DNA from: Candidatus Undinarchaeota archaeon
GTDB taxonomy: Archaea; Undinarchaeota; Undinarchaeia; Undinarchaeales; Naiadarchaeaceae
Direction of reading: 5' to 3'
Assembly (NCBI GenBank): GCA_964401205.1
Contig: CAYNXO010000001.1
Coordinates: forward strand, 1 to 42,367
Length of the DNA: 42,367 nucleotides
Part shown: positions 1 to 42,367 of the stretch, piece by piece
Position numbering within the stretch: position 1 is the first letter of the stretch
How the letters are laid out: the number at the start of each line of letters is the position of its first letter
Program-made: the position numbers and the translations under genes
The notes under the pieces: model-generated
What the model saw: only the letters and a program-made list of their open reading frames with translations
Told to the model about the DNA's origin: nothing
Databases searched by the model: none

Positions 1-801
1 AAGACATTAAGCATAGCTACCTATGGCTGCAATTTCCGCTGTGATTTCTGCCAGAACTGGGAAATTTCCCAGGCAGATATTGAAGAAATGCCTGAACTTC
101 CTGAATTTTTGCCAGAAAAAATTGTTGAAATGTGCGTTGAAAATAACTGCAAAGGAATTTCATATACATATACAGAGCCGACAATTTTTTATGAATATTG
201 CTATGAAACTGCAAAAATTGCGCATAAGAAAGGGCTTTACAACTGCTTTGTCTCAAATGGTTACATAAACAAAGAGCCACTGGAAAAAATTTCAAAATAC
301 CTTGATGCAAATAATGTTGATTTAAAGGGGGATGATGAGTTTTACAGAAAAATTTGCCATGCCGGAAAAGGAATTGCGCCTGTAAAAGAAACAATAAAAA
401 ACTGCCGCGATTTTGGGATACATACGGAAGTAACAAATTTAATTGTCCCTGGCAGAAACGACAAACCAAGACAGATCAAGGAAGTTGTTGATTTCATAAA
501 ATCTGTTTCAGAGAATATTCCGCTGCACTTCTCAGGATTCCACCCAGAGCATATGCTGAAAAATGCAGAGCCAACTTCGGTCGAAACACTTGAAAACGCT
601 TACAAAATTGCAAAAGACGCTGGCCTGAATTATGTTTATACAGGAAATGTTCCCGGCCACAAAGGGGAAAGCACTTTTTGCCCAAAATGCAACGAGTTGC
701 TGATAGAAAGGATTGGCTTTAGTATTGGAAAAATAAATTTGAAAGACAAAAAATGCCCTAAATGTAGGACTAAACTTCCAATAATTGGAGAATTGCAATA
801 A
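1..801 (+). CDS. Radical SAM enzyme (AmmeMemoRadiSam AmrS / PflA-activase-like), 5' end cut by window edge
   Basis: The frame of listed ORF 88..801 stays open back to nt 1. It reads KTLSIATYGCNFRCDFCQNWEIS, a CxxxCxxC radical-SAM cluster motif. C-terminal CPKC..CPKC zinc ribbon. Confidence 0.75.
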   Translation, partial: KTLSIATYGCNFRCDFCQNWEISQADIEEMPELPEFLPEKIVEMCVENNCKGISYTYTEPTIFYEYCYETAKIAHKKGLYNCFVSNGYINKEPLEKISKYLDANNVDLKGDDEFYRKICHAGKGIAPVKETIKNCRDFGIHTEVTNLIVPGRNDKPRQIKEVVDFIKSVSENIPLHFSGFHPEHMLKNAEPTSVETLENAYKIAKDAGLNYVYTGNVPGHKGESTFCPKCNELLIERIGFSIGKINLKDKKCPKCRTKLPIIGELQ

Positions 802-862
802 ACCGCGGCGTGCATTAGAAAGTTAAAAAGAATTAAAATACGCCTGAAAACCGCGATTTCTC

Positions 863-2095
863 ATGAGCTTTATTGAAATTGCACTATTTACTTTACTGGG
901 GATTGTTTTTGGAATTGCAAGCGGGCTTGTGCCAGGGCTTCATGTAAATACAATTGCCGCGCTTTTGCTTGCATCACTTCCTTTATTCAGCGGAATTTCG
1001 GCAATTTCATTATGCGCCTGTATCATTGCAATGGCTGTTGTAAATTCTTTCCTGAGCTTTATTCCTTCGCTGTTATTAGGCGCTCCTGACAGCGAAACAG
1101 TGCTTTCAATACTTCCCGGCCATAGGATGCTGTTAAACGGCGAGGCAATTGAAGCAATTAAACTCACTGCGCTTGGCGGGATAATTGCCCTTGTTTTTGT
1201 GATTGCGACTTTCAGCATTTCAATTGCCGCAATCCCTTTTTTGTCTGAATTTTTAAAGAAATACATGCTTTACATCCTGCTTTTTGTTTCATGCGTCGGA
1301 ATATCGTTTGAGCGGAATTTGTTTTTTGGGGCAGTAATTTTTTTGCTCGCAGGATTTTTTGGGGTTATTACATTGAACGGTTTTGGAAACGAAATTGTTT
1401 TTCCTGCATTATCTGGGTTATTTGGAATAAGCAGCATGCTGCTTAGCTTAAGCGACGGGATTAAAATCCCGGAGCAGATAAAAACAAAAATCACTCTGGG
1501 CAAATTTTCAATAATTAAAAATTCCCTAATCGGAAGTGTTGCGGGGGCTGTTGTCGGCTTTCTTCCTGGGATAGGGGCGGCGCAGGCTGTTTTTCTTGTC
1601 CAGCAGCTAAATGCAAAGCAATCTGAAAAAGAATTTCTCGTTTCAAATGCGGCGGTTAATGTCGGAAATACAATGTTTCCCTTGTTTGTTTTTTATGCCA
1701 TTGGAAAAACGCGCTCGGGGATTGCTGTTGCAATAAAAGATATAGCAGGCGCTTTTGGATTTAATGAAATGGTTTTGCTCATGCTTGTTGCGCTTGCATC
1801 AGGTTTTTTAGCGCTGGTCCTACATTTGAAAGTTGGAATTTTCCTTACAAAAAAAATTGGCGGGCTGGAAAAAGAAACATACCAGCAAATTGTCCTCGGA
1901 GTCATATTTTTCATAACAACCGCGGTTTATTTGCTGACTGGCTTTTCTGGGCTGGTTGTTTTGCTTGCAGGAACTTTGCTCGGATTGCTGCCTCCGCTGC
2001 TCGGAATAAGGAGGGCAGAGTGCATGGGGTACTTTGTTTTGCCTGCAATTTTGTATTATGCCGGCCTCAGCGGAGCTGCCTTAAAATTAATATAA
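863..2095 (+). CDS. Polytopic membrane protein, TctA/DUF112-like permease
   Basis: 410 aa with many hydrophobic segments. Duplicated G-x-(V/L)PG(L/I) motifs (GLVPGLHVNT, GFLPGIGAAQA) as recalled for TctA-family proteins. Confidence 0.55.
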   Translation: MSFIEIALFTLLGIVFGIASGLVPGLHVNTIAALLLASLPLFSGISAISLCACIIAMAVVNSFLSFIPSLLLGAPDSETVLSILPGHRMLLNGEAIEAIKLTALGGIIALVFVIATFSISIAAIPFLSEFLKKYMLYILLFVSCVGISFERNLFFGAVIFLLAGFFGVITLNGFGNEIVFPALSGLFGISSMLLSLSDGIKIPEQIKTKITLGKFSIIKNSLIGSVAGAVVGFLPGIGAAQAVFLVQQLNAKQSEKEFLVSNAAVNVGNTMFPLFVFYAIGKTRSGIAVAIKDIAGAFGFNEMVLLMLVALASGFLALVLHLKVGIFLTKKIGGLEKETYQQIVLGVIFFITTAVYLLTGFSGLVVLLAGTLLGLLPPLLGIRRAECMGYFVLPAILYYAGLSGAALKLI

Positions 2096-2099
2096 AACC

Positions 2100-2122
2100 T
2101 ATTTATACCACCCATATAATTA
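2100..2122 (+). promoter_or_regulatory. Candidate TATA-box promoter of the atp operon
   Basis: TTTATA at 2102-2107 lies about 30 nt upstream of the atpH ATG (2136). This implies a very short or absent leader. Confidence 0.4.
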
Positions 2123-2135
2123 GTATTTTAAAAAA

Positions 2136-2462
2136 ATGGAAACTGACCCTACTATTGAGAGGATTAAAAACCTGGAAGGGTACGGCAAGAGGGAAATAGA
2201 AAAAACAGAATTGAAAAAGGCCCAGATAATTGAAAAAGCCAAGGAAAAATCCCTTCTTCTTATACAGGAGTTTGAAAAAACCAAGGACACCTCTTTAAAG
2301 GACAGGATGGCAGCGGTTTCAGAGGAAATAAAGAAAGAAACAGCAAAAATGATCTCAAAATCACAAAAAGATGCTGAAGAAATAAGAAAAAAAGCGGCAG
2401 AGAGGACAAGCGAGGTTTCAAGAAAATTTTTTGAGATTTTTAGAAAAAAAATGCTTTTGTGA
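2136..2462 (+). CDS. atpH: A-type ATP synthase subunit H
   Basis: 108-aa K/E-rich coiled-coil protein in first position of an atpHIKECFABD-ordered operon. Confidence 0.6.
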   Translation: METDPTIERIKNLEGYGKREIEKTELKKAQIIEKAKEKSLLLIQEFEKTKDTSLKDRMAAVSEEIKKETAKMISKSQKDAEEIRKKAAERTSEVSRKFFEIFRKKMLL

Positions 2463-2471
2463 GAAACTGCA

Positions 2472-4310
2472 ATGATAGAACCAGTAAGAATGACGAAAAT
2501 TCGCATTGTAGGGACAAAACGCGTTTTAGAAGGGGCTATCAAGGTCCTGCATTCAGAGGCTGTTGTACATATAGAGGATTTCAGGCCAGGCAAGTACAAT
2601 GTTGATTATGCTTATTTTGACATAGGAAACCCTGCAAAAAGCGCGTCAAAATATTCAGAGCTTCTTGTAAGGTTAAGGGCGCTGATTGCAAGTTTGAAGA
2701 TTGAGAGGCAGGATTTTTCGCTTGCGAAAGTTCCGGACGGGGCTGAAAAAATGCTTGCGAAAATTGAGATGGATTCGGCAAAGATTGTGGAAAAATCAAA
2801 AATTTTTGAGGATGAACAAAAGGAGCTTGAAAAGGCAGAGGAGATGGTTGGTTTCCTTTCTGCACTTAAATTAAAGCCAGATGTTTTTTCGCCGCTTGAG
2901 AATCTGGCGGTTTTCAGCGGCTATTGTGAAGGAGATTTTGAAAATGAATTAAGCGGAATAACAAAAAAATACAAACTCACGAAAAAAGTAAGGAAAAAAG
3001 ATGTTGCTTTTGCCCTTTTTGTTGAGAAAGAATCTGCTGAAAAAATAAAGGGAATTCTTGAATCATACAAGTATCGGGGAGTTCAGGTTCCTGCAAAAAT
3101 AAAATACAAAAGCCTTGAGGAGCTTGCGGAAAGGAAGAAAGAGCTTGAACAAAGCGAGAAAAAAACAGCGGAAAAGCTAGGGCAATTAAAGAAAAAGAAG
3201 GGGCAGTTCCTTGTAAGCTACGAGAATTACCTCAAGAGGGAGAACGAAAAGGCAGAGGCTCCTTTGCGCTTCGGGGAAACTGCAAACCTGTTCGTTGTTG
3301 AGGGCTATGCGCCTGTCAAAAAATATGAAACTCTGAAGCAGAAATTGGCAGATGGCTTTGGAAAGAAAATATATGTGGAACGGTCTGAAAAAGAGGTGGA
3401 ATTTGCTCCTACGCAGCTGCAAAACCCTAGCATAATTGGCTCCTTTGAGTTCTTCTTAAATCTGTATTCACTGCCTTTCTACAGGGAGCTTGACCCCACT
3501 TTTCTCATATTCATAACTTTCCCGCTGTTTTTTGGATTTATGCTGGGCGATGTCGGCTATGGAATCACAACAGCGATTATTTTCCTGATTGTAAAATACT
3601 CAACAAAATCAAGTTCGCTTAAGGGGCTGATGAATGCGATGCTGCTTGCTTCAATGGCATCAATCGCCTTTGGTTTCCTTTTCGGGGAGTTTTTTGGCGG
3701 GCCTTACTTTGGGTTAAATCCAATAATAAACAGGGAGCATGACATAACACTGATGATCATGATTACTCTGCTTGTTGGAATAATTCACTTGAACATTGGG
3801 TATTTGTTTGGTTTTGTTAATGCAAAGAGAATGCACGGCATAAAGCACGCGCTGGCAGAAAAGGGGAGCTGGATTGTTGTTGAAATTGGGATTATTCTGC
3901 TTCTTTTCAAAATGCTCAATGTTTTTTACACTACTCTGCCATACCAGGTATACCTTGGGTTTGCTTTTTTGGGTGCGGGAGCTGCAATAATGATAGCAAG
4001 CGGAAGGGCTATCGAGGTTATTGAATTGGCGGGTGTTATGAGCAACCTCCTTTCCTACACAAGATTGTTCGCAATTGGGCTGGCTTCAGTTGCTCTCGCT
4101 ATGATAGTAAATGAATTCGCAACTGCCTTTATAGAAACGGGTGGAATAATGATACTTCCGGCAATACTTATACTAGTGATGGGACACGTGTTGAATATAG
4201 CAATAGGAATAATCAGCGGATTTTTGCAATCCTTGAGGCTTCACTATGTGGAGTTCTTTACAAAGTTCTACAAAGGTGAGGGAAAAAGATATAACCCCTT
4301 TGGAGGTTAA
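2472..4310 (+). CDS. atpI: A-type ATP synthase subunit I (membrane a-subunit)
   Basis: 612 aa with a soluble coiled-coil N-terminal half and a polytopic C-terminal half containing the conserved LSYxRL-like motif (LLSYTRLFAIGLAS). Operon position fits. Confidence 0.85.
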   Translation: MIEPVRMTKIRIVGTKRVLEGAIKVLHSEAVVHIEDFRPGKYNVDYAYFDIGNPAKSASKYSELLVRLRALIASLKIERQDFSLAKVPDGAEKMLAKIEMDSAKIVEKSKIFEDEQKELEKAEEMVGFLSALKLKPDVFSPLENLAVFSGYCEGDFENELSGITKKYKLTKKVRKKDVAFALFVEKESAEKIKGILESYKYRGVQVPAKIKYKSLEELAERKKELEQSEKKTAEKLGQLKKKKGQFLVSYENYLKRENEKAEAPLRFGETANLFVVEGYAPVKKYETLKQKLADGFGKKIYVERSEKEVEFAPTQLQNPSIIGSFEFFLNLYSLPFYRELDPTFLIFITFPLFFGFMLGDVGYGITTAIIFLIVKYSTKSSSLKGLMNAMLLASMASIAFGFLFGEFFGGPYFGLNPIINREHDITLMIMITLLVGIIHLNIGYLFGFVNAKRMHGIKHALAEKGSWIVVEIGIILLLFKMLNVFYTTLPYQVYLGFAFLGAGAAIMIASGRAIEVIELAGVMSNLLSYTRLFAIGLASVALAMIVNEFATAFIETGGIMILPAILILVMGHVLNIAIGIISGFLQSLRLHYVEFFTKFYKGEGKRYNPFGG

Positions 4311-4330
4311 TTGCATAAAAAGAGTGGTTG

Positions 4331-4339
4331 AGGAGGTGA
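4331..4339 (+). promoter_or_regulatory. Shine-Dalgarno-like site for atpK
   Basis: AGGAGGTGA lies 10 nt upstream of the ATG at 4349. Confidence 0.6.
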
Positions 4340-4348
4340 AAAACAAAC

Positions 4349-4585
4349 ATGGTAGTTGATGTTGGGCTTGGACTAGTAGCAATGGGTGCCGGAATCGCGA
4401 TGGCAGGGGCTGCAATAGGAACTGGTATAGCAGAACAGGGAATTGGGAGTGCTGCAGTAGGAGCCATGGTAGAGAAAGAGGAGCTGTTCGCCAAGGGGCT
4501 GATACTAACAGTTATCCCAGAAACCATTGTCATTTTCGGGCTGGTAGTTGCAATACTAATCCTGGGAAAGGCAGTAGTGGCTTAG
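4349..4585 (+). CDS. atpK: A-type ATP synthase proteolipid subunit K (c-subunit)
   Basis: 78 aa with a two-helix hairpin, a G/A-rich first helix and a conserved carboxylate in helix 2 (VIPETIVIFG). Confidence 0.9.
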   Translation: MVVDVGLGLVAMGAGIAMAGAAIGTGIAEQGIGSAAVGAMVEKEELFAKGLILTVIPETIVIFGLVVAILILGKAVVA

Positions 4586-4619
4586 TTAAAGCTTTTTTTG
4601 TTAAGAGCGCTCCGGAGTT

Positions 4620-5207
4620 TTGAAAGAAATGGGACTTGACGAAGTAGAGGCAGACATTCGGAAGAAAATAGATGCAAGAGCAAGTGCAATTACGCAAGAA
4701 GCTGAAAAAGAGGCAAATGCCCTTTTGAACAAGGGAAAGGAACAGCTTTTTGAACTTAAAAAAGCACGGGAAATTGAGGTGCTGAAACTCCTAAATGAGT
4801 TTAAGACGCGGGAAATTGCACAGGCAACTTTGACATCCAGAAAGCTGAAACTGGATGCAAAAAAAGAGGCTGTTGCGGCTGTTTATGGGCGCATTGAGGA
4901 AAAGCTTCTTGGAATAAGTGAAGCTGACAAAAAGGAACTTTTGAGTTCATTAATTGACAGGGCAAAAAGGGAGCTGGCCGGGGCAGAGTATGTTTTCTGC
5001 AACAAAGATGACAAGAAAGTTGTAAGCGGACTTTGCTCAGACACTGGATTGAAATTCAGCGGAGTTATTGAATGTAAAGGTGGGATTATTGTTGAAAACG
5101 AGAGCGGGGAAATACGTGTTGATTATACTTATGAAAACCTGCTTGCAGATTTCAGAAAAACAAGCATCGGTGATGTTGTAAAGCAATTGTTCGGGGGCAT
5201 AAAGTGA
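4620..5207 (+). CDS. atpE: A-type ATP synthase subunit E
   Basis: About 195 aa with a long N-terminal coiled coil and a globular C-terminus. Operon position fits. The TTG at 4620 or the ATG at 4629 could be the start. Confidence 0.8.
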   Translation: MKEMGLDEVEADIRKKIDARASAITQEAEKEANALLNKGKEQLFELKKAREIEVLKLLNEFKTREIAQATLTSRKLKLDAKKEAVAAVYGRIEEKLLGISEADKKELLSSLIDRAKRELAGAEYVFCNKDDKKVVSGLCSDTGLKFSGVIECKGGIIVENESGEIRVDYTYENLLADFRKTSIGDVVKQLFGGIK

Positions 5208-6244
5208 ACACTGGCTATATGTTAAAATCAAGACTTAGCACAAAAGAGGCAGACCAGAAGAGGGACTATTACTATGCAACGACAAGGGCGAGGGCAATGA
5301 TATCAAAGCTGCTCACGGACGATGATTATGCAAAACTTATGAAAATGGATATAAATGAAATATTGCGTTTTTTGGAAGAAGGCGAGTACAAAAAAGAAAT
5401 TGATTCTGTTGGAGTAGGTGCAAGGAAAATTGAAGAGTTTGAAGGGGTTTTAAATGAAAATTTTGCGCGTTCAATCAACCGCTTGCTTGGATTTATGCCA
5501 AAAACCTGCCCTCTCTGGGTATATACAATGAGATATGACATAGCAAACATAAAAACAATATTAAGGGGCAAGGATAGCCATGGAAAAAAGGAAGGTGTGT
5601 GGCGTGCTTTAATTCCAGTTGGAAATTTCAGCAAAGAATTTTTGCATTCCCTAATTAATGCGGAAACAAAAGAAAAAGTTATTGAGCTGCTTGAAAAAAC
5701 ACCTTATTATAGTGTTCTTAAAAGAAATTCTGGAAAAGGCCAGGAAGAACTCGAAGACATTTTAGAACAATTTTATTTTGGAAAAACACTGAAATTTGCG
5801 GTTAAAGATAAAAAATTATATGACTTGCTGAAAAAAGAAATAGATGTAAAAAACATTTTGAGCCTTCTCAGGCTAAGAAGGTCAAAAATTGCGATTAGCG
5901 AAAATTTTTTCATAAAGGGCGGCAATATTGGCCTAAAAAGATTGGCAGAGCTGGGCAAGCTGGATGAATTTGAAATTATCAACAACTTGAAAAACCAAAA
6001 AACCTGGGTTTTTGCACCTACAAATACAAAAGAACTTGATAAAATAGAGGCGGGTTTAAGGAAATACCTCTTCATATGTGGTTGGAACCTAAAAAAAGAA
6101 TATAAGCCCACGGCAGGGGCATTGCTAAGCTATATATTTGGGAAAGAGAGAGAAATAGCAAATATCAGGATTATAGCACGCTCAAAAATTATAAAAAACC
6201 CAGAGGATGCTTTAAGCATACGCTCCAGGGTTTATGTGAAATAG
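5204..6244 (+). CDS. atpC: A-type ATP synthase subunit C
   Basis: 346-aa helical protein. Its GTG start overlaps the atpE stop (alternative ATG at 5219). Operon position fits. Confidence 0.8.
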   Translation: MNTGYMLKSRLSTKEADQKRDYYYATTRARAMISKLLTDDDYAKLMKMDINEILRFLEEGEYKKEIDSVGVGARKIEEFEGVLNENFARSINRLLGFMPKTCPLWVYTMRYDIANIKTILRGKDSHGKKEGVWRALIPVGNFSKEFLHSLINAETKEKVIELLEKTPYYSVLKRNSGKGQEELEDILEQFYFGKTLKFAVKDKKLYDLLKKEIDVKNILSLLRLRRSKIAISENFFIKGGNIGLKRLAELGKLDEFEIINNLKNQKTWVFAPTNTKELDKIEAGLRKYLFICGWNLKKEYKPTAGALLSYIFGKEREIANIRIIARSKIIKNPEDALSIRSRVYVK

Positions 6245-6260
6245 GTGGATTTGGATGAAA

Positions 6261-6354
6261 ATACGCAAAGCGGTTAAATAAAAAAAGCTTTGCTATCTCG
6301 AACAAAAGTGAGAGATGCTCGTAGAGCATTTTCATTCGCTCACGCTCATGAAAA
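6261..6354 (+). repeat. Family-2 structured element, copy D (atpC-atpF intercistronic, overlaps atpF start codon)
   Basis: Hairpin 1 pairs GCAAAGC (6265-6271) with GCTTTGC (6287-6293). Hairpin 2 pairs TTTTCAT (6329-6335) with ATGAAAA (6348-6354), and the ATG is the atpF start. The element recurs at 33596-33657 with a compensatory T-A to C-G change. Confidence 0.7.
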
Positions 6355-6659
6355 TCGCAGTAATGGGTTGCAAGGATTTCGCGCTTGGTTTTGGGCTGGG
6401 TGGCGTAAAGACTCCTTACGAAGTAAATGAAAACAATTATGTAGAATTGTTTGAAAAATGCTACAGTGAAAGGGAAATAGGAATAATCATACTTGAGGAG
6501 CAATATTACAAGAAAATGCCTGCAAGGATAAAAAAGAAGCTTGAGGAGAACATAAGCCCTGTCGTGATTTCAATTTCAAGGGAAGATGTGGGTGCATCAG
6601 ATTTAGGCAAACTAATGCTAAGGGTTTTTGGAACGGACATATGGAAAGAGGGAAAGTGA
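6348..6659 (+). CDS. atpF: A-type ATP synthase subunit F
   Basis: MKIAVMGCKDFALGFGLGG is a typical AtpF N-terminus. The listed ORF start at 6315 is probably an upstream extension. Confidence 0.8.
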   Translation: MKIAVMGCKDFALGFGLGGVKTPYEVNENNYVELFEKCYSEREIGIIILEEQYYKKMPARIKKKLEENISPVVISISREDVGASDLGKLMLRVFGTDIWKEGK

Positions 6660-6666
6660 GATAAAA

Positions 6667-8430
6667 ATGAGCGAAGCAACAATTTACAGAGTAAGCGGCC
6701 CGGTTGTTACTGCAGAAGGCCTGGACGCAAGGATGTATGACCTTGTTGAGGTTGGAGACTTAAAGCTGGGTGGAGAAGTCATTAAGATTTTTGGGAACAA
6801 GACGGTCATTCAGGTTTATGAGGATACTTCGGGGATGCGGCCGGGAGAGCCTGTTAAAACAACAGGAATGCCTTTGACTGTTACTCTAGGGCCGGGATTG
6901 CTGAAATCAATTTATGACGGAATACAAAGGCCTTTGCCTGAAATACAGAAATTGCAAGGAGATTTCATTGAAAGGGGGGCAACAGCTCCTGCTCTTGATG
7001 AAAAGAAAAAATGGAAGTTTGTTCCACTTTTGAAAAAAGGCGCGAGTGTTTCAAGTGGAATTGTTCTGGGCGACGTTCAGGAAACTGAAACAATAAAGCA
7101 CAAAATTTTAGTTCCGTTCGGGACAAAAGGGGCAATACAAAACATTTCAGAAGGCTCTTACACAATTAATGATGTTGTCTGCACTCTTGATAACAAGGCA
7201 GAAATCAAATTATCGCACAAATGGCCAGTAAGAAGGCCAAGGCCATATGCAAAGAAATTAAGGCCTGAGATTCCGCTAATAACAGGGCAGAGAATTATTG
7301 ACACTTTCTTCCCACTTGCAAAGGGAGGAACCGCTTCTATCCCAGGCGGATTCGGGACTGGAAAAACAGTCATGCAGCACCAGCTCGCAAAATGGAGCGA
7401 TGCAGAAGTTATTCTCTTTATCGGATGCGGTGAAAGAGGAAACGAAATGACCGATGTTCTTGAGGAGTTCCCAAAATTAATTGACCCGAAAACAGGAAGG
7501 CCCCTTATGGAGAGGACTGTTTTAATTGCAAACACTTCAAACATGCCTGTTGCTGCAAGAGAAGCTTCAATTTACACAGGAATGACAATTGCAGAATATT
7601 ACAGGGACATGGGATACAACGTAAGCTTGACTGCAGACTCAAGCTCAAGATGGGCAGAAGCAATGAGAGAAATTTCATCAAGATTAGAAGAAATGCCAGG
7701 AGAAGAAGGGTATCCTGCTTATCTTGCTGCAAAGCTTTCGCAGTTCTATGAAAGGGCTGGAAGAATAGTCTGCCTCGGGGATGATAAGAGAATCGGCTCA
7801 GTAAGTGCAATAGGTGCGGTAAGCCCGCCTGGCGGAGATTTTTCAGAGCCAGTAACGCAGAACACGCTAAGGGTTGTAAAGGTTTTCTGGGCGCTTGACA
7901 CAAGGCTTGCAAACAGAAGGCACTTCCCGAGCATAAACTGGCTCAATTCATACAGAATTTACTTAAAGACACTTGAGCCGTGGTTCGCAAACAATGTCAG
8001 CATTGAATTCACGCAGCTTGCTGAAAAAGGAATGGCTTTGCTGCAAAAGGAAGATCAACTACAGGAAATTGTGCAGCTTGTCGGAAGCGATGCCTTGCCT
8101 GAAAAGAACAGGATTATCTTGGAAATCGCAAAGATGTTAAGGGAAGGATACCTGCAGCAAAACGCATACCATGAGGTTGACTCATACTGCAGCACAAAGA
8201 AGCAGTTTGGAATGCTGAAAGCAATTATGGACTTCAATGAGCTTGCAATCGCAGCGCTTAATGCAGAAGCGCAGATTGACGAGATAATGAACGTGAAGTG
8301 CAAGCCAAAGATAATTCAGTTGAGATATTCAAAGGAAAAGGAATTCGCAAAAGACCTTGAAAAGGTTTATGAAGAGATGAATGACGAATTCAAAAAACTC
8401 GGGGCGCAGAAAAAATCTGCAGGCAAGTGA
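6667..8430 (+). CDS. atpA: A-type ATP synthase catalytic subunit A
   Basis: Walker A motif GGFGTGKTV and an [14 protein letters not shown] start at the in-frame ATG 6667. Length of about 587 aa, so no intein. Confidence 0.95.
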
Positions 8431-8435
8431 GGGTT

Positions 8436-9821
8436 ATGAAAGAATACAAAACCATAAATCAGATTGCAGGTCCTCTTATTTTTGTTGAGAAAACAGATCC
8501 CGTCGGATATGGGGAGCTTGTCAGCATTATGCTTTCCAATGGGGAAATAAAGAAAGGGCAGGTTCTTGATACATCAAGAGATATTGTAGTTGTGCAGGTT
8601 TTTGGGGAAACTGTAGGAATAGACAGAAGCGCGCATGTAAAGTTCTTGGGAGAAACAATTAAGTTAAAACTCTCGCACGAAATGCTTGGTCGAATTTTTT
8701 CAGGATTCGGAGAGCCGATTGACAACGGGCCTGAAATAATTCCCGACGACATTCTTGACATAAGCGGTGCTGCAATTAACCCCTTTTCAAGGTCGCGCCC
8801 AGAGGATTTCATACAAACAGGAATAAGCACAATTGACGGGATGAATACCCTTGTCAGGGGGCAAAAGCTGCCTATATTCTCTGGAAGCGGTCTCCCGCAT
8901 AATGACATGGCATTGCAGGTTGCGAGGCAGGCAAAAGTCCCTGGAAAAGAGGAGTCTTTTGCAGTAGTCTTTGCTGCAATGGGCATTACAAATGAGGAGG
9001 CGCAGCACTTTATTGCTGATTTTGAAAAAACAGGGGCGCTTGAAAGGGCTGTTGTGTTTTTGAACCTTGCAAACGACCCTGCTGTTGAGCGCTTAATTAC
9101 GCCGCGCATGGCCCTTACAACTGCGGAATTTCTGGCATACCAGCATGACATGCATGTTCTTGTTATTTTGACTGATATGACAAATTACTGTGAAGCCCTC
9201 AGGGAAGTCGGGGCAGCAAGGGAAGAAATCCCCGGAAGAAGGGGGTATCCTGGATACATGTACACTGACCTTGCATCAATTTACGAAAGGGCGGGAATCA
9301 TCAAGGGAAGAAAAGGAAGCGTAACGCAGATGCCTATTCTCACAATGTCGGGGGATGATATTACACACCCTATTCCTGATTTAACTGGATATATTACAGA
9401 GGGGCAGATTGTCCTTGGTAGAAGCCTGCATATGCAGGGAATTTATCCGCCGGTTGATGTGCTGCCTTGCCTGTCCAGATTAATGAACAGTGGGATTGGA
9501 AAAGGAAAAACAAGAGATGATCACAAGCCGGTTTCAAACCAGCTCTATGCAAGCTATGCAGAAGGCAGGGATTTAAGAGGGCTGGTGGCAATTGTCGGAG
9601 AAGAGGCTTTGAGCAGCGAAGACAGGTCTTATCTTAAATTTGCAGATTCTTTTGAGCAGAAATTCATCAAGCAGGGAAAATACGAGGACAGGAGCGTCGG
9701 GCAGACACTTGACTTGGGGTGGGATTTGCTCAGCACACTGCCTGAGGAAGAGCTGACAAGGATTGAGAAAGATTTAATTGAAAAGTACTTGAGAAAGAGA
9801 CAGCAAACGCAGGTGAAATAA
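8436..9821 (+). CDS. atpB: A-type ATP synthase subunit B
   Basis: [20 protein letters not shown]-terminus with strong V/A-ATPase B-subunit similarity throughout. The GTG at 8427 is an alternative start that overlaps the atpA stop. Confidence 0.95.
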
Positions 9822-9836
9822 ATTCAGTAAACAGTA

Positions 9837-9876
9837 ATCGGTACCGACTACCGAAAACCGGGTACCGTGTACCGAT
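9837..9876. repeat. TACCG-rich duplicated motif in the atpB-atpD spacer
   Basis: The sequence is CGGTACCG-AC-TACCG, then AAAAC, then CGGGTACCG-TG-TACCG. The outer ATCGGTAC/GTACCGAT arms are complementary. Confidence 0.6.
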
Positions 9877-9895
9877 AATAACCAATTTCACAGAA

Positions 9896-10522
9896 ATGGC
9901 AATACAAGTAAAACCAACCCGTTCAGAGCTTATTAACTTAAAGAAAAAAATCAAGCTAGTGCAGACAGGGCATTCGCTTCTTAAGAGGAGAAAAGACGGG
10001 CTTGTGCATGAGTTTTTTAACATTTTAGGGGATGTAAGGCAGCAGAGGTCTTCTTTGAGGCAGAGCTACAGGTCTGCTGTCAGCAAGCTTGAAGTTGCAA
10101 GGGCATTGGATGGGGCGCAGAACATAGAATCTATCGCACTTGCAATAAAGGATGAGCCAGAAGTCCTGATACAGGGAAGGAGCATAATGGGCGTAAAGGT
10201 CCCGAAAATTGAAACAAAATTTGTTTCGCGCGGCCTGCTGGAACGGGGCTATGGTGTTATAGGAACTTCTTCATACACAGACGAGCTTGTTGAGTCCTGG
10301 GAAAAAGTCCTTGGGGCAATTGTAAAAAATGTTGAAAGTGAAATTTCGCTGAAAAGGGTTCTTTTGGAAATAGAAAAGACAAAGAGAAGGGTAAATGCGC
10401 TTGGAAATATTATAATCCCGCGGATGGAAGAGGCTGCGGCGTTTATACGCCTGAGGCTTGAGGAACTGGAGAAGGAAAACCTATTTAGAATGAAGCGCAT
10501 TAAAAAGAAGAGGGGGAAGTGA
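9896..10522 (+). CDS. atpD: A-type ATP synthase subunit D
   Basis: 208 aa. MAIQVKPTRSELINLKKKIKL and the C-terminal coiled coil are typical of the central-stalk D subunit. Confidence 0.85.
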   Translation: MAIQVKPTRSELINLKKKIKLVQTGHSLLKRRKDGLVHEFFNILGDVRQQRSSLRQSYRSAVSKLEVARALDGAQNIESIALAIKDEPEVLIQGRSIMGVKVPKIETKFVSRGLLERGYGVIGTSSYTDELVESWEKVLGAIVKNVESEISLKRVLLEIEKTKRRVNALGNIIIPRMEEAAAFIRLRLEELEKENLFRMKRIKKKRGK

Positions 10523-10528
10523 AAGAAA

Positions 10529-10681
10529 ATGGATGACAAATGTCCTGTTTGTGGAGAGGATTTTGCAAGGGGAATAGACGGGGTTGTAAAGTGCAAAAAT
10601 GGGCATGAAAAGAGAAACCCAATAAAGCACTACTCGTATCCGCTTGGGGATACTGACGTTTACAAGAAATCTTCATTTTAA
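10529..10681 (+). CDS. Unlisted 50-aa zinc-ribbon-like mini-protein directly after atpD
   Basis: My own translation gives MDDKCPVCGEDFARGIDGVVKCKNGHEKRNPIKHYSYPLGDTDVYKKSSF. The ORF starts 6 nt after the atpD stop and carries a CPxC...CxxxH motif. It is below the 60-aa cutoff of the ORF track. Confidence 0.4.
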   Translation: MDDKCPVCGEDFARGIDGVVKCKNGHEKRNPIKHYSYPLGDTDVYKKSSF

Positions 10682-10851
10682 AATAATTTTTTTGAAAAAT
10701 ACAAGTAAAGAATTATCACCAGAATTATTATCAAAAACAAACTAAGAACCATTTTCTTTTTTCCGTTGCTGGCAGAAGGTGCTTTGTTGTTGGTTTCTTG
10801 GGCTGGCTCTGCATGATGTTCTTCTTTGTGTGCTTTTTGTTCTGGGCTCAT
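10678..10851 (-). CDS. Unlisted 57-aa protein with C-terminal TM helix, downstream of PolD DP2
   Basis: My own translation gives MSPEQKAHKEEHHAEPAQETNNKAPSASNGKKKMVLSLFLIIILVIILYLYFSKKLF. The ATG lies 20 nt after the DP2 stop on the same strand. Confidence 0.35.
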   Translation of the reverse strand: MSPEQKAHKEEHHAEPAQETNNKAPSASNGKKKMVLSLFLIIILVIILYLYFSKKLF

Positions 10852-10871
10852 AAAAAAACAAGTGCGAAAGA

Positions 10872-13800
10872 TTATTTAAATGTGCCTAATGTCTGCTGCT
10901 TTTCCCTGCCGAAAATTGAAACTATGCTTTTTTCAATAAATTCTATCTGCTGCCTTAAGTAAGGGGAAATGTTGAATTTCGTTGCCATTTCTTTTGTCGC
11001 GTTGAGATATTTTATAATAGTCCCCTGATGGACAGTAAGAACTATGTTTCCGCCGCACCTCAAACAAACACCGCTAAGCGGCGGCCTTCGGTATTTTGCA
11101 TTGCATTTTGTGCAGCGGACTTTTTGCCTTGAGAAGGTTCTTAAGTTTCCTTTCATGTCAGGGATAAAGTGCGTATTAATAATCCGCTCAGCAACGTCCC
11201 TTGCATCAACAGCCCTGATTTTCTCTGCAAGAGCAAGCTGCTTATCTAGTTTGTCTAGCATCTCACCTTCGGTGTAAGTGTTTGAGATTACGCCGTTGTT
11301 TATGTCAGAAACTTCGTGTGTGTAAGCCCATCCGTTAAAGGGGTCTTCTGCCTCAACTATGTCCTCAAATGTCTTGATTTCTATTTTTGAGGGGTCTGAA
11401 CCCTGTTCAGTAAGCTCGTAAAATTCAAGGGGGTATTCAGAAGAAATGTCAACATCATAAACTTCGTCATCAATTTCAAGCGGGTTTAATATTGTTGTAA
11501 TAACAAGCGGCGCATCCATTCTTCCGCCTCTTTTCTTAGGGATGAAGCATTTTGAGAAATTAATGAATGTGTCAAGCAGCAGTATTATTGAATCTTCGTC
11601 CCCGTCGCAGTCGCGCCGCTTTGCTGCGTGGAAAGCAGGGTTTGCAAAGCAGACTTTTGCGTCTGTAAATCCTAAAATTCTTCCGACCATACCGGTTGAA
11701 GTGTGGGGTGCGAGAGCAACTATTGAAGTTCCTACTAAATCATGTTTGTTCTTTGCATTGTAGTATCTTGGCAGGCCGTAATACTTCTCAAGTAAATCAT
11801 CCATAAAGTGGGTTGTGCGCAAAAGATAGTTTGAACAGGACTCCTCTTCGCCCCAGTCGCTAATTATTATGTCTTGGGGCTTTAATTCAAGAACTTGATT
11901 TTCGTTTTCAATTGGCTTTCCATTAATGTCGTTTGTATATCCGAGCTCTTTTATTTTTGAAATAGGAACTTTAATCTCGGCAGGAGTAAAATGCGAAATT
12001 GGGGCGTCTGTTGCGTCGAACCTGACCGTCCCATCCTTGAATGCATAAATATTGTGGCTTGCCCTGAGAATGCCTTTTTCAATTGGCTCAGGAACTTTGT
12101 CCTTTGAAGTCATGCCAAGGACGCCGACAAGTTTTTTAGGAAGGGATATGCCGATTTTTGCAGAAGCTGCATCGAGCATTTCCTTGAATTTTAATTCAAC
12201 CCTTTCAAAAGATTTTGTTTCTACATTGCAATGGGGGCATGTTGGAGAATTTATTTTTCTTTTGCACACAGGGCAGAAAGTCAGGAGGGTTGTTCTTGTA
12301 CCGCAGGCCGGGCAACAGGGAAATATTGTGTTCTTGCCGCATGCTGAGCAGAAAAAAGTTGAAACTTCAGGAGTTATTATGGGGCTGACATTTGCTGCTT
12401 TTATCAAATCCCTTACTCTTCCCTTTATAACGCCGGTGGGAAAAAGGGAGTGCGGCGGCGGAACCATTTTTCTTGGCTTTGCCTTTTCAGGCCTCCCCAT
12501 TCTTGCGCCCACATAAGTCGGGGCGCGATTTTTAATTTTAACCGGGGCGATTCTGTTTATTGCGTCCATTATGTTTGCCACTTTTGCGGATTTTAATTCA
12601 GAGAGAATTTCCTCGGGCCTTGCACTGTCAAGTGCTGTTGAAAAAAGAAGTGCTTTTGCATGATTGCTGTCAATTTTAATCTGCCCATTGCTGAGAGAGT
12701 GGAAAACGCAGAGCAGCTCAAGTATGTCTTTCAAATCTTTGTCAAATGGGATATCCATCCCTGGTTTGTATTTTAGTTTGCCAAGAATCTGGATTAACTT
12801 AACAAGCTGGATTATTGAAATGTTGTTCCAGAAGAATGTATATTGAGGGTGGAGTGGAATGTTAAGCTCTGTTGAAATTTTTGCTGCTGTTTCAAAATCA
12901 GGCACAACAAACGGCTTTGAAAGGTATTTTGAGTATGCAGAATGCTTTTTGCTGTCGTTCCCAATTTCTTTTTTTGCTTCCTGCGCCCACCACTCTTCAA
13001 CATAAGAGCTGGGGAAAAGTTTGTGGTTGTTTTCAATAAAGTCGCCGGCTGATATCAGCAAATCGCCAAGAGTTATTATTTTTTCAAGATTGTTTTTGTT
13101 TTCCTTTGCTTCCTCTAATGTGTTTATTTGTTTTAATTCGCCATTTTTCAAAACAACAGTCGGGCCGTTAATGCTGTCGCAAACAGTAACAATTCCTGCT
13201 TTCCCGGGGAATTCAAGCCGTATCTGGGTGCCGATTGCAATAAACCCGTCAAGCAGAACCATTGTTGCAGGATTTACTGCGACAGCAGAGTATCCTGTTG
13301 TTCTTGTCCTTCCGTATCGAAGAGTGAATCCGCCTTTTTTGGAAGGATGGGAAAAAACAGGCCTTCCTGCAGGAATTTCCTGCATGTATTTTTCATTACC
13401 AATATTTTCAACTGTTTTTTCCTCTGTAATGTCTTCAATAAATGCGTCTGCTTCTTTTGTTACATCAACAAGGCCTGCAACATCATTAACATCTTCTTCT
13501 GCAATATTCTGAACCCAGTTGTATTTTGTGTCAGCCGCGCTTTCAACTATCTCCTCCAACCGCTCCTGCGCATAAGGAATTTCCTTTGCCGCTTTCTTCA
13601 CAAGAAGCCCCTCAAGCCAGGACCATTTCAAATTGTATTTTTGCTCAAGGGGCTTCAGCTTCTTTACAAGCTTGGATGCTTTTTGCGCAATGCCTTCTGC
13701 AATAACAAGGCACATTCCCCCCCTTACTCTGTTTGTTTCAACTCTCCCTAAATTCCTGTAAGTGACAACTTCAAACTCCTCTGTTGGCTCTCCGTCAATG

Positions 13801-14435
13801 CAGACAGGAACATTTCTTACAATTGTTTCTATTTCTTCCTGTGTCGGCATGTATTGCAGGTGGACATTTCTTTTATACCAGAGTATCTCTTCTGCGCACC
13901 TGCCGATTTCGGCAGGGGTTGGCTGATATTTGCCAAGTTTAAGGTAGCGCCTTACATAGTCTGCAACAATAATTGAAAGCGCCTCTGCAGTACCGCCTGC
14001 TGCCCTTATCGGACCGGCATAATAAACAGAAAGGTATTCGCTTCCATCGGGATTTTTCTTAATTTTTACTTTTGCAATTCCTTCAATAGGCGCGCTTACT
14101 GCCCCTTGTGTAAGGTATGCAAGGCCTGCGCGGATTGCTTTTTCGCCTGCGATTTCACGGTTGTTATTTGTCTCTTTCAGCCCGTTTTCTATAACCTGTT
14201 CTGCTAGCTTGAATGCAACTTCTTCCTCTGTTTTGTATTGTTTTTGCAGGTTCCTTATTACAGGAGCAATTCCAGGGAGCTCAACAAGACCTTCTACTTT
14301 GTCTGCGATATCTTTCGCAATATAGGGCTCCGGAATTGTCGCAAAATCAAATCCTTTTGCCCGTGCTTGCTTGGCTATCTCAAACTCCTTGAAAACATTT
14401 TCCTCCATTAATTTATAGTATTCTTTTGTGTTCAT
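10872..14435 (-). CDS. polC: DNA polymerase II (PolD) large subunit DP2
   Basis: About 1187 aa with several Cys4 zinc clusters (CSACGK..CPACG, CPVC..CPHC, CTKC..CLRCGG), typical of DP2. The start is placed at MNTKEYYKLMEE (ATG 14435). The listed upstream 33 codons run through an intergenic repeat. Confidence 0.95.
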   Translation of the reverse strand: MNTKEYYKLMEENVFKEFEIAKQARAKGFDFATIPEPYIAKDIADKVEGLVELPGIAPVIRNLQKQYKTEEEVAFKLAEQVIENGLKETNNNREIAGEKAIRAGLAYLTQGAVSAPIEGIAKVKIKKNPDGSEYLSVYYAGPIRAAGGTAEALSIIVADYVRRYLKLGKYQPTPAEIGRCAEEILWYKRNVHLQYMPTQEEIETIVRNVPVCIDGEPTEEFEVVTYRNLGRVETNRVRGGMCLVIAEGIAQKASKLVKKLKPLEQKYNLKWSWLEGLLVKKAAKEIPYAQERLEEIVESAADTKYNWVQNIAEEDVNDVAGLVDVTKEADAFIEDITEEKTVENIGNEKYMQEIPAGRPVFSHPSKKGGFTLRYGRTRTTGYSAVAVNPATMVLLDGFIAIGTQIRLEFPGKAGIVTVCDSINGPTVVLKNGELKQINTLEEAKENKNNLEKIITLGDLLISAGDFIENNHKLFPSSYVEEWWAQEAKKEIGNDSKKHSAYSKYLSKPFVVPDFETAAKISTELNIPLHPQYTFFWNNISIIQLVKLIQILGKLKYKPGMDIPFDKDLKDILELLCVFHSLSNGQIKIDSNHAKALLFSTALDSARPEEILSELKSAKVANIMDAINRIAPVKIKNRAPTYVGARMGRPEKAKPRKMVPPPHSLFPTGVIKGRVRDLIKAANVSPIITPEVSTFFCSACGKNTIFPCCPACGTRTTLLTFCPVCKRKINSPTCPHCNVETKSFERVELKFKEMLDAASAKIGISLPKKLVGVLGMTSKDKVPEPIEKGILRASHNIYAFKDGTVRFDATDAPISHFTPAEIKVPISKIKELGYTNDINGKPIENENQVLELKPQDIIISDWGEEESCSNYLLRTTHFMDDLLEKYYGLPRYYNAKNKHDLVGTSIVALAPHTSTGMVGRILGFTDAKVCFANPAFHAAKRRDCDGDEDSIILLLDTFINFSKCFIPKKRGGRMDAPLVITTILNPLEIDDEVYDVDISSEYPLEFYELTEQGSDPSKIEIKTFEDIVEAEDPFNGWAYTHEVSDINNGVISNTYTEGEMLDKLDKQLALAEKIRAVDARDVAERIINTHFIPDMKGNLRTFSRQKVRCTKCNAKYRRPPLSGVCLRCGGNIVLTVHQGTIIKYLNATKEMATKFNISPYLRQQIEFIEKSIVSIFGREKQQTLGTFK

Positions 14436-14445
14436 TTTATGTTTA

Positions 14446-14619
14446 GGCGCATCACCACAAAGCGAGGGCATCATCCAGCTTGCAACAACTGGAGGGCGCA
14501 ACAACGCCTGCACAGCCCTCGCTTTGTGCCGCACTTGCTCTTTACTATAGGCACAATAGCCACTTTTACCAGGTTTTTTCGCCCTCTCGTAGCTTAGACT
14601 AGCTTAGTGCGAAAAAAAC
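14446..14619 (-). repeat. Family-1 structured element, copy A (DP1-DP2 intercistronic; carries a nested hairpin insertion)
   Basis: It shares GGCGCATCAC...CACTTGCT...CCAGGTTTTTT-stem-AAAAAA with 33226-33326 and the reverse complement of 40340-40439. The stem TTTTTTCGC (14574-14582) / GCGAAAAAA (14609-14617) covaries with TTTTTTGCC/GGCAAAAAA in the other copies. An extra perfect 14-bp stem pairs 14456-14469 with 14515-14528. Confidence 0.75.
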
Positions 14620-14621
14620 TG

Positions 14622-16088
14622 TTAAAATGCTAAAATCTGCACCTGCCTTGTTTTTAGATTTATGATTGGCATTCTGCCTGGGGTCGGCTCGTGGCCAAGG
14701 AATTTCTGGAAATCTGTGATGTCTTGCCAGGTTCCTGAATTTAGTAAAGTGGTCCCTCTGTAAGCCAGAACTCCGTTTGAATGGACGTGGCCTGTGTGAA
14801 AAATATCTATTCCTTCAGGGATAGCAAGCGGGTCTGAAGAGGTTTCTCCGGTTGTGACAATTCCTGATTCATAGGGGGGGCTTAAATGCCTTTTTTTCAA
14901 AAGGGCCAGCATGACTTTTTCAGGATGTTTGTAGCCATCTTTCAGGCTTGAAACATTTGGGACAATTGAATCAATAGAAGTCCCGTGATACAGCAGAACA
15001 TTCAGGCTAACATCATTTTCAAACGGTTTTATTTTTACAACACCCGGGGAGGAAATTGAAACTAAATTAGGGAGTTCATAAAGCCCGGGTGCAACGTCTT
15101 TGTCAATTGGCGGCTGTGGCTGAGCAATCCTTACATAATCGTGGTTGCCGGGGCAGATAATTATTTTAATATTTTCAGGTATTTTTGCAAAGCTTTTTGC
15201 AATTTCCCCGTATTGTTTGTAAATGTCGGTTATTTCCAGCTCTTTTTCCTGACCCGGATATATGCCAACCCCGTCAACTAAATCTCCTGCAACGAAAATA
15301 TATTTTAAATTCTCAAGGAATTTCTGCTGGTCTTCCCATAAAACAATGTCGCTTGATTTCCCGCGGATAAAATCAATCATGGAATTATACTTGTCTTCAA
15401 GGAATTTTTTGCTCCCTAAATGTATGTCACTGAGGAATGCTGCATAAATTGTTTCTTTTGTTTTTTTTTCAACACGGTTCACCGGCAAATCCGGGATTGT
15501 TATGTCATCCACAAACAAAACCCCTTTGCTTGCTGAGCCTGAAACTCCTATAACCTCATCATGCAGTATTTCATCTGCCTGAGCCATGAGCTCGCGTTTT
15601 GTGATGATTGCCTTTGCCGTGCCAGACATGTCCTCAAGCTCAAGAATTACATTTCCTTTTGGAGTCTTCTGCTTGGTTGAAACAATCCCAATAACGCTTA
15701 TTTTTTCGTTTGCTATTTTTTTTATGTTTGCGATTGACTGCAGGTTGGTGAGGCGCGGCTGGAGGTATTTTTTAAATTGGTTAAGTCTGCCAAGAAAATA
15801 TTTTGAAATGTCGTTTATATCGCCGATTGGCGGCATGTGCGTATGGTTTGCAACAATTTCTAAATCAATCAAACCAGTAATATTTTTTGGGGGGCGGGTT
15901 TTTTCTTTAACAAAATGTTCCGGGAGTATAATTAACTCCTTGTTTTGCTTTAGTTCTGAAATTAAATTATCGCACACCTCTACTGGATTTTTGCTTTCAA
16001 GAAGTAATTGCAGGGCTTCTTTTGAAATCTGAAGTTCGCTTGAAATTATTTTGCCAAGAACCTTGGCCTTTAGACTTTGGCTTTGCAT
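14622..16088 (-). CDS. polB: DNA polymerase II (PolD) small subunit DP1
   Basis: 488 aa with an OB-fold region and calcineurin-like phosphoesterase motifs (GDLVDG, GNHD, GHVH). Confidence 0.9.
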   Translation of the reverse strand: MQSQSLKAKVLGKIISSELQISKEALQLLLESKNPVEVCDNLISELKQNKELIILPEHFVKEKTRPPKNITGLIDLEIVANHTHMPPIGDINDISKYFLGRLNQFKKYLQPRLTNLQSIANIKKIANEKISVIGIVSTKQKTPKGNVILELEDMSGTAKAIITKRELMAQADEILHDEVIGVSGSASKGVLFVDDITIPDLPVNRVEKKTKETIYAAFLSDIHLGSKKFLEDKYNSMIDFIRGKSSDIVLWEDQQKFLENLKYIFVAGDLVDGVGIYPGQEKELEITDIYKQYGEIAKSFAKIPENIKIIICPGNHDYVRIAQPQPPIDKDVAPGLYELPNLVSISSPGVVKIKPFENDVSLNVLLYHGTSIDSIVPNVSSLKDGYKHPEKVMLALLKKRHLSPPYESGIVTTGETSSDPLAIPEGIDIFHTGHVHSNGVLAYRGTTLLNSGTWQDITDFQKFLGHEPTPGRMPIINLKTRQVQILAF

Positions 16089-16133
16089 TTTTTTGTTGGG
16101 GAATTAATCCACCACTAATTGTTTTTTGCTGGG

Positions 16134-17327
16134 CTATGCCAGTTCACCAGATAGTATTTCTTTGCTTTTTTCAAGAACAACCCCTGAGATATCAAGGTTT
16201 ATTGTCCGCGTTCTCCCGTATCGGCCGCGTGAGACTAGTGTCGCCCCGATTAGGCCGAGCATTTCAAGCTCAGATATTAAATCTGAGACGCGCCTTTGCG
16301 TCAATGGCTCGAGCTTGAATTTCCTGCTGAGTTTTGTATATACTTCGTAAATTTCACCAGTAGAAATAATTTCCGTATTCTGGTCTTTCAAGTAAATTAT
16401 GCTTGAAAGCACTAGTTGAGACTGCCTTGGCTGTGTTTTAATGATTTCGACAACTCGGTCAATGTCTAGTTTCTTTTGTGCAATATCAACATGGTTTGCC
16501 TGGACTTTTTCATCTCCCTGGCGCTCTGCAATCTCAACAGCCACCCTCAGCAAGTCAAGTGCACGCCTTGCGTCCCCGTGTTCCTGCGCTGCAAGCGCTG
16601 CGCATTTTTCAATTACGCCTTCCCCTAGGATTTCTGGCCTTAGTGCAATTGCTGCCCTTTTTGATAGTATTTCTTTTAGCTGGACTGCATTATATGGTGG
16701 GAAAACAAGCTCCTCTTCTGACAAAGAGGATTTTATCCTAGGATCAAGACTGCTTGTAAAAGCCAAATCGTTTGTAATACCGAGTATGCTTACACGCGTG
16801 TTTTTCAGCTCTGTGTTTATCCTTGTCAAGTCATAAAGGATTGTTGGGTCTGATAAGGAATCTATTTCATCAAGTATTATTATACAGATGCTGTTTGCAT
16901 CTGCAAGGGCTAAAAGGAATTTTTTGTAAACTTCCTCTGTTGGAAGGCCTGTGGCTGGCACTTGCTTGCCTAATTGCAAAAGGAAATTCGCCAAAAGCCG
17001 GTAAGGTGTGTTTATTTTATTTATTTTGCAATTCAGGTAAATTGTTTTTACATTAACGCCGCGCTCTATTGCTTTCTTCCCAAGTTCCTGGCAAACATAC
17101 TTACTCACGAGTGTCTTGCCTGTCCCGGTTTTGCCATATACAAAAACGTTTGAGGGCTTCTCCCCCCTTAAGGAATTTACAAGAATTGACGCTAATTGTC
17201 TTATTTGTTCCTCTCTGTGCGGGACTGTTTCTGGTGTGTAGGTTTCTTGCAATGCTTCTTTAGCAAAAAAATGTGGCTGCCTGCCTAAGAAAGAGTCAAA
17301 CAAATCATTCAGTGCTTTTTGCGCCAT
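16134..17327 (-). CDS. cdc6: Orc1/Cdc6 replication initiator
   Basis: AAA+ Walker A (YGKTGTGKT), Walker B (IIILDEID) and a C-terminal winged helix. It lies adjacent to an ORB-containing spacer. Confidence 0.95.
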   Translation of the reverse strand: MAQKALNDLFDSFLGRQPHFFAKEALQETYTPETVPHREEQIRQLASILVNSLRGEKPSNVFVYGKTGTGKTLVSKYVCQELGKKAIERGVNVKTIYLNCKINKINTPYRLLANFLLQLGKQVPATGLPTEEVYKKFLLALADANSICIIILDEIDSLSDPTILYDLTRINTELKNTRVSILGITNDLAFTSSLDPRIKSSLSEEELVFPPYNAVQLKEILSKRAAIALRPEILGEGVIEKCAALAAQEHGDARRALDLLRVAVEIAERQGDEKVQANHVDIAQKKLDIDRVVEIIKTQPRQSQLVLSSIIYLKDQNTEIISTGEIYEVYTKLSRKFKLEPLTQRRVSDLISELEMLGLIGATLVSRGRYGRTRTINLDISGVVLEKSKEILSGELA

Positions 17328-17334
17328 AAATCAG

Positions 17335-17748
17335 TCTCCCGTTTCCACATTATAATTTTCCCGGCGTTGCATATGAAATGTAGGTATATATATTTTTGTG
17401 TTTTTAAAAAAATAAAATTTCTTGTGCACCCACCCCTTTGTTTCTTGTGGAAGTTGTTTTTGTGTTGTTTGGGGGTTTTGGGGTGTTTTGTTGGTGTGTT
17501 TTAGTGTATATCTTATGTGTTTGTTGTAAAAAGGCGGCTGTGGCTTTTTTATAACAAACGGAGGATTTTAAATGTGTTTCCAGTGGAAATGAAGGGGTTC
17601 CTTTTTCTTTCTTTATCGGAAGTGTTTTTTTTCTCTTTCTATACATTATATATATTTTCCATATAGTAAATAAATAATAATAAACAAACTCCAATAGAAA
17701 CAAACCCATAAAAATTTAATAAAACTCCAATAGAAACAAAGGAGTGGG
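17335..17748. other. Predicted replication origin (oriC) with inverted ORB / mini-ORB boxes and AT-rich unwinding tracts
   Basis: ORB-like boxes: minus-oriented CTTCCACAAGAAACAAAGGGGTGGG (reverse complement of 17429-17453); a half box (reverse complement of 17335-17350, TGTGGAAACGGGAGA); plus-oriented TTTCCAGTGGAAATGAAGGGG (17577-17597); CTCCAATAGAAACAAACCC (17689-17707); and CTCCAATAGAAACAAAGGAGTGGG (17725-17748). AT tracts lie at 17385-17420 and 17640-17685. A C-depleted G/T tract lies at about 17455-17520. Confidence 0.7.
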
Positions 17749-17759
17749 CATCGATGATT

Positions 17760-18275
17760 TTATTTTTTCCCTTTTATTTCCTCTAAAAAACCCCGCAAAG
17801 AAGAAACATCAACCTTTTTATTAGAAAACCACTTCAAAAACGAATGGCATTTAATTTCAATTAAATCGGCTTGTGCGTTGTTTTTATAATCTTGTTTAAG
17901 GCGGGCAAGCAATTCATACAAGACAGCGTTCCAATCAACAAAAATTTCCAGCGGTCTGTGCTTTAAACCAACCTCTTTTAAAACTTCCGGCAACTCCTCA
18001 CTCTCAGTCTGCTTCCCCTCTGGTCCCAAAACGTAATACATCCTTGTTGTTCTATCACCCCAAGTGTAAGCTCCCTGTTCTTTCTTTGCTCCTGCGAGGA
18101 CAAACTCACCCAATTCAACACCTTTACTTAAATGATAGTACATTGAGCGGATGTTTATTTTAGAAAAAGCCGCTGTGTAGGCCTTGTAAATTTCATAACC
18201 ATAACTAACCCCAAGCAAGGCTACAATTTCCTGCATCCTGTCCCTTATTACAGATCCTTTTGGCCTGCCTCGCAT
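17760..18275 (-). CDS. PadR-like winged-helix DNA-binding protein
   Basis: The N-terminal motif YGYEIYKAY...SMYYHLSKGVELGEF resembles a PadR-type wHTH. The C-terminal half is uncharacterised. Confidence 0.55.
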   Translation of the reverse strand: MRGRPKGSVIRDRMQEIVALLGVSYGYEIYKAYTAAFSKINIRSMYYHLSKGVELGEFVLAGAKKEQGAYTWGDRTTRMYYVLGPEGKQTESEELPEVLKEVGLKHRPLEIFVDWNAVLYELLARLKQDYKNNAQADLIEIKCHSFLKWFSNKKVDVSSLRGFLEEIKGKK

Positions 18276-18336
18276 GGTATTTATTTACAATATAGTAAAT
18301 AATCCTTATAAATTTTCCTATAAACCCTTAGATTAA

Positions 18337-18840
18337 CTACATCCTTCCCGCCAAAGCCCGGTCTACAGAAATCCCTTTAATTGCCTTTTCTTTTATTTCC
18401 TCTATCCTATGCGCGTTTCCCTTTTCAATTAACTGCCTTTCAATCTGCCTGAATTTATTTTCGTGTTTGTTATAACAGACAATTGCCGCAGAAAGGGCAT
18501 CAACTTCATGCTTGTTTTCCGCCTTTTTACCATACTTATCCAAAAAAGAGTCTACAATAAAGAACTTCTCTTTCCTCTTTAGGTTTTTAACAACCGGGTT
18601 TATTTTTACATTAAAACCCGCTGCAATTTTACTCACAATTTCAGGGATTTTCACAACATCTGTTGCAACAAGGACCGGCTGGCCGCTCTGTTGTATGAAT
18701 TCCTGCAAATCTTTTTTTAGGAAGTGTTTCTGGCTCTTCAACCCAACCAAAACCCCTTTTAAATCAAGGAGCGCAACAGCGGTTGTTGTTCCTGAATCAA
18801 TTCCTACAATTAAACCCTTCCTTTCCCCTGCCTTTAACAT
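18337..18840 (-). CDS. RNase H-fold (RuvC/YqgF-like) protein, DUF460-like N-terminal domain only
   Basis: The LIVGIDSGTTTAVALLD motif is typical of archaeal DUF460/COG2433 proteins. At 167 aa it is much shorter than the several-hundred-residue DUF460 proteins as I recall them. Confidence 0.55.
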   Translation of the reverse strand: MLKAGERKGLIVGIDSGTTTAVALLDLKGVLVGLKSQKHFLKKDLQEFIQQSGQPVLVATDVVKIPEIVSKIAAGFNVKINPVVKNLKRKEKFFIVDSFLDKYGKKAENKHEVDALSAAIVCYNKHENKFRQIERQLIEKGNAHRIEEIKEKAIKGISVDRALAGRM

Positions 18841-18874
18841 AATCTTAAATACCTCTTTTTACACTATAAAATTT

Positions 18875-19291
18875 ATGGTAGATGCAGCAGGCCTTGAAAG
18901 TGATTTAAGAAAAATAAGAGACGGTGTTTTGCAAAGTTTTGACAAAGAAACAAGCAAAGCAGATGCGGCAAAACTTTCCGGGCAGACAGCAAAAATGAAG
19001 GTTTGGATTGACAACTTTGAAAACTTATATGTTAAGGAAGCAAGGCAACACCCCGCTGAAGCCGACAAAATCGCGCACAAAGGCCGCGAGTTAAGCGAGG
19101 AAGCATGGCACACTTATGAGGTTTTGCTTGATTTTGCAATGCAGGCAGGCGCGCCGCTCTTTCCAGCAGGGAGAACCCCAGCGGAAATGTCTGGTTATGC
19201 AAGCGGCGCGACAAGGACAACTGCAACAAGCCTCCTTAGGGAGCTGTTAAACAACTACATAGAATATAGAAAAAAAGTCCTGAAGGCGTGA
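18875..19291 (+). CDS. Hypothetical helical protein (138 aa)
   Basis: In-frame ATG at 18875 within listed ORF 18512..19291. The upstream part of that ORF is antisense to the DUF460-like gene. The 3' half is visibly more GC-rich than the surroundings. Its stop abuts the Hef stop. Confidence 0.5.
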   Translation: MVDAAGLESDLRKIRDGVLQSFDKETSKADAAKLSGQTAKMKVWIDNFENLYVKEARQHPAEADKIAHKGRELSEEAWHTYEVLLDFAMQAGAPLFPAGRTPAEMSGYASGATRTTATSLLRELLNNYIEYRKKVLKA

Positions 19292-21490
19292 TTACTGCCT
19301 GTATTTACCTGCAATAATTCTTCTGATTTCTTTTGCCCTTTTCTCCCCAACACCCTCAACTTTTTGCAGTTCAGATTCGCTTGCATTAAAAACTTTTTCA
19401 ACACTCTTGAAATAGTCAAGTAAGTTCTTTGCAACAGCAGGCCCAATCATAGGAAGGCTCTCAACAATAAACTGCTGCGTTTCAGCGTCTCCCATCGCCC
19501 GTTTTCCTTCCCTTAAAACAATTTCCCTTTCTTTTTCAAACTGCTCGCGCTTTGCTATCATTGCAATAAAAGCAGCGCTTTCATTCATGTCTTTTGTGTA
19601 AATTACAGGAATCCCAAAATCAACAGTGAGTGCAATTAAAGTGCCTTTTATTGCATTTGGGTGGATGTTTCTAATTCCATAAAGGGTTTCCCCCTCAATA
19701 ATGAAAAGCGGCTTCTTGAAGTTCTCAACAAGGTTTTTTGCCTGCAACAAAAGCCTGCCATCAATCAGGCTCTGCAGGAAATCCTCTGTTGTTTTTCTTT
19801 CAACTCCAACCCTGTCTGAAAGCTGGAAATCGGCAATTTCAAGCTGTTTTACGCGTATCTCAATATCCAAATCATGCAATTCCCTTAAGATTCCGCTGCC
19901 GGATTCCCGCACATCAGCAAAAACCACTGCTTTTTTCTCCCCACTGCTTTTTGCCTCGAATTTATCCAAAGTTTTCTGCGGTGCTCTTTGCCTTTGCATA
20001 TCAACATCTTTCAAAACACCATACATTCGCTTCTCCTTGCGCTGGGAACTCCAATAATAAGCTTCATCCCTTGTTCCTCTTGTTATGAAAATTGTAATTT
20101 TTCCTGGCCTGTGGCGCGCGGTTCTTCCTGCTCTTTGGATGGTGCGCACTGCAGAAGGAACAGGCTCGTAAAAAATTACCCGGTCTACTTCAGGAATGTC
20201 CAAGCCTTCTTCGCCGATTGAAGTTGCAACAAGAACTTTGTATTTTCCCTTCCTGAATTCATCCAGCCTTTTAATCTGCTCTTTCTGGCTCAATCCAATT
20301 TTCTTTGCGCTTCTTGCTTGGCCGACAAGGGAAGTTGTTTTTATATTATTTTTCTTCAGCTCACTTAAAATTATATCAACCGTTGTCCTGTAATGCGCAA
20401 AAACAATTGCCTTCTCCCCCTGCTTTAAAATTTCAACAAGCTTTTGCAGCTTGGGGTGCTCAATGTTTTTGTTGATAAGGTCTTCTGCAATTGCGGTTGC
20501 CTCCTTTACATGTAAAGTTGTTAAAAGATAATGCGCAGCCTTTGTGTTGTCGCTGTGCAGGCCTTTCAAATAATCATAAGCCTGTTTCACGCCCTGGGTT
20601 TCAATTAATTCAATTCCGTGAGAAAGCTTCAGCAAGGCTGCAACAGCGCTCAAATAAGGGTAGTATTCTGGATTTTTGTGTGCATCCTGTACTAACTGCG
20701 CCTGCAGGCGCAAAATTTCCTTTTTCCTGAACGCAGATTTTTCAGCAAATTGTATAATCCCTCCTTTTTTCAAATACCTTAAAGTTTCAGCAAAAACAAC
20801 TTCCAAAAGCCCTTTTATTCTGAGCATTTCCCTCGGCAATTCCAAAACAACCCAGTCATAATCGCGCTTCTTTATGTAAGGGCTTACATCAGTATCCTCC
20901 CTCACGCGCGTTTCTATTTTTTCAATATACAAATCTTTGCAGACTCTTTCTATCTCATCCTTGCTTGTGCCAGGAGATGCTGTCAATGCCAAAATTCTCG
21001 GATTTTTCGACTGGTTAATGTATTTCTTCGCAATGAAAGAATAAGGATACTCCCCTGAAGTCCTGTGCGCCTCGTCAACAATAAGCAGAAGAACATCCTC
21101 CAGTGAGAACCTGCTGCTTAGCAAATCATTTTGTATGACTTGCGGTGTTGCAAAAATAAAGCGTGCTTCATCATACTCATAAATTCTTTTCTGTGGATTG
21201 ACAAGCCCTGTGAAAACCTTGAATTCTTCTTTTGGGAAATTAAAAATATCCTTCCACGTTTCAGCATGCTGCATAGCAAGCGGTTTTGTAGGCGCCAAAA
21301 ACAAGATTTTTCCCTCCACTAAATTCAATTCAAGCCTTTTTGCAGCAACAAGCGCAGCCAAAAAGGTTTTCCCAAGCCCGGTTGGGAGTACAACCAAGGT
21401 ATTTTTATTTACAGCAGTTCCCAGAATTGCCTCCTGATAAAGGCGCGGCTCAATGCTGCCTTCTTTTATGAAAGATTTTGCAAGTGCCAT
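19292..21490 (-). CDS. hef: Hef (FANCM/XPF-like) helicase-nuclease
   Basis: SF2 helicase motifs (PTGLGKT, DEAH, TASPG), a C-terminal ERCC4 nuclease motif (GVERKTTEDFLQSLIDGRL) and an HhH2 tail. Confidence 0.9.
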   Translation of the reverse strand: MALAKSFIKEGSIEPRLYQEAILGTAVNKNTLVVLPTGLGKTFLAALVAAKRLELNLVEGKILFLAPTKPLAMQHAETWKDIFNFPKEEFKVFTGLVNPQKRIYEYDEARFIFATPQVIQNDLLSSRFSLEDVLLLIVDEAHRTSGEYPYSFIAKKYINQSKNPRILALTASPGTSKDEIERVCKDLYIEKIETRVREDTDVSPYIKKRDYDWVVLELPREMLRIKGLLEVVFAETLRYLKKGGIIQFAEKSAFRKKEILRLQAQLVQDAHKNPEYYPYLSAVAALLKLSHGIELIETQGVKQAYDYLKGLHSDNTKAAHYLLTTLHVKEATAIAEDLINKNIEHPKLQKLVEILKQGEKAIVFAHYRTTVDIILSELKKNNIKTTSLVGQARSAKKIGLSQKEQIKRLDEFRKGKYKVLVATSIGEEGLDIPEVDRVIFYEPVPSAVRTIQRAGRTARHRPGKITIFITRGTRDEAYYWSSQRKEKRMYGVLKDVDMQRQRAPQKTLDKFEAKSSGEKKAVVFADVRESGSGILRELHDLDIEIRVKQLEIADFQLSDRVGVERKTTEDFLQSLIDGRLLLQAKNLVENFKKPLFIIEGETLYGIRNIHPNAIKGTLIALTVDFGIPVIYTKDMNESAAFIAMIAKREQFEKEREIVLREGKRAMGDAETQQFIVESLPMIGPAVAKNLLDYFKSVEKVFNASESELQKVEGVGEKRAKEIRRIIAGKYRQ

Positions 21491-21561
21491 TTTTGTATGA
21501 AAAACCTTTTAAATACCTCCCGAGACTATATACCCCATCCTTTTTAAAGAGTTACAAATAT

Positions 21562-21846
21562 ATGGATTGCGTATCGTGCAAAAAGGAAAAAAAGAGAATG
21601 TACAAGGGGTATTGTATTCCCTGCTTTATTAGGGAAAAGTCTCACAAAATACACGCGCCAAAACTGCCTTCATGGTTCGTGCATTTCTCAAACAAGATTT
21701 TGCCGCCACTTTTCTTCTTCATAATTGCTGTTGTTTCACTATACTACCTGAATAGTGTTTCAAACCCCAACCTAAAAATAAACCTCGGCATAGTTTCTGT
21801 TGTAGCCTCATCACTTTCAGTTTATCTTACAATACTGACTCTTTAA
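21562..21846 (+). CDS. Small membrane protein with N-terminal CxxC..CxxC
   Basis: 94 aa counted from the in-frame ATG. MDCVSCKKEKKRMYKGYCIPCF is followed by two hydrophobic helices. Confidence 0.4.
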   Translation: MDCVSCKKEKKRMYKGYCIPCFIREKSHKIHAPKLPSWFVHFSNKILPPLFFFIIAVVSLYYLNSVSNPNLKINLGIVSVVASSLSVYLTILTL

Positions 21847-21894
21847 TAAATTGATTGGACTAAATATTTAAGCAAAAACAAGCTACGTACCACT

Positions 21895-22329
21895 ATGGGA
21901 ATACTAGACATCTTTAAGAAAATCATCTCCAGGGCAACAAGCGGGGAGGTGGGCGAAGAGCCTTTTGAGGAGGAAATCGGCCCTGAATTAGCTGAGGAAA
22001 AAGAAGAATTCCCAAAAGAGGAAGGACTGGAAGGGGCATTTGGCAAAGAAGAGATGCCAGAGGAAAAAGAGGGGCCGCTTCCTGAAGAAAAAATAGAAGA
22101 GCCAGAAGAAAAAGAAGAATCAACCACTGGCTTAAGGGAGCAGCTTGAGGTTATCAAAAACAAATTAGAACTTGTTGATGCTCACTTAAAAACAATTGAG
22201 AGCAAGGAAGACATTTACAAGATTGAAGCAGACCGCTATATGCAGTACTTGACTTTTATAAGCGAAAAAATAGACCATTTGGAACGCGACCTTACAGAAG
22301 TTGAGCGCTTAATAAAGAAAAGGGAGTAA
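21895..22329 (+). CDS. Acidic coiled-coil protein with amphipathic MGILDIFKKI N-terminus
   Basis: 144 aa with an E/P/K low-complexity centre and a C-terminal coiled coil. A TATA-like AAATATTTAAG lies upstream. Confidence 0.55.
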   Translation: MGILDIFKKIISRATSGEVGEEPFEEEIGPELAEEKEEFPKEEGLEGAFGKEEMPEEKEGPLPEEKIEEPEEKEESTTGLREQLEVIKNKLELVDAHLKTIESKEDIYKIEADRYMQYLTFISEKIDHLERDLTEVERLIKKRE

Positions 22330-22330
22330 T

Positions 22331-23671
22331 TCACCTGCTTAATTTTTTCACTACATTTTCCACTTGTTCAACAGCAGAGCCTATGTAATTTTCAGGGTCA
22401 AGAGAATCGTTTATTTCTTTTATGCTCAGAAGTTTCTTTACCCCTTCATTGCCGATTAAAACAGTTGACAATTCAATATCTTTTCCAAAAGACTCCATTG
22501 AGCAGACTCTTATCAGTTCATGAGCTTCCTGCCTAGCCATCCCCCTTTCAACAAGCTTTGCCATAACTGATTCTGCCATTATTCTTCCCCGCGTTAATTT
22601 CAAATTCTTTCTGATATTTTTCTCATAAACCTTTAAGCCGGATATAATTTCAGTTATTTCCTTCAAAATATAATGGAAAAGAATGAAATGCTCAGGGAAT
22701 AATATTCTTTCTGTGCTTGAATTTGCCAAATCCCTTTCGTGCTCAAGAGAAACAGAATCAAGTGCAGCAATTGCATTTCCTTTCAGGATTCTTGCAATTC
22801 CGCAGACTCTTTCTGAGCGGTGCGGGTTTCTTTTCTGCGGCATTGTTGAGCTCCCCACCTGCGAAGCTTTGAAAGGCTCTTCCACTTCCCCTATTTCAGT
22901 TCTTTGCAAATTTCTTATTTCAGCAGCTATTTTGTAAAGAGTCTGGCTTGCAAGCGAAAGTGCGAGAATAACTTCTGCGTGCCTGTCCCTTTGTATTACC
23001 TGCGTTGTTGCAAGGGGGGTTCCTAATTTCAACTCCTTCATAACAAGATCCTGCACTTTCAGCGCTTTTTTCCCAAGAACCGCGCCTGTTCCAACAGCAC
23101 CGGTTAACTTTCCAACAGAAATTATTTTTAATGAATTTTCAACCCTTTCAATATGCCTTTGCACTTCAGCTGCCCAGACTGCAAATTTTAATCCGAGAGT
23201 TATAGGAACAGCGTGCTGGCCGTGGGTTCTTCCAACCATTACCAAATTTTTGTAAGAATCTGCCTTTTCAAGCAAAATTTTCTTGAATTTTTCCAAATCC
23301 GCTTTTACAATTTCCAAAGCCTCCCTCAAAATCAGTGCCCACGCAGTATCAACAATATCATAGCTCGTTGCCCCGTAATGGACATATTTTGCAGTTTCAG
23401 GAGAGCATTTTTCAGAAAGAGCCTTTACAATTGCCATTAAATCATGGTCAATCTGCGCCTCAATTTCCTTTACGCGCCCAAGTTTCACTATTTCAATGTC
23501 AGCTTTTTTAGAAATCTCTTCAGCAGCCTTTTTTGGGATTATTTTTAGTTCAGCAAGCGCGTTTGCAAGCGCAGCTTCAACCTGCAGCCTTTTTTGCAGT
23601 ATGTTCTCTTCCTCAAAAATCGCCCTCATTTCCTCTGTGAAATATCTGTATTCAATTGGATGTATTACCAT
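22331..23671 (-). CDS. purB: Adenylosuccinate lyase
   Basis: HPIEYRY N-terminus and fumarate-lyase signature SSTMPQKRNP. Confidence 0.95.
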   Translation of the reverse strand: MVIHPIEYRYFTEEMRAIFEEENILQKRLQVEAALANALAELKIIPKKAAEEISKKADIEIVKLGRVKEIEAQIDHDLMAIVKALSEKCSPETAKYVHYGATSYDIVDTAWALILREALEIVKADLEKFKKILLEKADSYKNLVMVGRTHGQHAVPITLGLKFAVWAAEVQRHIERVENSLKIISVGKLTGAVGTGAVLGKKALKVQDLVMKELKLGTPLATTQVIQRDRHAEVILALSLASQTLYKIAAEIRNLQRTEIGEVEEPFKASQVGSSTMPQKRNPHRSERVCGIARILKGNAIAALDSVSLEHERDLANSSTERILFPEHFILFHYILKEITEIISGLKVYEKNIRKNLKLTRGRIMAESVMAKLVERGMARQEAHELIRVCSMESFGKDIELSTVLIGNEGVKKLLSIKEINDSLDPENYIGSAVEQVENVVKKLSR

Positions 23672-23713
23672 TATCCCAACCCCTAGTTAAGTAATAAAGA
23701 TTATCTGCCTTGT

Positions 23714-24343
23714 TTATAAACTAAACGATGTTGCATACAAAATAACCGCAAGGGCAATTGTTATTGCCCAGATTCTTTTGTCCCAAGAAAAAACCTTCTG
23801 GCCGTCAAACGGCGGAAAAGGGATTAAATTAAAAATTGCAAGGAAAGCATTTATGCTCGCACCTGCCGCGAAAACCATTGTCCAGATTCCGCCGGCTATT
23901 TTTGCAAGCGCCAAAAGCCCGAAAAAAACACTGAGCAAAATATTAATTAAAACCCCAATTAACCCGATTTTTCCTATTTTTTCCGAACTTGTGCGCTGCA
24001 TTGTTGTTGCAGCAAAATAAACCGCCCCAGGAGCTATGAACAAAAACCTTCCTGCGCTGATTATTGTAATTAAAACTGCAAGGAGAAGCCCCTGCGCCCA
24101 CATCCTGTATTCAGCCCAGTACCCAAATTTCTGCGCAACAACTTTGTGGCCGAGCTCATGCAGGACAAAAGCCGGCGCAACTATCAAAAGGGCAAAAGGA
24201 AAAACAGTCAGCGCTGCCAAGAAGAAGTTAGCAAAGGAAAAATTCGAGCCAGAGATAATGTTAATCGCAACCAAAAAACCCATAACCGAGACAGAAACAA
24301 CTAAATGAATTACCTCTCTTTTTGAAAAACTAATTTTTGGCAT
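23714..24343 (-). CDS. Membrane metalloprotease, peptidase M50 (site-2 protease) family
   Basis: HELGH zinc motif within a polytopic 209-aa protein. Confidence 0.8.
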   Translation of the reverse strand: MPKISFSKREVIHLVVSVSVMGFLVAINIISGSNFSFANFFLAALTVFPFALLIVAPAFVLHELGHKVVAQKFGYWAEYRMWAQGLLLAVLITIISAGRFLFIAPGAVYFAATTMQRTSSEKIGKIGLIGVLINILLSVFFGLLALAKIAGGIWTMVFAAGASINAFLAIFNLIPFPPFDGQKVFSWDKRIWAITIALAVILYATSFSL

Positions 24344-24552
24344 CTTATTTCAGAAATTTCCCTCTAAAGGAAGTTTTAATCCTGCCCCCTTTATATTTTT
24401 TCCCTGAAAAGGTTTCTCAAATTTTGAAAAAAAGCTCCAAAAAACCCATGCGAAAGTATAAAAAGCACCTTTTTCTATCAGAAAAGCACTGATAACTAGC
24501 AATTAATGCTGGCAATATCATAAAAAAAATCTATTACGGAGGTCGTTGAAAA

Positions 24553-24921
24553 ATGGGTGTTGTAAACCTAACCTCACTTGTCGGAAAGGACGTCTTTACA
24601 CGCAGCGGCAAATACGTCGGGAAAATTGACGACACATTAATTGATACGGAAAAGTCAAACGTCTACGGATTTGCAGTAGCAATGTCAAGAGAGTCTTTCC
24701 TCTACAGGGTGCTGTCAAAAACAGAGCAGGGAGTGAAAAAAACAATCCTTATACCATTCAGAGAGGTCCTTGCCTCGGATGACATCATTCTTGTGACAGT
24801 TCCAAAGCAGTATGAAAAATATGAAGCAGAAGCTGCAGCAGGAAATTCAGAAGAGGAATCCCCACTTGGCCCAGCCGGCAGCCCGCTTGGGTCAATGCCG
24901 GGCTCAAGCGAAACTGAATAA
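24553..24921 (+). CDS. PRC-barrel domain protein
   Basis: LVGKDVFTRSGKYVGKIDDTLID pattern typical of PRC barrels. GGAGGT lies upstream. Confidence 0.7.
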   Translation: MGVVNLTSLVGKDVFTRSGKYVGKIDDTLIDTEKSNVYGFAVAMSRESFLYRVLSKTEQGVKKTILIPFREVLASDDIILVTVPKQYEKYEAEAAAGNSEEESPLGPAGSPLGSMPGSSETE

Positions 24922-25087
24922 AATAGAAGATTTGCCGAGTGAGGATTTATTTATTTTTAAGAAAGAATTTTAAGTTAGAAATTCTCTTTTCTAATTACAT
25001 TTCTCAAAAAATTAAAAGCTTCGCTCCTTTTGTAAAGTTCGGCTTTCTTTATTTTAAAAAGAAGCTTAAGCTTTCAGTTCCTTGTTT

Positions 25088-25372
25088 TTACTCTATGTCT
25101 ACTTCAGCGCTTTTCCCAGATTTCCCAGAGGACATTTCCTTGAGCTTTGCACAGACAAAGTCAATTACTTCTGTGCTGTCTGGAACTGCCAAGCTTCTCT
25201 TGAATCTCTTTGTTCCGTCCGGAGCAAAGAATCCCCTGCTTATTGCAACGAATTCGTTTTCTCCCTGCGGCGTTACTGCCTTTTTCCTTGCGATTTCAAG
25301 GAAGTTGTTGTTTCCAAACTTTATTTCTTCTGCTTTTATTGTCTGAAATTCTACCATTTTGGTTTCCTCCAT
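25088..25372 (-). CDS. Small conserved-looking protein, possibly PC4/YdbC-like ssDNA-binding fold
   Basis: Start placed at MEETKMVEF. The pattern FLEIARKK...EFVAISRGFFAPDGTKRFKRSLAVPDS loosely recalls the PC4 pattern YVSVRDF..LIDIREYW..G..KGISL. This functional call is weak. Confidence 0.45.
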   Translation of the reverse strand: MEETKMVEFQTIKAEEIKFGNNNFLEIARKKAVTPQGENEFVAISRGFFAPDGTKRFKRSLAVPDSTEVIDFVCAKLKEMSSGKSGKSAEVDIE

Positions 25373-25394
25373 CTCGAGCTTTAGCGAGAGACAA

Positions 25395-25440
25395 CATGAA
25401 ACCGAAGGTTTCATGTGCACAAAGGAACTGCTGTTCCTTT
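25395..25440 (-). promoter_or_regulatory. Two adjacent hairpins in the leader of 25088..25372 (also possible terminator of speB operon)
   Basis: AAAGGAAC-TGCT-GTTCCTTT (25421-25440) and CATGAAACC-GAA-GGTTTCATG (25395-25415). A TTTAAAT box lies at about 25470. Confidence 0.6.
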
Positions 25441-25546
25441 GTGTGCTCGCCAGAGCATTTAAACAACCCAGAATTAGGTTCCCCCACTCTTTGATTGCTT
25501 TTTTGCGTCTCCTTATCTGTAAGACGATGTTTTTAAAGGTTTCGCC

Positions 25547-26413
25547 CTATTTCAACAAGGCGTACCCAATTGTTTTGTAAGCCAATTTCGCTGCCACAAA
25601 ATCATATGCAGGCATTTTTGTTATCGGGCTTAGCTCAGTCAAGTCAAAGCCAACAACATTCCTTTCTTTTGCAACTTTTCTTACAAGTGTAATTAAATCA
25701 TACCAGTCTAATCCTCCGGGCTCAGGAGTTCCAGTAGCTGGCATTAACCCAGAATCAAGCACATCAATATCAAAGCTGACGTAAACATTCCCCTTTAAAT
25801 TCCCGACAATTTCATCGCAATTATAATTCCCTCTTTTAAATTCATGCGCCCAGTAAAATTTTAATTTGTTTTTTTCAATTAATTCAGCTTCTTCACCACA
25901 AAGGCTTCTGCAGCCAACATGCACAAAACTTTTATTTACATCATAAATTCTTTTCAATGTACAAGCATGGCTGTATTTTGTGCCATCATATTCTTCCCTT
26001 AAATCCCCATGCGCATCAAAATACAGAACTGACAAATTTTTAAAAGATTTTGAATACGCTCTTGCGGGCCCAATTGAAATTGAATGCTCCCCGCCCAAAG
26101 TGACAACAAATTTTCCACTTTCAATCTGCCTTTTAGTTTCTTTTTCAAGAAAATCAGCCACATCTTCCGGCTTTTTCGGCAATTTATAAGGTTTCAAAGT
26201 AGAAATTCCAATTTTTTCAGCAATATTTGCCTTTATTTCCTCGTCATAAAGCTCAAGATTTTTAGATGCCTCTATAATTGCACGAGGCGCTTTTGAAGTT
26301 CCCTTTCCATAAGTTACAGTTCCTTCATAAGGTGCAGACGCAATTGCAACTTTTGCCTTATTGTAATCACTAAAAAACTTTTCAATTCCAAGAAAATTGT
26401 CAGGCACTTTCAT
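25547..26413 (-). CDS. speB: Agmatinase (arginase/ureohydrolase family)
   Basis: Arginase-family metal-binding motifs (GGEHS, DAHGD, SFDIDVLD). Confidence 0.9.
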   Translation of the reverse strand: MKVPDNFLGIEKFFSDYNKAKVAIASAPYEGTVTYGKGTSKAPRAIIEASKNLELYDEEIKANIAEKIGISTLKPYKLPKKPEDVADFLEKETKRQIESGKFVVTLGGEHSISIGPARAYSKSFKNLSVLYFDAHGDLREEYDGTKYSHACTLKRIYDVNKSFVHVGCRSLCGEEAELIEKNKLKFYWAHEFKRGNYNCDEIVGNLKGNVYVSFDIDVLDSGLMPATGTPEPGGLDWYDLITLVRKVAKERNVVGFDLTELSPITKMPAYDFVAAKLAYKTIGYALLK

Positions 26414-27439
26414 TTATTTAAAAAGCTTGTTGAATTCCTTTGATCTCCTGTTCTTCCAGCTTCCTTTGTGGTATGCATAGCTTGCCAATATTGGGAAAAT
26501 AACTGTCGCCTCTCCAAAAACCATCTGCGTTGTTCCCTCAGCAATTTTCCCCCACGAGTGCGCTTCCTTTAAAGTACTTCCAGACAGCGCGCCGTCCCTT
26601 TCATCCGCAACAGTGATTTGTATTGCATACTTATGCATTGGCTTTTCTTTTCCAAGAACATCTGTCGCAACAACAACATCCTGCGCGAAATTTTTAGGAA
26701 CCCCTCCGCCAATCATTAACAATCCAGTGTCTTTTGCAGCAAGCTTTATTTTTGTGAGCTCAAGAAAATCCTTTGCAGAATCAATTGAAACTGTTTTTTC
26801 TCCTGGTTTTTTGTTGAACTGATGATGAATCAATCCAAAGCCTGCGCTTGAATCTGAAAACGCAGGGCAGAATATCGGGATGTTTTTCTTGTATGCTGCA
26901 TAAACAAAAGATTCCTTGTTCTTTCCTTTTGTCTCAAGGTATTTTCCCATTTCATAGATAAATTCCCGCGAAGAATAAGGGCGCGGCTCTAAATTTTCTG
27001 CAATCTCTGCAATTGTCATATCACAAACGCGCAATTCATCCTCATCTATGTAATGGTCATAAATCCTGTCAATGTGAAACTTGCATAATTCATCATCATC
27101 AACCATTGGTGTGCCTTGATAGTGCCTGAACCCCAACCCTTCAAAAAAATCCTGGTCAACAACAATTGCGCCTGTTGAAACAATTGCATCAACCATGTCA
27201 TTCATAACCAATTCATAAATCACTTTTTTAAGCCCTGCACTTACAAGCGAGCCAGCTAAACACAAAATAACGGCGCATTCCTTGTCTTTTAGCATATTAT
27301 CATAAATTTTCGCGGCATTTGCAAGATTCCTCGCCTGGAAAGCAGTTTTTGAAAAACCCTCAACTAATTCAACGGCATTTATTTTTTTGATGTCTATGTG
27401 CTCTATTTTTTCCTTTAGATAGTCCTTTTTCCCTGCCAT
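26414..27439 (-). CDS. dys: Deoxyhypusine synthase
   Basis: 341 aa with strong DHS-like sequence throughout (AGSLVSAGL, GGGVPKN, ...SWGK). Its stop abuts the speB start. Confidence 0.9.
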   Translation of the reverse strand: MAGKKDYLKEKIEHIDIKKINAVELVEGFSKTAFQARNLANAAKIYDNMLKDKECAVILCLAGSLVSAGLKKVIYELVMNDMVDAIVSTGAIVVDQDFFEGLGFRHYQGTPMVDDDELCKFHIDRIYDHYIDEDELRVCDMTIAEIAENLEPRPYSSREFIYEMGKYLETKGKNKESFVYAAYKKNIPIFCPAFSDSSAGFGLIHHQFNKKPGEKTVSIDSAKDFLELTKIKLAAKDTGLLMIGGGVPKNFAQDVVVATDVLGKEKPMHKYAIQITVADERDGALSGSTLKEAHSWGKIAEGTTQMVFGEATVIFPILASYAYHKGSWKNRRSKEFNKLFK

Positions 27440-27461
27440 TTATTCTCCCGAAAATAATAAT

Positions 27462-28070
27462 TTACCTTAAAAATCCCAAAACAGGCACTTCGTGGTTTAC
27501 GAAACAAAGCGAAACAAGCGCTGTTCCATGCTTTTTCTTTGGTATGAAGCTTTTTACATAAAGTTCCATGTCCTTCAAATTATATTTTTGTTTTATGTCA
27601 GCATCATAAAGCTCGTTTAAGCTTGCCAGCAGAGTTTTCTTTGCGTCTTCCTCTGTTCCGTGATCAGAATATTCGCAGACAATCCCTCCTGCTTTTTCTC
27701 CAGTCATTTTGTCATACAGCCAGCCGTAAACAACTCCTGCGGTTGCCCTGACTCCTTTTGTTGAATGGCAGCAGGCCATTATAGTTTCCATCACACTGCC
27801 GAAATCCAAGTGCTTTGGCCTGTCAATTTTCCTGGAAATAGGAGCTAAAACAGATGAATAAATCATTATGTTCTGCTTTTCTATTCCAGCATCCCTTAAA
27901 GCCACATGGTAGGAACCTGCATGAACTGTTATGTCGCTTTCTCCAACTCCGGATGTTATGAAATAATCCTTTGGAACGCGGTTTCCAAGAACAAATTTTG
28001 GAGATGTTTTTAAGTTCTTTTGTTGCAACTGCAAAAGATTCTGCGCTAGAAAAGAAATTTGTTTTTTCAT
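27462..28070 (-). CDS. pdaD: Pyruvoyl-dependent arginine decarboxylase
   Basis: VPKDYFITSGVGES motif and an IYSSVLAP self-cleavage Ser-Ser site. Confidence 0.9.
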   Translation of the reverse strand: MKKQISFLAQNLLQLQQKNLKTSPKFVLGNRVPKDYFITSGVGESDITVHAGSYHVALRDAGIEKQNIMIYSSVLAPISRKIDRPKHLDFGSVMETIMACCHSTKGVRATAGVVYGWLYDKMTGEKAGGIVCEYSDHGTEEDAKKTLLASLNELYDADIKQKYNLKDMELYVKSFIPKKKHGTALVSLCFVNHEVPVLGFLR

Positions 28071-28081
28071 TCTAGAAATCT

Positions 28082-28130
28082 CCTCTGTGTGAAACCAGAG
28101 GTTTCACACGTGTGAAGCTTTGCTTCACAC
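28082..28130 (-). promoter_or_regulatory. Tandem hairpin leader of pdaD-dys-speB with SD-overlapping alternative fold
   Basis: GTGTGAAACC-AGA-GGTTTCACAC (28087-28109) and GTGTGAAGC-TTT-GCTTCACAC (28110-28130). An alternative pairing joins CCTCTG (28082-28087) with CAGAGG (28096-28101) and overlaps the AGGAG-like site 10-11 nt from the ATG. Confidence 0.6.
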
Positions 28131-28371
28131 TGAAAAAAGCTTTTACAGAACAAACTGGACCGATAGAATTATTTAAGAAACTCAAGCCGATTCTTTCTTT
28201 TTTGTCTTTGCCCGAAGATAAAGTGAAAAGTTTTTCCACCCTGTTTGTTTTTTCGGCGCAACAGCGCCCCTCTTTGTTGTTAATTATTAATTAAAACTTG
28301 CTTATAAACTTTTCTCCTGGAAAAAAATTTCCGGAAAAATATTTTTTGGAAATAAAATTCGAAAAAATTTT

Positions 28372-28716
28372 TCACTTTACGCCCAGTTTTTTTGCAAAAG
28401 CGTGAAATTTTGCGCAAAGGATTGTCAATTTGTAACTCATTTTTCCAGCTTCGCTTTCAACGCCTTCTGGCACATCTTTAAACAAGGATGCGGGGTAAAA
28501 ACCGTACTTTCTTTCCAACTCTTGGGTCAATTTTTCCATATTATCAATTGTTTTTTTCTGATTCTCTGGTTCTAGCTGGCCATAACAATTAAAATCATGC
28601 TTTATTTCTGCTTTTTCCGCAAGTTTCTCTGCCAGCATTCTGTGGTCAATTATGAATTCATACAGCACCCTGCCTATGCTACCCCCCCAACAGTCAGTCC
28701 ATTTTTCACTTGCCAT
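28372..28716 (-). CDS. Hypothetical protein (114 aa)
   Basis: Clean ORF with no family recognised. Confidence 0.5.
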   Translation of the reverse strand: MASEKWTDCWGGSIGRVLYEFIIDHRMLAEKLAEKAEIKHDFNCYGQLEPENQKKTIDNMEKLTQELERKYGFYPASLFKDVPEGVESEAGKMSYKLTILCAKFHAFAKKLGVK

Positions 28717-28939
28717 ATTTTTTCCAAATATTTTCGTGTGCTATTTTTCTACTTTACTGTAGTTTTTCTGATATTTAAATACAGTCGAATTCCCCAATCT
28801 TAACCACTCTTTAAAAAGGGCGGAAAGAAAATTGAAATGATCAAGAACCTTCTGAAAAGGCACCACGGGATTGATGATGTGATTGTGCGATAAGTTTATA
28901 TATAGTACAAAAGAGTTTCTAGGAATATTGGTGGTGGAA

Positions 28940-29914
28940 ATGGTTAAGACTAGTAGATTAGCCATAGTATTTGTATTATCATTTGTTTTACTATCAGTTG
29001 GAGTTTTCGCACAGCCAAAAGAAATTGCGATTCAGGGGCGGCTTTTAGATTCTCAAAACGGGCCAATCACATCAAATGTTAGCATGAATTTTTCACTCTA
29101 CAATGTTTCAACAGGCGGGGCAGTGCTTTATACTGAAAACCATCCGATTGTAGAAGTCAAAAATGGTGTTTGGAATGCAAAACTGGGATCAATAACACCT
29201 TTAGAGTTGCCTTTTGATGAACAGTATTATTTAGAGACTGCAGTTAACAATGAAATATTAAGCCCGCGAATTGCTTTAACATCTGCACCTTATTCATTCG
29301 CGCTAAGTAAATTTATTAATCTCTTCACATTAGGCGGAATTCCGCTTCTTTTCACAGATTTATTAAATGGGAGAATTGGCATAGGAACTACAAATCCATT
29401 GGCGCAATTGCATGTTATTGGGGATATAATAACCACTGGTAAAGTGGACGCAGGCAACCTCACAACTGCAGGGAATATAAACGCAAATGGTTATCTCATT
29501 AGAAGGATTGCGCGGGTGCATGGGGTAAACTGGAATGATGGTACTGATAACGGTCCAATTTCTACACGTGTACTAACATTTGTAAAGACGCAGAACGATA
29601 CTGGCATTAGAGCAAGCTATGAGGACAATTTGCGCGCTACAGACCCTTCAGGGATTACGTCCTGCAGATGGGAAATCAAGTTTAATGGCAATTCATGCAC
29701 AAACCCCGGGCCAATAGCATTTGACCAATACTCCGGCAACACAGGGGATAATGATCACCGCGGAAAAGCAAACTTTGGAACGTGTTTTGGTTTACCAACT
29801 GGAACTTATACAATACAGGTTTATGTGGGCCCAACTCCTGGTTTCGCAACAGCCGACTGCTATACTGGCTGGTCAGGCCAATACTGGGCGCTAGAAGCTG
29901 AGGAAGTACGCTAA
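28940..29914 (+). CDS. Secreted fibre-like protein: signal peptide, tail-fibre-like N-domain, CTHRC1-like C-terminal domain
   Basis: Start placed at MVKTSRLAIVFVLSF..VFAQP (signal peptide). The N-domain reads IQGRLLDSQNGPI...LYTENH...YYLETAVNNEILSPRIALTSAPYS. Neck motif GRIGIGTTNPLAQLHVIGD. The C-terminus reads CRWEIKFNGNSCTNPGPI..HRG..GTC.G...G...IQVYVG..D.YTGW....LEAEEV. TATA TTTATATA lies at 28895-28902. Confidence 0.8.
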   Translation: MVKTSRLAIVFVLSFVLLSVGVFAQPKEIAIQGRLLDSQNGPITSNVSMNFSLYNVSTGGAVLYTENHPIVEVKNGVWNAKLGSITPLELPFDEQYYLETAVNNEILSPRIALTSAPYSFALSKFINLFTLGGIPLLFTDLLNGRIGIGTTNPLAQLHVIGDIITTGKVDAGNLTTAGNINANGYLIRRIARVHGVNWNDGTDNGPISTRVLTFVKTQNDTGIRASYEDNLRATDPSGITSCRWEIKFNGNSCTNPGPIAFDQYSGNTGDNDHRGKANFGTCFGLPTGTYTIQVYVGPTPGFATADCYTGWSGQYWALEAEEVR

Positions 29915-29928
29915 CTAATTTCATAAAA

Positions 29929-31047
29929 ATGAAAAAATTCTATGAAAAGATACTATTGTTTTCTTTCTTAATCGTATTTGCATTGCTACCTTTTCAGACA
30001 TACGCAGCGCCAACTTCAAACTCCAATTATTCAGCAGATATAATTGCAAGCTCCGGGACTTCTGGGTATATCACAACGTTAGGAAACAAAATAGAAATAA
30101 TTTCTGGCCAGCCAGCAATTGGGGAAGCCAGCAGTGCGAATTATAAACTACAAGTAGGGCATGCTTATATTTTACCTGCTACCTCTCCTCTCCTGATAGT
30201 TCTTGCGAGGGAAGTATGTGGCAACAATCTTGGCTACAGCCAGGGAGATTATAACCGGAGAAACTGGAACAAATCCCAGAATTCATCAGACCCATGCAAC
30301 TGGTATGCAAGGTCGCATATCCACGACTTAAATACAACTATTAACCAAACTGCAGCAATTTATGTGGTATTTATGCCAGGATACTATGAAAGATGCGTTT
30401 CGCCTGTTTTAATCTCAGTTTCTCCTGATAATTCAAATTGGGCTTTAATTGGAAACATAAACACATCTTCACATGACACGGATGGAAATCCGGCTTACCC
30501 TCAGTTCTGGGCAAGCAGGAATTTTACAATGCTAAATGTCACTCCTCCCTTCAGGTTTGTGAATATAAGCATCCCAAACTGCTTCAATGACTGGAGCAAG
30601 GTAATTATTTATGATACAGCAGCTCCGCTTTCGCTGAAACCGCCATTTGAATCAATATTTTTCTTTGCAGGAGAAAAGATAGTTAAACCGATAGTAAAGC
30701 CACCTTCCTCTGGTTCTGGGGACAGTGGAAGCGGTAACACAGGTGGCGGTTCTGGTGGCGGAGGCGGAGGAACAAGCAGCGCCGCACAAAAAACAACTAA
30801 TTTAGAAGTAAAAACATCGCAAGCAACACAAAATAACAATCAGCAAGAAGCAACAAGAACTTTAGCAAGTCCAGCACAAAAAGAGGAAAAAACCCCTCTA
30901 CACTCAAAGCCGGATAACAATTTAGTTGCCGGTTCTTTGGCCACTGGCCTTACAGCATTGAAACAGAAACCAACTTTATTGAAAGCAATAATAAGTATCA
31001 TTGTTATAAGCATAATTGTGGCACTAGCTTACTTCAAAAAGAAATAA
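29929..31047 (+). CDS. Surface protein with signal peptide, Gly/Ser linker and C-terminal TM anchor
   Basis: N-terminal hydrophobic signal (..LPFQTYAAP), a GSGDSGSGNTGGGSGGGGGGTSS linker and a terminal LLKAIISIIVISIIVALAYFKKK. Confidence 0.7.
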   Translation: MKKFYEKILLFSFLIVFALLPFQTYAAPTSNSNYSADIIASSGTSGYITTLGNKIEIISGQPAIGEASSANYKLQVGHAYILPATSPLLIVLAREVCGNNLGYSQGDYNRRNWNKSQNSSDPCNWYARSHIHDLNTTINQTAAIYVVFMPGYYERCVSPVLISVSPDNSNWALIGNINTSSHDTDGNPAYPQFWASRNFTMLNVTPPFRFVNISIPNCFNDWSKVIIYDTAAPLSLKPPFESIFFFAGEKIVKPIVKPPSSGSGDSGSGNTGGGSGGGGGGTSSAAQKTTNLEVKTSQATQNNNQQEATRTLASPAQKEEKTPLHSKPDNNLVAGSLATGLTALKQKPTLLKAIISIIVISIIVALAYFKKK

Positions 31048-31192
31048 TTCGCTTTTTTAAAGAGATAGGTAGCTCTAATCCCCGTCACATAGTGAGATTT
31101 AAAAAGTTCCTGAAAGATAAGAATGTAACAAAAATTGCAGAAGTACGAAAAGAGATAGTCAATTACAGTAGCAAATTGCCATATAAGTTTAT

Positions 31193-31282
31193 GCGGCGAT
31201 AGTCTAGCCTGGTAGGACAAAAGCTTCCCAAACCTAAAAACGGAAACAGCTTTAGGCCCGAGTTCAAATCTCGGTCGCCGCA
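31193..31282 (+). tRNA. tRNA-Gly(CCC) with 17-nt intron at the canonical 37/38 position
   Basis: Manual cloverleaf: acceptor GCGGCGA/TCGCCGC with discriminator A; D arm GTCT/GGAC; anticodon stem AAAGC/GCTTT; loop TTCCCA|A with anticodon at 31227-31229; intron at about 31231-31247; T arm CCGAG-TTCAAAT-CTCGG. C2-G71 and G3-C70 fit Gly identity. Confidence 0.85.
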
Positions 31283-31357
31283 CTCTTCTTTTAGTAAATA
31301 GACCAAGGGTGCGCAACAATTAAATAAATAAACAAATACGTTTATCTTTGCATTGGC

Positions 31358-31645
31358 ATGAAAAAAGAACCAGTTTCTAATTTGGAGAATTTGTTTTTCA
31401 GGGAAAAGCCAGCCCGGCTTTTAATTCATATTAAAAAAGAACCCCGGCCTTATATAACAATTCTTGCAAAAAGGATTGATGCAACTTATGCACACACAGT
31501 AAAGATTTTGGCTAAGATGCATTCCCACGGCCTTGTTAGTTTCAGCAAGTCAGGCAGGATAAAATATGTTACTCTTACTTCTTCAGGGCTTGAGCTTGCA
31601 GCACATTTTGAAGAATTAATTTTCGAGAAAATGGGGCTGAAATGA
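31358..31645 (+). CDS. Small winged-helix (ArsR/MarR-like) DNA-binding protein
   Basis: 95 aa. YITILAKRIDATYAHTVKILAKMHSHGLVSF..GRIKYVTLT is an HTH plus wing pattern. Confidence 0.6.
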   Translation: MKKEPVSNLENLFFREKPARLLIHIKKEPRPYITILAKRIDATYAHTVKILAKMHSHGLVSFSKSGRIKYVTLTSSGLELAAHFEELIFEKMGLK

Positions 31646-32361
31646 AAAGCCAATTTGCCTTTGATGACAATCAGCGCCTGTTTATGAATTTTGTAGAAAG
31701 CACAGAATGGGGAATACTCGGCCATGAATTTTTAAAATATGGCATAGAACAATGTAAAATAAGTGAAAACCAAAGAGAGAACTTCAGGATTGGCGTTGAT
31801 AAATCCCTAAAAAATTTAAAAAAGAAGTATACTAAGACTCCTCCCTGGCGAGAAATCGCTATTTCCCTTCTGCAATACGGCAAAGGATCAAAATTTCTTG
31901 ACAGAGGATCAGGCATTGCATATAGAAACAGGCTCAGAAACGCAAATTTGCAAAACGCCACAAGAATTTTAGCGCAAAACATGATTTTTGCCTATGCCAG
32001 GCTTTTCATAGAAATTGAAGAAGATATCAAGGAACTTATTTACTCAAAAAAGGTAAAGCCTGCCTGCGGCTATTCTGTCTTAAAATTCCTTCGGGATTCT
32101 AAAATGCCGGCTTCAAAAGTCGGCATAATGAACATGTTCAGGCAAGCGCAAAAAGAGATCGCAAAAAAGGAAGGAATAATTGATTTTGAAAGACACGTTC
32201 TTGGGAGGCTTGTGCAAAGAGGTTTTATTGTAGATACAAAAGAAGGATATGTCATTCACCCAATGATGAGGAAAGCATTTGAGCATGCAGATGTGGTAAG
32301 GAAAGATGTTTTAAAATGGAAATACCGGGATAACTGGTTTCTGTCGCCCAACAAAAAGTAA
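31642..32361 (+). CDS. Hypothetical protein, possible C-terminal wHTH
   Basis: Its start overlaps the preceding stop (ATGA). C-terminal pattern VLKFLRDSKMPASKVG..LGRLVQRGFIVDTKEGYVIHP. Confidence 0.5.
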   Translation: MKSQFAFDDNQRLFMNFVESTEWGILGHEFLKYGIEQCKISENQRENFRIGVDKSLKNLKKKYTKTPPWREIAISLLQYGKGSKFLDRGSGIAYRNRLRNANLQNATRILAQNMIFAYARLFIEIEEDIKELIYSKKVKPACGYSVLKFLRDSKMPASKVGIMNMFRQAQKEIAKKEGIIDFERHVLGRLVQRGFIVDTKEGYVIHPMMRKAFEHADVVRKDVLKWKYRDNWFLSPNKK

Positions 32362-32638
32362 GTAAAAATCTTAACCGCGTTTGCATACCATCTCACTATT
32401 TTTCATTCTTTCTCAAAATCAACAAATCCAACTTCCCAACTTCCTATCAAATCACTGCACTAATTTTGATATTCCCTGCAAAAATCCTGTTTTTAGCGTG
32501 TGGATATGCCTGCAGCACTCAAAAAACCAGCCGCACATTGCCATACTAAACCTGCTTTGAAATTCACGCATGCTGGCTGCAGCAAAAGTATAGTGCAGCG
32601 ATAAGATTAAATATATTCTAAAACTACTCAATCCAGAG

Positions 32639-33163
32639 ATGGACGAAAAACAGCTAGATGATATTAAGTTAGTAAAATCAAAAATGCCGTTTAGCCGTGG
32701 CATTCCAAGCAAAGAAAGCCTATGGCTGGATGACATAAGGCGCTTGAGAGATGAATGGAAGTACCATCAAAACGTCCGCCTTGAATTAGACCAGGTTCTG
32801 CATATTATATTCCCAAAGAAGTACCAGGAAAGGTACTATGAAACCTCGCTTAAATTCATGAAATCCCTGTTGGAAAAGCAGGTTATGCGCGGAGCTGACT
32901 TGGGCGAATTCCTAAGGCTAAACAGCTACTCAAAAGCCACTTTCTACAACATTATCCTGCCTCGCCTGAAGCGCGTTGGCATGATTACCACTGAAAGAGA
33001 AGCCTTTACAGAGAGCGCTGAGAAGCGCAAATTCTACAGGAAAATAGTGAAGCCCTCAACACAGTTTAGCATCTTTTTCACCCACCTTGCAAGGGAATAT
33101 GAGAGCATAATCGAAACTGCAAAAGCAAGGGCAAGTGCTGTGCAAAAACAGCAAACTTCATAA
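32639..33163 (+). CDS. Hypothetical protein with wHTH-like segment
   Basis: ADLGEFLRLNSYSKATFYNIILPRLKRVGMITTERE segment. TATA-like TTAAATATAT lies about 30 nt upstream. Confidence 0.5.
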   Translation: MDEKQLDDIKLVKSKMPFSRGIPSKESLWLDDIRRLRDEWKYHQNVRLELDQVLHIIFPKKYQERYYETSLKFMKSLLEKQVMRGADLGEFLRLNSYSKATFYNIILPRLKRVGMITTEREAFTESAEKRKFYRKIVKPSTQFSIFFTHLAREYESIIETAKARASAVQKQQTS

Positions 33164-33192
33164 AAACACCATCTCAAGCCGCTTTCTTTCTT

Positions 33193-33208
33193 CTGTGTGG
33201 TATAGCCC
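33193..33208. repeat. 16-nt left arm of duplicated cassette, copy 1
   Basis: CTGTGTGGTATAGCCC is identical to 33705-33720. Confidence 0.7.
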
Positions 33209-33225
33209 TCATCCATTTATAGGAA

Positions 33226-33326
33226 GGCGCATCACAGCACTTGCTTTGTACTTTCAGCGCACTAGCCTCTTTTCCCAGGTTTTTTGCCCCCTAAAATAGC
33301 CACGACTTGCTTAGTGGCAAAAAAGC
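33226..33326 (-). repeat. Family-1 structured element, copy B
   Basis: Roughly 80% identical by eye to the reverse complement of 40340-40439. The stem pairs TTTTTTGCC (33280-33288) with GGCAAAAAA (33316-33324). Confidence 0.75.
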
Positions 33327-33372
33327 TGTGAGACCTAAACTTTCTATACTCGAGTATATATTTCCCAAAAAC
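33327..33372 (-). promoter_or_regulatory. Right arm of duplicated cassette, copy 1: 12-bp palindrome ATACTCGAGTAT plus TATA-like box
   Basis: TGTGAGACCTAAACTTTCTATACTCGAGTATATATTTCCCAAAAAC; the palindrome is at 33346-33357. On the minus strand, AAATATATA lies about 25-30 nt before the 5' end of element B. Confidence 0.5.
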
Positions 33373-33414
33373 TATTTTTCCCAAAACATTTTTGCAGGAT
33401 TTTGTGAGGGGTAG

Positions 33415-33423
33415 TTATATAAA
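33415..33423 (+). promoter_or_regulatory. TATA box for eL41
   Basis: TTATATAAA lies about 20 nt upstream of the ATG at 33440. Confidence 0.5.
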
Positions 33424-33439
33424 TTTAGAAATATATTAA

Positions 33440-33562
33440 ATGCCTGTGAAAACCCGCAAGAAGAAATGGAAGAAGCGCGGAAAAATGCGCTGGAAGTGGG
33501 AAAAGAAGCGCATGCGAAGGCGAATGAAAATCCAGAAGCGCTTGAGAATGAAAGCTATCTAG
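33440..33562 (+). CDS. rpl41e: Ribosomal protein eL41 (L41e), unlisted 40-aa ORF
   Basis: My own translation gives MPVKTRKKKWKKRGKMRWKWEKKRMRRRMKIQKRLRMKAI. The KKRGKMRWKW.KKR.RR core matches my recollection of archaeal L41e. Confidence 0.8.
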   Translation: MPVKTRKKKWKKRGKMRWKWEKKRMRRRMKIQKRLRMKAI

Positions 33563-33595
33563 TCATGCTGCTCGGTTTTCTAGATTTTTCTAAAG

Positions 33596-33657
33596 ATATG
33601 CAAAGCTGTTAAATAAATGATGCTTTGCTATTTTCACTCGCTTACGCTCGTGAAAAA
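33596..33657 (+). repeat. Family-2 structured element, copy E (downstream of eL41)
   Basis: GCAAAGC (33600-33606) pairs with GCTTTGC (33622-33628). TTTTCAC (33631-33637) pairs with GTGAAAA (33650-33656). It lacks the 33-nt insert present in copy D. Confidence 0.7.
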
Positions 33658-33704
33658 TGCCTTAAAATCGATATGCAGAGCCATATCAAGGAGCCGATTT
33701 TAAG

Positions 33705-33720
33705 CTGTGTGGTATAGCCC
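33705..33720. repeat. 16-nt left arm of duplicated cassette, copy 2
   Basis: CTGTGTGGTATAGCCC is identical to 33193-33208. Confidence 0.7.
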
Positions 33721-33762
33721 GACAGCCAACTTTCCCGACTCCCTGCTTTAGAATGAAAAAAT
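33721..33762 (-). repeat. Degenerate / internally deleted family-1 element
   Basis: AGCCAACTTTCCCGA aligns to AGCCTCTTTTCCCAG of copy B. CTGCTTTAGAATGAAAAAATTG aligns to CTTGCTTAGTGGCAAAAAAGCTG. The stem-loop core is missing. Confidence 0.5.
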
Positions 33763-33808
33763 TGTGAGAGATAGAATTTCTATACTTGAGTATATATTTT
33801 CAAAAATC
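33763..33808 (-). promoter_or_regulatory. Right arm of duplicated cassette, copy 2 (ATACTTGAGTAT + TATA-like box)
   Basis: TGTGAGAGATAGAATTTCTATACTTGAGTATATATTTTCAAAAATC aligns along its whole length with 33327-33372. Confidence 0.5.
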
Positions 33809-34331
33809 ACTTTTTCAGGGCATAATAAATTTCCCGGCCCTTTCTTGTCTGCTCCACAACATTGTATTTTACCAATTCACTGAGGCGCATCGCAGCATAC
33901 TGCCTTGAAATTCTCATTTCCTTTGCGATTTCAGCTGCCTGCATTTTTCTCCTGCCGACATAATTTATTATTTTCTTGTCAACATCAAGCATTTCAAGCT
34001 CCCTGTCCACTTCCTCGCGCATTCTCTCAATCTGCGTTTTCTTCTCCTCAAGGTATTTTTTGAAATCTGCAAAATCAGTTTTTGTCGCCTGCTGCTCCAT
34101 TATCTTATGGTGGTCCTCCCTTAAACCCCTGAACCCGCTCAAAAGTGCAGAATGCATCTCCTCAATATCGCGCTGGACATTTGTCATCTGCTTGCTGAAG
34201 CTTATTATTGGATCTTCAGCAATTTTTTCCACAGAAACATATTTCTTTCTCTCCTTCTTCTTAACAATAGAGTGCTGCATAGCGGTTTTGGGAGCTTTCT
34301 TTTTCTTGAAAAAAATGTCTAATAGGCCCAT
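33807..34331 (-). CDS. Coiled-coil protein with C-terminal ArsR-like wHTH and MGLLDIFFKK N-terminus
   Basis: C-terminal IINYVGRRKMQAAEIAKEMRISRQYAAMRLSELVKYNVVEQTRKGREIYYAL. The second Met (34331) is preferred because MGLLDIF parallels the MGILDIF start of 21895..22329. The listed start is 34346. Confidence 0.65.
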   Translation of the reverse strand: MGLLDIFFKKKKAPKTAMQHSIVKKKERKKYVSVEKIAEDPIISFSKQMTNVQRDIEEMHSALLSGFRGLREDHHKIMEQQATKTDFADFKKYLEEKKTQIERMREEVDRELEMLDVDKKIINYVGRRKMQAAEIAKEMRISRQYAAMRLSELVKYNVVEQTRKGREIYYALKK

Positions 34332-34357
34332 ATACGTAAACGACATGTAAATTGATA

Positions 34358-34454
34358 TGTCAACTATATATATTTTATGTCAATTGACGAGTTGACAAAT
34401 CCTTGACAATAGAGTGCTGCATAGCGGTTTTTAGTCGTTTACAAGTCTTGACAG
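34358..34454. promoter_or_regulatory. Array of TGTCAA/TTGACA half-sites around the promoter of the wHTH gene
   Basis: TGTCAAC (34358-34364), TGTCAATTGACGAGTTGACAA (34378-34398), CTTGACAA (34402-34409) and CTTGACAG (34447-34454). An ATATATAT box lies between them. Confidence 0.5.
34406..34431. repeat. 26-nt exact duplicate of the wHTH gene's 5' coding segment
   Basis: ACAATAGAGTGCTGCATAGCGGTTTT is identical to 34264-34289, which lies in coding sequence (KTAMQHSIV). A related TGCATAGCGATTTT lies at about 34737. Confidence 0.8.
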
Positions 34455-34749
34455 TTCTTGCCCCAGTATTCTGCACAGCATTCATATGATTTTGGCAATT
34501 TTCCGAAAATTTTTTGCCAAAATTTTCTATATTTTGTTAGTGGTTGTCAGTAAATAAATTTTTTGCAAAAACTGCCGGCTGGGCCAGGAAATGCAGAAAC
34601 AGGCAGATAAAAGCCGGAAAAAGGCAAAAAGTGAGGTTTTTTAGCATAGTGCAGTGGTATTGGCTGAAATGAAAAAGTCAAATGTGAGGGTTGTTAGTCT
34701 ATTGAAAAGGTGTGAAATAAGATTGTTTAAAGGCGGTGCATAGCGATTT

Positions 34750-35784
34750 TTAATTAGAGCATATCGATTTCGTCAGAAGATTATCGTGAATTTTGATTGT
34801 TTTTCCGAAAAAATGTTCACAGGCCCAGATGTTAGTGTGGCTGTGCTTGGTCAATTCAGAGAATTTTACTGCAAAATCGGTTTGTGAGAGTGCGAGAAAA
34901 GGAATTATCTGATCCAGAGTGCGTTTATCAACAGTCGCTCCTGCCTGAAAATCCTCAATCAGCGATTGCGCTGCATTTTTCCCGACAACCTCTGCACTTA
35001 TTTTTTGTTCGCCAATCTCTGCTGCACCTAAAATCGCGCCATTTTGAGTTGTGAGACATAGCGAGATAGCACTTCCGGCACTTTCAGTGTCAAAATATTC
35101 TGTTTTTATGTCCGCAGAGAAATTCAGCCTGTTAAAAATTTCTCCGCGGCTAGAAACTTTCTGCCGCTCAGCAACTTTTTTGCTTTCAAGATGCCTGCTC
35201 GCAATAGAAATCCCCTTCACAGAAAGAATTTTTCCGCTTTCAACTAAATTCAGCGGAGAAATTTTCTCTGCTGGATGAAAAATCGCAGAAACCTTTGCCC
35301 CGCCCTTTGGGTAAAAACCATGCGACTCAACTTTCAACTCAATTTTATACCCCATCTTCTCCAAAATCTTATAAGTTACATCCTTCACAAAATCGATAGG
35401 CGGCGCCCACTTTCCATATGTTGCTCCGCCTGAAATTTCAACTTTTACTGGATTTTTTGCCTTTAATGAAGCAATTTGAAGCGCCTGAAGAACCAATCCA
35501 ACACTTCCTGCGGTTTCAACACGCACTTTCACCCTTTCAGCAAAAATTTTTTCAGGAAAAAAGGAAATTTCTGTTGAATTCAGCTCAGCTCCCTTTAATT
35601 TTCCACTGCAAAGCTCCGCAACTGCCTTTATCCCCTGCAAATGCTGCTCTTTTAACCCAGGATTCTGCCGGTTTTTCCTAATATTATATACATGAATCGG
35701 CTTTTGGGTAAAAACACTTAACCCTACAGCTGTCCTGAGTATTGCTCCTCCTCCCTCCCCATAACTCCCGTCTATTTCAATCAT
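34750..35784 (-). CDS. rtcA: RNA 3'-terminal phosphate cyclase
   Basis: MIEIDGSYGEGGGAILRTAVGLS and the overall RtcA pattern. 344 aa. Confidence 0.9.
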   Translation of the reverse strand: MIEIDGSYGEGGGAILRTAVGLSVFTQKPIHVYNIRKNRQNPGLKEQHLQGIKAVAELCSGKLKGAELNSTEISFFPEKIFAERVKVRVETAGSVGLVLQALQIASLKAKNPVKVEISGGATYGKWAPPIDFVKDVTYKILEKMGYKIELKVESHGFYPKGGAKVSAIFHPAEKISPLNLVESGKILSVKGISIASRHLESKKVAERQKVSSRGEIFNRLNFSADIKTEYFDTESAGSAISLCLTTQNGAILGAAEIGEQKISAEVVGKNAAQSLIEDFQAGATVDKRTLDQIIPFLALSQTDFAVKFSELTKHSHTNIWACEHFFGKTIKIHDNLLTKSICSN

Positions 35785-35843
35785 CCCTAACTACCCTTAA
35801 TTAATAATTATTATATACAAGTATCGCCTATTCCTTTAAAAAC

Positions 35844-37346
35844 ATGAAAATTTCCTACAATTCTGAGCCATTAGAAAAGATAAAAACAGAATGCCTTGCA
35901 ATAGGGCTTTTTGAGGAAGAGCCACTGCTGGCTGAAGCAAGGAAGCTTGACCTTGCCATAGGCAATCAAATAACCTCGCTTCTTAAATCAAAGGACTTTA
36001 AGGCAGAGCCCAATGAAATCTACCTTTTACCAACAAGCAATAAAGTGCCTGCAAGGCGAATCCTGCTCATAGGCCTTGGAAAAAAGAATGAATTTGAAAT
36101 CGACACAGCAAGGCAGGCAGCCGCGACAGCAGTCCATGAGCTGCGGGCCAAGAAAATCACTGCCTTTTCATCAGCCCTTTTTGGAGCAGGCATAAAAGGC
36201 CCTACGTCAGAGCTTGCAAAGGCAATTGCAGAAGGCGCTATTTTGGGAAATTACGCATTCCAGACTTACCAGACAGAAGAAAAAAGGAAAACAAAGCCTG
36301 TTGAAAGCCTTGAATTAATTTACAAGGACAAATCAGAGATTTCAAGATTCAGAGATGTTGTTGAAGATGCCGCAAAAGTCGCTGAAATAGTAAATTACTG
36401 CCGCGAAACTGCAAACCAGCCTGCGAATATAGCAACTCCATCTTATATTGCAGGAGAAGCAGAAAAATTAGGAAGAAAATACAACTTCAAAGTCACTGTT
36501 TATGACAAAAAAGGAATTGAGAAATTAGGATTTAATGCAATTCTTGCAGTAAGCGCAGGATCAACCCAGGAGCCGAGATTTGTAGTTGCTGAATACAAGC
36601 CAAAATCAGCTAGCAGCGGGCCTGTTTGCCTTGTTGGCAAAACAATCACTTTTGACTCAGGCGGGCTTGACTTGAAGGGCGAAAAATACATGGAGAACAT
36701 GAAATTTGACAAATGCGGGGGAATTACAGTGCTTGGGGCAATCGCAGCAGCTGCAGCAACTGAATCTTCTGCGCATTTAATAGGATTAATACCAATTTCA
36801 GAGAACCTGCCATCAGGAAGCGCTTACAAAGTAGGGGATATTTACAAAACATTCAGCGGAACAACAATTGAAATTGCAAACACAGATGCAGAGGGCAGGG
36901 TTTTGATGTCTGATGCAATTGCATATACAAAGGAATTCAGGCCAAAAGCAGTAATTGACCTCGCAACACTTACAGGAGCATGCGTTGTTGCACTCGGAAA
37001 CCAGGCAGCAGGGCTTCATGGCAATGACAAAAAGCTTATTGACCGGGTAAAAGCAGCCTCTGAAGCCACTTCAGAACGAGTCTGGGAACTTCCAATGTGG
37101 AAGGAATACGGGGAACAGATAAAAAGCGAAGTTGCTGACATTAAAAACCTTGGCGAGGAAGGAGCAGGCACAATCACAGCAGCAAAATTCCTTGAAAAAT
37201 TCGTTCCAAAGGACACTGCTTGGGCTCATCTGGATATTGCAGGTGTTGCCTACACTGAGAAAAACCCTACTAAAACTTACATTAGCAAGGGAAGCACTGG
37301 ATATGGCATAAGACTGCTCACTGAACTCTTCAAAAACTGGCGCTGA
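35844..37346 (+). CDS. pepA: Leucyl aminopeptidase, peptidase M17
   Basis: NTDAEGR signature (IANTDAEGRVLMSDA) and GKTITFDSGG. Confidence 0.9.
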   Translation: MKISYNSEPLEKIKTECLAIGLFEEEPLLAEARKLDLAIGNQITSLLKSKDFKAEPNEIYLLPTSNKVPARRILLIGLGKKNEFEIDTARQAAATAVHELRAKKITAFSSALFGAGIKGPTSELAKAIAEGAILGNYAFQTYQTEEKRKTKPVESLELIYKDKSEISRFRDVVEDAAKVAEIVNYCRETANQPANIATPSYIAGEAEKLGRKYNFKVTVYDKKGIEKLGFNAILAVSAGSTQEPRFVVAEYKPKSASSGPVCLVGKTITFDSGGLDLKGEKYMENMKFDKCGGITVLGAIAAAAATESSAHLIGLIPISENLPSGSAYKVGDIYKTFSGTTIEIANTDAEGRVLMSDAIAYTKEFRPKAVIDLATLTGACVVALGNQAAGLHGNDKKLIDRVKAASEATSERVWELPMWKEYGEQIKSEVADIKNLGEEGAGTITAAKFLEKFVPKDTAWAHLDIAGVAYTEKNPTKTYISKGSTGYGIRLLTELFKNWR

Positions 37347-37487
37347 TAACTATGTTTCTACATCACATTATAAAGGTGTGAAAACGCCACAAAATAAGCT
37401 TTGCCTTCACTTTAATACAGTATGAAACGAACTTCTTCTCACATTTTTAGGTTTGGGAAAAATGCTTTTATAAAATTAAAAATAACT

Positions 37488-38048
37488 TTAGGCCTTGATA
37501 ATATTCCTTATTGCCTTTATTCTAGCCACGCCCCATTCAAACTCTTCTTCTTTTCCTAATTTTCTTGCGAGTTTTGAAGCCTCGCTGAGATATTCAAAGG
37601 CCAACTTATAGTTTTTTCTTTCAAATTCGAGCGCACCCCGCGCATATTTTTTGTAAAATATGGCATTTGTATAAGTCTTATCAATTTTCAGCGCTTCATC
37701 AAAAAGTTTTATCGCCTCGCTCTTATCGCCAATATCAAACTCAAGGTCACCTAACTTTGTAAAAGCGGCTGCTGTTTTTTTGCTCCTTTTGATTGCTTCC
37801 TCAAAACACTTTTTTACGTCTCCTTCCTTTCCCATTGAGCGGAGCGTAATCCCCTTACAATACCATGCCTCTGGAAGCTCATCTTCCAGCCCAAGAATTT
37901 CGTTCCACAATTTAAGTGCAGTTGCATAATCGCCTTTCTTATGCGCCTTAAAAGCTTTCTCGCTCAATAAGCCAATTTCCCACTCAAGTTTCCCCTCAAT
38001 TCCAGGGGATATATCAAATTTTGTGTTCCTGTCCGAAACTCGTGCCAT
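37488..38048 (-). CDS. TPR-repeat protein
   Basis: Repeated W..G..L......A...F..A pattern (AWYCKGITL, AIKLFDEALKID). Confidence 0.7.
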   Translation of the reverse strand: MARVSDRNTKFDISPGIEGKLEWEIGLLSEKAFKAHKKGDYATALKLWNEILGLEDELPEAWYCKGITLRSMGKEGDVKKCFEEAIKRSKKTAAAFTKLGDLEFDIGDKSEAIKLFDEALKIDKTYTNAIFYKKYARGALEFERKNYKLAFEYLSEASKLARKLGKEEEFEWGVARIKAIRNIIKA

Positions 38049-38117
38049 AATCTTAAAAGTGTTCCCCGTTCTTTATAAACTATCTGCCCGTGCACCTTTT
38101 CCCAACATTTGGATTAG

Positions 38118-38840
38118 TTAATGCGGTTTTTTCAGACCCTCTACTGCTCTTTTGAAAATATCTTCTTTCTTGGTTTGCCTTGCAATCTTTGCAGTTTCAC
38201 TAAACAGCTCTTTTGCCTTTGCTCTTAATTCTTCCCCCTTCCTTTTGCTTACTCTTTTTTCACTTAGAATTGCCAGAGTCTCTGCTTTTTTCACCTTTGC
38301 CAACAAGTCATCTTCTTTGTCTATTATTATTTCCAAAACCTTGAGTGCATTTTCATACTGTTTTAGTTTTGCAAGTGCATCAGCCTTGCTGTGCAATACT
38401 TGTGTTTCAAAAAAGAACTCCTTTTCCTTTGATAAACGGGCCAGCTCCCGGTCAAAATATGCAACAGCCTGCTTGTATTTTCCAACTTTGGCACAAGATT
38501 CCCCCTTTTTGTATGCGTTTTTAGGAGCATTAATTATTTCAGGGCATTTTTTCTCGCCATCATCAAAACACTTAAGTGCATCTTTGTATTTTTCAAGCCC
38601 TAAGAGCGCCTCTCCCTTATACCACAACAGCTGGCCGTCCAGTTTTTTTCCTAACATTTCTCTTGGATATTTGTTAAGCAGGCCTGAAAGGATTTTTTCT
38701 GCAGCTTCATAATCTCCGTTATTAATTGCCTGCACAGCCTCGTCTATGGGCTCCAGTATTGCTTTTCTGAGCTCCCCATACCGTTTTATTTTGCCCCACC
38801 TTTCTTTCAATTCAGCAAGGTCAAGATTAGTTTCTGTCAT
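38118..38840 (-). CDS. TPR-repeat protein
   Basis: Several 34-aa TPR-like units (YEAAEKIL, YKDALKCFD, YKQAVAYFD, YENALKVLE). Confidence 0.7.
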   Translation of the reverse strand: MTETNLDLAELKERWGKIKRYGELRKAILEPIDEAVQAINNGDYEAAEKILSGLLNKYPREMLGKKLDGQLLWYKGEALLGLEKYKDALKCFDDGEKKCPEIINAPKNAYKKGESCAKVGKYKQAVAYFDRELARLSKEKEFFFETQVLHSKADALAKLKQYENALKVLEIIIDKEDDLLAKVKKAETLAILSEKRVSKRKGEELRAKAKELFSETAKIARQTKKEDIFKRAVEGLKKPH

Positions 38841-38971
38841 AATTGCATAGTGTACTAACTCCTTTAATATCTTTAATATAGCCGTAATATTATTCTGTTA
38901 AGCTCGAATTCCACCGCAAATCAGTCTGACGCAAATAATTATATATCAATATTCTAAACTTAGCTATAGCC

Positions 38972-40249
38972 ATGATTGACATCAATCTTTTGCGCACAAA
39001 CCCGGAAATTGCAGTTAAATCCCAGAAAAAAAGAGGTTTAGACACTTCAATAATTGGAGAAGTGCTTTCTGTTGACAAAAAATGGCGCAATCTGAAAGGT
39101 GAAATTGACAATCTAAGGGCTGAGAAAAATAAAACCGGGGAGGAAATCGGAAAATTAAAGAAACAGGGAAAGACTCCGGCTGAACTTTTAAAGAAAATCT
39201 CTGCAATTTCAGAAGAGACAAAGAAAAAAGAAGAGCCCCTTGCTCTTTTAGAGAAAGAAAGGGACAAATTACTTTTAGATATCCCGAATATTTTGCATGA
39301 AACAGTTCCAGCCGGCAAGGATGACACTGAAAGCGTTGTTGTACGAACCCATGGAAAAATCCCTAAATTCACTTTCAAGCCAAAAGACCACATTGATTTG
39401 GGCTTGGCACTTGATTTATTTGACATTGAAAGGGCTGCAAAGACATCCGGCGCGAGATTTTACTTCCTGAAAAACGAAGCAGCACTTCTTGAGCTTGCAG
39501 TAGCGCAGTACGCACTTGATTTTCTCGTGAACAAGAAAAAATTTATCCCTTTGATTGTTCCGAATTTGGTAAAAGAGCAGGTGATGTATGGAGTCGGAAT
39601 GCTGCCTCACTCAAAATCAGAAATTTTCAAAATAGAAGGGCATGACTTGTATTTAATATTAACATCAGAGCACGCAATTGGCGGCTTCCATATGGCTGAA
39701 ACATTTAATGAGAAGGATTTGCCAAAGAGGTATGCTGGATTTTCTGCGTGCTACAGGACAGAAGCAGGTGCGCACGGAAGGGATACAAAAGGAATTTTCA
39801 GAGTCCATCAGTTTAACAAGGTTGAAATGTTCATTTTCTGCAAGCCAGAGGAATCCTGGAAAGAGCACGAGATGTTAATTAAAAACGCAGAAGAGCTTGT
39901 AAAGGGCCTGGAACTCCCTTACAGGGTTACAAACATCTGCACAGGAGATATTGGAACAGTTGCTGCAAAGAAATACGATGTTGAAGCCTGGTTCCCTGGG
40001 CAGAATGCATACCGCGAAATAATCTCATGCTCAAACTGCACAGACTTCCAGGCACGCCGCCTTAATATCAGAGTCCTCAGGCCAGGAATGAAGACAGATA
40101 TCATTCACACACTTAACTCAACTGCGCTTGCTATTGGAAGGACAATAGTTGCAATTCTTGAGAACAACCAGAATAAGGACGGCTCAATAAATATTCCAAA
40201 AGCACTGCAAAAATACTGCGGATTTAAGAAAATTGAAGCAAAGAAATAG
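38972..40249 (+). CDS. serS: Seryl-tRNA synthetase
   Basis: N-terminal coiled-coil arm (MIDINLLR...) and class II motifs (FRVHQFNKVE, GTVAAKKYDVEAW, ALAIGRT). TATA TTATATAT lies about 30 nt upstream. Confidence 0.95.
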   Translation: MIDINLLRTNPEIAVKSQKKRGLDTSIIGEVLSVDKKWRNLKGEIDNLRAEKNKTGEEIGKLKKQGKTPAELLKKISAISEETKKKEEPLALLEKERDKLLLDIPNILHETVPAGKDDTESVVVRTHGKIPKFTFKPKDHIDLGLALDLFDIERAAKTSGARFYFLKNEAALLELAVAQYALDFLVNKKKFIPLIVPNLVKEQVMYGVGMLPHSKSEIFKIEGHDLYLILTSEHAIGGFHMAETFNEKDLPKRYAGFSACYRTEAGAHGRDTKGIFRVHQFNKVEMFIFCKPEESWKEHEMLIKNAEELVKGLELPYRVTNICTGDIGTVAAKKYDVEAWFPGQNAYREIISCSNCTDFQARRLNIRVLRPGMKTDIIHTLNSTALAIGRTIVAILENNQNKDGSINIPKALQKYCGFKKIEAKK

Positions 40250-40339
40250 TTTTTTTATAAAAACCGCGTTTTGGAAAACTAAATAAACTAATCTTTTCTC
40301 AATACCCGCGTTATGAATCAGCAAAACGTGCCTCTTTCA

Positions 40340-40439
40340 GCTTTTTTGCCACTACACAAATCGCAGCTACTAAGTGGGCAAAAAACCTGGGAAAAAAGGC
40401 TCGTGCGCTTACAGTGCAGAGCAAGTGTGGTGATGCGCC
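40340..40439 (+). repeat. Family-1 structured element, copy C (serS-aminotransferase intercistronic)
   Basis: GCTTTTTTGCCACT...AGTGGGCAAAAAACCTGGGAAAAAAGGCT...AGCAAGTGTGGTGATGCGCC. The stem pairs 40342-40350 with 40377-40385. The element ends 24 nt before ATG 40464. Confidence 0.75.
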
Positions 40440-40463
40440 AACTTAAAAAGAAGGGTGAAAGCA

Positions 40464-41552
40464 ATGAACGCTAACACGAAAAACGTCCCTCTTTTAATGA
40501 CCCCTGGTCCAACAGTTGTTCCAGACAGAATTTTGCAGGCCCTTTCAAGGCCGTTAATCCACCACAGGGAAAAAGAATTCCTTGAAATGTCAAAAGTATG
40601 CATTGGCAGGCTAAAGCAGCTTTTCAAGACAGAAAACGATCCCTTTATAATAACCTCCTCTGGAACAGGGGCAATGGAAGCAGCTGTTTCAAACGTAATT
40701 AACCCTGGCGACAAAGTGCTTTCAATTGTCAACGGAATTTTTTCAGAGCGGCTGAGCAACATTGCAACTGCCTTTGGCGCGCAGGTACGAACGCTGAGCG
40801 TTCCCTGGGGCCAGGCAGTTGATATCCAGAAATTCAAAGACCTTTTCAAAAGCACGAACTACAAATTAGTCACAGTTGTCCATAATGAGACTTCAACAGG
40901 CGCGAGAAATGACATTGCTCCTATCGGAAAAATTGTGAAAGACACAAACACCCTGCTTGCCTGTGACGTAATTTCAAGCCTTGGCGGAGATGACATAAGA
41001 ACAGATGAATGGGGCGTTGATTTCTGCATAGCAGGAAGCCAGAAATGCCTTATGCTCCCCCCCGGGCTCTCATTTATAACTGTTTCAGAAAAGGCATGGA
41101 AAGAGGTTGACAAGAAACAGGGCGGCCGCTTTTACTTTAATCTGAAAAAATACAAGGAAAAGTATCCTGACAACCCATGGACAACTGCAATTAACCTTGT
41201 TTTTGGCCTGAATGAAAGCCTTGAAATGATTTTTGAAGAGGGGCCTGAAAACTGCATAAAAAGGCACGCGGAAGTTGCAGCCCACTGCAGAAAGGAAATT
41301 AAAAAGCTCGGGTTTGAGCTTTTTGTAAAGCCTGAAAGCTCCTGTTCGCAAACCCTGACTTCAATTGCTGCGGGTTCAAGGGATGTTGAAAAATTGCGCT
41401 CAATTGTCAAGCAGAAATACAACATACAGATGGCAGGCGGGCAAAAAGAAATGAAAGGAAAGATATTCAGAATCGGCCACATGGGTTCAATCGGGAAAAA
41501 AGAAGTGGACATGACAATTGATGCTATTTCAAAGGCGCTGAAGGAGCTGTAA
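40464..41552 (+). CDS. Class V pyridoxal-phosphate aminotransferase (serine-glyoxylate / phosphoserine aminotransferase-like)
   Basis: LLMTPGPT N-terminus and the SQK PLP-lysine motif (AGSQKCLMLPPGLSF). The GTG at 40455 is an alternative start. Confidence 0.85.
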   Translation: MNANTKNVPLLMTPGPTVVPDRILQALSRPLIHHREKEFLEMSKVCIGRLKQLFKTENDPFIITSSGTGAMEAAVSNVINPGDKVLSIVNGIFSERLSNIATAFGAQVRTLSVPWGQAVDIQKFKDLFKSTNYKLVTVVHNETSTGARNDIAPIGKIVKDTNTLLACDVISSLGGDDIRTDEWGVDFCIAGSQKCLMLPPGLSFITVSEKAWKEVDKKQGGRFYFNLKKYKEKYPDNPWTTAINLVFGLNESLEMIFEEGPENCIKRHAEVAAHCRKEIKKLGFELFVKPESSCSQTLTSIAAGSRDVEKLRSIVKQKYNIQMAGGQKEMKGKIFRIGHMGSIGKKEVDMTIDAISKALKEL

Positions 41553-41563
41553 AATAAATTAAG

Positions 41564-41624
41564 GCTAGTAGCTTGTAGCTAGTGGCTCGTAGCGCTACAA
41601 GCGACCAGCGACGAGCGACAAGCT
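41564..41624. repeat. Inverted array of heptamer repeats (GCTNGTR x4 / ACNAGCG x4)
   Basis: GCTAGTA GCTTGTA GCTAGTG GCTCGTA is followed by ACAAGCG ACCAGCG ACGAGCG ACAAGCT. The whole can fold into a long imperfect hairpin. Confidence 0.7.
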
Positions 41625-41646
41625 GAACCAATTTGACAGGATAAAA

Positions 41647-42367
41647 ATGATTTTAATTGCATTCCCCTATGCGGAAGACACCGGGATTAAAGTTGTGAAA
41701 GCCTCCCTTGAAAGGCAAAAGGATTTTTTTGAACATGTTTTTCTTGGCAAAGTCAAGAATGAGAAGGTAAGGGCAGGAAAAATCTTCGCAAAGGCAAAGA
41801 AGCTTTCGCAGAAAGGGAAGCGAATTGACTCAATTGTTATAATGCGAACTGCCCTTTCCAATTCTGAAAAACTAAAGCTTTCTTATGTTCCCCGCGGGTT
41901 AAATGAGAATCTTTTGGCATTTATTGAAGGGCAGAAGAACTCCAGGGCAAAATTCAAGCCAGAGTTTCTTGAATTTAACAAAACAGAATTTCCAGTACAA
42001 CTAAAGGAGCTTGCAAATTTCAGCCCCTTTGCCTTATTGCTGGAATTTTCCTTTAACAGGAACAATCCATTTGATTATGATTTGCGGAAGTTCAGGAAGA
42101 AAAAAGCTTCTGAATCCCTTTTGCTAGCAATTAAAAACCTGAAGAAATTCCTGAAAGAATTGGAGGAGCACTGCAGGAAAAAAGCAGCATCAGCCTCAAG
42201 AAAGCGCTCAAAGGAAATTTCAGAGCAGTCAAGCACATTTGAAGGCCTTGAGAAGATGCTAATTGCCGATAAAAAGAAAGTTGATGCTGAACCAGACAAG
42301 GCAAAACGGCCGTTGCTTGAAGCTGAGTGGAGAAAAAACGGCGAAGAAAAGATGTTTTCCCTTGTCA
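41647..42367 (+). CDS. Hypothetical K/E-rich protein, 3' end runs off the window (not in ORF track)
   Basis: My own translation is open for 240 codons from ATG 41647 (MILIAFPYAEDTGIKVVKASLERQKDFF...AEWRKNGEEKMFSLV) with no stop. The three listed minus-strand ORFs here are its antisense shadows. Confidence 0.65.
   Translation, partial: MILIAFPYAEDTGIKVVKASLERQKDFFEHVFLGKVKNEKVRAGKIFAKAKKLSQKGKRIDSIVIMRTALSNSEKLKLSYVPRGLNENLLAFIEGQKNSRAKFKPEFLEFNKTEFPVQLKELANFSPFALLLEFSFNRNNPFDYDLRKFRKKKASESLLLAIKNLKKFLKELEEHCRKKAASASRKRSKEISEQSSTFEGLEKMLIADKKKVDAEPDKAKRPLLEAEWRKNGEEKMFSLV

Follow-up and report, generated by a model that had tools for sequence, protein, structure and literature searches.

Certain bacterial repeats, Correia elements among them, contain promoter elements and affect the expression of the genes beside them; the double-hairpin elements of Allomyces and the Rickettsia palindromic elements (RPEs; 100-150 bp) lie in frame within genes. 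REP/BIME-type repeats are short, non-coding palindromic modules, present in many copies and arranged in mosaic or nested intergenic arrays (PMC3733652). Mitochondrial hairpin elements are tiny units, a few tens of nt long, of one or two hairpins, found both between genes and within protein-coding and rRNA genes, variable among lineages and associated with no known enzyme (PMC2800124). Putative mobile promoters were recognised as near-identical upstream regions before unrelated genes, suggesting movement independent of the gene itself (PMC3575422).

The window analysed here is contig C1 (42,367 nt) of an archaeal genome (G000; 682 kb in 83 contigs, 85% complete, 42% G+C). Positions 6255-6355 of the window, between atpC and atpF of the ATP synthase operon, are probably a non-coding modular hairpin cassette, confined to one family of small-genome archaea, that in this lineage has entered at the atpF 5′ end (copy D). 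Its parts are direct and inverted copies of the start of atpF (T-left, T′ and T-right), hairpin 1 (module M1), hairpin 2, which includes the atpF start codon, and a nested 33-nt double-hairpin module (A+B).

Like REP/BIME (REPIN), BOX, ERIC and Correia/NEMIS MITEs, the cassette is built of short, palindromic and nested modules. Unlike REP/BIME-type repeats, it has no constant GTAG/CGTC tag, and no RAYT/Y1 gene was found in G000. It also differs from the bacterial repeats in that its modules occur inside ORFs as well, the host is archaeal, and each cassette bears an inverted (T′) as well as a direct copy of the 5′ end of its own target gene. To our knowledge, such target-specific copies are not known from REP, BOX, ERIC, Correia, mitochondrial, Rickettsia or mobile-promoter systems. 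The 33-nt A+B module fits the description of mitochondrial double-hairpin elements and of RPEs, but hosts and sequences here differ from those of the mitochondrial elements (Allomyces, yeast GC clusters, sponges) and of RPEs, and we know of no mitochondrial or Rickettsia element reported precisely at gene 5′ ends with direct-inverted-direct copies of the target. As with putative mobile promoters, the distance from M1 cassettes to the tRNA or protein gene that follows is roughly constant; unlike such promoters, the cassettes are about 60 nt long, with defined hairpins and target copies, their promoter role is a predicted one, and copy D is located within an operon and interrupted by a nested insert. 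Copy D also recalls hairpins that sequester start codons or Shine-Dalgarno sequences, in that the 3′ arm of a stem holds an AUG and another possible pairing, with an upstream segment, overlaps a short ORF. Unlike RNA thermometers, operators and uORF switches, however, it is not conserved with its gene, its type is also found before tRNAs, hairpin 2 is not part of the preferred fold, and it belongs to no Rfam family (no match at the gathering threshold; with E up to 1, only chance-level matches to mir-31 and STnc210).

The atpC-atpF spacer

atpC (5204-6244; A-type ATP synthase subunit C; Pfam vATP-synt_AC39, E = 1.7e-59) and atpF (6348-6659), both on the + strand as are all features of the window described below, are separated by 103 nt. 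This is the longest gap in the operon, in line with the initial annotation, which had called it unusually long; the atpB-atpD gap (74 nt) is likewise occupied by a repeat. The stop codon of atpC (TAG, 6242-6244) overlaps a Shine-Dalgarno-like AGGTGGA (6243-6249), a putative ribosome-binding sequence that is presumed to have been the original ribosome-binding site of atpF and now to serve a decoy start. That decoy is T-left (ATGAAAAT; 6255-6262), an upstream direct copy of atpF nt 1-8, at which an 8-codon mini-ORF (MKIRKAVK*; 6255-6281) opens. Hairpin 1 (6265-6293; identified by pattern and fold) has a 7-bp stem formed by GCAAAGC (6265-6271) and GCTTTGC (6287-6293) around a 15-nt A/T-box loop (GGTTAAATAAAAAAA), within which the mini-ORF stop codon lies. 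Beyond the A+B module (6297-6329) are T′ (ATTTTCAT; 6328-6335), an inverted copy of the atpF start that is able to pair with either T-left or T-right, the core (TCGCTCACGCTC; 6336-6347), of the form TCGC-N4-GCTC and reading GA-GC-GUGA-GC-GA on the minus strand, and T-right (ATGAAAAT; 6348-6355), which spans the atpF start codon and the 5 nt after it and supplies the 3′ arm of hairpin 2, with T′ as its 5′ arm and the core between them.

Both hairpins reported in the initial annotation are thus present, the stem of hairpin 2 being 8 bp, one more than was given there. Folded alone as RNA, hairpin 1 has a free energy of -9.6 kcal/mol (z = -2.5) and hairpin 2 of -8.2 kcal/mol (z = -3.0), with z = -2.5 to -4 for isolated hairpin folds overall. 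The window contains two matches to each hairpin pattern, whereas shuffled sequences predict 0.00-0.01. The AUG in hairpin 2 (6348-6350) is the genuine atpF initiation codon, as had been proposed, since the product matches Pfam ATP-synt_F and the homologues of relatives align from residue 1; there is no Shine-Dalgarno sequence near it. The element is not an assembly artefact, because an ENA contig from an independent assembly (693 nt; the sole exact-protein match) is 100% identical across it. The ENA gene call for atpF begins at an ATG within the repeat (6315), 11 codons too early.

Comparison with relatives

Of 61 related genomes, 33 gave an AtpF, and at ~20 of the loci fetched the atpC-atpF gap was measurable. 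It is 0-2 nt in G001 and G002 of the same family and in G003, G006, G009 and G012 of the same order (-4 to +2 nt for family and order relatives as a whole), and -4 to +35 nt in most others. The expectation that a structured spacer would be kept in relatives was therefore not borne out: those of the family and order lack the spacer, an outcome that the initial annotation had itself named as speaking against its regulatory proposal. As atpC and atpF nearly abut in these relatives, the 103-nt spacer is an insertion. It is bounded by the direct repeat ATGAAAAT at 6255 and 6348, with the inverted copy at 6328, and removal of one repeat copy plus the intervening sequence leaves TAG-GTGGATTTGG-ATGAAAATCGCAGTA, a 10-nt junction with the Shine-Dalgarno-like AGGTGGA. 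The gap obtained by joining the flanks (TAGGTGGATTTGG-ATGAAAATCGCAGTA) exceeds that of the family and order relatives and falls inside the range of the more distant ones. Among the genomes compared, G000 alone has a cassette at atpF, and G002 alone has one at pelota.

In the closest metagenome relative (L034; AtpC 62% identical) the atpC-atpF spacer is also filled with hairpins, in a sequence unrelated to copy D. With TTCAG as its left end, an 8-nt direct repeat (CAAATGAA) and 12 nt of the atpF leader copied in inverted form, that insert indicates an independent event of this kind at the same junction. Selection for a structured spacer could be acting there.

Copy E

The second copy noted downstream of eL41 (E; 33600-33658, + strand) was found as described, with an identity to D counted here as 87% (8 mismatches in 61 aligned positions) and previously put at about 85%. 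It consists of M1 (33600-33628), T′ (ATTTTCAC; 33630-33637), core (TCGCTTACGCTC; 33638-33649) and T (GTGAAAAAT; 33650-33658), and convincing D/E homology is confined to 6248-6362 and 33583-33664. Copy E is an orphan, lying between convergent genes with no gene downstream; no clear T-left was seen, and its flanking repeat (GATATGCARAGC) is at odds with the boundaries of D. Derivation of E as a relic of a pelota start was considered and rejected: pelota of G000 begins ATGAAGATACTC and has no cassette.

The reported change of the closing pair of hairpin 2 from U..A to C..G is real and affects both arms (TTTTCAT/ATGAAAA in D, TTTTCAC/GTGAAAA in E). It is coordinated because T′ matches T. The 33-nt insertion in D (6297-6329) is indeed missing from E, where the empty site reads TAT^TTTC. 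A search of the genome for further copies recovered the two full copies but no other in 682 kb, although the separate modules recur often.

Cassettes at other genes

A pattern comprising the hairpin-1 loop and 3′ arm gave 11 matches, ten of which were analysed (the other is weak), and all 11 lie in the three genomes of the same family (G000, G001 and G002). A stricter, exact M1 pattern run against species representatives other than the source genome hit a single MAG, on the same contigs as the G002 matches, and with copy E as query both hairpins were found, separately, in the sister genus (G002). Of the ten M1 copies examined (D, E and eight more), nine have the full layout, in the order T-left, linker (mostly TCAG), hairpin 1, TA, T′, core and T-right, E being the orphan. 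In D and the eight additional copies, T-right consists of the opening 5-9 nt of the gene that follows, and T′ is its reverse complement.

Most cassettes precede tRNA genes, and each T/T′ fits the 5′ end of its own gene. At tRNA-Ser(CGA) the sequences are GCCGG / CCGGC / TCGCATAAGCTC / GCCGG... in G002 (contig C2) and GCCGAGG / CCTCGGC in G001 (C8), and at the probable orthologue in G000 (C4) T′ is CCTCAGC, with one mismatch; the whole T-left/T′/T-right triple carries the same 2-nt difference between G002 (GCCGG) and G001/G000 (GCCGAGG). At a tRNA-Arg gene of G000 (C26), T′ is CCCATAGTCC, compared with GGGCCTATGG in the tRNA. The gene downstream of the cassette on G002 contig C25 is tRNA-like, and before a protein gene of G001 (C13) T is the Shine-Dalgarno sequence GGAGGT; copy D, with ATGAAAAT / ATTTTCAT, is the cassette of atpF. 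The repeats that flank the tRNA cassettes are GCCGAGGT, GCCGCGGT and GCCGG(T).

Cores vary between TCGC-N4..16-GCTC and TCAC..GTTC. The D-type core is also found in E, on contigs C21, C14, C56 and C2 of G002 and in many G000 copies. Read on the opposite strand, cores have the form GA-GC-GNRA/GNA-GC-GA, the motif class of the very stable DNA mini-hairpin d(GCGAAGC). In three of the ten copies, pairs 3 and 6 of the M1 stem are altered on both sides (GCAAAGC/GCTTTGC versus GCGAAAY/GTTTCGC; pairs were counted by script, a MAFFT alignment having misplaced gaps in the 5′ arm). The hairpin-2 type also occurs without hairpin 1: in G002, ATTTTCAC-TCGCTTGCGCTC-GTGAAAAT carries the GTG start of pelota, while the region upstream of G000 pelota is ordinary and has no hairpin of this type. 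Eight further G000 genes start at TTTTCGC-TCAC-N4-GTTC-GCGAAAATG, where the hairpin array follows a common genome leader (...GGTTAAAAT).

Hairpin 2 is thus generic, since the same T′-core-T stands before other genes with gene-specific arms, and the atpF AUG is paired because atpF begins with ATGAAAAT and T′ matches T.

The nested 33-nt module

The A+B module, delimited by comparison of D with E, consists of hairpin A (ATCTC-GA-AC-AAAA-GT-GA-GAGAT; 6295-6316) and hairpin B (ATGCTC-GTA-GAGCAT; 6315-6329), the latter containing the GCTC-GTA-GAGC mini-hairpin already noticed in the initial annotation. The general form of A is stem-GA-RC-loop-GY-GA-stem and that of B is (T)GCTC-GTA/GTTA-GAGC(A). 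A-type hairpins number 66 in the genome, compared with ~8 in shuffles, and complete A+B units 25 in G000, compared with 1-2 in the sister genomes. The units are usually followed by A+TTTT, so that on the other strand they lie after AAAA(T), as the cassette lies after ATGAAAAT.

Long ORFs run in frame through seven of the 25 A+B units, or through eight if a unit in a methyltransferase gene that fails the 40-codon flank filter is counted. The methyltransferase unit (33 nt; C42:5116-5147) encodes 11 amino acids with no counterpart in five orthologues. The module therefore behaves as an in-frame insertion, keeping the frame inside ORFs and missing from orthologues. The possibility that the stems of A+B are made by fold-back of the target was rejected: family-1 sites with and without an insert (TTTTCCCAGG^TTTTTTGCC) show the stems to be brought in by the module itself. 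On sequence grounds, the A+B module is shown to be nested in D and to have been inserted as a unit; alongside the cassette it forms another kind of mobile unit, and a more abundant one.

Origin of the cassette

Insertion of the cassette would leave a direct (T-left) and an inverted (T′) copy of the first bases of atpF, and the 33-nt double-hairpin module would have entered later, between hairpin 1 and T′. Several properties expected of MITEs were found: copies are dispersed and present or absent at orthologous sites (10 confident M1 copies in 3 genomes), and the target site is duplicated at D, at the tRNA cassettes and in L034. Constant terminal inverted repeats were not seen among the cassettes, the inverted part (T′) being target-specific. 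Nor is there a close fit to REP/BIME repeats, which are extragenic with a GTAG/CGTC head: 7-8 of the 25 modules here lie in ORFs, and GTAG is present in some B loops only. Mobilisation by an IS200/IS605 or RAYT transposase was set aside, as Y1/HUH domain PF01797, the one family searched, was absent from G000 (85% complete), while control genomes gave matches. Three other identities for the element were considered and dropped: it contains no C/D boxes of a C/D-box sRNA, no tRNA was detected in it that might be a split-tRNA half, and the 3-nt bulge of a K-turn was not found.

One rival account concerns the mechanism of origin and not the identity of the element. It dispenses with a mobile element and treats the cassettes as scars of break repair or template switching, made by microhomology-guided copying and snap-back, with quasipalindrome correction keeping the T triple matched. 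We regard it as unlikely, though with several points in its favour. The PF01797 search of G000 returned no transposase, T′ is target-specific despite lying between conserved parts of the cassette, and the T triple co-varies with the acceptor sequence of tRNA-Ser in the three genomes in the way given above. The cores are GC-GNA/GNNA-GC motifs of the stable DNA mini-hairpin type, and modules are nested and shuffled in many combinations. Against repair scars, near-identical multi-module units are found at unrelated sites, resembling copy-and-paste of defined units, and the insertion context is consistently after AAAA(T). Insertion by an integrase, and template switching with hairpin-templated correction, both fit the arrangement of the cassettes.

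RNA folding at the atpF start

In the operon context (6240-6375) the MFE fold (-36 kcal/mol, z = -2.96) joins 6252-6262 to 6328-6338. The atpF AUG stays unpaired in this fold and in the centroid fold, and in both AUUUUCAU is paired to the duplicated start region upstream. The closing helix, T-left:T′, is modelled as 11 bp including 2 G.U pairs, and the competing T′:T-right helix as 8 bp. For a transcript modelled from 6300 (to 6375), the best fold is also without hairpin 2. In the operon transcript the insertion might have been tolerated because the T-left:T′ self-fold would hide the decoy AUG and free the real one.

The existence of these two mutually exclusive helices raises the possibility of a two-state RNA switch, in which T′ would alternate between two partners: with T-left the AUG would be free, and with T-right it would be sequestered. 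Ribosomes on the decoy ORF would melt T-left:T′ and hairpin 1, T′ would move onto the atpF AUG, and translation of the two ORFs would be inversely coupled. The decoy AUG does have a Shine-Dalgarno sequence of its own, and the decoy stop codon is inside the hairpin-1 loop. This reading of the models is nevertheless improbable, as alternative pairing is an automatic outcome of the direct-inverted-direct layout, present at tRNA genes too, and the arrangement is not conserved at atpF.

Still less probable, and in our judgement very unlikely, is an operator of the kind suggested by the initial annotation, in which the element tunes the amount of subunit F: hairpin 2 would be a selected translational operator that sequesters the atpF start codon and lowers subunit F synthesis compared with the neighbouring subunits. 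In its favour are the position of the AUG in the 3′ arm of an 8-bp stem of -8.2 kcal/mol (z = -3.0 alone) and the pairing retained in D and E through a double change; the lack of a Shine-Dalgarno sequence near the real AUG today, and the hairpin-rich spacer at the same junction in another lineage, would also suit an operator. However, no family or order relative has such a spacer, and the same type of hairpin belongs to a generic cassette found before tRNA genes, where translation is irrelevant. Copy E has no downstream gene at all, hairpin 2 is missing from the MFE and centroid folds of both modelled transcripts, with the AUG unpaired in those of the operon, and the double change is accounted for by T′ tracking T. 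Neither the pairing of the AUG nor the D/E double change thus indicates selection on atpF translation. What survives of that annotation is its structural part: a repeat family, pairing kept through double changes, and a nested insertion in copy D. Hairpin 2 is predicted to be able to form (-8.2 kcal/mol), and some translational effect is possible, but the sequence data do not point to an evolved switch, and pairing of the atpF start would be a by-product of insertion.

An intron-like element, excised by splicing endonuclease at a bulge-helix-bulge motif to restore a tight atpC-atpF junction, with the repeats making alternative boundaries equal, is scarcely credible: the insert is flanked by direct repeats and many tRNAs of this genome have long introns, but no 3-nt bulge/4-bp helix/3-nt bulge can be drawn in the predicted folds or the cassette strands, the closing 11-bp helix is flanked by an AUU bulge and a 1-nt bulge, the junction of the tRNA cassettes is an internal loop of ~3x2 or 4x3, and the ORF-internal 33-nt modules are multiples of 3 and stop-free, which fits translation and not splicing.

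Possible promoter function

An A/T box, (G)GT(T/A)AAATAAAT..., makes up the loop of hairpin 1. In front of the 29 tRNA genes, 8-mers of A and T only are most frequent between -42 and -36. In E and the G002 cassettes C25 and C2b, the M1 loop starts at -40/-41, the place taken by tRNA TATA boxes in this genome; its start is at -48 to -54 in three tRNA cassettes and at -74 in D, the last because of the nested 33-nt insert. Where the M1 loop is distant, a second A/T box is found nearer the gene, and the geometry between box and gene is not uniform. On this basis the chances are close to even, if slightly against, that the loop is a BRE/TATA-type promoter box and the cassette a portable promoter. 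If so, the M1 box would direct initiation to the core, ~10 nt short of the gene, and in D as it was before the 33-nt insertion, transcripts would have begun ~10 nt ahead of the atpF AUG. The cassette before tRNA-Ser(CGA) has been kept in three diverged genomes (G000, G001 and G002), which suggests use and argues against purely selfish DNA.

The more specific proposal is that these are mobile archaeal promoters, installed exactly at gene 5′ ends with a direct-inverted-direct triple and co-evolving with the gene through hairpin-templated correction. We put this forward tentatively, as possible but on balance doubtful.

Implications

What looked like a tempting riboregulator at atpF is better explained as an insertion scar. 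This archaeal genome, of ~0.7-0.8 Mb and expected to be streamlined, is full of tiny hairpin modules, located at gene starts with direct and inverted copies of their targets, carrying possible promoter boxes, and inserted in frame inside essential genes. If these are mobile promoters, either a novel chemistry of insertion or a templated mechanism that needs no enzyme would be implied, one that rewires transcription in very small archaeal genomes; the copy at atpF would in that case be a promoter internal to the operon, with the decoy start and the alternative pairings setting expression of F, A, B and D. Should both promoter function and mobility hold, the modules would constitute a compact promoter-moving system and would supply DPANN-type archaea with variation both in structure and at the protein level.

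Insertions at the atpC-atpF junction

In the closest metagenome relative (Ga0209541_10068874), the atpC-atpF junction carries a 77-nt hairpin insert (1133–1220 of locus L034), independent of that in the window; it contains an 8-nt sequence repeated in direct orientation (CAAATGAA), and 12 nt of the atpF leader recur in it in inverted orientation. In the public ENA annotation, atpF (window 6315–6659; L033) starts at an ATG at 6315, within the second (B) hairpin of the 33-nt double-hairpin module nested in the spacer cassette (6297–6329), which adds 11 residues (MLVEHFHSLTL) present in no homologue. The start at 6348 agrees with the family.

Hairpin modules within and upstream of coding sequences

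Double-hairpin modules of 33–37 nt are found in frame within conserved genes of the genome to which the window belongs, on contigs C42 (5116–5147), C40 (4847), C16 (2307 and 4127), C36 (257), C11 (1745), C2 (31741) and C63 (873). The host genes encode a HemK-like methyltransferase, a Bud32-like kinase, aminoacyl-tRNA synthetases and a 2′-5′ RNA ligase-like protein, to which the modules contribute 11–13 extra residues (e.g. NALTSTSRSAR); the module-encoded insert in the HemK-like methyltransferase is missing in five orthologues.

Eight unrelated genes (C3:19145, C12:10179, C23:5241, C25:2047, C39:6659, C46:1407, C78:2195 and C81:1056), whose N-terminal sequences suggest aIF2-beta, RNase P Pop5 and ribosomal-type proteins, share the start TCGA-TTTTCGC-TCAC-N4-GTTC-GCGAAAATG, a hairpin with a constant stem and a variable loop. 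Upstream of it lies an array of further hairpins, inserted after a common leader ending in GGTTAAAAT.

In the window, a module string at 25372–25460 begins with an A-type hairpin (TCTCGAGCTTTAGCGAGAGA; stem with GA-RC-loop-GY-GA), after which come hairpins of the sequences TGAAACC-N-GGTTTCA and GCACAAAGGAAC...GTTCCTTTGTG and then one of B-like type (resembling GCTC-GTA/GTTA-GAGC); the string is repeated on contigs C3, C19, C29 and C62. Copy E, the orphan cassette after eL41 (33600–33658), is flanked on both sides by GATATGCA(A/G)AGC, at 33594 and 33670, and followed immediately 3′ by an additional 10-bp hairpin (CTTAAAATCG ... CGATTTTAAG; 33661–33704), the loop of which contains a second small palindrome.

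A different repeat between atpB and atpD

A repeat of another type (9813–9898) fills the atpB-atpD gap (74 nt), with a left end (GTGAAATAAATTCAG), a variable, periodic middle and a right end (AACCAATTTCACAGAA) followed by the atpD ATG. Genome-wide, the right-end motif (reverse complement CTGTTAAATTGG) lies upstream of ~45–50 gene starts and also of four tRNA genes, which rules out a ribosome-binding site, and is frequently found at contig ends.

Cassettes and hairpins at tRNA genes

In a related genome of the same family (G002:C2:23000–23130; L052), two tandem cassettes, each preceded by GCCGGT, lie upstream of tRNA-Ser(CGA), which implies either two insertions at one site or a duplication of the unit. 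Without intron mode, ARAGORN called this tRNA gene as tRNA-Phe, and in intron mode as tRNA-Ser(CGA) with a 12-nt intron. Across the whole genome to which the window belongs, tRNA-Leu on contig C5 contains one GA-type hairpin, and there are many very long tRNA genes, with lengths reaching 304 nt (tRNA-Trp) and 254 nt (tRNA-Cys), which implies large or multiple introns.

What the first reader, a model, noticed from the sequence alone, without database searches (positions are those of the whole stretch)
29498..29914. Archaeal secreted fibre protein ends in a domain resembling the metazoan CTHRC1 C-terminal globular domain
The last ~138 residues align by eye with my recollection of human CTHRC1 over four blocks:
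- TFVKTQNDTGIRASYEDNLRA vs [21 protein letters not shown]
- SCRWEIKFNGNSCTNPGPIAFDQY vs [25 protein letters not shown]
- NDHRGKANFGTCFGLPTGTYTIQVYVG vs [27 protein letters not shown]
- ADCYTGWSGQYWALEAEEV vs GDASTGWNSVSRIIIEEL

In animals this domain follows a collagen triple helix. Here it follows a signal peptide, a tail-fibre-like N-domain (IQGRL..YLE..SPR..S.PY) and a GIGTTNP..L.V.G neck motif that I associate with trimeric phage- or adhesin-type fibres. The same 'trimeric stalk plus CTHRC head' architecture may therefore exist in an archaeon.

The next gene encodes a second anchored surface protein. The pair may form a cell-cell or host-attachment module, which would be relevant if the organism is an episymbiont.
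Basis: partly seen in the sequence, partly recalled or inferred. Interest (0 to 1): 0.7.

Follow-up and report, generated by a model that had tools for sequence, protein, structure and literature searches.

The report
Archaeal surface fibre with CTHRC1-like head
A tiny symbiont-type (DPANN) archaeon encodes a short secreted fibre whose tip belongs to the same protein-domain family as the head of the animal protein CTHRC1 and whose base resembles the prey-grabbing fibres of the predatory bacterium Bdellovibrio; this is a plausible host-attachment device, but it is built from parts already known in bacteria.

Summary
The gene at 28940-29914 (+) encodes a 324-aa protein. Its last ~140 residues match Pfam CTHRC1_C (PF25815) at E 2e-14, 54 bits against a cut-off of 27.

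The contig is archaeal (PolD, Orc1, Hef, A-ATPase). Its closest named relatives are Naiadarchaeales/Undinarchaeota, a DPANN lineage.

The modelled head (pLDDT 89) has a TNF/C1q-type jelly-roll fold, like trimeric lectins and phage fibre tips.

New here: the N-terminal domain is a distant homologue of the N-domain of Bdellovibrio "mosaic adhesive trimer" (MAT) fibres (NCBIfam NF053851, E 1e-9, below its naming cut-off). The neck carries one MAT-type GxxGIGTxxP motif.

The best reading is a miniature MAT-like adhesin with a CTHRC1_C tip, probably trimeric and displayed on the cell surface.

Novelty is limited. CTHRC1_C domains in bacteria, some on collagen stalks, were published in 2020, and the family has about 1,100 clusters. 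I found no report of an archaeal member or of an archaeal MAT-like fibre. A second, probably archaeal, locus carries three fibre paralogues with different C-terminal regions.

Trimerisation, adhesion and partnership with the neighbouring gene were not tested.

The parts
28895..28904 (+). TATA-like box (TTTATATATA) about 36-45 nt upstream of the start codon; a candidate archaeal promoter
   Evidence: Read directly from the sequence. Function is inferred, not tested.
28930..28937 (+). GGTGGTGG Shine-Dalgarno-like run just before ATG 28940
   Evidence: Read directly from the sequence. It supports ATG 28940 over TTG 28883 as the start; the NCBI protein P0001 is 324 aa.
28940..29914 (+). Fibre gene: 324-aa secreted protein (stop at 29912-29914)
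   Evidence: ORF list; identical to P0001 from NCBI on a 42,367-bp contig; translation.
28940..29011 (+). Sec-type signal peptide, residues 1-24 (MVKTSRLAIVFVLSFVLLSVGVFA | QPKE)
   Evidence: The sequence shows a basic n-region, a hydrophobic core and a V-F-A cleavage motif. AF2 gives a helix at 6-18. No signal-peptide predictor was run.
29012..29299 (+). N-terminal beta-rich domain (residues ~25-120), a distant homologue of the Bdellovibrio MAT-fibre N-domain; the presumed cell-proximal end
   Evidence: NCBIfam NF053851 Bdello_MAT_N hits residues 16-105 at E 1.1e-9, 38.3 bits, cut-off 60. Ten of 28 aligned relatives also hit it. AF2 gives pLDDT 84-96 over the residue blocks 31-110, all-beta. 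The same domain heads an S74-terminated 'tail fiber domain-containing protein' of Ignavibacteriales, P0033.
29300..29491 (+). Neck or short stalk (residues 121-184); low-confidence as a monomer
   Evidence: AF2 pLDDT is below 50 for residues 116-158, as expected for a segment that folds only in an oligomer (inference).
29369..29422 (+). GRIGIGTTNPLAQLHVIG motif (residues 144-161), of the MAT/tail-fibre repeat type
   Evidence: It aligns to GRVGVGTTAPTSALHVIG of Bd3182 (PDB 8OJN chain C) at E 0.12. phrog_9942 'tail fiber protein' matches residues 127-168 at E 0.003. The G.[IV]G[IV]G[TI]..P motif lies upstream of the head in 37 of 137 single-domain family members.
29492..29911 (+). C-terminal head (residues 185-324): CTHRC1_C family, TNF/C1q-like jelly roll, four conserved cysteines (242, 253, 282, 307), ending EAEEVR at the C-terminus
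   Evidence: Pfam PF25815; hhalign and BLASTP to human CTHRC1. AF2 gives pLDDT 89.4 and pTM 0.86. Foldseek PDB and BFVD hits are TNF-like trimers and fibre tips.
29929..31047 (+). Adjacent gene, 14 bp downstream: 372-aa protein with an N-terminal signal peptide, nine N-x-S/T sequons, a Gly/Ser-rich linker and a C-terminal transmembrane anchor (LLKAIISIIVISIIVALAYFKKK); a possible operon partner
   Evidence: ORF and sequence. No significant Pfam, PHROG or NCBIfam hit. No homologue in any fetched locus. Partnership with the fibre is inference only.

Best explanation
The gene encodes a short secreted fibre built from three modules, in this order:
1. A Sec signal peptide.
2. A beta-rich N-terminal domain homologous to the cell-proximal N-domain of Bdellovibrio mosaic adhesive trimer (MAT) fibres.
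3. A short neck with one MAT/tail-fibre-type GxxGIGTxxP motif.
4. A C-terminal globular head of the CTHRC1_C sequence family with a TNF/C1q-type jelly-roll fold.

Shown: the domain identities, the fold, the archaeal (DPANN, Undinarchaeota-like) genomic setting, and the fact that this head almost always sits at the extreme C-terminus of varied stalks.

Inferred:
- Three chains assemble into a homotrimer, with the head trimer at the distal tip.
- The N-domain docks the fibre on the archaeon's own surface, possibly on the co-transcribed membrane-anchored neighbour.
- The head binds a surface ligand, most likely a glycan in a pocket between protomers as in TNF-like lectins, on another cell. For a DPANN archaeon that cell would be its host.
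- The modules were probably assembled by domain shuffling and inter-domain gene transfer from bacteria, where almost all other members are found.
For: - Head family: Pfam CTHRC1_C at E 2.1e-14; hhalign to human CTHRC1 at 99%, E 5e-18.
- Head fold: confident model (pLDDT 89.4). The best PDB matches are trimeric TNF-like proteins: Chlamydia Pgp3 C-domain (E 4e-6, TM 0.62), lambda gpJ fibre tip, the BC2L-C and PLTL lectins, 4-1BBL, Cbln1/C1ql1 and TNF-alpha. There are 458 viral matches at E<=1e-3, including phage tail fibres and collagen-like giant-virus proteins.
- Fibre base: NCBIfam Bdello_MAT_N at E 1.1e-9. The neck motif aligns to Bd3182.
- Published architecture: MAT fibres are a signal peptide, a conserved N-domain, a trimeric stalk and swappable tips that include TNF-like lectin tips (PMC10769870).
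- Tip position: 134 of 137 single-domain family members end within 5 residues of the C-terminus. Their stalks carry collagen G-X-Y repeats (15), GIGT motifs (37) or this N-domain (12).
- Tip swapping: locus L007/L008 is probably archaeal (topA_arch E 1.5e-44 against topA_bact 3.5e-13). It carries three paralogues with the same N-domain but different C-terminal parts.
- Extracellular hallmarks: signal peptide, four conserved cysteines, five sequons.
- Native gene: archaeal housekeeping flanks, GC 0.417 against 0.40-0.45 for neighbouring genes, and a TATA-like box.
- Lineage: PolD is 68% identical to that of Ca. Naiadarchaeum.
Against: - Trimerisation, surface display and ligand binding were not tested.
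- The MAT N-domain hit (38 bits) is below NCBI's naming cut-off (60).
- There is only one GIGT motif. The match to the solved Bd3182 structure is weak (E 0.12).
- The stalk is far shorter than in Bdellovibrio MATs (~1,000 aa).
- An archaeal envelope has no outer membrane, so the docking partner must differ.
- Some family members carry 2-16 tandem copies of the domain. The domain is therefore not always a terminal trimer cap.
- The neighbour gene is not conserved next to other family members.
- The domain tree is unresolved (bootstrap <=5%). The direction of transfer is inferred only from the mostly bacterial distribution.
Confidence: 0.6

Rival explanations
1. It is a component of the archaeon's own envelope or matrix. 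It might be an S-layer-associated spike, or a fibre for self-aggregation or biofilm. On this reading it does not recognise a host.
For: The evidence for secretion and fibre architecture is the same. C1q/TNF-headed collagen-like proteins such as Bacillus BxpB/BclA are structural exosporium parts; BxpB 8d02 appears among the fold matches. Nothing here identifies a ligand.
Against: The closest characterised relatives of both ends are adhesins or lectins: MAT fibres, BC2L-C and PLTL. Tip diversification among paralogues is more typical of recognition proteins than of structural ones.
Confidence: 0.2
2. It is a soluble secreted effector or ligand. Examples would be a TNF-like or Pgp3-like virulence factor, or a CTHRC1-like signalling glycoprotein released into the medium or onto the host.
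For: The protein has no membrane anchor of its own. The top fold match, Chlamydia Pgp3, is a secreted trimeric virulence factor.
Against: The N-domain is homologous to the surface-proximal domain of displayed MAT fibres. The Wnt/PCP partners of animal CTHRC1 do not exist in prokaryotes (established knowledge).
Confidence: 0.1
3. It is the receptor-binding fibre of an integrated archaeal virus or other mobile element inserted next to the tRNA gene.
For: A tRNA lies 146 bp downstream of the neighbour gene, followed by a small winged-helix protein. The fold is common in phage fibre tips. There is a weak PHROG tail-fibre hit.
Against: No other virus-like gene is present; the flanks are arginine decarboxylase, deoxyhypusine synthase, RNA cyclase and SerRS. 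No match appeared in IMG/VR by pattern scan, in GenBank phages by tblastn or in plasmids. Base composition matches the contig.
Confidence: 0.05
4. It is a bacterial gene placed on an archaeal contig by mis-assembly or binning contamination.
For: Nearly all other family members with known context are bacterial. The head is 61-67% identical to theirs.
Against: The gene lies inside one 42-kb contig with archaeal genes on both sides. GC (0.417) and GC3 (0.335) are close to those of neighbouring genes. An archaeal-type TATA box lies upstream. A second, independent locus with an archaeal-type topoisomerase I carries the same kind of gene and was recovered from three different samples.
Confidence: 0.03

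Closest known systems
CTHRC1 C-terminal domain family (Pfam PF25815): metazoan CTHRC1 and the bacterial and dinoflagellate homologues described by Leclere et al. 2020 (PMC7058181)
   Same: The sequence is a family member (54 bits against a cut-off of 27; 31% identity to human). The domain sits at the extreme C-terminus and is preceded by a presumably trimerising stalk. Three of its four conserved cysteines align with cysteines of human CTHRC1, and the acidic C-terminal strand is shared (EAEEV against IIEEL).
   Different: There is no collagen G-X-Y repeat here; the stalk is a MAT-type N-domain plus neck. The host is an archaeon. It cannot share the Wnt/PCP or TGF-beta roles of animal CTHRC1. 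Several close bacterial relatives (P0003, P0020, P0024) do have collagen stalks.
Bdellovibrio bacteriovorus mosaic adhesive trimer (MAT) fibres, especially the TNF-like-tipped Bd2439 and Bd2734 (Caulton et al. 2024, PMC10769870)
   Same: Both have a signal peptide, a homologous beta-rich N-domain directly after it, GxxGIGTxxP-type motifs and an independently folding C-terminal tip of TNF-like fold. There is evidence of tip swapping among paralogues.
   Different: This protein is 324 aa against ~1,000 aa, with one motif instead of a long beta-helix. The tip belongs to the CTHRC1_C sequence family, which is not among the six solved MAT tips. The N-domain score is below the family's curated cut-off. 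The organism is an archaeon without an outer membrane.
Trimeric TNF/C1q-fold lectins and heads: Burkholderia BC2L-C N-domain, Photorhabdus PLTL, Chlamydia Pgp3 C-domain, C1q/Cbln1, the Bacillus exosporium protein BxpB (the BclA relative cited in PMC7058181), and the lambda gpJ tip
   Same: They share the fold (Foldseek probability 1.0, TM-score normalised to query 0.55-0.63). They play a similar role as the distal recognition head of a trimer.
   Different: Sequence identity is only 8-15%. The Pfam TNF and C1q models do not hit. Ligand pockets cannot be transferred at this distance.

Membership tests
CTHRC1_C domain family (Pfam PF25815) | Score above Pfam's gathering cut-off over most of the model | tested here: met
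   54.4 bits against 27; profile positions 13-130 of 137; E 2.1e-14.
CTHRC1_C domain family (Pfam PF25815) | Direct alignability to a metazoan CTHRC1 | tested here: met
   hhalign 99%, E 5.3e-18; BLASTP E 7e-12.
CTHRC1 protein (metazoan orthologue group) | Short collagen G-X-Y triple-helix repeat preceding the C-domain | tested here: not met
   No Collagen Pfam hit and no G-X-Y run in the 324-aa protein. It is a domain-family member, not a CTHRC1 orthologue.
Mosaic adhesive trimer (MAT) fibre family (NCBIfam NF053851; Caulton 2024) | Conserved beta-rich N-domain immediately after the signal peptide | tested here: inconclusive
   NF053851 hits residues 16-105 at E 1.1e-9, but 38.3 bits is below the curated 60. 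Ten of 28 relatives also hit, best E 7.4e-10. Homology is likely; subfamily membership was not reached.
Mosaic adhesive trimer (MAT) fibre family | Trimeric beta-helical stalk with recurring capping-loop motifs | tested here: inconclusive
   One motif (residues 144-161) aligns to Bd3182 8OJN at E 0.12. The neck is only ~64 residues and was modelled poorly as a monomer.
Mosaic adhesive trimer (MAT) fibre family | Variable, independently folding C-terminal tip; tips exchanged between paralogues | tested here: met
   The head folds confidently on its own. In L007/L008, paralogues with the same N-domain have different C-terminal parts.
Mosaic adhesive trimer (MAT) fibre family | Homotrimer displayed on the cell surface | not testable with these tools
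   No multimer prediction or experiment was available.
TNF/C1q structural superfamily | Ten-strand jelly-roll fold matching solved TNF/C1q-like trimers | tested here: met
   Foldseek PDB gave 121 hits at E<=1e-3. The top hits were Pgp3, BC2L-C-Nt, PLTL, 4-1BBL, Cbln1, C1ql1 and TNF-alpha.
TNF/C1q structural superfamily | Sequence-level match to the Pfam TNF or C1q models | tested here: not met
   Only PF25815 was reported at E<=1.

The most novel reading that the evidence does not exclude
MAT-type mosaic fibres with exchangeable tips may be a shared cell-capture apparatus of small predatory or episymbiotic prokaryotes in both domains: Bdellovibrio, CPR Saccharibacteria and DPANN archaea. On this reading they spread by inter-domain gene transfer. 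The CTHRC1_C-tipped fibre would then be the host-recognition adhesin of an uncultured Undinarchaeota-like archaeon. The head of animal CTHRC1 would descend from such a prokaryotic fibre-tip lectin.
Probability: 0.2. Interest if true: 0.6.

Novelty: new member of a known kind. Interest (0 to 1): 0.38.

Why it matters
How DPANN archaea recognise and hold on to their hosts is largely unknown, and Undinarchaeota have no cultured representative. A small, easily expressed fibre with a lectin-like head gives a concrete reagent. Labelled head trimers could be used to fish for or stain the partner cell in environmental samples.

The finding also extends two known families across the domain boundary. 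One is the CTHRC1_C head, so far discussed for animals, protists and bacteria. The other is the Bdellovibrio MAT fibre scaffold. It adds a data point to the question of where the head of animal CTHRC1 came from.

It does not reveal a new fold, a new domain or a new mechanism.

Tried and rejected
- **PDB sequence searches.** The full protein, the head profile and the N-domain profile found no solved CTHRC1 or N-domain structure. They gave only a weak Bd3182 neck match and chance-level hits.
- **N-domain profile search of the 5.8-billion-protein set.** It returned only nine unnamed short hits because of the word-index limit, and was uninformative.
- **Viral origin.** The IMG/VR pattern scan found no relative. 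tblastn against GenBank phages and PLSDB plasmids found nothing.
- **Contig look-up.** The exact-sequence look-up for the window protein found nothing on record, and cluster look-ups gave no names for family members. Lineage was therefore taken from PolD homologues instead.
- **Neighbour-gene partnership.** The neighbour has no family hit. Against a signal-peptide protein in L008 it shows only signal-peptide-level similarity. It has no homologue in any fetched locus. I rejected the idea of a conserved pair.
- **Domain phylogeny.** In an NJ tree the window's head grouped with collagen-stalked and bacterial-context members. Bootstrap support was <=5%, so I do not use the topology.
- **Second copy.** No other copy of either domain lies in the window.

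Full report
**What is there.** The finding lies in an ORF listed as 28883..29914 (+). The biologically likely start is ATG 28940. It follows a GGTGGTGG run and lies about 36-45 nt downstream of a TTTATATATA box. It gives exactly the 324-aa protein that NCBI holds for this 42,367-bp contig (P0001).

**Check of the observation.**
- Pfam's CTHRC1_C model (PF25815) matches residues 197-312 at E 2.1e-14, 54.4 bits against a gathering cut-off of 27. It is the only Pfam family reported at E<=1.
- I built an alignment of the last 140 residues of 27 homologues (A1) and compared it with human CTHRC1. The result was hhalign probability 99%, E 5.3e-18, 31% identity over 120 columns.
- Plain BLASTP of the window protein against human CTHRC1 gives E 7e-12.
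Its only validation is that it scores 225 bits over the full PF25815 model and also hits Collagen.

**Organism.** The window encodes A-type ATP synthase subunits I, C, A and B, both subunits of the archaea-specific DNA polymerase D, Orc1/Cdc6 and Hef. It also encodes pyruvoyl arginine decarboxylase, deoxyhypusine synthase, agmatinase, RNA cyclase and SerRS. The PolD large subunit is 66-73% identical to unnamed metagenomic proteins. It is 68% identical to that of Candidatus Naiadarchaeum limnaeum / Naiadarchaeales and 51-57% identical to Undinarchaeales proteins. The contig therefore comes from an Undinarchaeota-like DPANN archaeon. A 90-nt tRNA that Rfam finds and ARAGORN misses fits an intron-bearing archaeal tRNA.

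The fibre gene is not compositionally foreign. Its GC is 0.417 and GC3 0.335, against 0.40-0.45 and 0.36-0.45 for housekeeping genes. It is flanked by housekeeping genes, so a provirus or a mis-assembly is unlikely.

**Anatomy of the protein.**
- Residues 1-24 form a Sec-type signal peptide, judged from the sequence.
- Residues ~25-120 form a confidently modelled all-beta domain, with pLDDT 84-96 over the residue blocks 31-110.
- Residues 121-184 are poorly modelled as a monomer. They contain GRIGIGTTNPLAQLHVIG.
- Residues 185-324 are the head. Modelled alone with A1, it reaches pLDDT 89.4 and pTM 0.86 with nine beta-strands.
- All four cysteines (242, 253, 282, 307) lie in the head, at nearly invariant family positions. 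This suggests two disulfides, which is an inference.

**The head.** Foldseek against the PDB gives 121 matches at E<=1e-3. The best are trimeric TNF/C1q-fold proteins:
- Chlamydia Pgp3 C-domain (E 4e-6, TM 0.62)
- the lambda gpJ central-fibre tip
- the TNF-like lectins BC2L-C-Nt and PLTL
- 4-1BBL, Cbln1, C1ql1 and TNF-alpha

Against predicted viral structures there are 458 matches at E<=1e-3. They include phage tail fibres, collagen-like giant-virus proteins and a 'C1q domain-containing protein' of a haloarchaeal virus. Sequence identity is only 7-18%, so this is similarity of fold and role. It agrees with the published prediction that the CTHRC1 C-domain is C1q-like (PMC7058181). No solved structure of a CTHRC1 domain was detectable by sequence.

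**The base and neck.** NCBIfam model NF053851, 'Bdello_MAT_N, mosaic adhesive trimer family chimeric fiber protein', hits residues 16-105 at E 1.1e-9. The score is 38.3 bits, below its curated 60-bit cut-off. Ten of 28 aligned relatives hit it too.

The neck motif aligns with GRVGVGTTAPTSALHVIG of PDB 8OJN at E 0.12. That entry is Bdellovibrio Bd3182 residues 632-922 (PMC10769870). The neck also weakly matches a tail-fibre PHROG.

Caulton et al. describe MAT fibres as follows. All have a conserved ~130-aa beta-rich domain right after the signal peptide. They have a trimeric beta-helix with recurring capping-loop motifs. Their C-terminal tips fold independently and are exchangeable; the tips include S74 chaperones, new sandwiches, a C-type lectin and two TNF-like lectin domains. 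The fibres are displayed on the predator's surface. The window protein has the same order of parts in miniature.

**The family.** A profile search of 1.84 billion cluster representatives finds 1,127 proteins at E<=1e-3, 685 at E<=1e-10 and 211 at E<=1e-30. Among the members in hand:
- 137 have one copy of the domain, and in 134 of these it ends within five residues of the C-terminus.
- Upstream regions carry GIGT-type motifs (37), collagen G-X-Y runs (15) or this N-domain (12).
- 33 proteins carry 2-16 tandem copies.

Where context could be read, members are bacterial:
- Saccharibacteria, Gammaproteobacteria, Myxococcota and other proteobacteria among GTDB species representatives
- a 2.36-Mb contig with bacterial-type EF-Tu
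- a 1,294-aa fibre next to DNA polymerase III alpha
- loci with HflK/HflC or ComEA

One exception is locus L007/L008/L009, recovered from three different samples. Its topoisomerase I fragment fits the archaeal model far better than the bacterial one (E 1.5e-44 against 3.5e-13), and its GC is 33-37%. It holds a fibre with this N-domain and a CTHRC1_C head (P0004). The next gene is a paralogue that shares the N-domain and stalk but has a different head. A third paralogue has a repetitive stalk. That is tip swapping of the kind described for MAT fibres, probably in a second archaeon.

**Origin.** The window's head is most similar (61-67% identity) to heads of proteins in bacterial-looking contexts, two of which have collagen stalks. 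The P0004 head is closer to CPR and proteobacterial heads than to the window's. An NJ tree places the window's head among those proteins, but bootstrap support is <=5%. I infer bacterial-to-archaeal transfer only from the distribution and give it moderate weight.

**Mechanism proposed.**
- Shown: a secreted protein with a MAT-like N-domain, a short neck and a TNF/C1q-fold CTHRC1_C head, natively encoded by a DPANN archaeon.
- Inferred: homotrimerisation; anchoring through the N-domain; binding of a ligand on another cell by the head, most likely a glycan at protomer interfaces as in Bd2439, BC2L-C and PLTL.

The gene 14 bp downstream (29929-31047) encodes a protein with a signal peptide, nine sequons, a Gly/Ser-rich linker and a C-terminal transmembrane anchor. 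It could be the docking partner. It has no recognisable family and no counterpart next to other family members. The 'pair' therefore remains a local guess.

**Novelty.** CTHRC1 C-domains in bacterial metagenomes and dinoflagellates, including bacterial proteins with collagen repeats, were reported in 2020. That paper does not mention archaea. Pfam has the family, and the protein database already tags this protein with it. Literature searches for CTHRC1 with archaea and for mosaic adhesive fibres with archaea found nothing relevant. The new elements are the archaeal (DPANN) host, the link between the CTHRC1_C head and the MAT fibre scaffold, and the very small size. I class it as a new member of known kinds and of moderate interest, chiefly as a candidate host-attachment protein for an uncultured symbiont lineage.

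Noticed in passing
window 31193-31282 (+): Rfam finds a 90-nt tRNA (56.9 bits) that ARAGORN misses. By my reading of the sequence it is tRNA-Gly(CCC) with a ~17-nt intron after anticodon-loop position 37, as is typical of archaea. The 96-aa ORF on the opposite strand (31029-31319) overlapping it is probably spurious.
   Followed up: partly
L007 1267-5539; L008 1235-4105 (same locus also in L009): This low-GC (33-37%) metagenomic locus has an intein-containing, archaeal-type topoisomerase I. It carries three fibre paralogues that share the MAT-like N-domain: one with a CTHRC1_C head, one with an unrelated head, and one with a repetitive Asn/Ala-rich stalk. It also carries small proteins with dockerin-like C-terminal repeats. 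It looks like a tip-swapping fibre cluster in a second small-genome archaeon.
   Followed up: partly
proteins P0043-P0046 (family members, not in the window): Some CTHRC1_C family proteins carry many tandem copies of the domain. The profile search reported 8 matched stretches in the 1,071-aa P0043, and 15-19 in P0045 and P0046 (2,666 and 2,451 aa, both on contigs longer than 100 kb). This does not fit a simple 'terminal trimer cap' role, and I have not seen it described.
   Followed up: no
window 10872-17327 and the GC-skew profile: Orc1/Cdc6 (16134-17327, -) lies directly beside the small and large subunits of DNA polymerase D. Cumulative GC skew peaks at about 10-12 kb and falls afterwards. 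A replication origin may lie in this neighbourhood.
   Followed up: no
window 25547-28070 (-): Three genes form a compact polyamine/hypusine cluster immediately upstream of the fibre gene, on the opposite strand: agmatinase/arginase family (25547-26413), deoxyhypusine synthase (26414-27439) and pyruvoyl-dependent arginine decarboxylase (27462-28070).
   Followed up: no
L012 1574-2686 (Saccharibacteria contig CAYSWC010000027.1): A CPR (Saccharibacteria) bacterium, from a lineage known for episymbiosis, encodes a 370-aa protein (P0015) with several GxVGIGTxxP motifs and a CTHRC1_C head. It has no detectable MAT N-domain. The same head therefore occurs in small-celled symbiont lineages of both domains.
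   Followed up: partly
window 31358-32361 (+): Just downstream of the tRNA lie a 95-aa winged-helix protein (weak HVO_A0114/MarR-type hits) and an overlapping 239-aa protein with no family. Their function and any link to the fibre genes are unknown.
   Followed up: no

Follow-up and report, generated by a model that had tools for sequence, protein, structure and literature searches.

The intergenic segment 33193-33372 of the window (the whole stretch of 42,367 nucleotides analyzed here, which is contig C1 of a Candidatus Undinarchaeota archaeon genome of 682 kb in 83 contigs, 85% complete) is one of two old paralogous units that lie on either side of an eL41-like gene. Each unit, or cassette, consists of two arms around a slot, and the slot of the first holds an intact copy, copy B, of a short repeat that we refer to as family-1. 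Our preferred explanation, which we hold with moderate confidence, is that the cassette is an old promoter unit with a family-1 element behind its predicted start, and that copy B would form the 5' part of a non-coding RNA. The sequence comparisons establish the anatomy, the conservation and the strand of the unit; transcription of copy B we infer, along the following lines. TBP and TFB would bind the right arm of cassette 1, RNA polymerase would start at about A33329 on the minus strand, and the resulting non-coding RNA of ~170 nt, with copy B as its 5' part, would end at the U5 run 33166-33162. This transcript would remain unspliced, and the AUG and the open reading frame (ORF) that it contains would be by-products of the repeat consensus. 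The locus is a conserved, small, promoter-like unit beside eL41 that is directly testable. The family to which copy B belongs occurs in many states in a few small genomes, as a tRNA intron, a 16S rRNA intron, a tRNA trailer, a gene-start insert with long duplications and, in copy B, a stand-alone copy behind a predicted promoter; these states provide concrete substrates for splicing, circular-RNA and integration assays.

Table 1. Positions of the cassettes, of copy B and of neighboring features in the window
Feature	Position	Strand	Description
Copy B	33226-33328	-	Covariance-model match
Module 1, hairpin P1	33276-33328	-	CAGCUUUUUUGCC ... GGCAAAAAACCUG
Module 2	33226-33275	-	GGGAAAAG ... CAAGUGCUGUGAUGCGCC
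3' extension	33209-33225	-	UUCCUAUAAAUGGAUGA, contains family motif AUAAA(A)UG
Left arm, cassette 1	33193-33208	-	CTGTGTGGTATAGCCC (sense GGGCUAUACCACACAG); part of old cassette
First downstream U5 run	33166-33162	-	Abuts stop codon of gene 32639-33163
60-codon ORF	33034-33216	-	Antisense to conserved gene 32639-33163
Right arm, cassette 1	33327-33372	-	T-run, purine-rich stretch, TATA, AT-rich proximal block, CACA
Predicted start region	33327-33332	-	CA 33330-33329, 26-27 nt from TATA centre; predicted from geometry
Perfect palindrome TATACTCGAGTATA	33345-33358		14 bp; in effect two inverted TATA-like halves
TATA-like box AAATATATAC	33363->33354	-	GGG/GAAA (BRE-like) upstream
eL41-like gene	33440-33562	+	Between the two cassettes
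Hairpin 3' of cassette 2	33661-33704	-	CUUAAAAUCG ... AUAUG..CAUAU ... CGAUUUUAAG, then U-run
Left arm, cassette 2	33705-33720		Second CTGTGTGGTATAGCCC copy
Slot and left arm, cassette 2	33705-33766	-	Internally deleted family-1 copy
Right arm, cassette 2	33763-33800	-	Directly 3' of stop codon of wHTH gene 33807-34346

Two old cassettes around eL41

A repeat search of the window returned two collinear pairs, D3 (61 nt, 80%) and D10 (40 nt, 75%). The right arms of both cassettes follow the pattern TGTGAGA...TTTCTATACT[C/T]GAGTATATATTT, at 33327-33363 and 33763-33799, the second with one change relative to the first (CTTGAG). In cassette 1 the pattern resolves into TGTGAGA at 33327-33333 and a 23-mer, TTTCTATACTCGAGTATATATTT, at 33341-33363. 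This 23-mer occurs at two sites only in a whole-genome pattern search allowing up to three mismatches (<=3), and a fuzzy whole-genome search likewise placed the left arm at two sites only. The arm and box sequences given in a first-pass annotation of this DNA all lie at the coordinates claimed. That annotation had also described a perfect 12-bp palindrome in the right arm; the palindrome is indeed perfect, with a real length of 14 bp. The window holds 23 perfect palindromes of 12 bp (12 expected from shuffles) and eight of 14 bp (three expected), and the palindrome alone is not beyond chance. It is perfect in cassette 1 of the window and of one sister-genus genome (G001), carries one mismatch in cassette 2 of the window and in cassette 1 of the other sister-genus genome (G002), and is lost in both sister-genus copies of cassette 2. 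The case for the cassette as more than a chance arrangement comes from its collinear duplication and from its retention by another genus, not from the palindrome.

In the two genomes of the sister genus, the corresponding gap likewise holds eL41 between two cassettes, and the surrounding gene order is kept across the order: a wHTH protein (95 aa), a 174-aa protein, the gap, a wHTH protein (179 aa, minus strand) and an RNA 3'-phosphate cyclase (minus strand). The two winged-helix proteins of the window are encoded at 31358-31645 and 33807-34346. The sister-genus right arms are 85-92% identical to those of the window, which exceeds the 67-84% amino-acid identity of the neighboring proteins. All six right-arm copies from the two genera align without gaps, with an invariant ATATA core, TATACT/TTT block and TGTG.GA (CACA on the minus strand), and the CACA lies 24 nt from the last TATA base in cassette 1, in cassette 2 and in all sister-genus copies. 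The orientation of eL41 is inverted in the sister genus, exactly between the cassettes. More distant families of the order have eL41 and lack the cassette. On this comparison we take the cassette to be an ancestral unit, older than the first-pass annotation had assumed. As a side observation, a search of sequencing runs located the locus in three low-depth groundwater DNA metagenomes only and in no RNA run; the short, shallow DNA contigs contain no variant with an empty cassette 1.

The content of the slot is of family-1 type in every cassette copy, intact in cassette 1 of the window and internally deleted in cassette 2 and in the sister genus. The slot of cassette 2 in the window retains the 25 nt with which a family-1 copy begins, together with its GGGAAA.GGCU linker, such that CACAAUUUUUUCAUUCUAAAGCAGG corresponds to CACAGCUUUUUUGCCACUAAGCAAGU of copy B and GGGAAAGUUGGCUG to GGGAAAAGAGGCUAG. 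The sister-genus slots share the same skeleton (ATTC..AGGG..GGGAAA.GGC), and in one of them a mini U-run/A-run hairpin, GGTTTTTCGAAAAACC, is retained; a family-1-type element therefore occupied the cassette before the genera split. A reading of cassette 2 as recent erosion of a recent duplicate was rejected, because the deleted form is common to the sister genus. Copy B is the only intact slot element, in a genus-specific form that includes module 2, and it fills the slot exactly (TCTCACA|GCTTTTTT...TGGATGA|GGGCTATACC) with no second slot remnant adjoining. It has either been kept intact or been refreshed by conversion from another copy. A blastn search of the two sister-genus genomes found no full family-1 copy. 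The first-pass annotation had described the cassette as enclosing copy B; copy B does lie between the arms, and the cassette itself is the ancestral unit that is also found in a genus without full family-1 copies.

The left arm of cassette 1 could derive from the 3' region of the old element itself, or from a target duplication of CTATCTCTCACA that has since decayed. The distal repeat of copy B is degenerate (AAGAAAGC, 33178-33192), and a target duplication around copy B is conceivable from a weak resemblance between CTATCTCTCACA and CTATACCACACA. The hairpin 3' of cassette 2 is kept in cassette 2 of three genomes and in cassette 1 of G001, with a single A->G change that gives a G.U pair; together with its U-run, it is possibly the end of a cassette 2 transcript.

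The right arm as a candidate promoter

An 8-bp TATA, AATATATA, runs from 33362 to 33355 (33362->33355) with GGGAAA upstream and CA at 33330-33329, which is the layout of an archaeal BRE/TATA promoter. Counting the usual 26-27 nt from the TATA centre at 33358/9 leads to this CA, which lies a single base ahead of the canonical first base of the family. The last base of AAATATATAC lies 25 nt before the C of the CAGC of copy B at 33328 on the minus strand, and an earlier claim that a TATA-like box lies about 25-30 nt upstream of the element agrees with this distance and with the promoter-like architecture of the sequence. The pattern AAATATATA[CA] has only 11 occurrences in 682 kb, two of which are in the cassettes, and in nine of 17 cases TATATAC ends 21-30 nt ahead of the start of a gene or tRNA. 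Comparable boxes precede the tRNA genes of this genome (TTATATAA-, TTTAAATT- and AAATATATAC-type), ending 27-30 nt before the mature 5' end, and the promoter of tRNA-Ser(GCU), AAAAATATATACAAAG, is nearly identical to the right arm, with its box ending ~30 nt before the tRNA. A purine-rich stretch is found on the minus-strand side of the TATA. Given the invariant spacing of TATA, AT-rich block and CACA and the match to tRNA promoters, a minus-strand start near 33329 is plausible. The right arm has the appearance of a genuine archaeal promoter, and the sequence evidence supports this reading, short of proof. Its likeness to archaeal BRE/TATA/initiator promoters lies in the purine-rich stretch, the 8-bp TATA ~26-27 nt from CA and the AT-rich proximal block; it differs from them in being set in a near-palindrome and, mostly, directly after another gene's stop codon. 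We also note that the right arm is near-symmetric and could fire on the plus strand too.

Copy B had been put forward as the only copy with an evident dedicated promoter. This is not so, as cassette 2 has the same promoter before its remnant; most other copies are placed immediately 3' of a tRNA or of a gene in the same orientation, and several orphan copies have TATA-like boxes, but at 10-16 nt. A U6 run 5-10 nt past the predicted start might end transcription early. It does not act as an absolute block, since the same run must be read through inside five tRNA genes.

The GCGCC that closes the element ends at 33226, and the ATG that follows nine bases on (33216-33214) opens the 60-codon ORF, so that the earlier description of an element end 9 nt before an AUG and of the ORF behind it is accurate in both respects. 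This AUG is part of the family's own ATAAAATG / AUAAAAUG motif: AUAAA(A)UG follows GCGCC by 6-13 nt in at least 15 other copies, tRNA introns included. The 60-aa product had no Pfam family match, and the ORF is impossible in the sister genus, which lacks copy B. We judge the ORF to be spurious, a by-product of the repeat consensus. The suggestion that copy B may be something other than an mRNA leader is therefore well taken, as the AUG comes from the repeat consensus and the ORF is without a family match. Caution is warranted more generally, since AUGs and short ORFs 3' of these repeats derive from the repeat consensus.

The predicted transcript of copy B folds no better than shuffled sequences (z = +0.5 for the minus strand, -1.1 for the plus strand), and apart from hairpin P1 thermodynamics give no evidence for a structured transcript. 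No bulge-helix-bulge could be drawn by hand from the flanks at the borders of copy B, and it is therefore not expected to be spliced. The identity of copy B to the family consensus, 86%, ranks in the middle of the copies; a role as the master or source copy was rejected on this ground, as copy B is an average member.

Archaeal RNA polymerase terminates at oligo-T runs, and the right arm lies 3' of a stop codon and a T-run in five of its six contexts, such that termination of the upstream gene may account for some of its conservation. Taken to its full extent, this would make the right arm mainly a module for the end of the upstream minus-strand gene, composed of an oligo-T terminator and a weak hairpin or operator, with copy B a silent selfish insert and the promoter look a product of AT-rich sequence. 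The start of the arm 10-20 nt past the stop codon, after T4-T5, in cassette 2 of three genomes and in the sister-genus cassette 1 fits this explanation, as do the fold of copy B, no stabler than shuffles, and its average, 86% identity to the consensus. So does the placement of the 23-mer 7 nt past a tRNA 3' end in one of the two unrelated metagenome contigs that carry it exactly, which hints at a role beyond that of a private promoter. However, termination in archaea requires the T-run only, and a terminator has no need of a TATA core followed 24 nt on by CACA across a fixed, gap-free spacer. Moreover, the right arm of cassette 1 in the window has no preceding minus-strand gene, as eL41 points away, yet it is the best-preserved copy. 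We consider the gene-end explanation rather unlikely.

The inversion of eL41 exactly between the cassettes would be accounted for if the palindromic arm were a site of recombination or integration, or one end of a different small mobile element, with the cassettes as scars; the 14-bp palindrome at the core and the exact 23-mer in the two unrelated contigs are also compatible with such a site. The cassettes are direct repeats, however, which favor deletion over inversion, they number two copies only in the genome, and the palindrome is lost in cassette 2 of the sister genus. With no recombinase, Cas1, Y1 transposase or reverse transcriptase among the families tried, we regard a recombination site as very unlikely. 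The remaining alternative, that the arm is a plus-strand upstream promoter or operator of eL41 and the minus-strand match is incidental, draws on the position of the arm in the window, where it precedes eL41 by 70-100 nt on the plus strand, on its near-symmetry, by which the plus-strand TTTCTATAC and a conserved CAAAAA ~25 nt on could be TATA and start, and on a contig (X3) in which the arm directly adjoins the eL41 start. Yet eL41 has its own TATA, TTATATAA (33415-33422), which moved along with the gene on inversion in the sister genus, and the arm stayed in the same orientation, which argues against the arm as its promoter. Firing on the plus strand would also give antisense RNA to the neighboring gene in five of six contexts, and the purine-rich BRE-like stretch is on the minus-strand side. 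This makes an eL41 promoter highly improbable, and leaves the minus-strand promoter unit with copy B behind its predicted start as our preferred reading.

Family-1 and its sense strand

Family-1 comprises about 60 short, non-coding copies that occupy 0.9% of the genome. A blastn search with copy B returned 79 segments covering 6.1 kb (0.9%), and a covariance model (R1) gave 89 matches in the genome. Module 1 has 12 outer pairs with GC<->CG and UA<->CG swaps, and its covariation in P1 exceeds that of 500 out of 500 shuffles and of all slid controls. The apical helices contain many U.G wobbles, which would be A.C mismatches on the opposite strand. Module 2 (GGGAAAAG...CAAGUGCGGUGAUGCGCC) is conserved in sequence, in a form specific to this genus, and yielded no convincing covarying fold; an all-vs-all pair scan over 61 copies found wobble-type changes only. 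A box C/D or K-turn reading of module 2 was rejected: the boxes present, GUGAUGC and a variable CUGA/CUUA, stand in the wrong order (D'-C') and at the wrong spacing, CUGA varies between copies, and both a second box pair and a variable guide are missing. Many copies run on into YYCUAUAAAAUGG and a second A-run, CAAAAAGCUG. Copies of the long form have terminal inverted repeats, CAGCTTTTTTGCC mirrored by GGCAAAAAGCTG, and expanded copies such as the tRNA-Cys intron carry UUCG-capped hairpins on the same sense strand. Rfam models at gathering score matched only a tRNA in the window, and a permissive scan of 33100-33900 gave chance-level matches only.

The strand of the family can be fixed independently of copy B from the copies that trail tRNA genes or interrupt them. 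We called 29 tRNA genes with ARAGORN, introns allowed, and these calls, together with crude ORFs, underlie the tRNA and gene counts given here; the default ARAGORN settings miss the window's tRNA. In 14 of the 29 genes, the 5' end of an element directly follows the tRNA, and in five (Gln/Glu, Trp, Cys, His and Gly-GCC) the element is an intron of 111-229 nt at 37/38. The element runs with the direction of the tRNA in all tRNA-trailing (14/14) and all tRNA-intron copies (5/5). It is certainly transcribed in the five tRNA genes in which it sits as an intron, in the orientation that corresponds to the minus strand of copy B. Among 49 copies scored for their neighbors, the upstream gene is co-oriented in 34 and opposed in 12, and downstream there is no bias (25 vs 23). 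The claim that the minus strand is the sense strand is borne out for the family through the tRNA contexts and the U.G wobbles. These sequence features give the minus-strand reading good support for the family as a whole and make it plausible for copy B. For annotation, the family explains the odd look of half of this genome's tRNA genes.

The five tRNA introns begin at the element's first base, exactly CAGC/CGGC, and end with the distal A-run, four bases complementary to tRNA positions 32-35 and two more bases. When the whole pre-tRNAs are folded, the U-run pairs with the distal A-run; the minimum free energy structure of pre-tRNA-Gly(GCC) is the canonical hBHBh', and those of Cys and His come close. 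Junction pairs could be drawn by hand for Gln (CUCU/GGAG) and His (CUGU/GCAG). The catalytic domain of the splicing endonuclease EndA, PF01974, was not found in the 85%-complete assembly and is encoded by a single gene in 13 of 14 relatives, which makes an assembly gap likely here.

Related elements across DPANN genomes

Our sequence comparisons indicate that family-1 is a local, expanded branch of a DPANN-wide family. Elements of this family begin with CAGCUUUUU, whose U-run folds onto a nearby A-run, AAAAACCUGGGAAAA, and the long form ends with AAAAAGCUG. A blastn search found no family-1 match in 40 relatives, and model R1 gave weak module-1 matches (CAGCUUUUU..AAAAACCUGGGAAAA) in four genomes of the order. 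With an exact-pattern scan, both ends were recovered from about 20 MAGs that span several DPANN phyla and carry the labels Woesearchaeota, Iainarchaeota, Micrarchaeota, Altiarchaeales, Nanoarchaeia and Naiadarchaeum; the public genomes that share the common motifs are DPANN MAGs. Viral contigs contained neither motif.

Among the contexts in these MAGs are tRNA introns, both at 37/38 and within the T-loop, and three 16S rRNA introns of 152-189 nt that lie after GGATTAGATA and all end in ...AAAAAGCUGCUAAUGA before CCCGAGTAGTCC. In the latter, CUAA pairs with exon UUAG, the ends of the element pair together, and removal of the intron (GGATTAGATA|intron|CCCGAGTAGTCC) restores the universal sequence; no ORF of more than 53 codons was found in these copies. 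Inside a tRNA or 16S gene, where its ends pair and complete a bulge-helix-bulge (BHB), the element is thus an ordinary archaeal intron. Outside RNA genes, the element is an insert that is not spliced and that runs in the same direction as its host transcription unit. Other DPANN insertions are found at the first bases of tRNA or protein genes, with direct duplications of 16 to about 60 nt that sometimes include the promoter and are sometimes tandemly repeated. The clearest duplications in the present genome measure 22 nt, at C38:4220-4319 where an Spt4-like gene begins, and 15 nt, around copy C, and the flanking duplications have lengths of 15, 22, about 25-31, 38, 45 and about 60 nt. Such variation does not fit a transposase that makes a fixed staggered cut. 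A search of the genome for reverse transcriptase, Cas1 and Y1 transposase families found none of the three. A casposon was rejected, given the lack of Cas1 and duplications of 15-60 nt as against the casposon's 14-15 bp.

Taken together, these elements are apparently a broad, undescribed family of intron-like mobile elements of DPANN archaea. A more specific proposal would be that the CAGCUUUUU...AAAAACCUGGGAAAA elements are DPANN-wide mobile BHB introns whose conserved ends build the splice motif, that their spread into transcribed DNA takes place at the DNA level, with target duplications of variable length and no element-encoded enzyme, and that promoter-driven copies like copy B act as expressed sources. 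We consider this full proposal quite unlikely.

The closest known parallel is the "large-scale tRNA intron transposition" described for Thermoproteales (Fujishima et al. 2010, as summarised in PMC4090602 and in bioRxiv 10.64898/2026.10.13.758758), in which related BHB introns likewise occupy different tRNA genes of one genome. How archaeal introns move from gene to gene is described as unknown (PMC4090602). The BHB junctions are alike in both cases, and introns of the present family recur in the 16S rRNA of other DPANN genomes as well. In contrast to the Thermoproteales introns, most family-1 copies are not within RNA genes: they follow tRNA 3' ends, sit at the starts of genes or occupy intergenic slots such as the cassette of copy B. 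The family ends are conserved across phyla (CAGCUUUUU ... AAAAAGCUG) and themselves form the outer helix of the motif. Further differences are the direct duplications of 16-60 nt that flank insertions outside RNA genes, and copy B itself, which has no BHB and is not an intron.

Family-1 also resembles MITEs and small repeats such as Correia/NEMIS of Neisseria in being short and non-coding, in the inverted-repeat ends of its long form, in its location at gene borders and in its capacity to place promoters or terminators beside genes. Unlike MITEs, it has no target duplication of fixed length, and a partner transposase was not found among the families tried. It is further set apart from MITEs by a strong orientation bias relative to transcription, a tight link to tRNA genes, covarying RNA-type helices with G.U pairs and, in some members, an intron state.

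Dicistronic units of a tRNA and a small RNA are known from plant tRNA-snoRNA genes, and tRNA-linked C/D box sRNAs have been reported for Nanoarchaeum. The arrangement of a small structured RNA directly behind a tRNA in the same orientation is shared by the tRNA-trailing copies of family-1. However, family-1 lacks a variable guide, proper C/D or H/ACA boxes and an Rfam match, and its early U6 run may end the tRNA transcript instead.

The eL41 gene and its flanking cassettes

Together with its own TATA box, the eL41 gene lies in opposite orientations in the source genus (window 33405-33563) and the sister genus (L045 3092-3251 and, as oriented, L046 2072-2220), and the inversion falls exactly between its two cassettes, which form a direct repeat. 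The orientation found in the window is also the one seen in more distant relatives. The true start codon of the eL41-like ORF is uncertain, because just 17 nt separate the TATA box from the first ATG downstream of it and the conserved core of 25 residues begins at the ATG at 33485. On the 3' side of eL41, a contig of a related population (about 90% identity) from a low-depth DNA metagenome run (X3) lacks 63 nt at window 33596-33660 and has ATAC in their place, which makes the "family-2" hairpin there look like an insertion/deletion polymorphism.

A 23-mer forming the core of the promoter-like right arm of the cassettes has exact matches in two otherwise unrelated metagenome contigs (L107 465-487 and L109 376-398); in L107 it sits 7 nt past a tRNA gene's 3' end, and its relative orientation matches that seen in the cassettes.

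Expanded, repeated, and possibly reduced forms of the element

The copy of the intron-like element in a tRNA-Cys intron (source genome G000, C3:16136-16389) has two additional hairpins at the junction of modules 1 and 2, each with a UUCG tetraloop as its cap. Inserts of 45-90 nt occur at this same junction in about a dozen copies, and copy A has a long hairpin within module 2. Tandem arrays, located before or antisense to tRNA genes, consist of two to four repeats of a unit comprising a 25-31-nt target fragment and the element, an arrangement that suggests either recurrent insertions at a single site or slippage between duplications.

The tRNA-Tyr gene of a sister-genus genome, G002 (L057/L090, locus 867-965), has an intron of 24 nt, GTTTGCGCATCAGCAAAAAGCTGAA. 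It looks like CAGC and AAAAAGCUG, the element's two ends, joined without the interior, and may be a minimal form of the element or one that has collapsed.

tRNA introns, splicing, and a second repeated motif

Default ARAGORN detected zero tRNAs over the window. At least 12 tRNAs with introns are present in G000. For the tRNA-splicing endonuclease, the catalytic domain (PF01974) has no match in the G000 assembly and is found as one copy each in 13 of 14 relatives; its absence is probably an assembly gap. The RtcA gene is syntenic in relatives.

Locations of arrays, genes, and motif copies (C3, C24, C38, and C73 are further contigs of G000)
Feature	Location	Remarks
Tandem array	L093 3786-4176	Woesearchaeota nzgw44
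Tandem array	L058 1395-1550	G008 (another relative)
tRNA-Gly(CCC)	window 31193-31283	17-nt intron; found by Rfam and by ARAGORN with introns allowed
eL41-like ORF	window 33440-33562	40 codons counted from first ATG
RNA 3'-terminal phosphate cyclase (RtcA) gene	window 34750-35784	two genes away from cassettes
AACCAATTTAAC motif	C3:12520-12556	
AACCAATTTAAC motif	C3:16100-16135	
AACCAATTTAAC motif	C24:7330-7362	
AACCAATTTAAC motif	C73:184-215	
AACCAATTTAAC motif	C38:4330-4360	

G000 also contains a second repeated motif, AACCAATTTAAC, with short GC-rich tandem repeats (GCTACGAGCTGCAAGC-like) just before it. Copies sit about 10 nt ahead of an Spt4-like gene and of four tRNA genes; the motif is possibly a further repeat that carries a promoter.

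Follow-up and report, generated by a model that had tools for sequence, protein, structure and literature searches.

The repeat that lies between serS and a class V aminotransferase gene in an Undinarchaeota genome, referred to here as copy C, probably (at about 0.6) represents a small, lineage-restricted family of hairpin-centred, non-coding insertion elements of this DPANN archaeon (Undinarchaeota/Naiadarchaeales). Comparison with orthologous loci suggests that copy C is an insertion scar in the aminotransferase leader, and not a serine-responsive or serS-linking regulator. The stretch of DNA analysed, 42,367 nt in length (the window), also carries cdc6/orc1, PolD DP1 and DP2, an A-type ATPase operon and Hef.

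Exactly three full copies of the element (A, B and C), and no others, were detected in the 42-kb window using nhmmer and the covariance-model search that the initial annotation had proposed. By BLAST, copies B and C were 83.5% identical over 103 nt (E 9e-24), A and B 76% identical over 93 nt (E ~1e-15), and A and C 74.5% identical over 94 nt (E ~1e-13). The family is real, far beyond chance similarity, and the kinship of copy C with A and B, which had been noticed from the letters alone, was borne out (74-83% identity, E 1e-13 to 9e-24). The copies, and the parts recognized in copy C and copy A, were located as follows:

Copy A, 14621-14446, minus strand: begins at the base following the DP1 stop TAA; its end is 10 nt from the DP2 ATG.
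Insertion within copy A, 14456-14529, minus strand: palindromic, 74 nt, three-way junction, located just before GTGATGCGCC.
Copy B, 33328-33226, minus strand: directly behind a conserved TATA promoter and followed by the 3' part of an sRNA-like gene.
Copy C, 40338-40439, plus strand: core from CAG to GTGATGCGCC, scoring 125.8 bits with the covariance model.
Hairpin P1 of copy C, 40338-40389, plus strand: 5' arm CAG-C-TTTTTTGCCACT, 3' arm AGT(G)GGCAAAAAA-C-CTG.
P1 loop of copy C, 40354-40372, plus strand.
Candidate small hairpin P2 of copy C, 40399-40422, plus strand: GCTnKTGY, a 7-nt loop and GTRMAnAGC.
Conserved tail of copy C, 40423-40439, plus strand: AAGTGyrG-GTGATGCGCC.

The copies were characterized, from the 5' to the 3' end, by CAG-y-T6-SSC-ACT, a loop and GSS-A6-C-CTG, then, on the 3' side of P1, by GGnAAAAnn, a candidate 8-bp hairpin (P2) and AAGTGynG-GTGATGCGCC. 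The homology of copy C with A and B may extend ~10-20 nt beyond the core at 40338-40439. The initial annotation had quoted the sequence at 40340-40439 correctly, and had described a 12-bp stem with one bulge; this stem was recovered, with its 3' arm starting at 40373 instead of 40372. It is formed by TTTTTTGCCACT (40342-40353) and AGTGGGCAAAAAA (40373-40385), with a bulged G at 40376, and beyond a C.C mismatch CAG (40338-40340) pairs with CTG (40387-40389). The last base of GTGATGCGCC is 40439, at the distances originally given from the ATG at 40464 (24 nt) and from the GTG at 40455 (15 nt). In the window, each of the three copies has the orientation of the gene downstream of it and terminates 9-24 nt ahead of an ATG.

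P1 was paired in 96.9% of cells over four sequences, with three pairs altered on both sides, versus 36-69% in slid controls. Covariation among copies was seen as GCC/GGC versus CGC/GCG, and pairing was kept despite a divergence of ~20%. Moreover, it reached 2-3 pairs into the host flank; in copy A, a G-to-U change matches the DP1 stop codon. The conservation of P1 and its pairing into the host flank leave room for selection on an RNA or DNA hairpin, either for its own propagation or through exaptation. Covariation supports the 5' hairpin P1 (U6/A6 arms) only. In P2, every cell was paired in the three copies and one compensatory change (G:C to U:A) was observed, which is statistically weak with n = 3 sequences. 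Copies C and B had folding z-scores of -0.8 and -0.4, respectively, so that the thermodynamics alone are unremarkable for both. Copy A as a whole folded with z = -3.6, and no second copy of its 74-nt insert was found. Protein coding was rejected for the element, as the frame is open only in copy C, copy A having a stop and copy B a frameshift.

To place copy C in its genomic context, we compared the serS-aminotransferase region with related loci. The following features were distinguished:

serS, 38972-40249, plus strand: assigned by Pfam, with its stop TAG at 40247-40249.
T7 run, 40250-40256, plus strand: directly after the serS stop, and likely the end of the serS transcript.
A/T-rich, promoter-like box AAAACTAAATAAACT, 40275-40289, plus strand: aligned with the related locus L120; a putative promoter.
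Relic of the ancestral aminotransferase start, 40313-40337, plus strand: ATG AAT CAG CAA AAC GTG CCT CTT T, encoding MNQQNVPL.
Linker 3' of the element, 40440-40463, plus strand: carries a Shine-Dalgarno-like GGGTGA (40453-40458) and is missing from orthologous loci.
New start and duplicated N-terminal codons (ATGAACGCTAACACGAAAAACGTCCCTCTTT), 40464-40494, plus strand.
Class V aminotransferase, 40464-41552, plus strand: assigned by Pfam.

The two genes are co-directional, with a spacer of 214 nt. The closest homologues of the aminotransferase showed 73-79% identity, with 76-79% at loci L120, L124 and L125, and relatives keep the order serS, aminotransferase, a 325-aa gene and a 2-hydroxyacid dehydrogenase. 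The element was absent from the serS-aminotransferase spacers of L120, L124 and L125, where unrelated reverse-strand ORFs are found instead, and a conserved cis-regulatory leader of the aminotransferase or of serS was rejected on this basis. Directly 3' of the aminotransferase stop, we also observed an imperfect palindrome of ~60 nt, GGCTAGTAGCTTGTAGCTAGTGGCTCGTAGCGCTACAAGCGACCAGCGACGAGCGACAAGCTG (41563-41625, plus strand; z = -2.4).

Oligo-T runs are the archaeal transcription termination signal, and by analogy the T7 run probably acts as the serS terminator. The promoter-like box, GAAAACTAAATAAACT, is common to the window and L120 and is located ~25-30 nt upstream of the ancestral ATG (40313), a spacing typical of leaderless genes in archaea. 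The peptide read from this ATG has the same layout as the N-terminus of the aminotransferase in relatives, M-x-x-x-x-(V/P)-P-L-L-M-T-P-G-P. The alignment with L120 stops after CCTCTTT (40337), at which point L120 runs on with TAATGAC; the window counterpart of TAATGAC is found only past the element, the 24-nt linker and a second set of N-terminal codons ending in ...AAAACGTCCCTCTTT. This break in the alignment and its late continuation indicate that the element lies inside the former coding start. Copy C begins 25 nt into the leaderless aminotransferase gene, and the element, the Shine-Dalgarno sequence and the new ATG lie within former codon 9. The stretch AAAACGTSCCTCTTT is present on both sides of the insertion, and both junctions coincide with predicted RNA 5' ends. 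From the old ATG, an upstream ORF of 51 codons runs through the element to a TAA stop 8 nt past the new ATG. Because the promoter-like box and the ancestral ATG are upstream of the element, copy C would belong to the aminotransferase's own transcription unit. The initial annotation was right that copy C lies between co-directional genes and in their orientation, and its description of an inter-cistronic operon spacer was not retained.

Two other sites could be compared in their filled and empty states. The DP1-DP2 junction, occupied by copy A, measures 186 nt in the window versus 47, -4 (ATGA overlap) and 4 nt in L126, L128 and L129, respectively, all of which keep the cdc6-DP1-DP2 arrangement. 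The second site was found in a metagenome scan with a gapped P1 pattern, which gave a single match, on L144 (43.9 bits, E 3e-10). This copy consists of the hairpin only and is located between RtcB and a TPR gene, antisense to both; L144 was placed in the Naiadarchaeales by its RtcB homologues. The same site is filled in L146 (99% RtcB identity) and empty in L148 (95% RtcB identity), where RtcB TGA-TAAA-ATG TPR is read and the flanks are ~90% identical. The RtcB-TPR spacer is 4 nt in L148 versus 82 nt in L146/L144. With the aminotransferase locus, this makes three independent comparisons of filled and empty sites; together with the antisense copy and the unrelated functions of the downstream genes, they indicate that the element is an insertion-derived, lineage-restricted repeat. 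With three full copies in the window and one hairpin-only site (L146/L144), four copies are known, which leaves termini and target rules poorly defined.

The surroundings of these sites showed additional features. The cdc6/orc1-DP1-DP2 cluster (10872-17327, minus strand) adjoins the A-type ATPase operon, is syntenic in relatives and is probably a replication origin neighbourhood. The element lies near cdc6, but its identification as an origin (ORB) repeat was rejected, the copies being 26 kb apart and having no ORB-like dyad. A pair of TPR-repeat genes adjoins serS in the window (37488-38840, minus strand) and RtcB in L146 (7723-8976, plus strand); the L148 contig breaks off there within the first TPR gene, of which it shows the start alone (3591-3686, plus strand), and the pair is absent from that position in L145, L147 and L149. 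The location of this cassette is thus variable.

We searched other collections for further copies of the element. None was found in ~160 kb of other Naiadarchaeales loci. A genome-collection scan with AAAAACCTGGNAAAANNGGC, which proved too loose a pattern, gave 119 chance matches and no real ones; a first metagenome scan, using a pattern with 23 specified bases, gave 0 matches. Three viral-contig scans returned chance matches only, and there was no BLAST match to the element in plasmid and phage collections. With Rfam 15, the whole window gave only a tRNA at the gathering threshold, and the regions of copies C and B gave only noise below 16 bits at E<=10; membership in any of its families, self-cleaving ribozymes among them, was rejected accordingly. 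The tRNA gene (31193-31282, plus strand; Rfam 56.9 bits) has a 20-nt anticodon-loop intron and was missed by ARAGORN. Two other repeats were observed in the window: a 30-nt direct repeat (34260-34289 and 34402-34431; 97% identical, spaced 142 nt), present at the 5' end of and upstream of a 179-aa winged-helix-like gene, and a 49-nt repeat (6248-6296 and 33583-33631, plus strand; 80% identical), which has a GCAAAGC...GCTTTGC hairpin followed by a T-rich stretch and looks terminator-like.

The element is unclassified, and the closest known kinds are the small dispersed repeats of bacteria and archaea (MITEs such as Correia; ERIC), with MIRU-type units also close. Among prokaryotic MITEs and small dispersed repeats are Correia/NEMIS of Neisseria, ERIC, RUP and the SM1-SM4 MITEs of Sulfolobus (review PMC10969869). 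Like these, the element is short (80-180 nt), non-coding and multicopy, with a long hairpin; it is intergenic or located in leaders, would be co-transcribed with its neighbours and may give the downstream gene expression signals. Its presence also differs between related genomes, in all three filled/empty comparisons. In contrast to MITEs, the inverted repeat (P1) of full copies is confined to their 5' half, the number of copies seen is only 3-4 and a partner transposase is not known. Terminal inverted repeats are lacking in full copies, as the ends CAGyTTTTTT... and ...GTGATGCGCC are not complementary; only the hairpin-only copy of L146 has inverted-repeat arms near its ends. Flanking duplications vary, with TAA on both sides of A (the left one being the DP1 stop), 15-25 nt at C and none at B. 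A 3-bp TAA target duplication was rejected as a general rule, as L146 versus L148 is a clean insertion that does not require one. The strict definition of a MITE thus fails on terminal inverted repeats, and a target-site duplication of fixed length is inconsistent. These points count against an insertion element in general, as do the sense orientation of all window copies and the absence of a transposase or reverse transcriptase within the window.

Other classes of mobile or structured elements shared part of these traits. MIRUs consist of 40-100-bp units in tandem and have no long hairpin; as Supply et al. are said to have described them in 1997, they lie in intercistronic operon regions, in gene orientation, with short ORFs abutting the flanking stop and start. 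Similarly, a mini-ORF in copy A ends in ATGA over the DP2 start, and the upstream ORF of copy C ends just after the new ATG. Unlike MIRUs, the element has a long hairpin, and its open frames are not statistically compelling. It resembles REP/BIME (RAYT) and IS200/IS605-derived elements in being hairpin-centred, without terminal inverted repeats or target duplication, and in keeping its stem sequence while the loop diverges. REPs differ in having GC-rich stems of 20-40 nt, a GTAG head and hundreds of copies, and membership was rejected (A/U-rich U6/A6 stem, 100-180 nt, three copies in 42 kb and no Y1 transposase). IS200/605 derivatives require a pair of subterminal hairpins and, on the left flank, a fixed target of 4-5 nt; this class was rejected because the element has one conserved hairpin and its left flanks (TTTTAA, GTCTCA, CTCTTT and CATCCC) have no common motif. 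A box C/D or k-turn RNA was rejected, since a GUGAUGC C-box-like motif is present but CUGA occurs only in copy B, without conservation of its position, and a tandem G.A geometry could not be drawn. H/ACA sRNA motifs were not conserved among copies, and this class was also rejected, as was the template/variable pair of a diversity-generating retroelement, the copies being non-coding and their differences not limited to adenines.

Among the alternatives, we considered that the element is an exapted, cis-acting RNA module (P1, P2 and tail), which would bind a common factor or control mRNA stability or translation of DP2, the aminotransferase and the sRNA-like transcript. We regard this as unlikely, although it retains some weight. 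The sense orientation and the distance to the downstream ATG in 3/3 window copies are in its favour, as are the pairing of P2 in all three, the reading frames of A and C, which stay open into the start that follows, and the P1 covariation with pairing into the host flank, which fits selection on RNA structure. Against this, the hairpin-only copy of L146 is antisense to its neighbours, which argues against an obligate sense-strand RNA regulator. Moreover, orthologous sites are without the element, no functional theme links the genes downstream of the copies, and the folding of B and C is unremarkable. The open upstream ORF in copy C has a chance probability of ~0.08, so that translational coupling to this ORF is only a possibility.

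A second alternative concerns locus B, which differs from the other sites by its promoter. Two features were added here:

TATA promoter of copy B (GGGAAATATATACTCGAGTATAGAAAGTTTAGGTCTCA), 33329-33372, minus strand: duplicated at 33769-33816 and conserved twice in L120.
B', 33640-33816, minus strand: paralogous promoter and sRNA-like gene, without the full element.

The promoter duplicate of B' is located 436 nt upstream of the copy B promoter. In both B' and L120, the promoter precedes an sRNA-like unit of ~100 nt, which has a hairpin, GGGCUAUACCA...UGGUAUGGC, and the end GCAUAUYGAUUUU. At locus B, the element takes the place of the 45 nt at the 5' end of this unit, of which the 3' part is left (E 3e-4). 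The sRNA-like genes form a tandem pair in two genera (33640-33816 and 33165-33372 in the window, 3260-3395 and 3620-3767 in L120, all on the minus strand). Their TATA promoter is strongly conserved (GAAATATATACTCGAGTATAGAAA..TCTCACA), and no Rfam match was found for the unit. Between the two genes, a mini-ORF encodes an extremely basic 40-aa peptide (MPVKTRKKKWKKRGKMRWKWEKKRMRRRMKIQKRLRMKAI; window 33440-33562, plus strand; L120 ~3410-3525, minus strand), whose orientation in the window is the reverse of that in L120; it looks by eye like ribosomal protein L41e, but gave no Pfam match.

Locus B may be the source gene or one more insertion site. If it is the source, its 5' domain would have become the element, and A, C and the L146 copy would be promoterless copies made via an RNA intermediate or template switching, an origin that we hold to be distinctly unlikely. 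Copy B sits directly behind a TATA promoter that L120 conserves as a tandem duplicate. The TATA box of locus B is at -32..-25 from CAG, which puts the predicted (not mapped) start within ~2 nt of the homology start in A, C and L146. At the positional orthologue of B in L120, a mini hairpin, GGTTTTTCGAAAAACC, occupies the equivalent place, and at C the first base of the duplicated host segment is that of the leaderless ATG, presumably the 5' end of the mRNA. Like eukaryotic sRNA-derived SINEs, the family would thus have one copy with a promoter and dispersed copies beginning at its predicted transcription start; further likenesses are the variable length of the flanking duplications and the A-rich stretch that follows the conserved 3' end. 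However, homology between the element and the sRNA-like family was rejected, as an nhmmer profile (B' and the two L120 copies) matched only the 3' remnant at B and neither the element in B nor copies A or C; GGTTTTTCGAAAAACC, although among the top non-family matches to the P1 model in 205 kb, is not significant (11.8 bits, E 2.6). Unlike SINEs, the element has no internal promoter; what is constant among its copies is the 5' end, the 3' end being variable, and classical retroposition would give the reverse pattern. Nor was a reverse transcriptase seen in the window, and to our knowledge retroposed RNA copies are essentially without precedent in archaea.

The element might also be a portable transcription attenuator or insulator. 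As the palindrome has a T6-T7 run on both strands, any insertion would set an archaeal oligo-T signal between neighbours, and such a tract is indeed present between the upstream and downstream genes in 4/4 copies, regardless of orientation. This reading is very improbable, since a strong terminator between DP1 and the essential DP2 would be expected to do harm where no new promoter can be seen, and since the U-run is in the 5' arm, unlike the geometry of an intrinsic terminator, a class that was rejected for this reason.

Finally, the proposal of the initial annotation, a structured intercistronic RNA (riboswitch, attenuator or processing site) co-regulating serS and a serine-related aminotransferase, agrees with the co-directional genes and their 214-nt spacer, with a plausible role in serine metabolism (in relatives, a phosphoglycerate-type 2-hydroxyacid dehydrogenase follows the aminotransferase) and with the position of riboswitches and ribosomal-protein-type leaders just upstream of a start codon, but it is hardly credible, because the T7 run follows the serS stop, the aminotransferase promoter and ancestral ATG are upstream of the element, other copies are found ahead of DNA polymerase DP2 and inside an sRNA-like gene, no Rfam riboswitch or leader matched, and the comparison of orthologous loci, which that annotation had set beforehand as its refuting test, gave loci without the element in an unchanged gene arrangement.

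The reading that we prefer remains an insertion element. It is built on the conserved P1 (14-16 bp, with U6 and A6 arms), which in full copies is followed by an A-rich linker, the candidate small hairpin P2 and the tail GUGAUGCGCC. Copies may have landed, in a nearly neutral manner, in short, already transcribed sites: copy A between the translationally coupled DP1 and DP2, and the hairpin-only copy between RtcB and the TPR gene in a related species. On the landing of copy C, the N-terminal codons would have been duplicated, and the downstream Shine-Dalgarno sequence and ATG would now start the aminotransferase. Copy C would be transcribed from the ancestral aminotransferase promoter, within a new 5' leader of ~150 nt that includes the upstream ORF opened by the old leaderless ATG. 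Translation of the aminotransferase may thereby have changed from leaderless to Shine-Dalgarno-led, possibly coupled to the upstream ORF, and copy C may affect mRNA folding or stability. As for the hairpin, we lean towards a determinant of the element's own mobility or maintenance.

The mobile and repeated DNA of the very compact DPANN genomes is little described. In this family, insertion appears to have been tolerated precisely where two translationally coupled genes of the essential PolD operon meet, and inside the first codons of a leaderless gene, with the gene start rebuilt. Copy C would thus provide a concrete natural case of a leaderless mRNA that has acquired a leader, and it is a warning for annotation that such repeats should not be read as conserved regulators. 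It seems quite improbable that sRNA locus B seeded promoterless transcript copies in other transcription units, RNA-templated or by template switching; if true, it would amount to an archaeal counterpart of the way in which SINEs or processed pseudogenes form, and a real link to the promoter-bearing, sRNA-like locus would bear on the origin and spread of archaeal non-coding elements.
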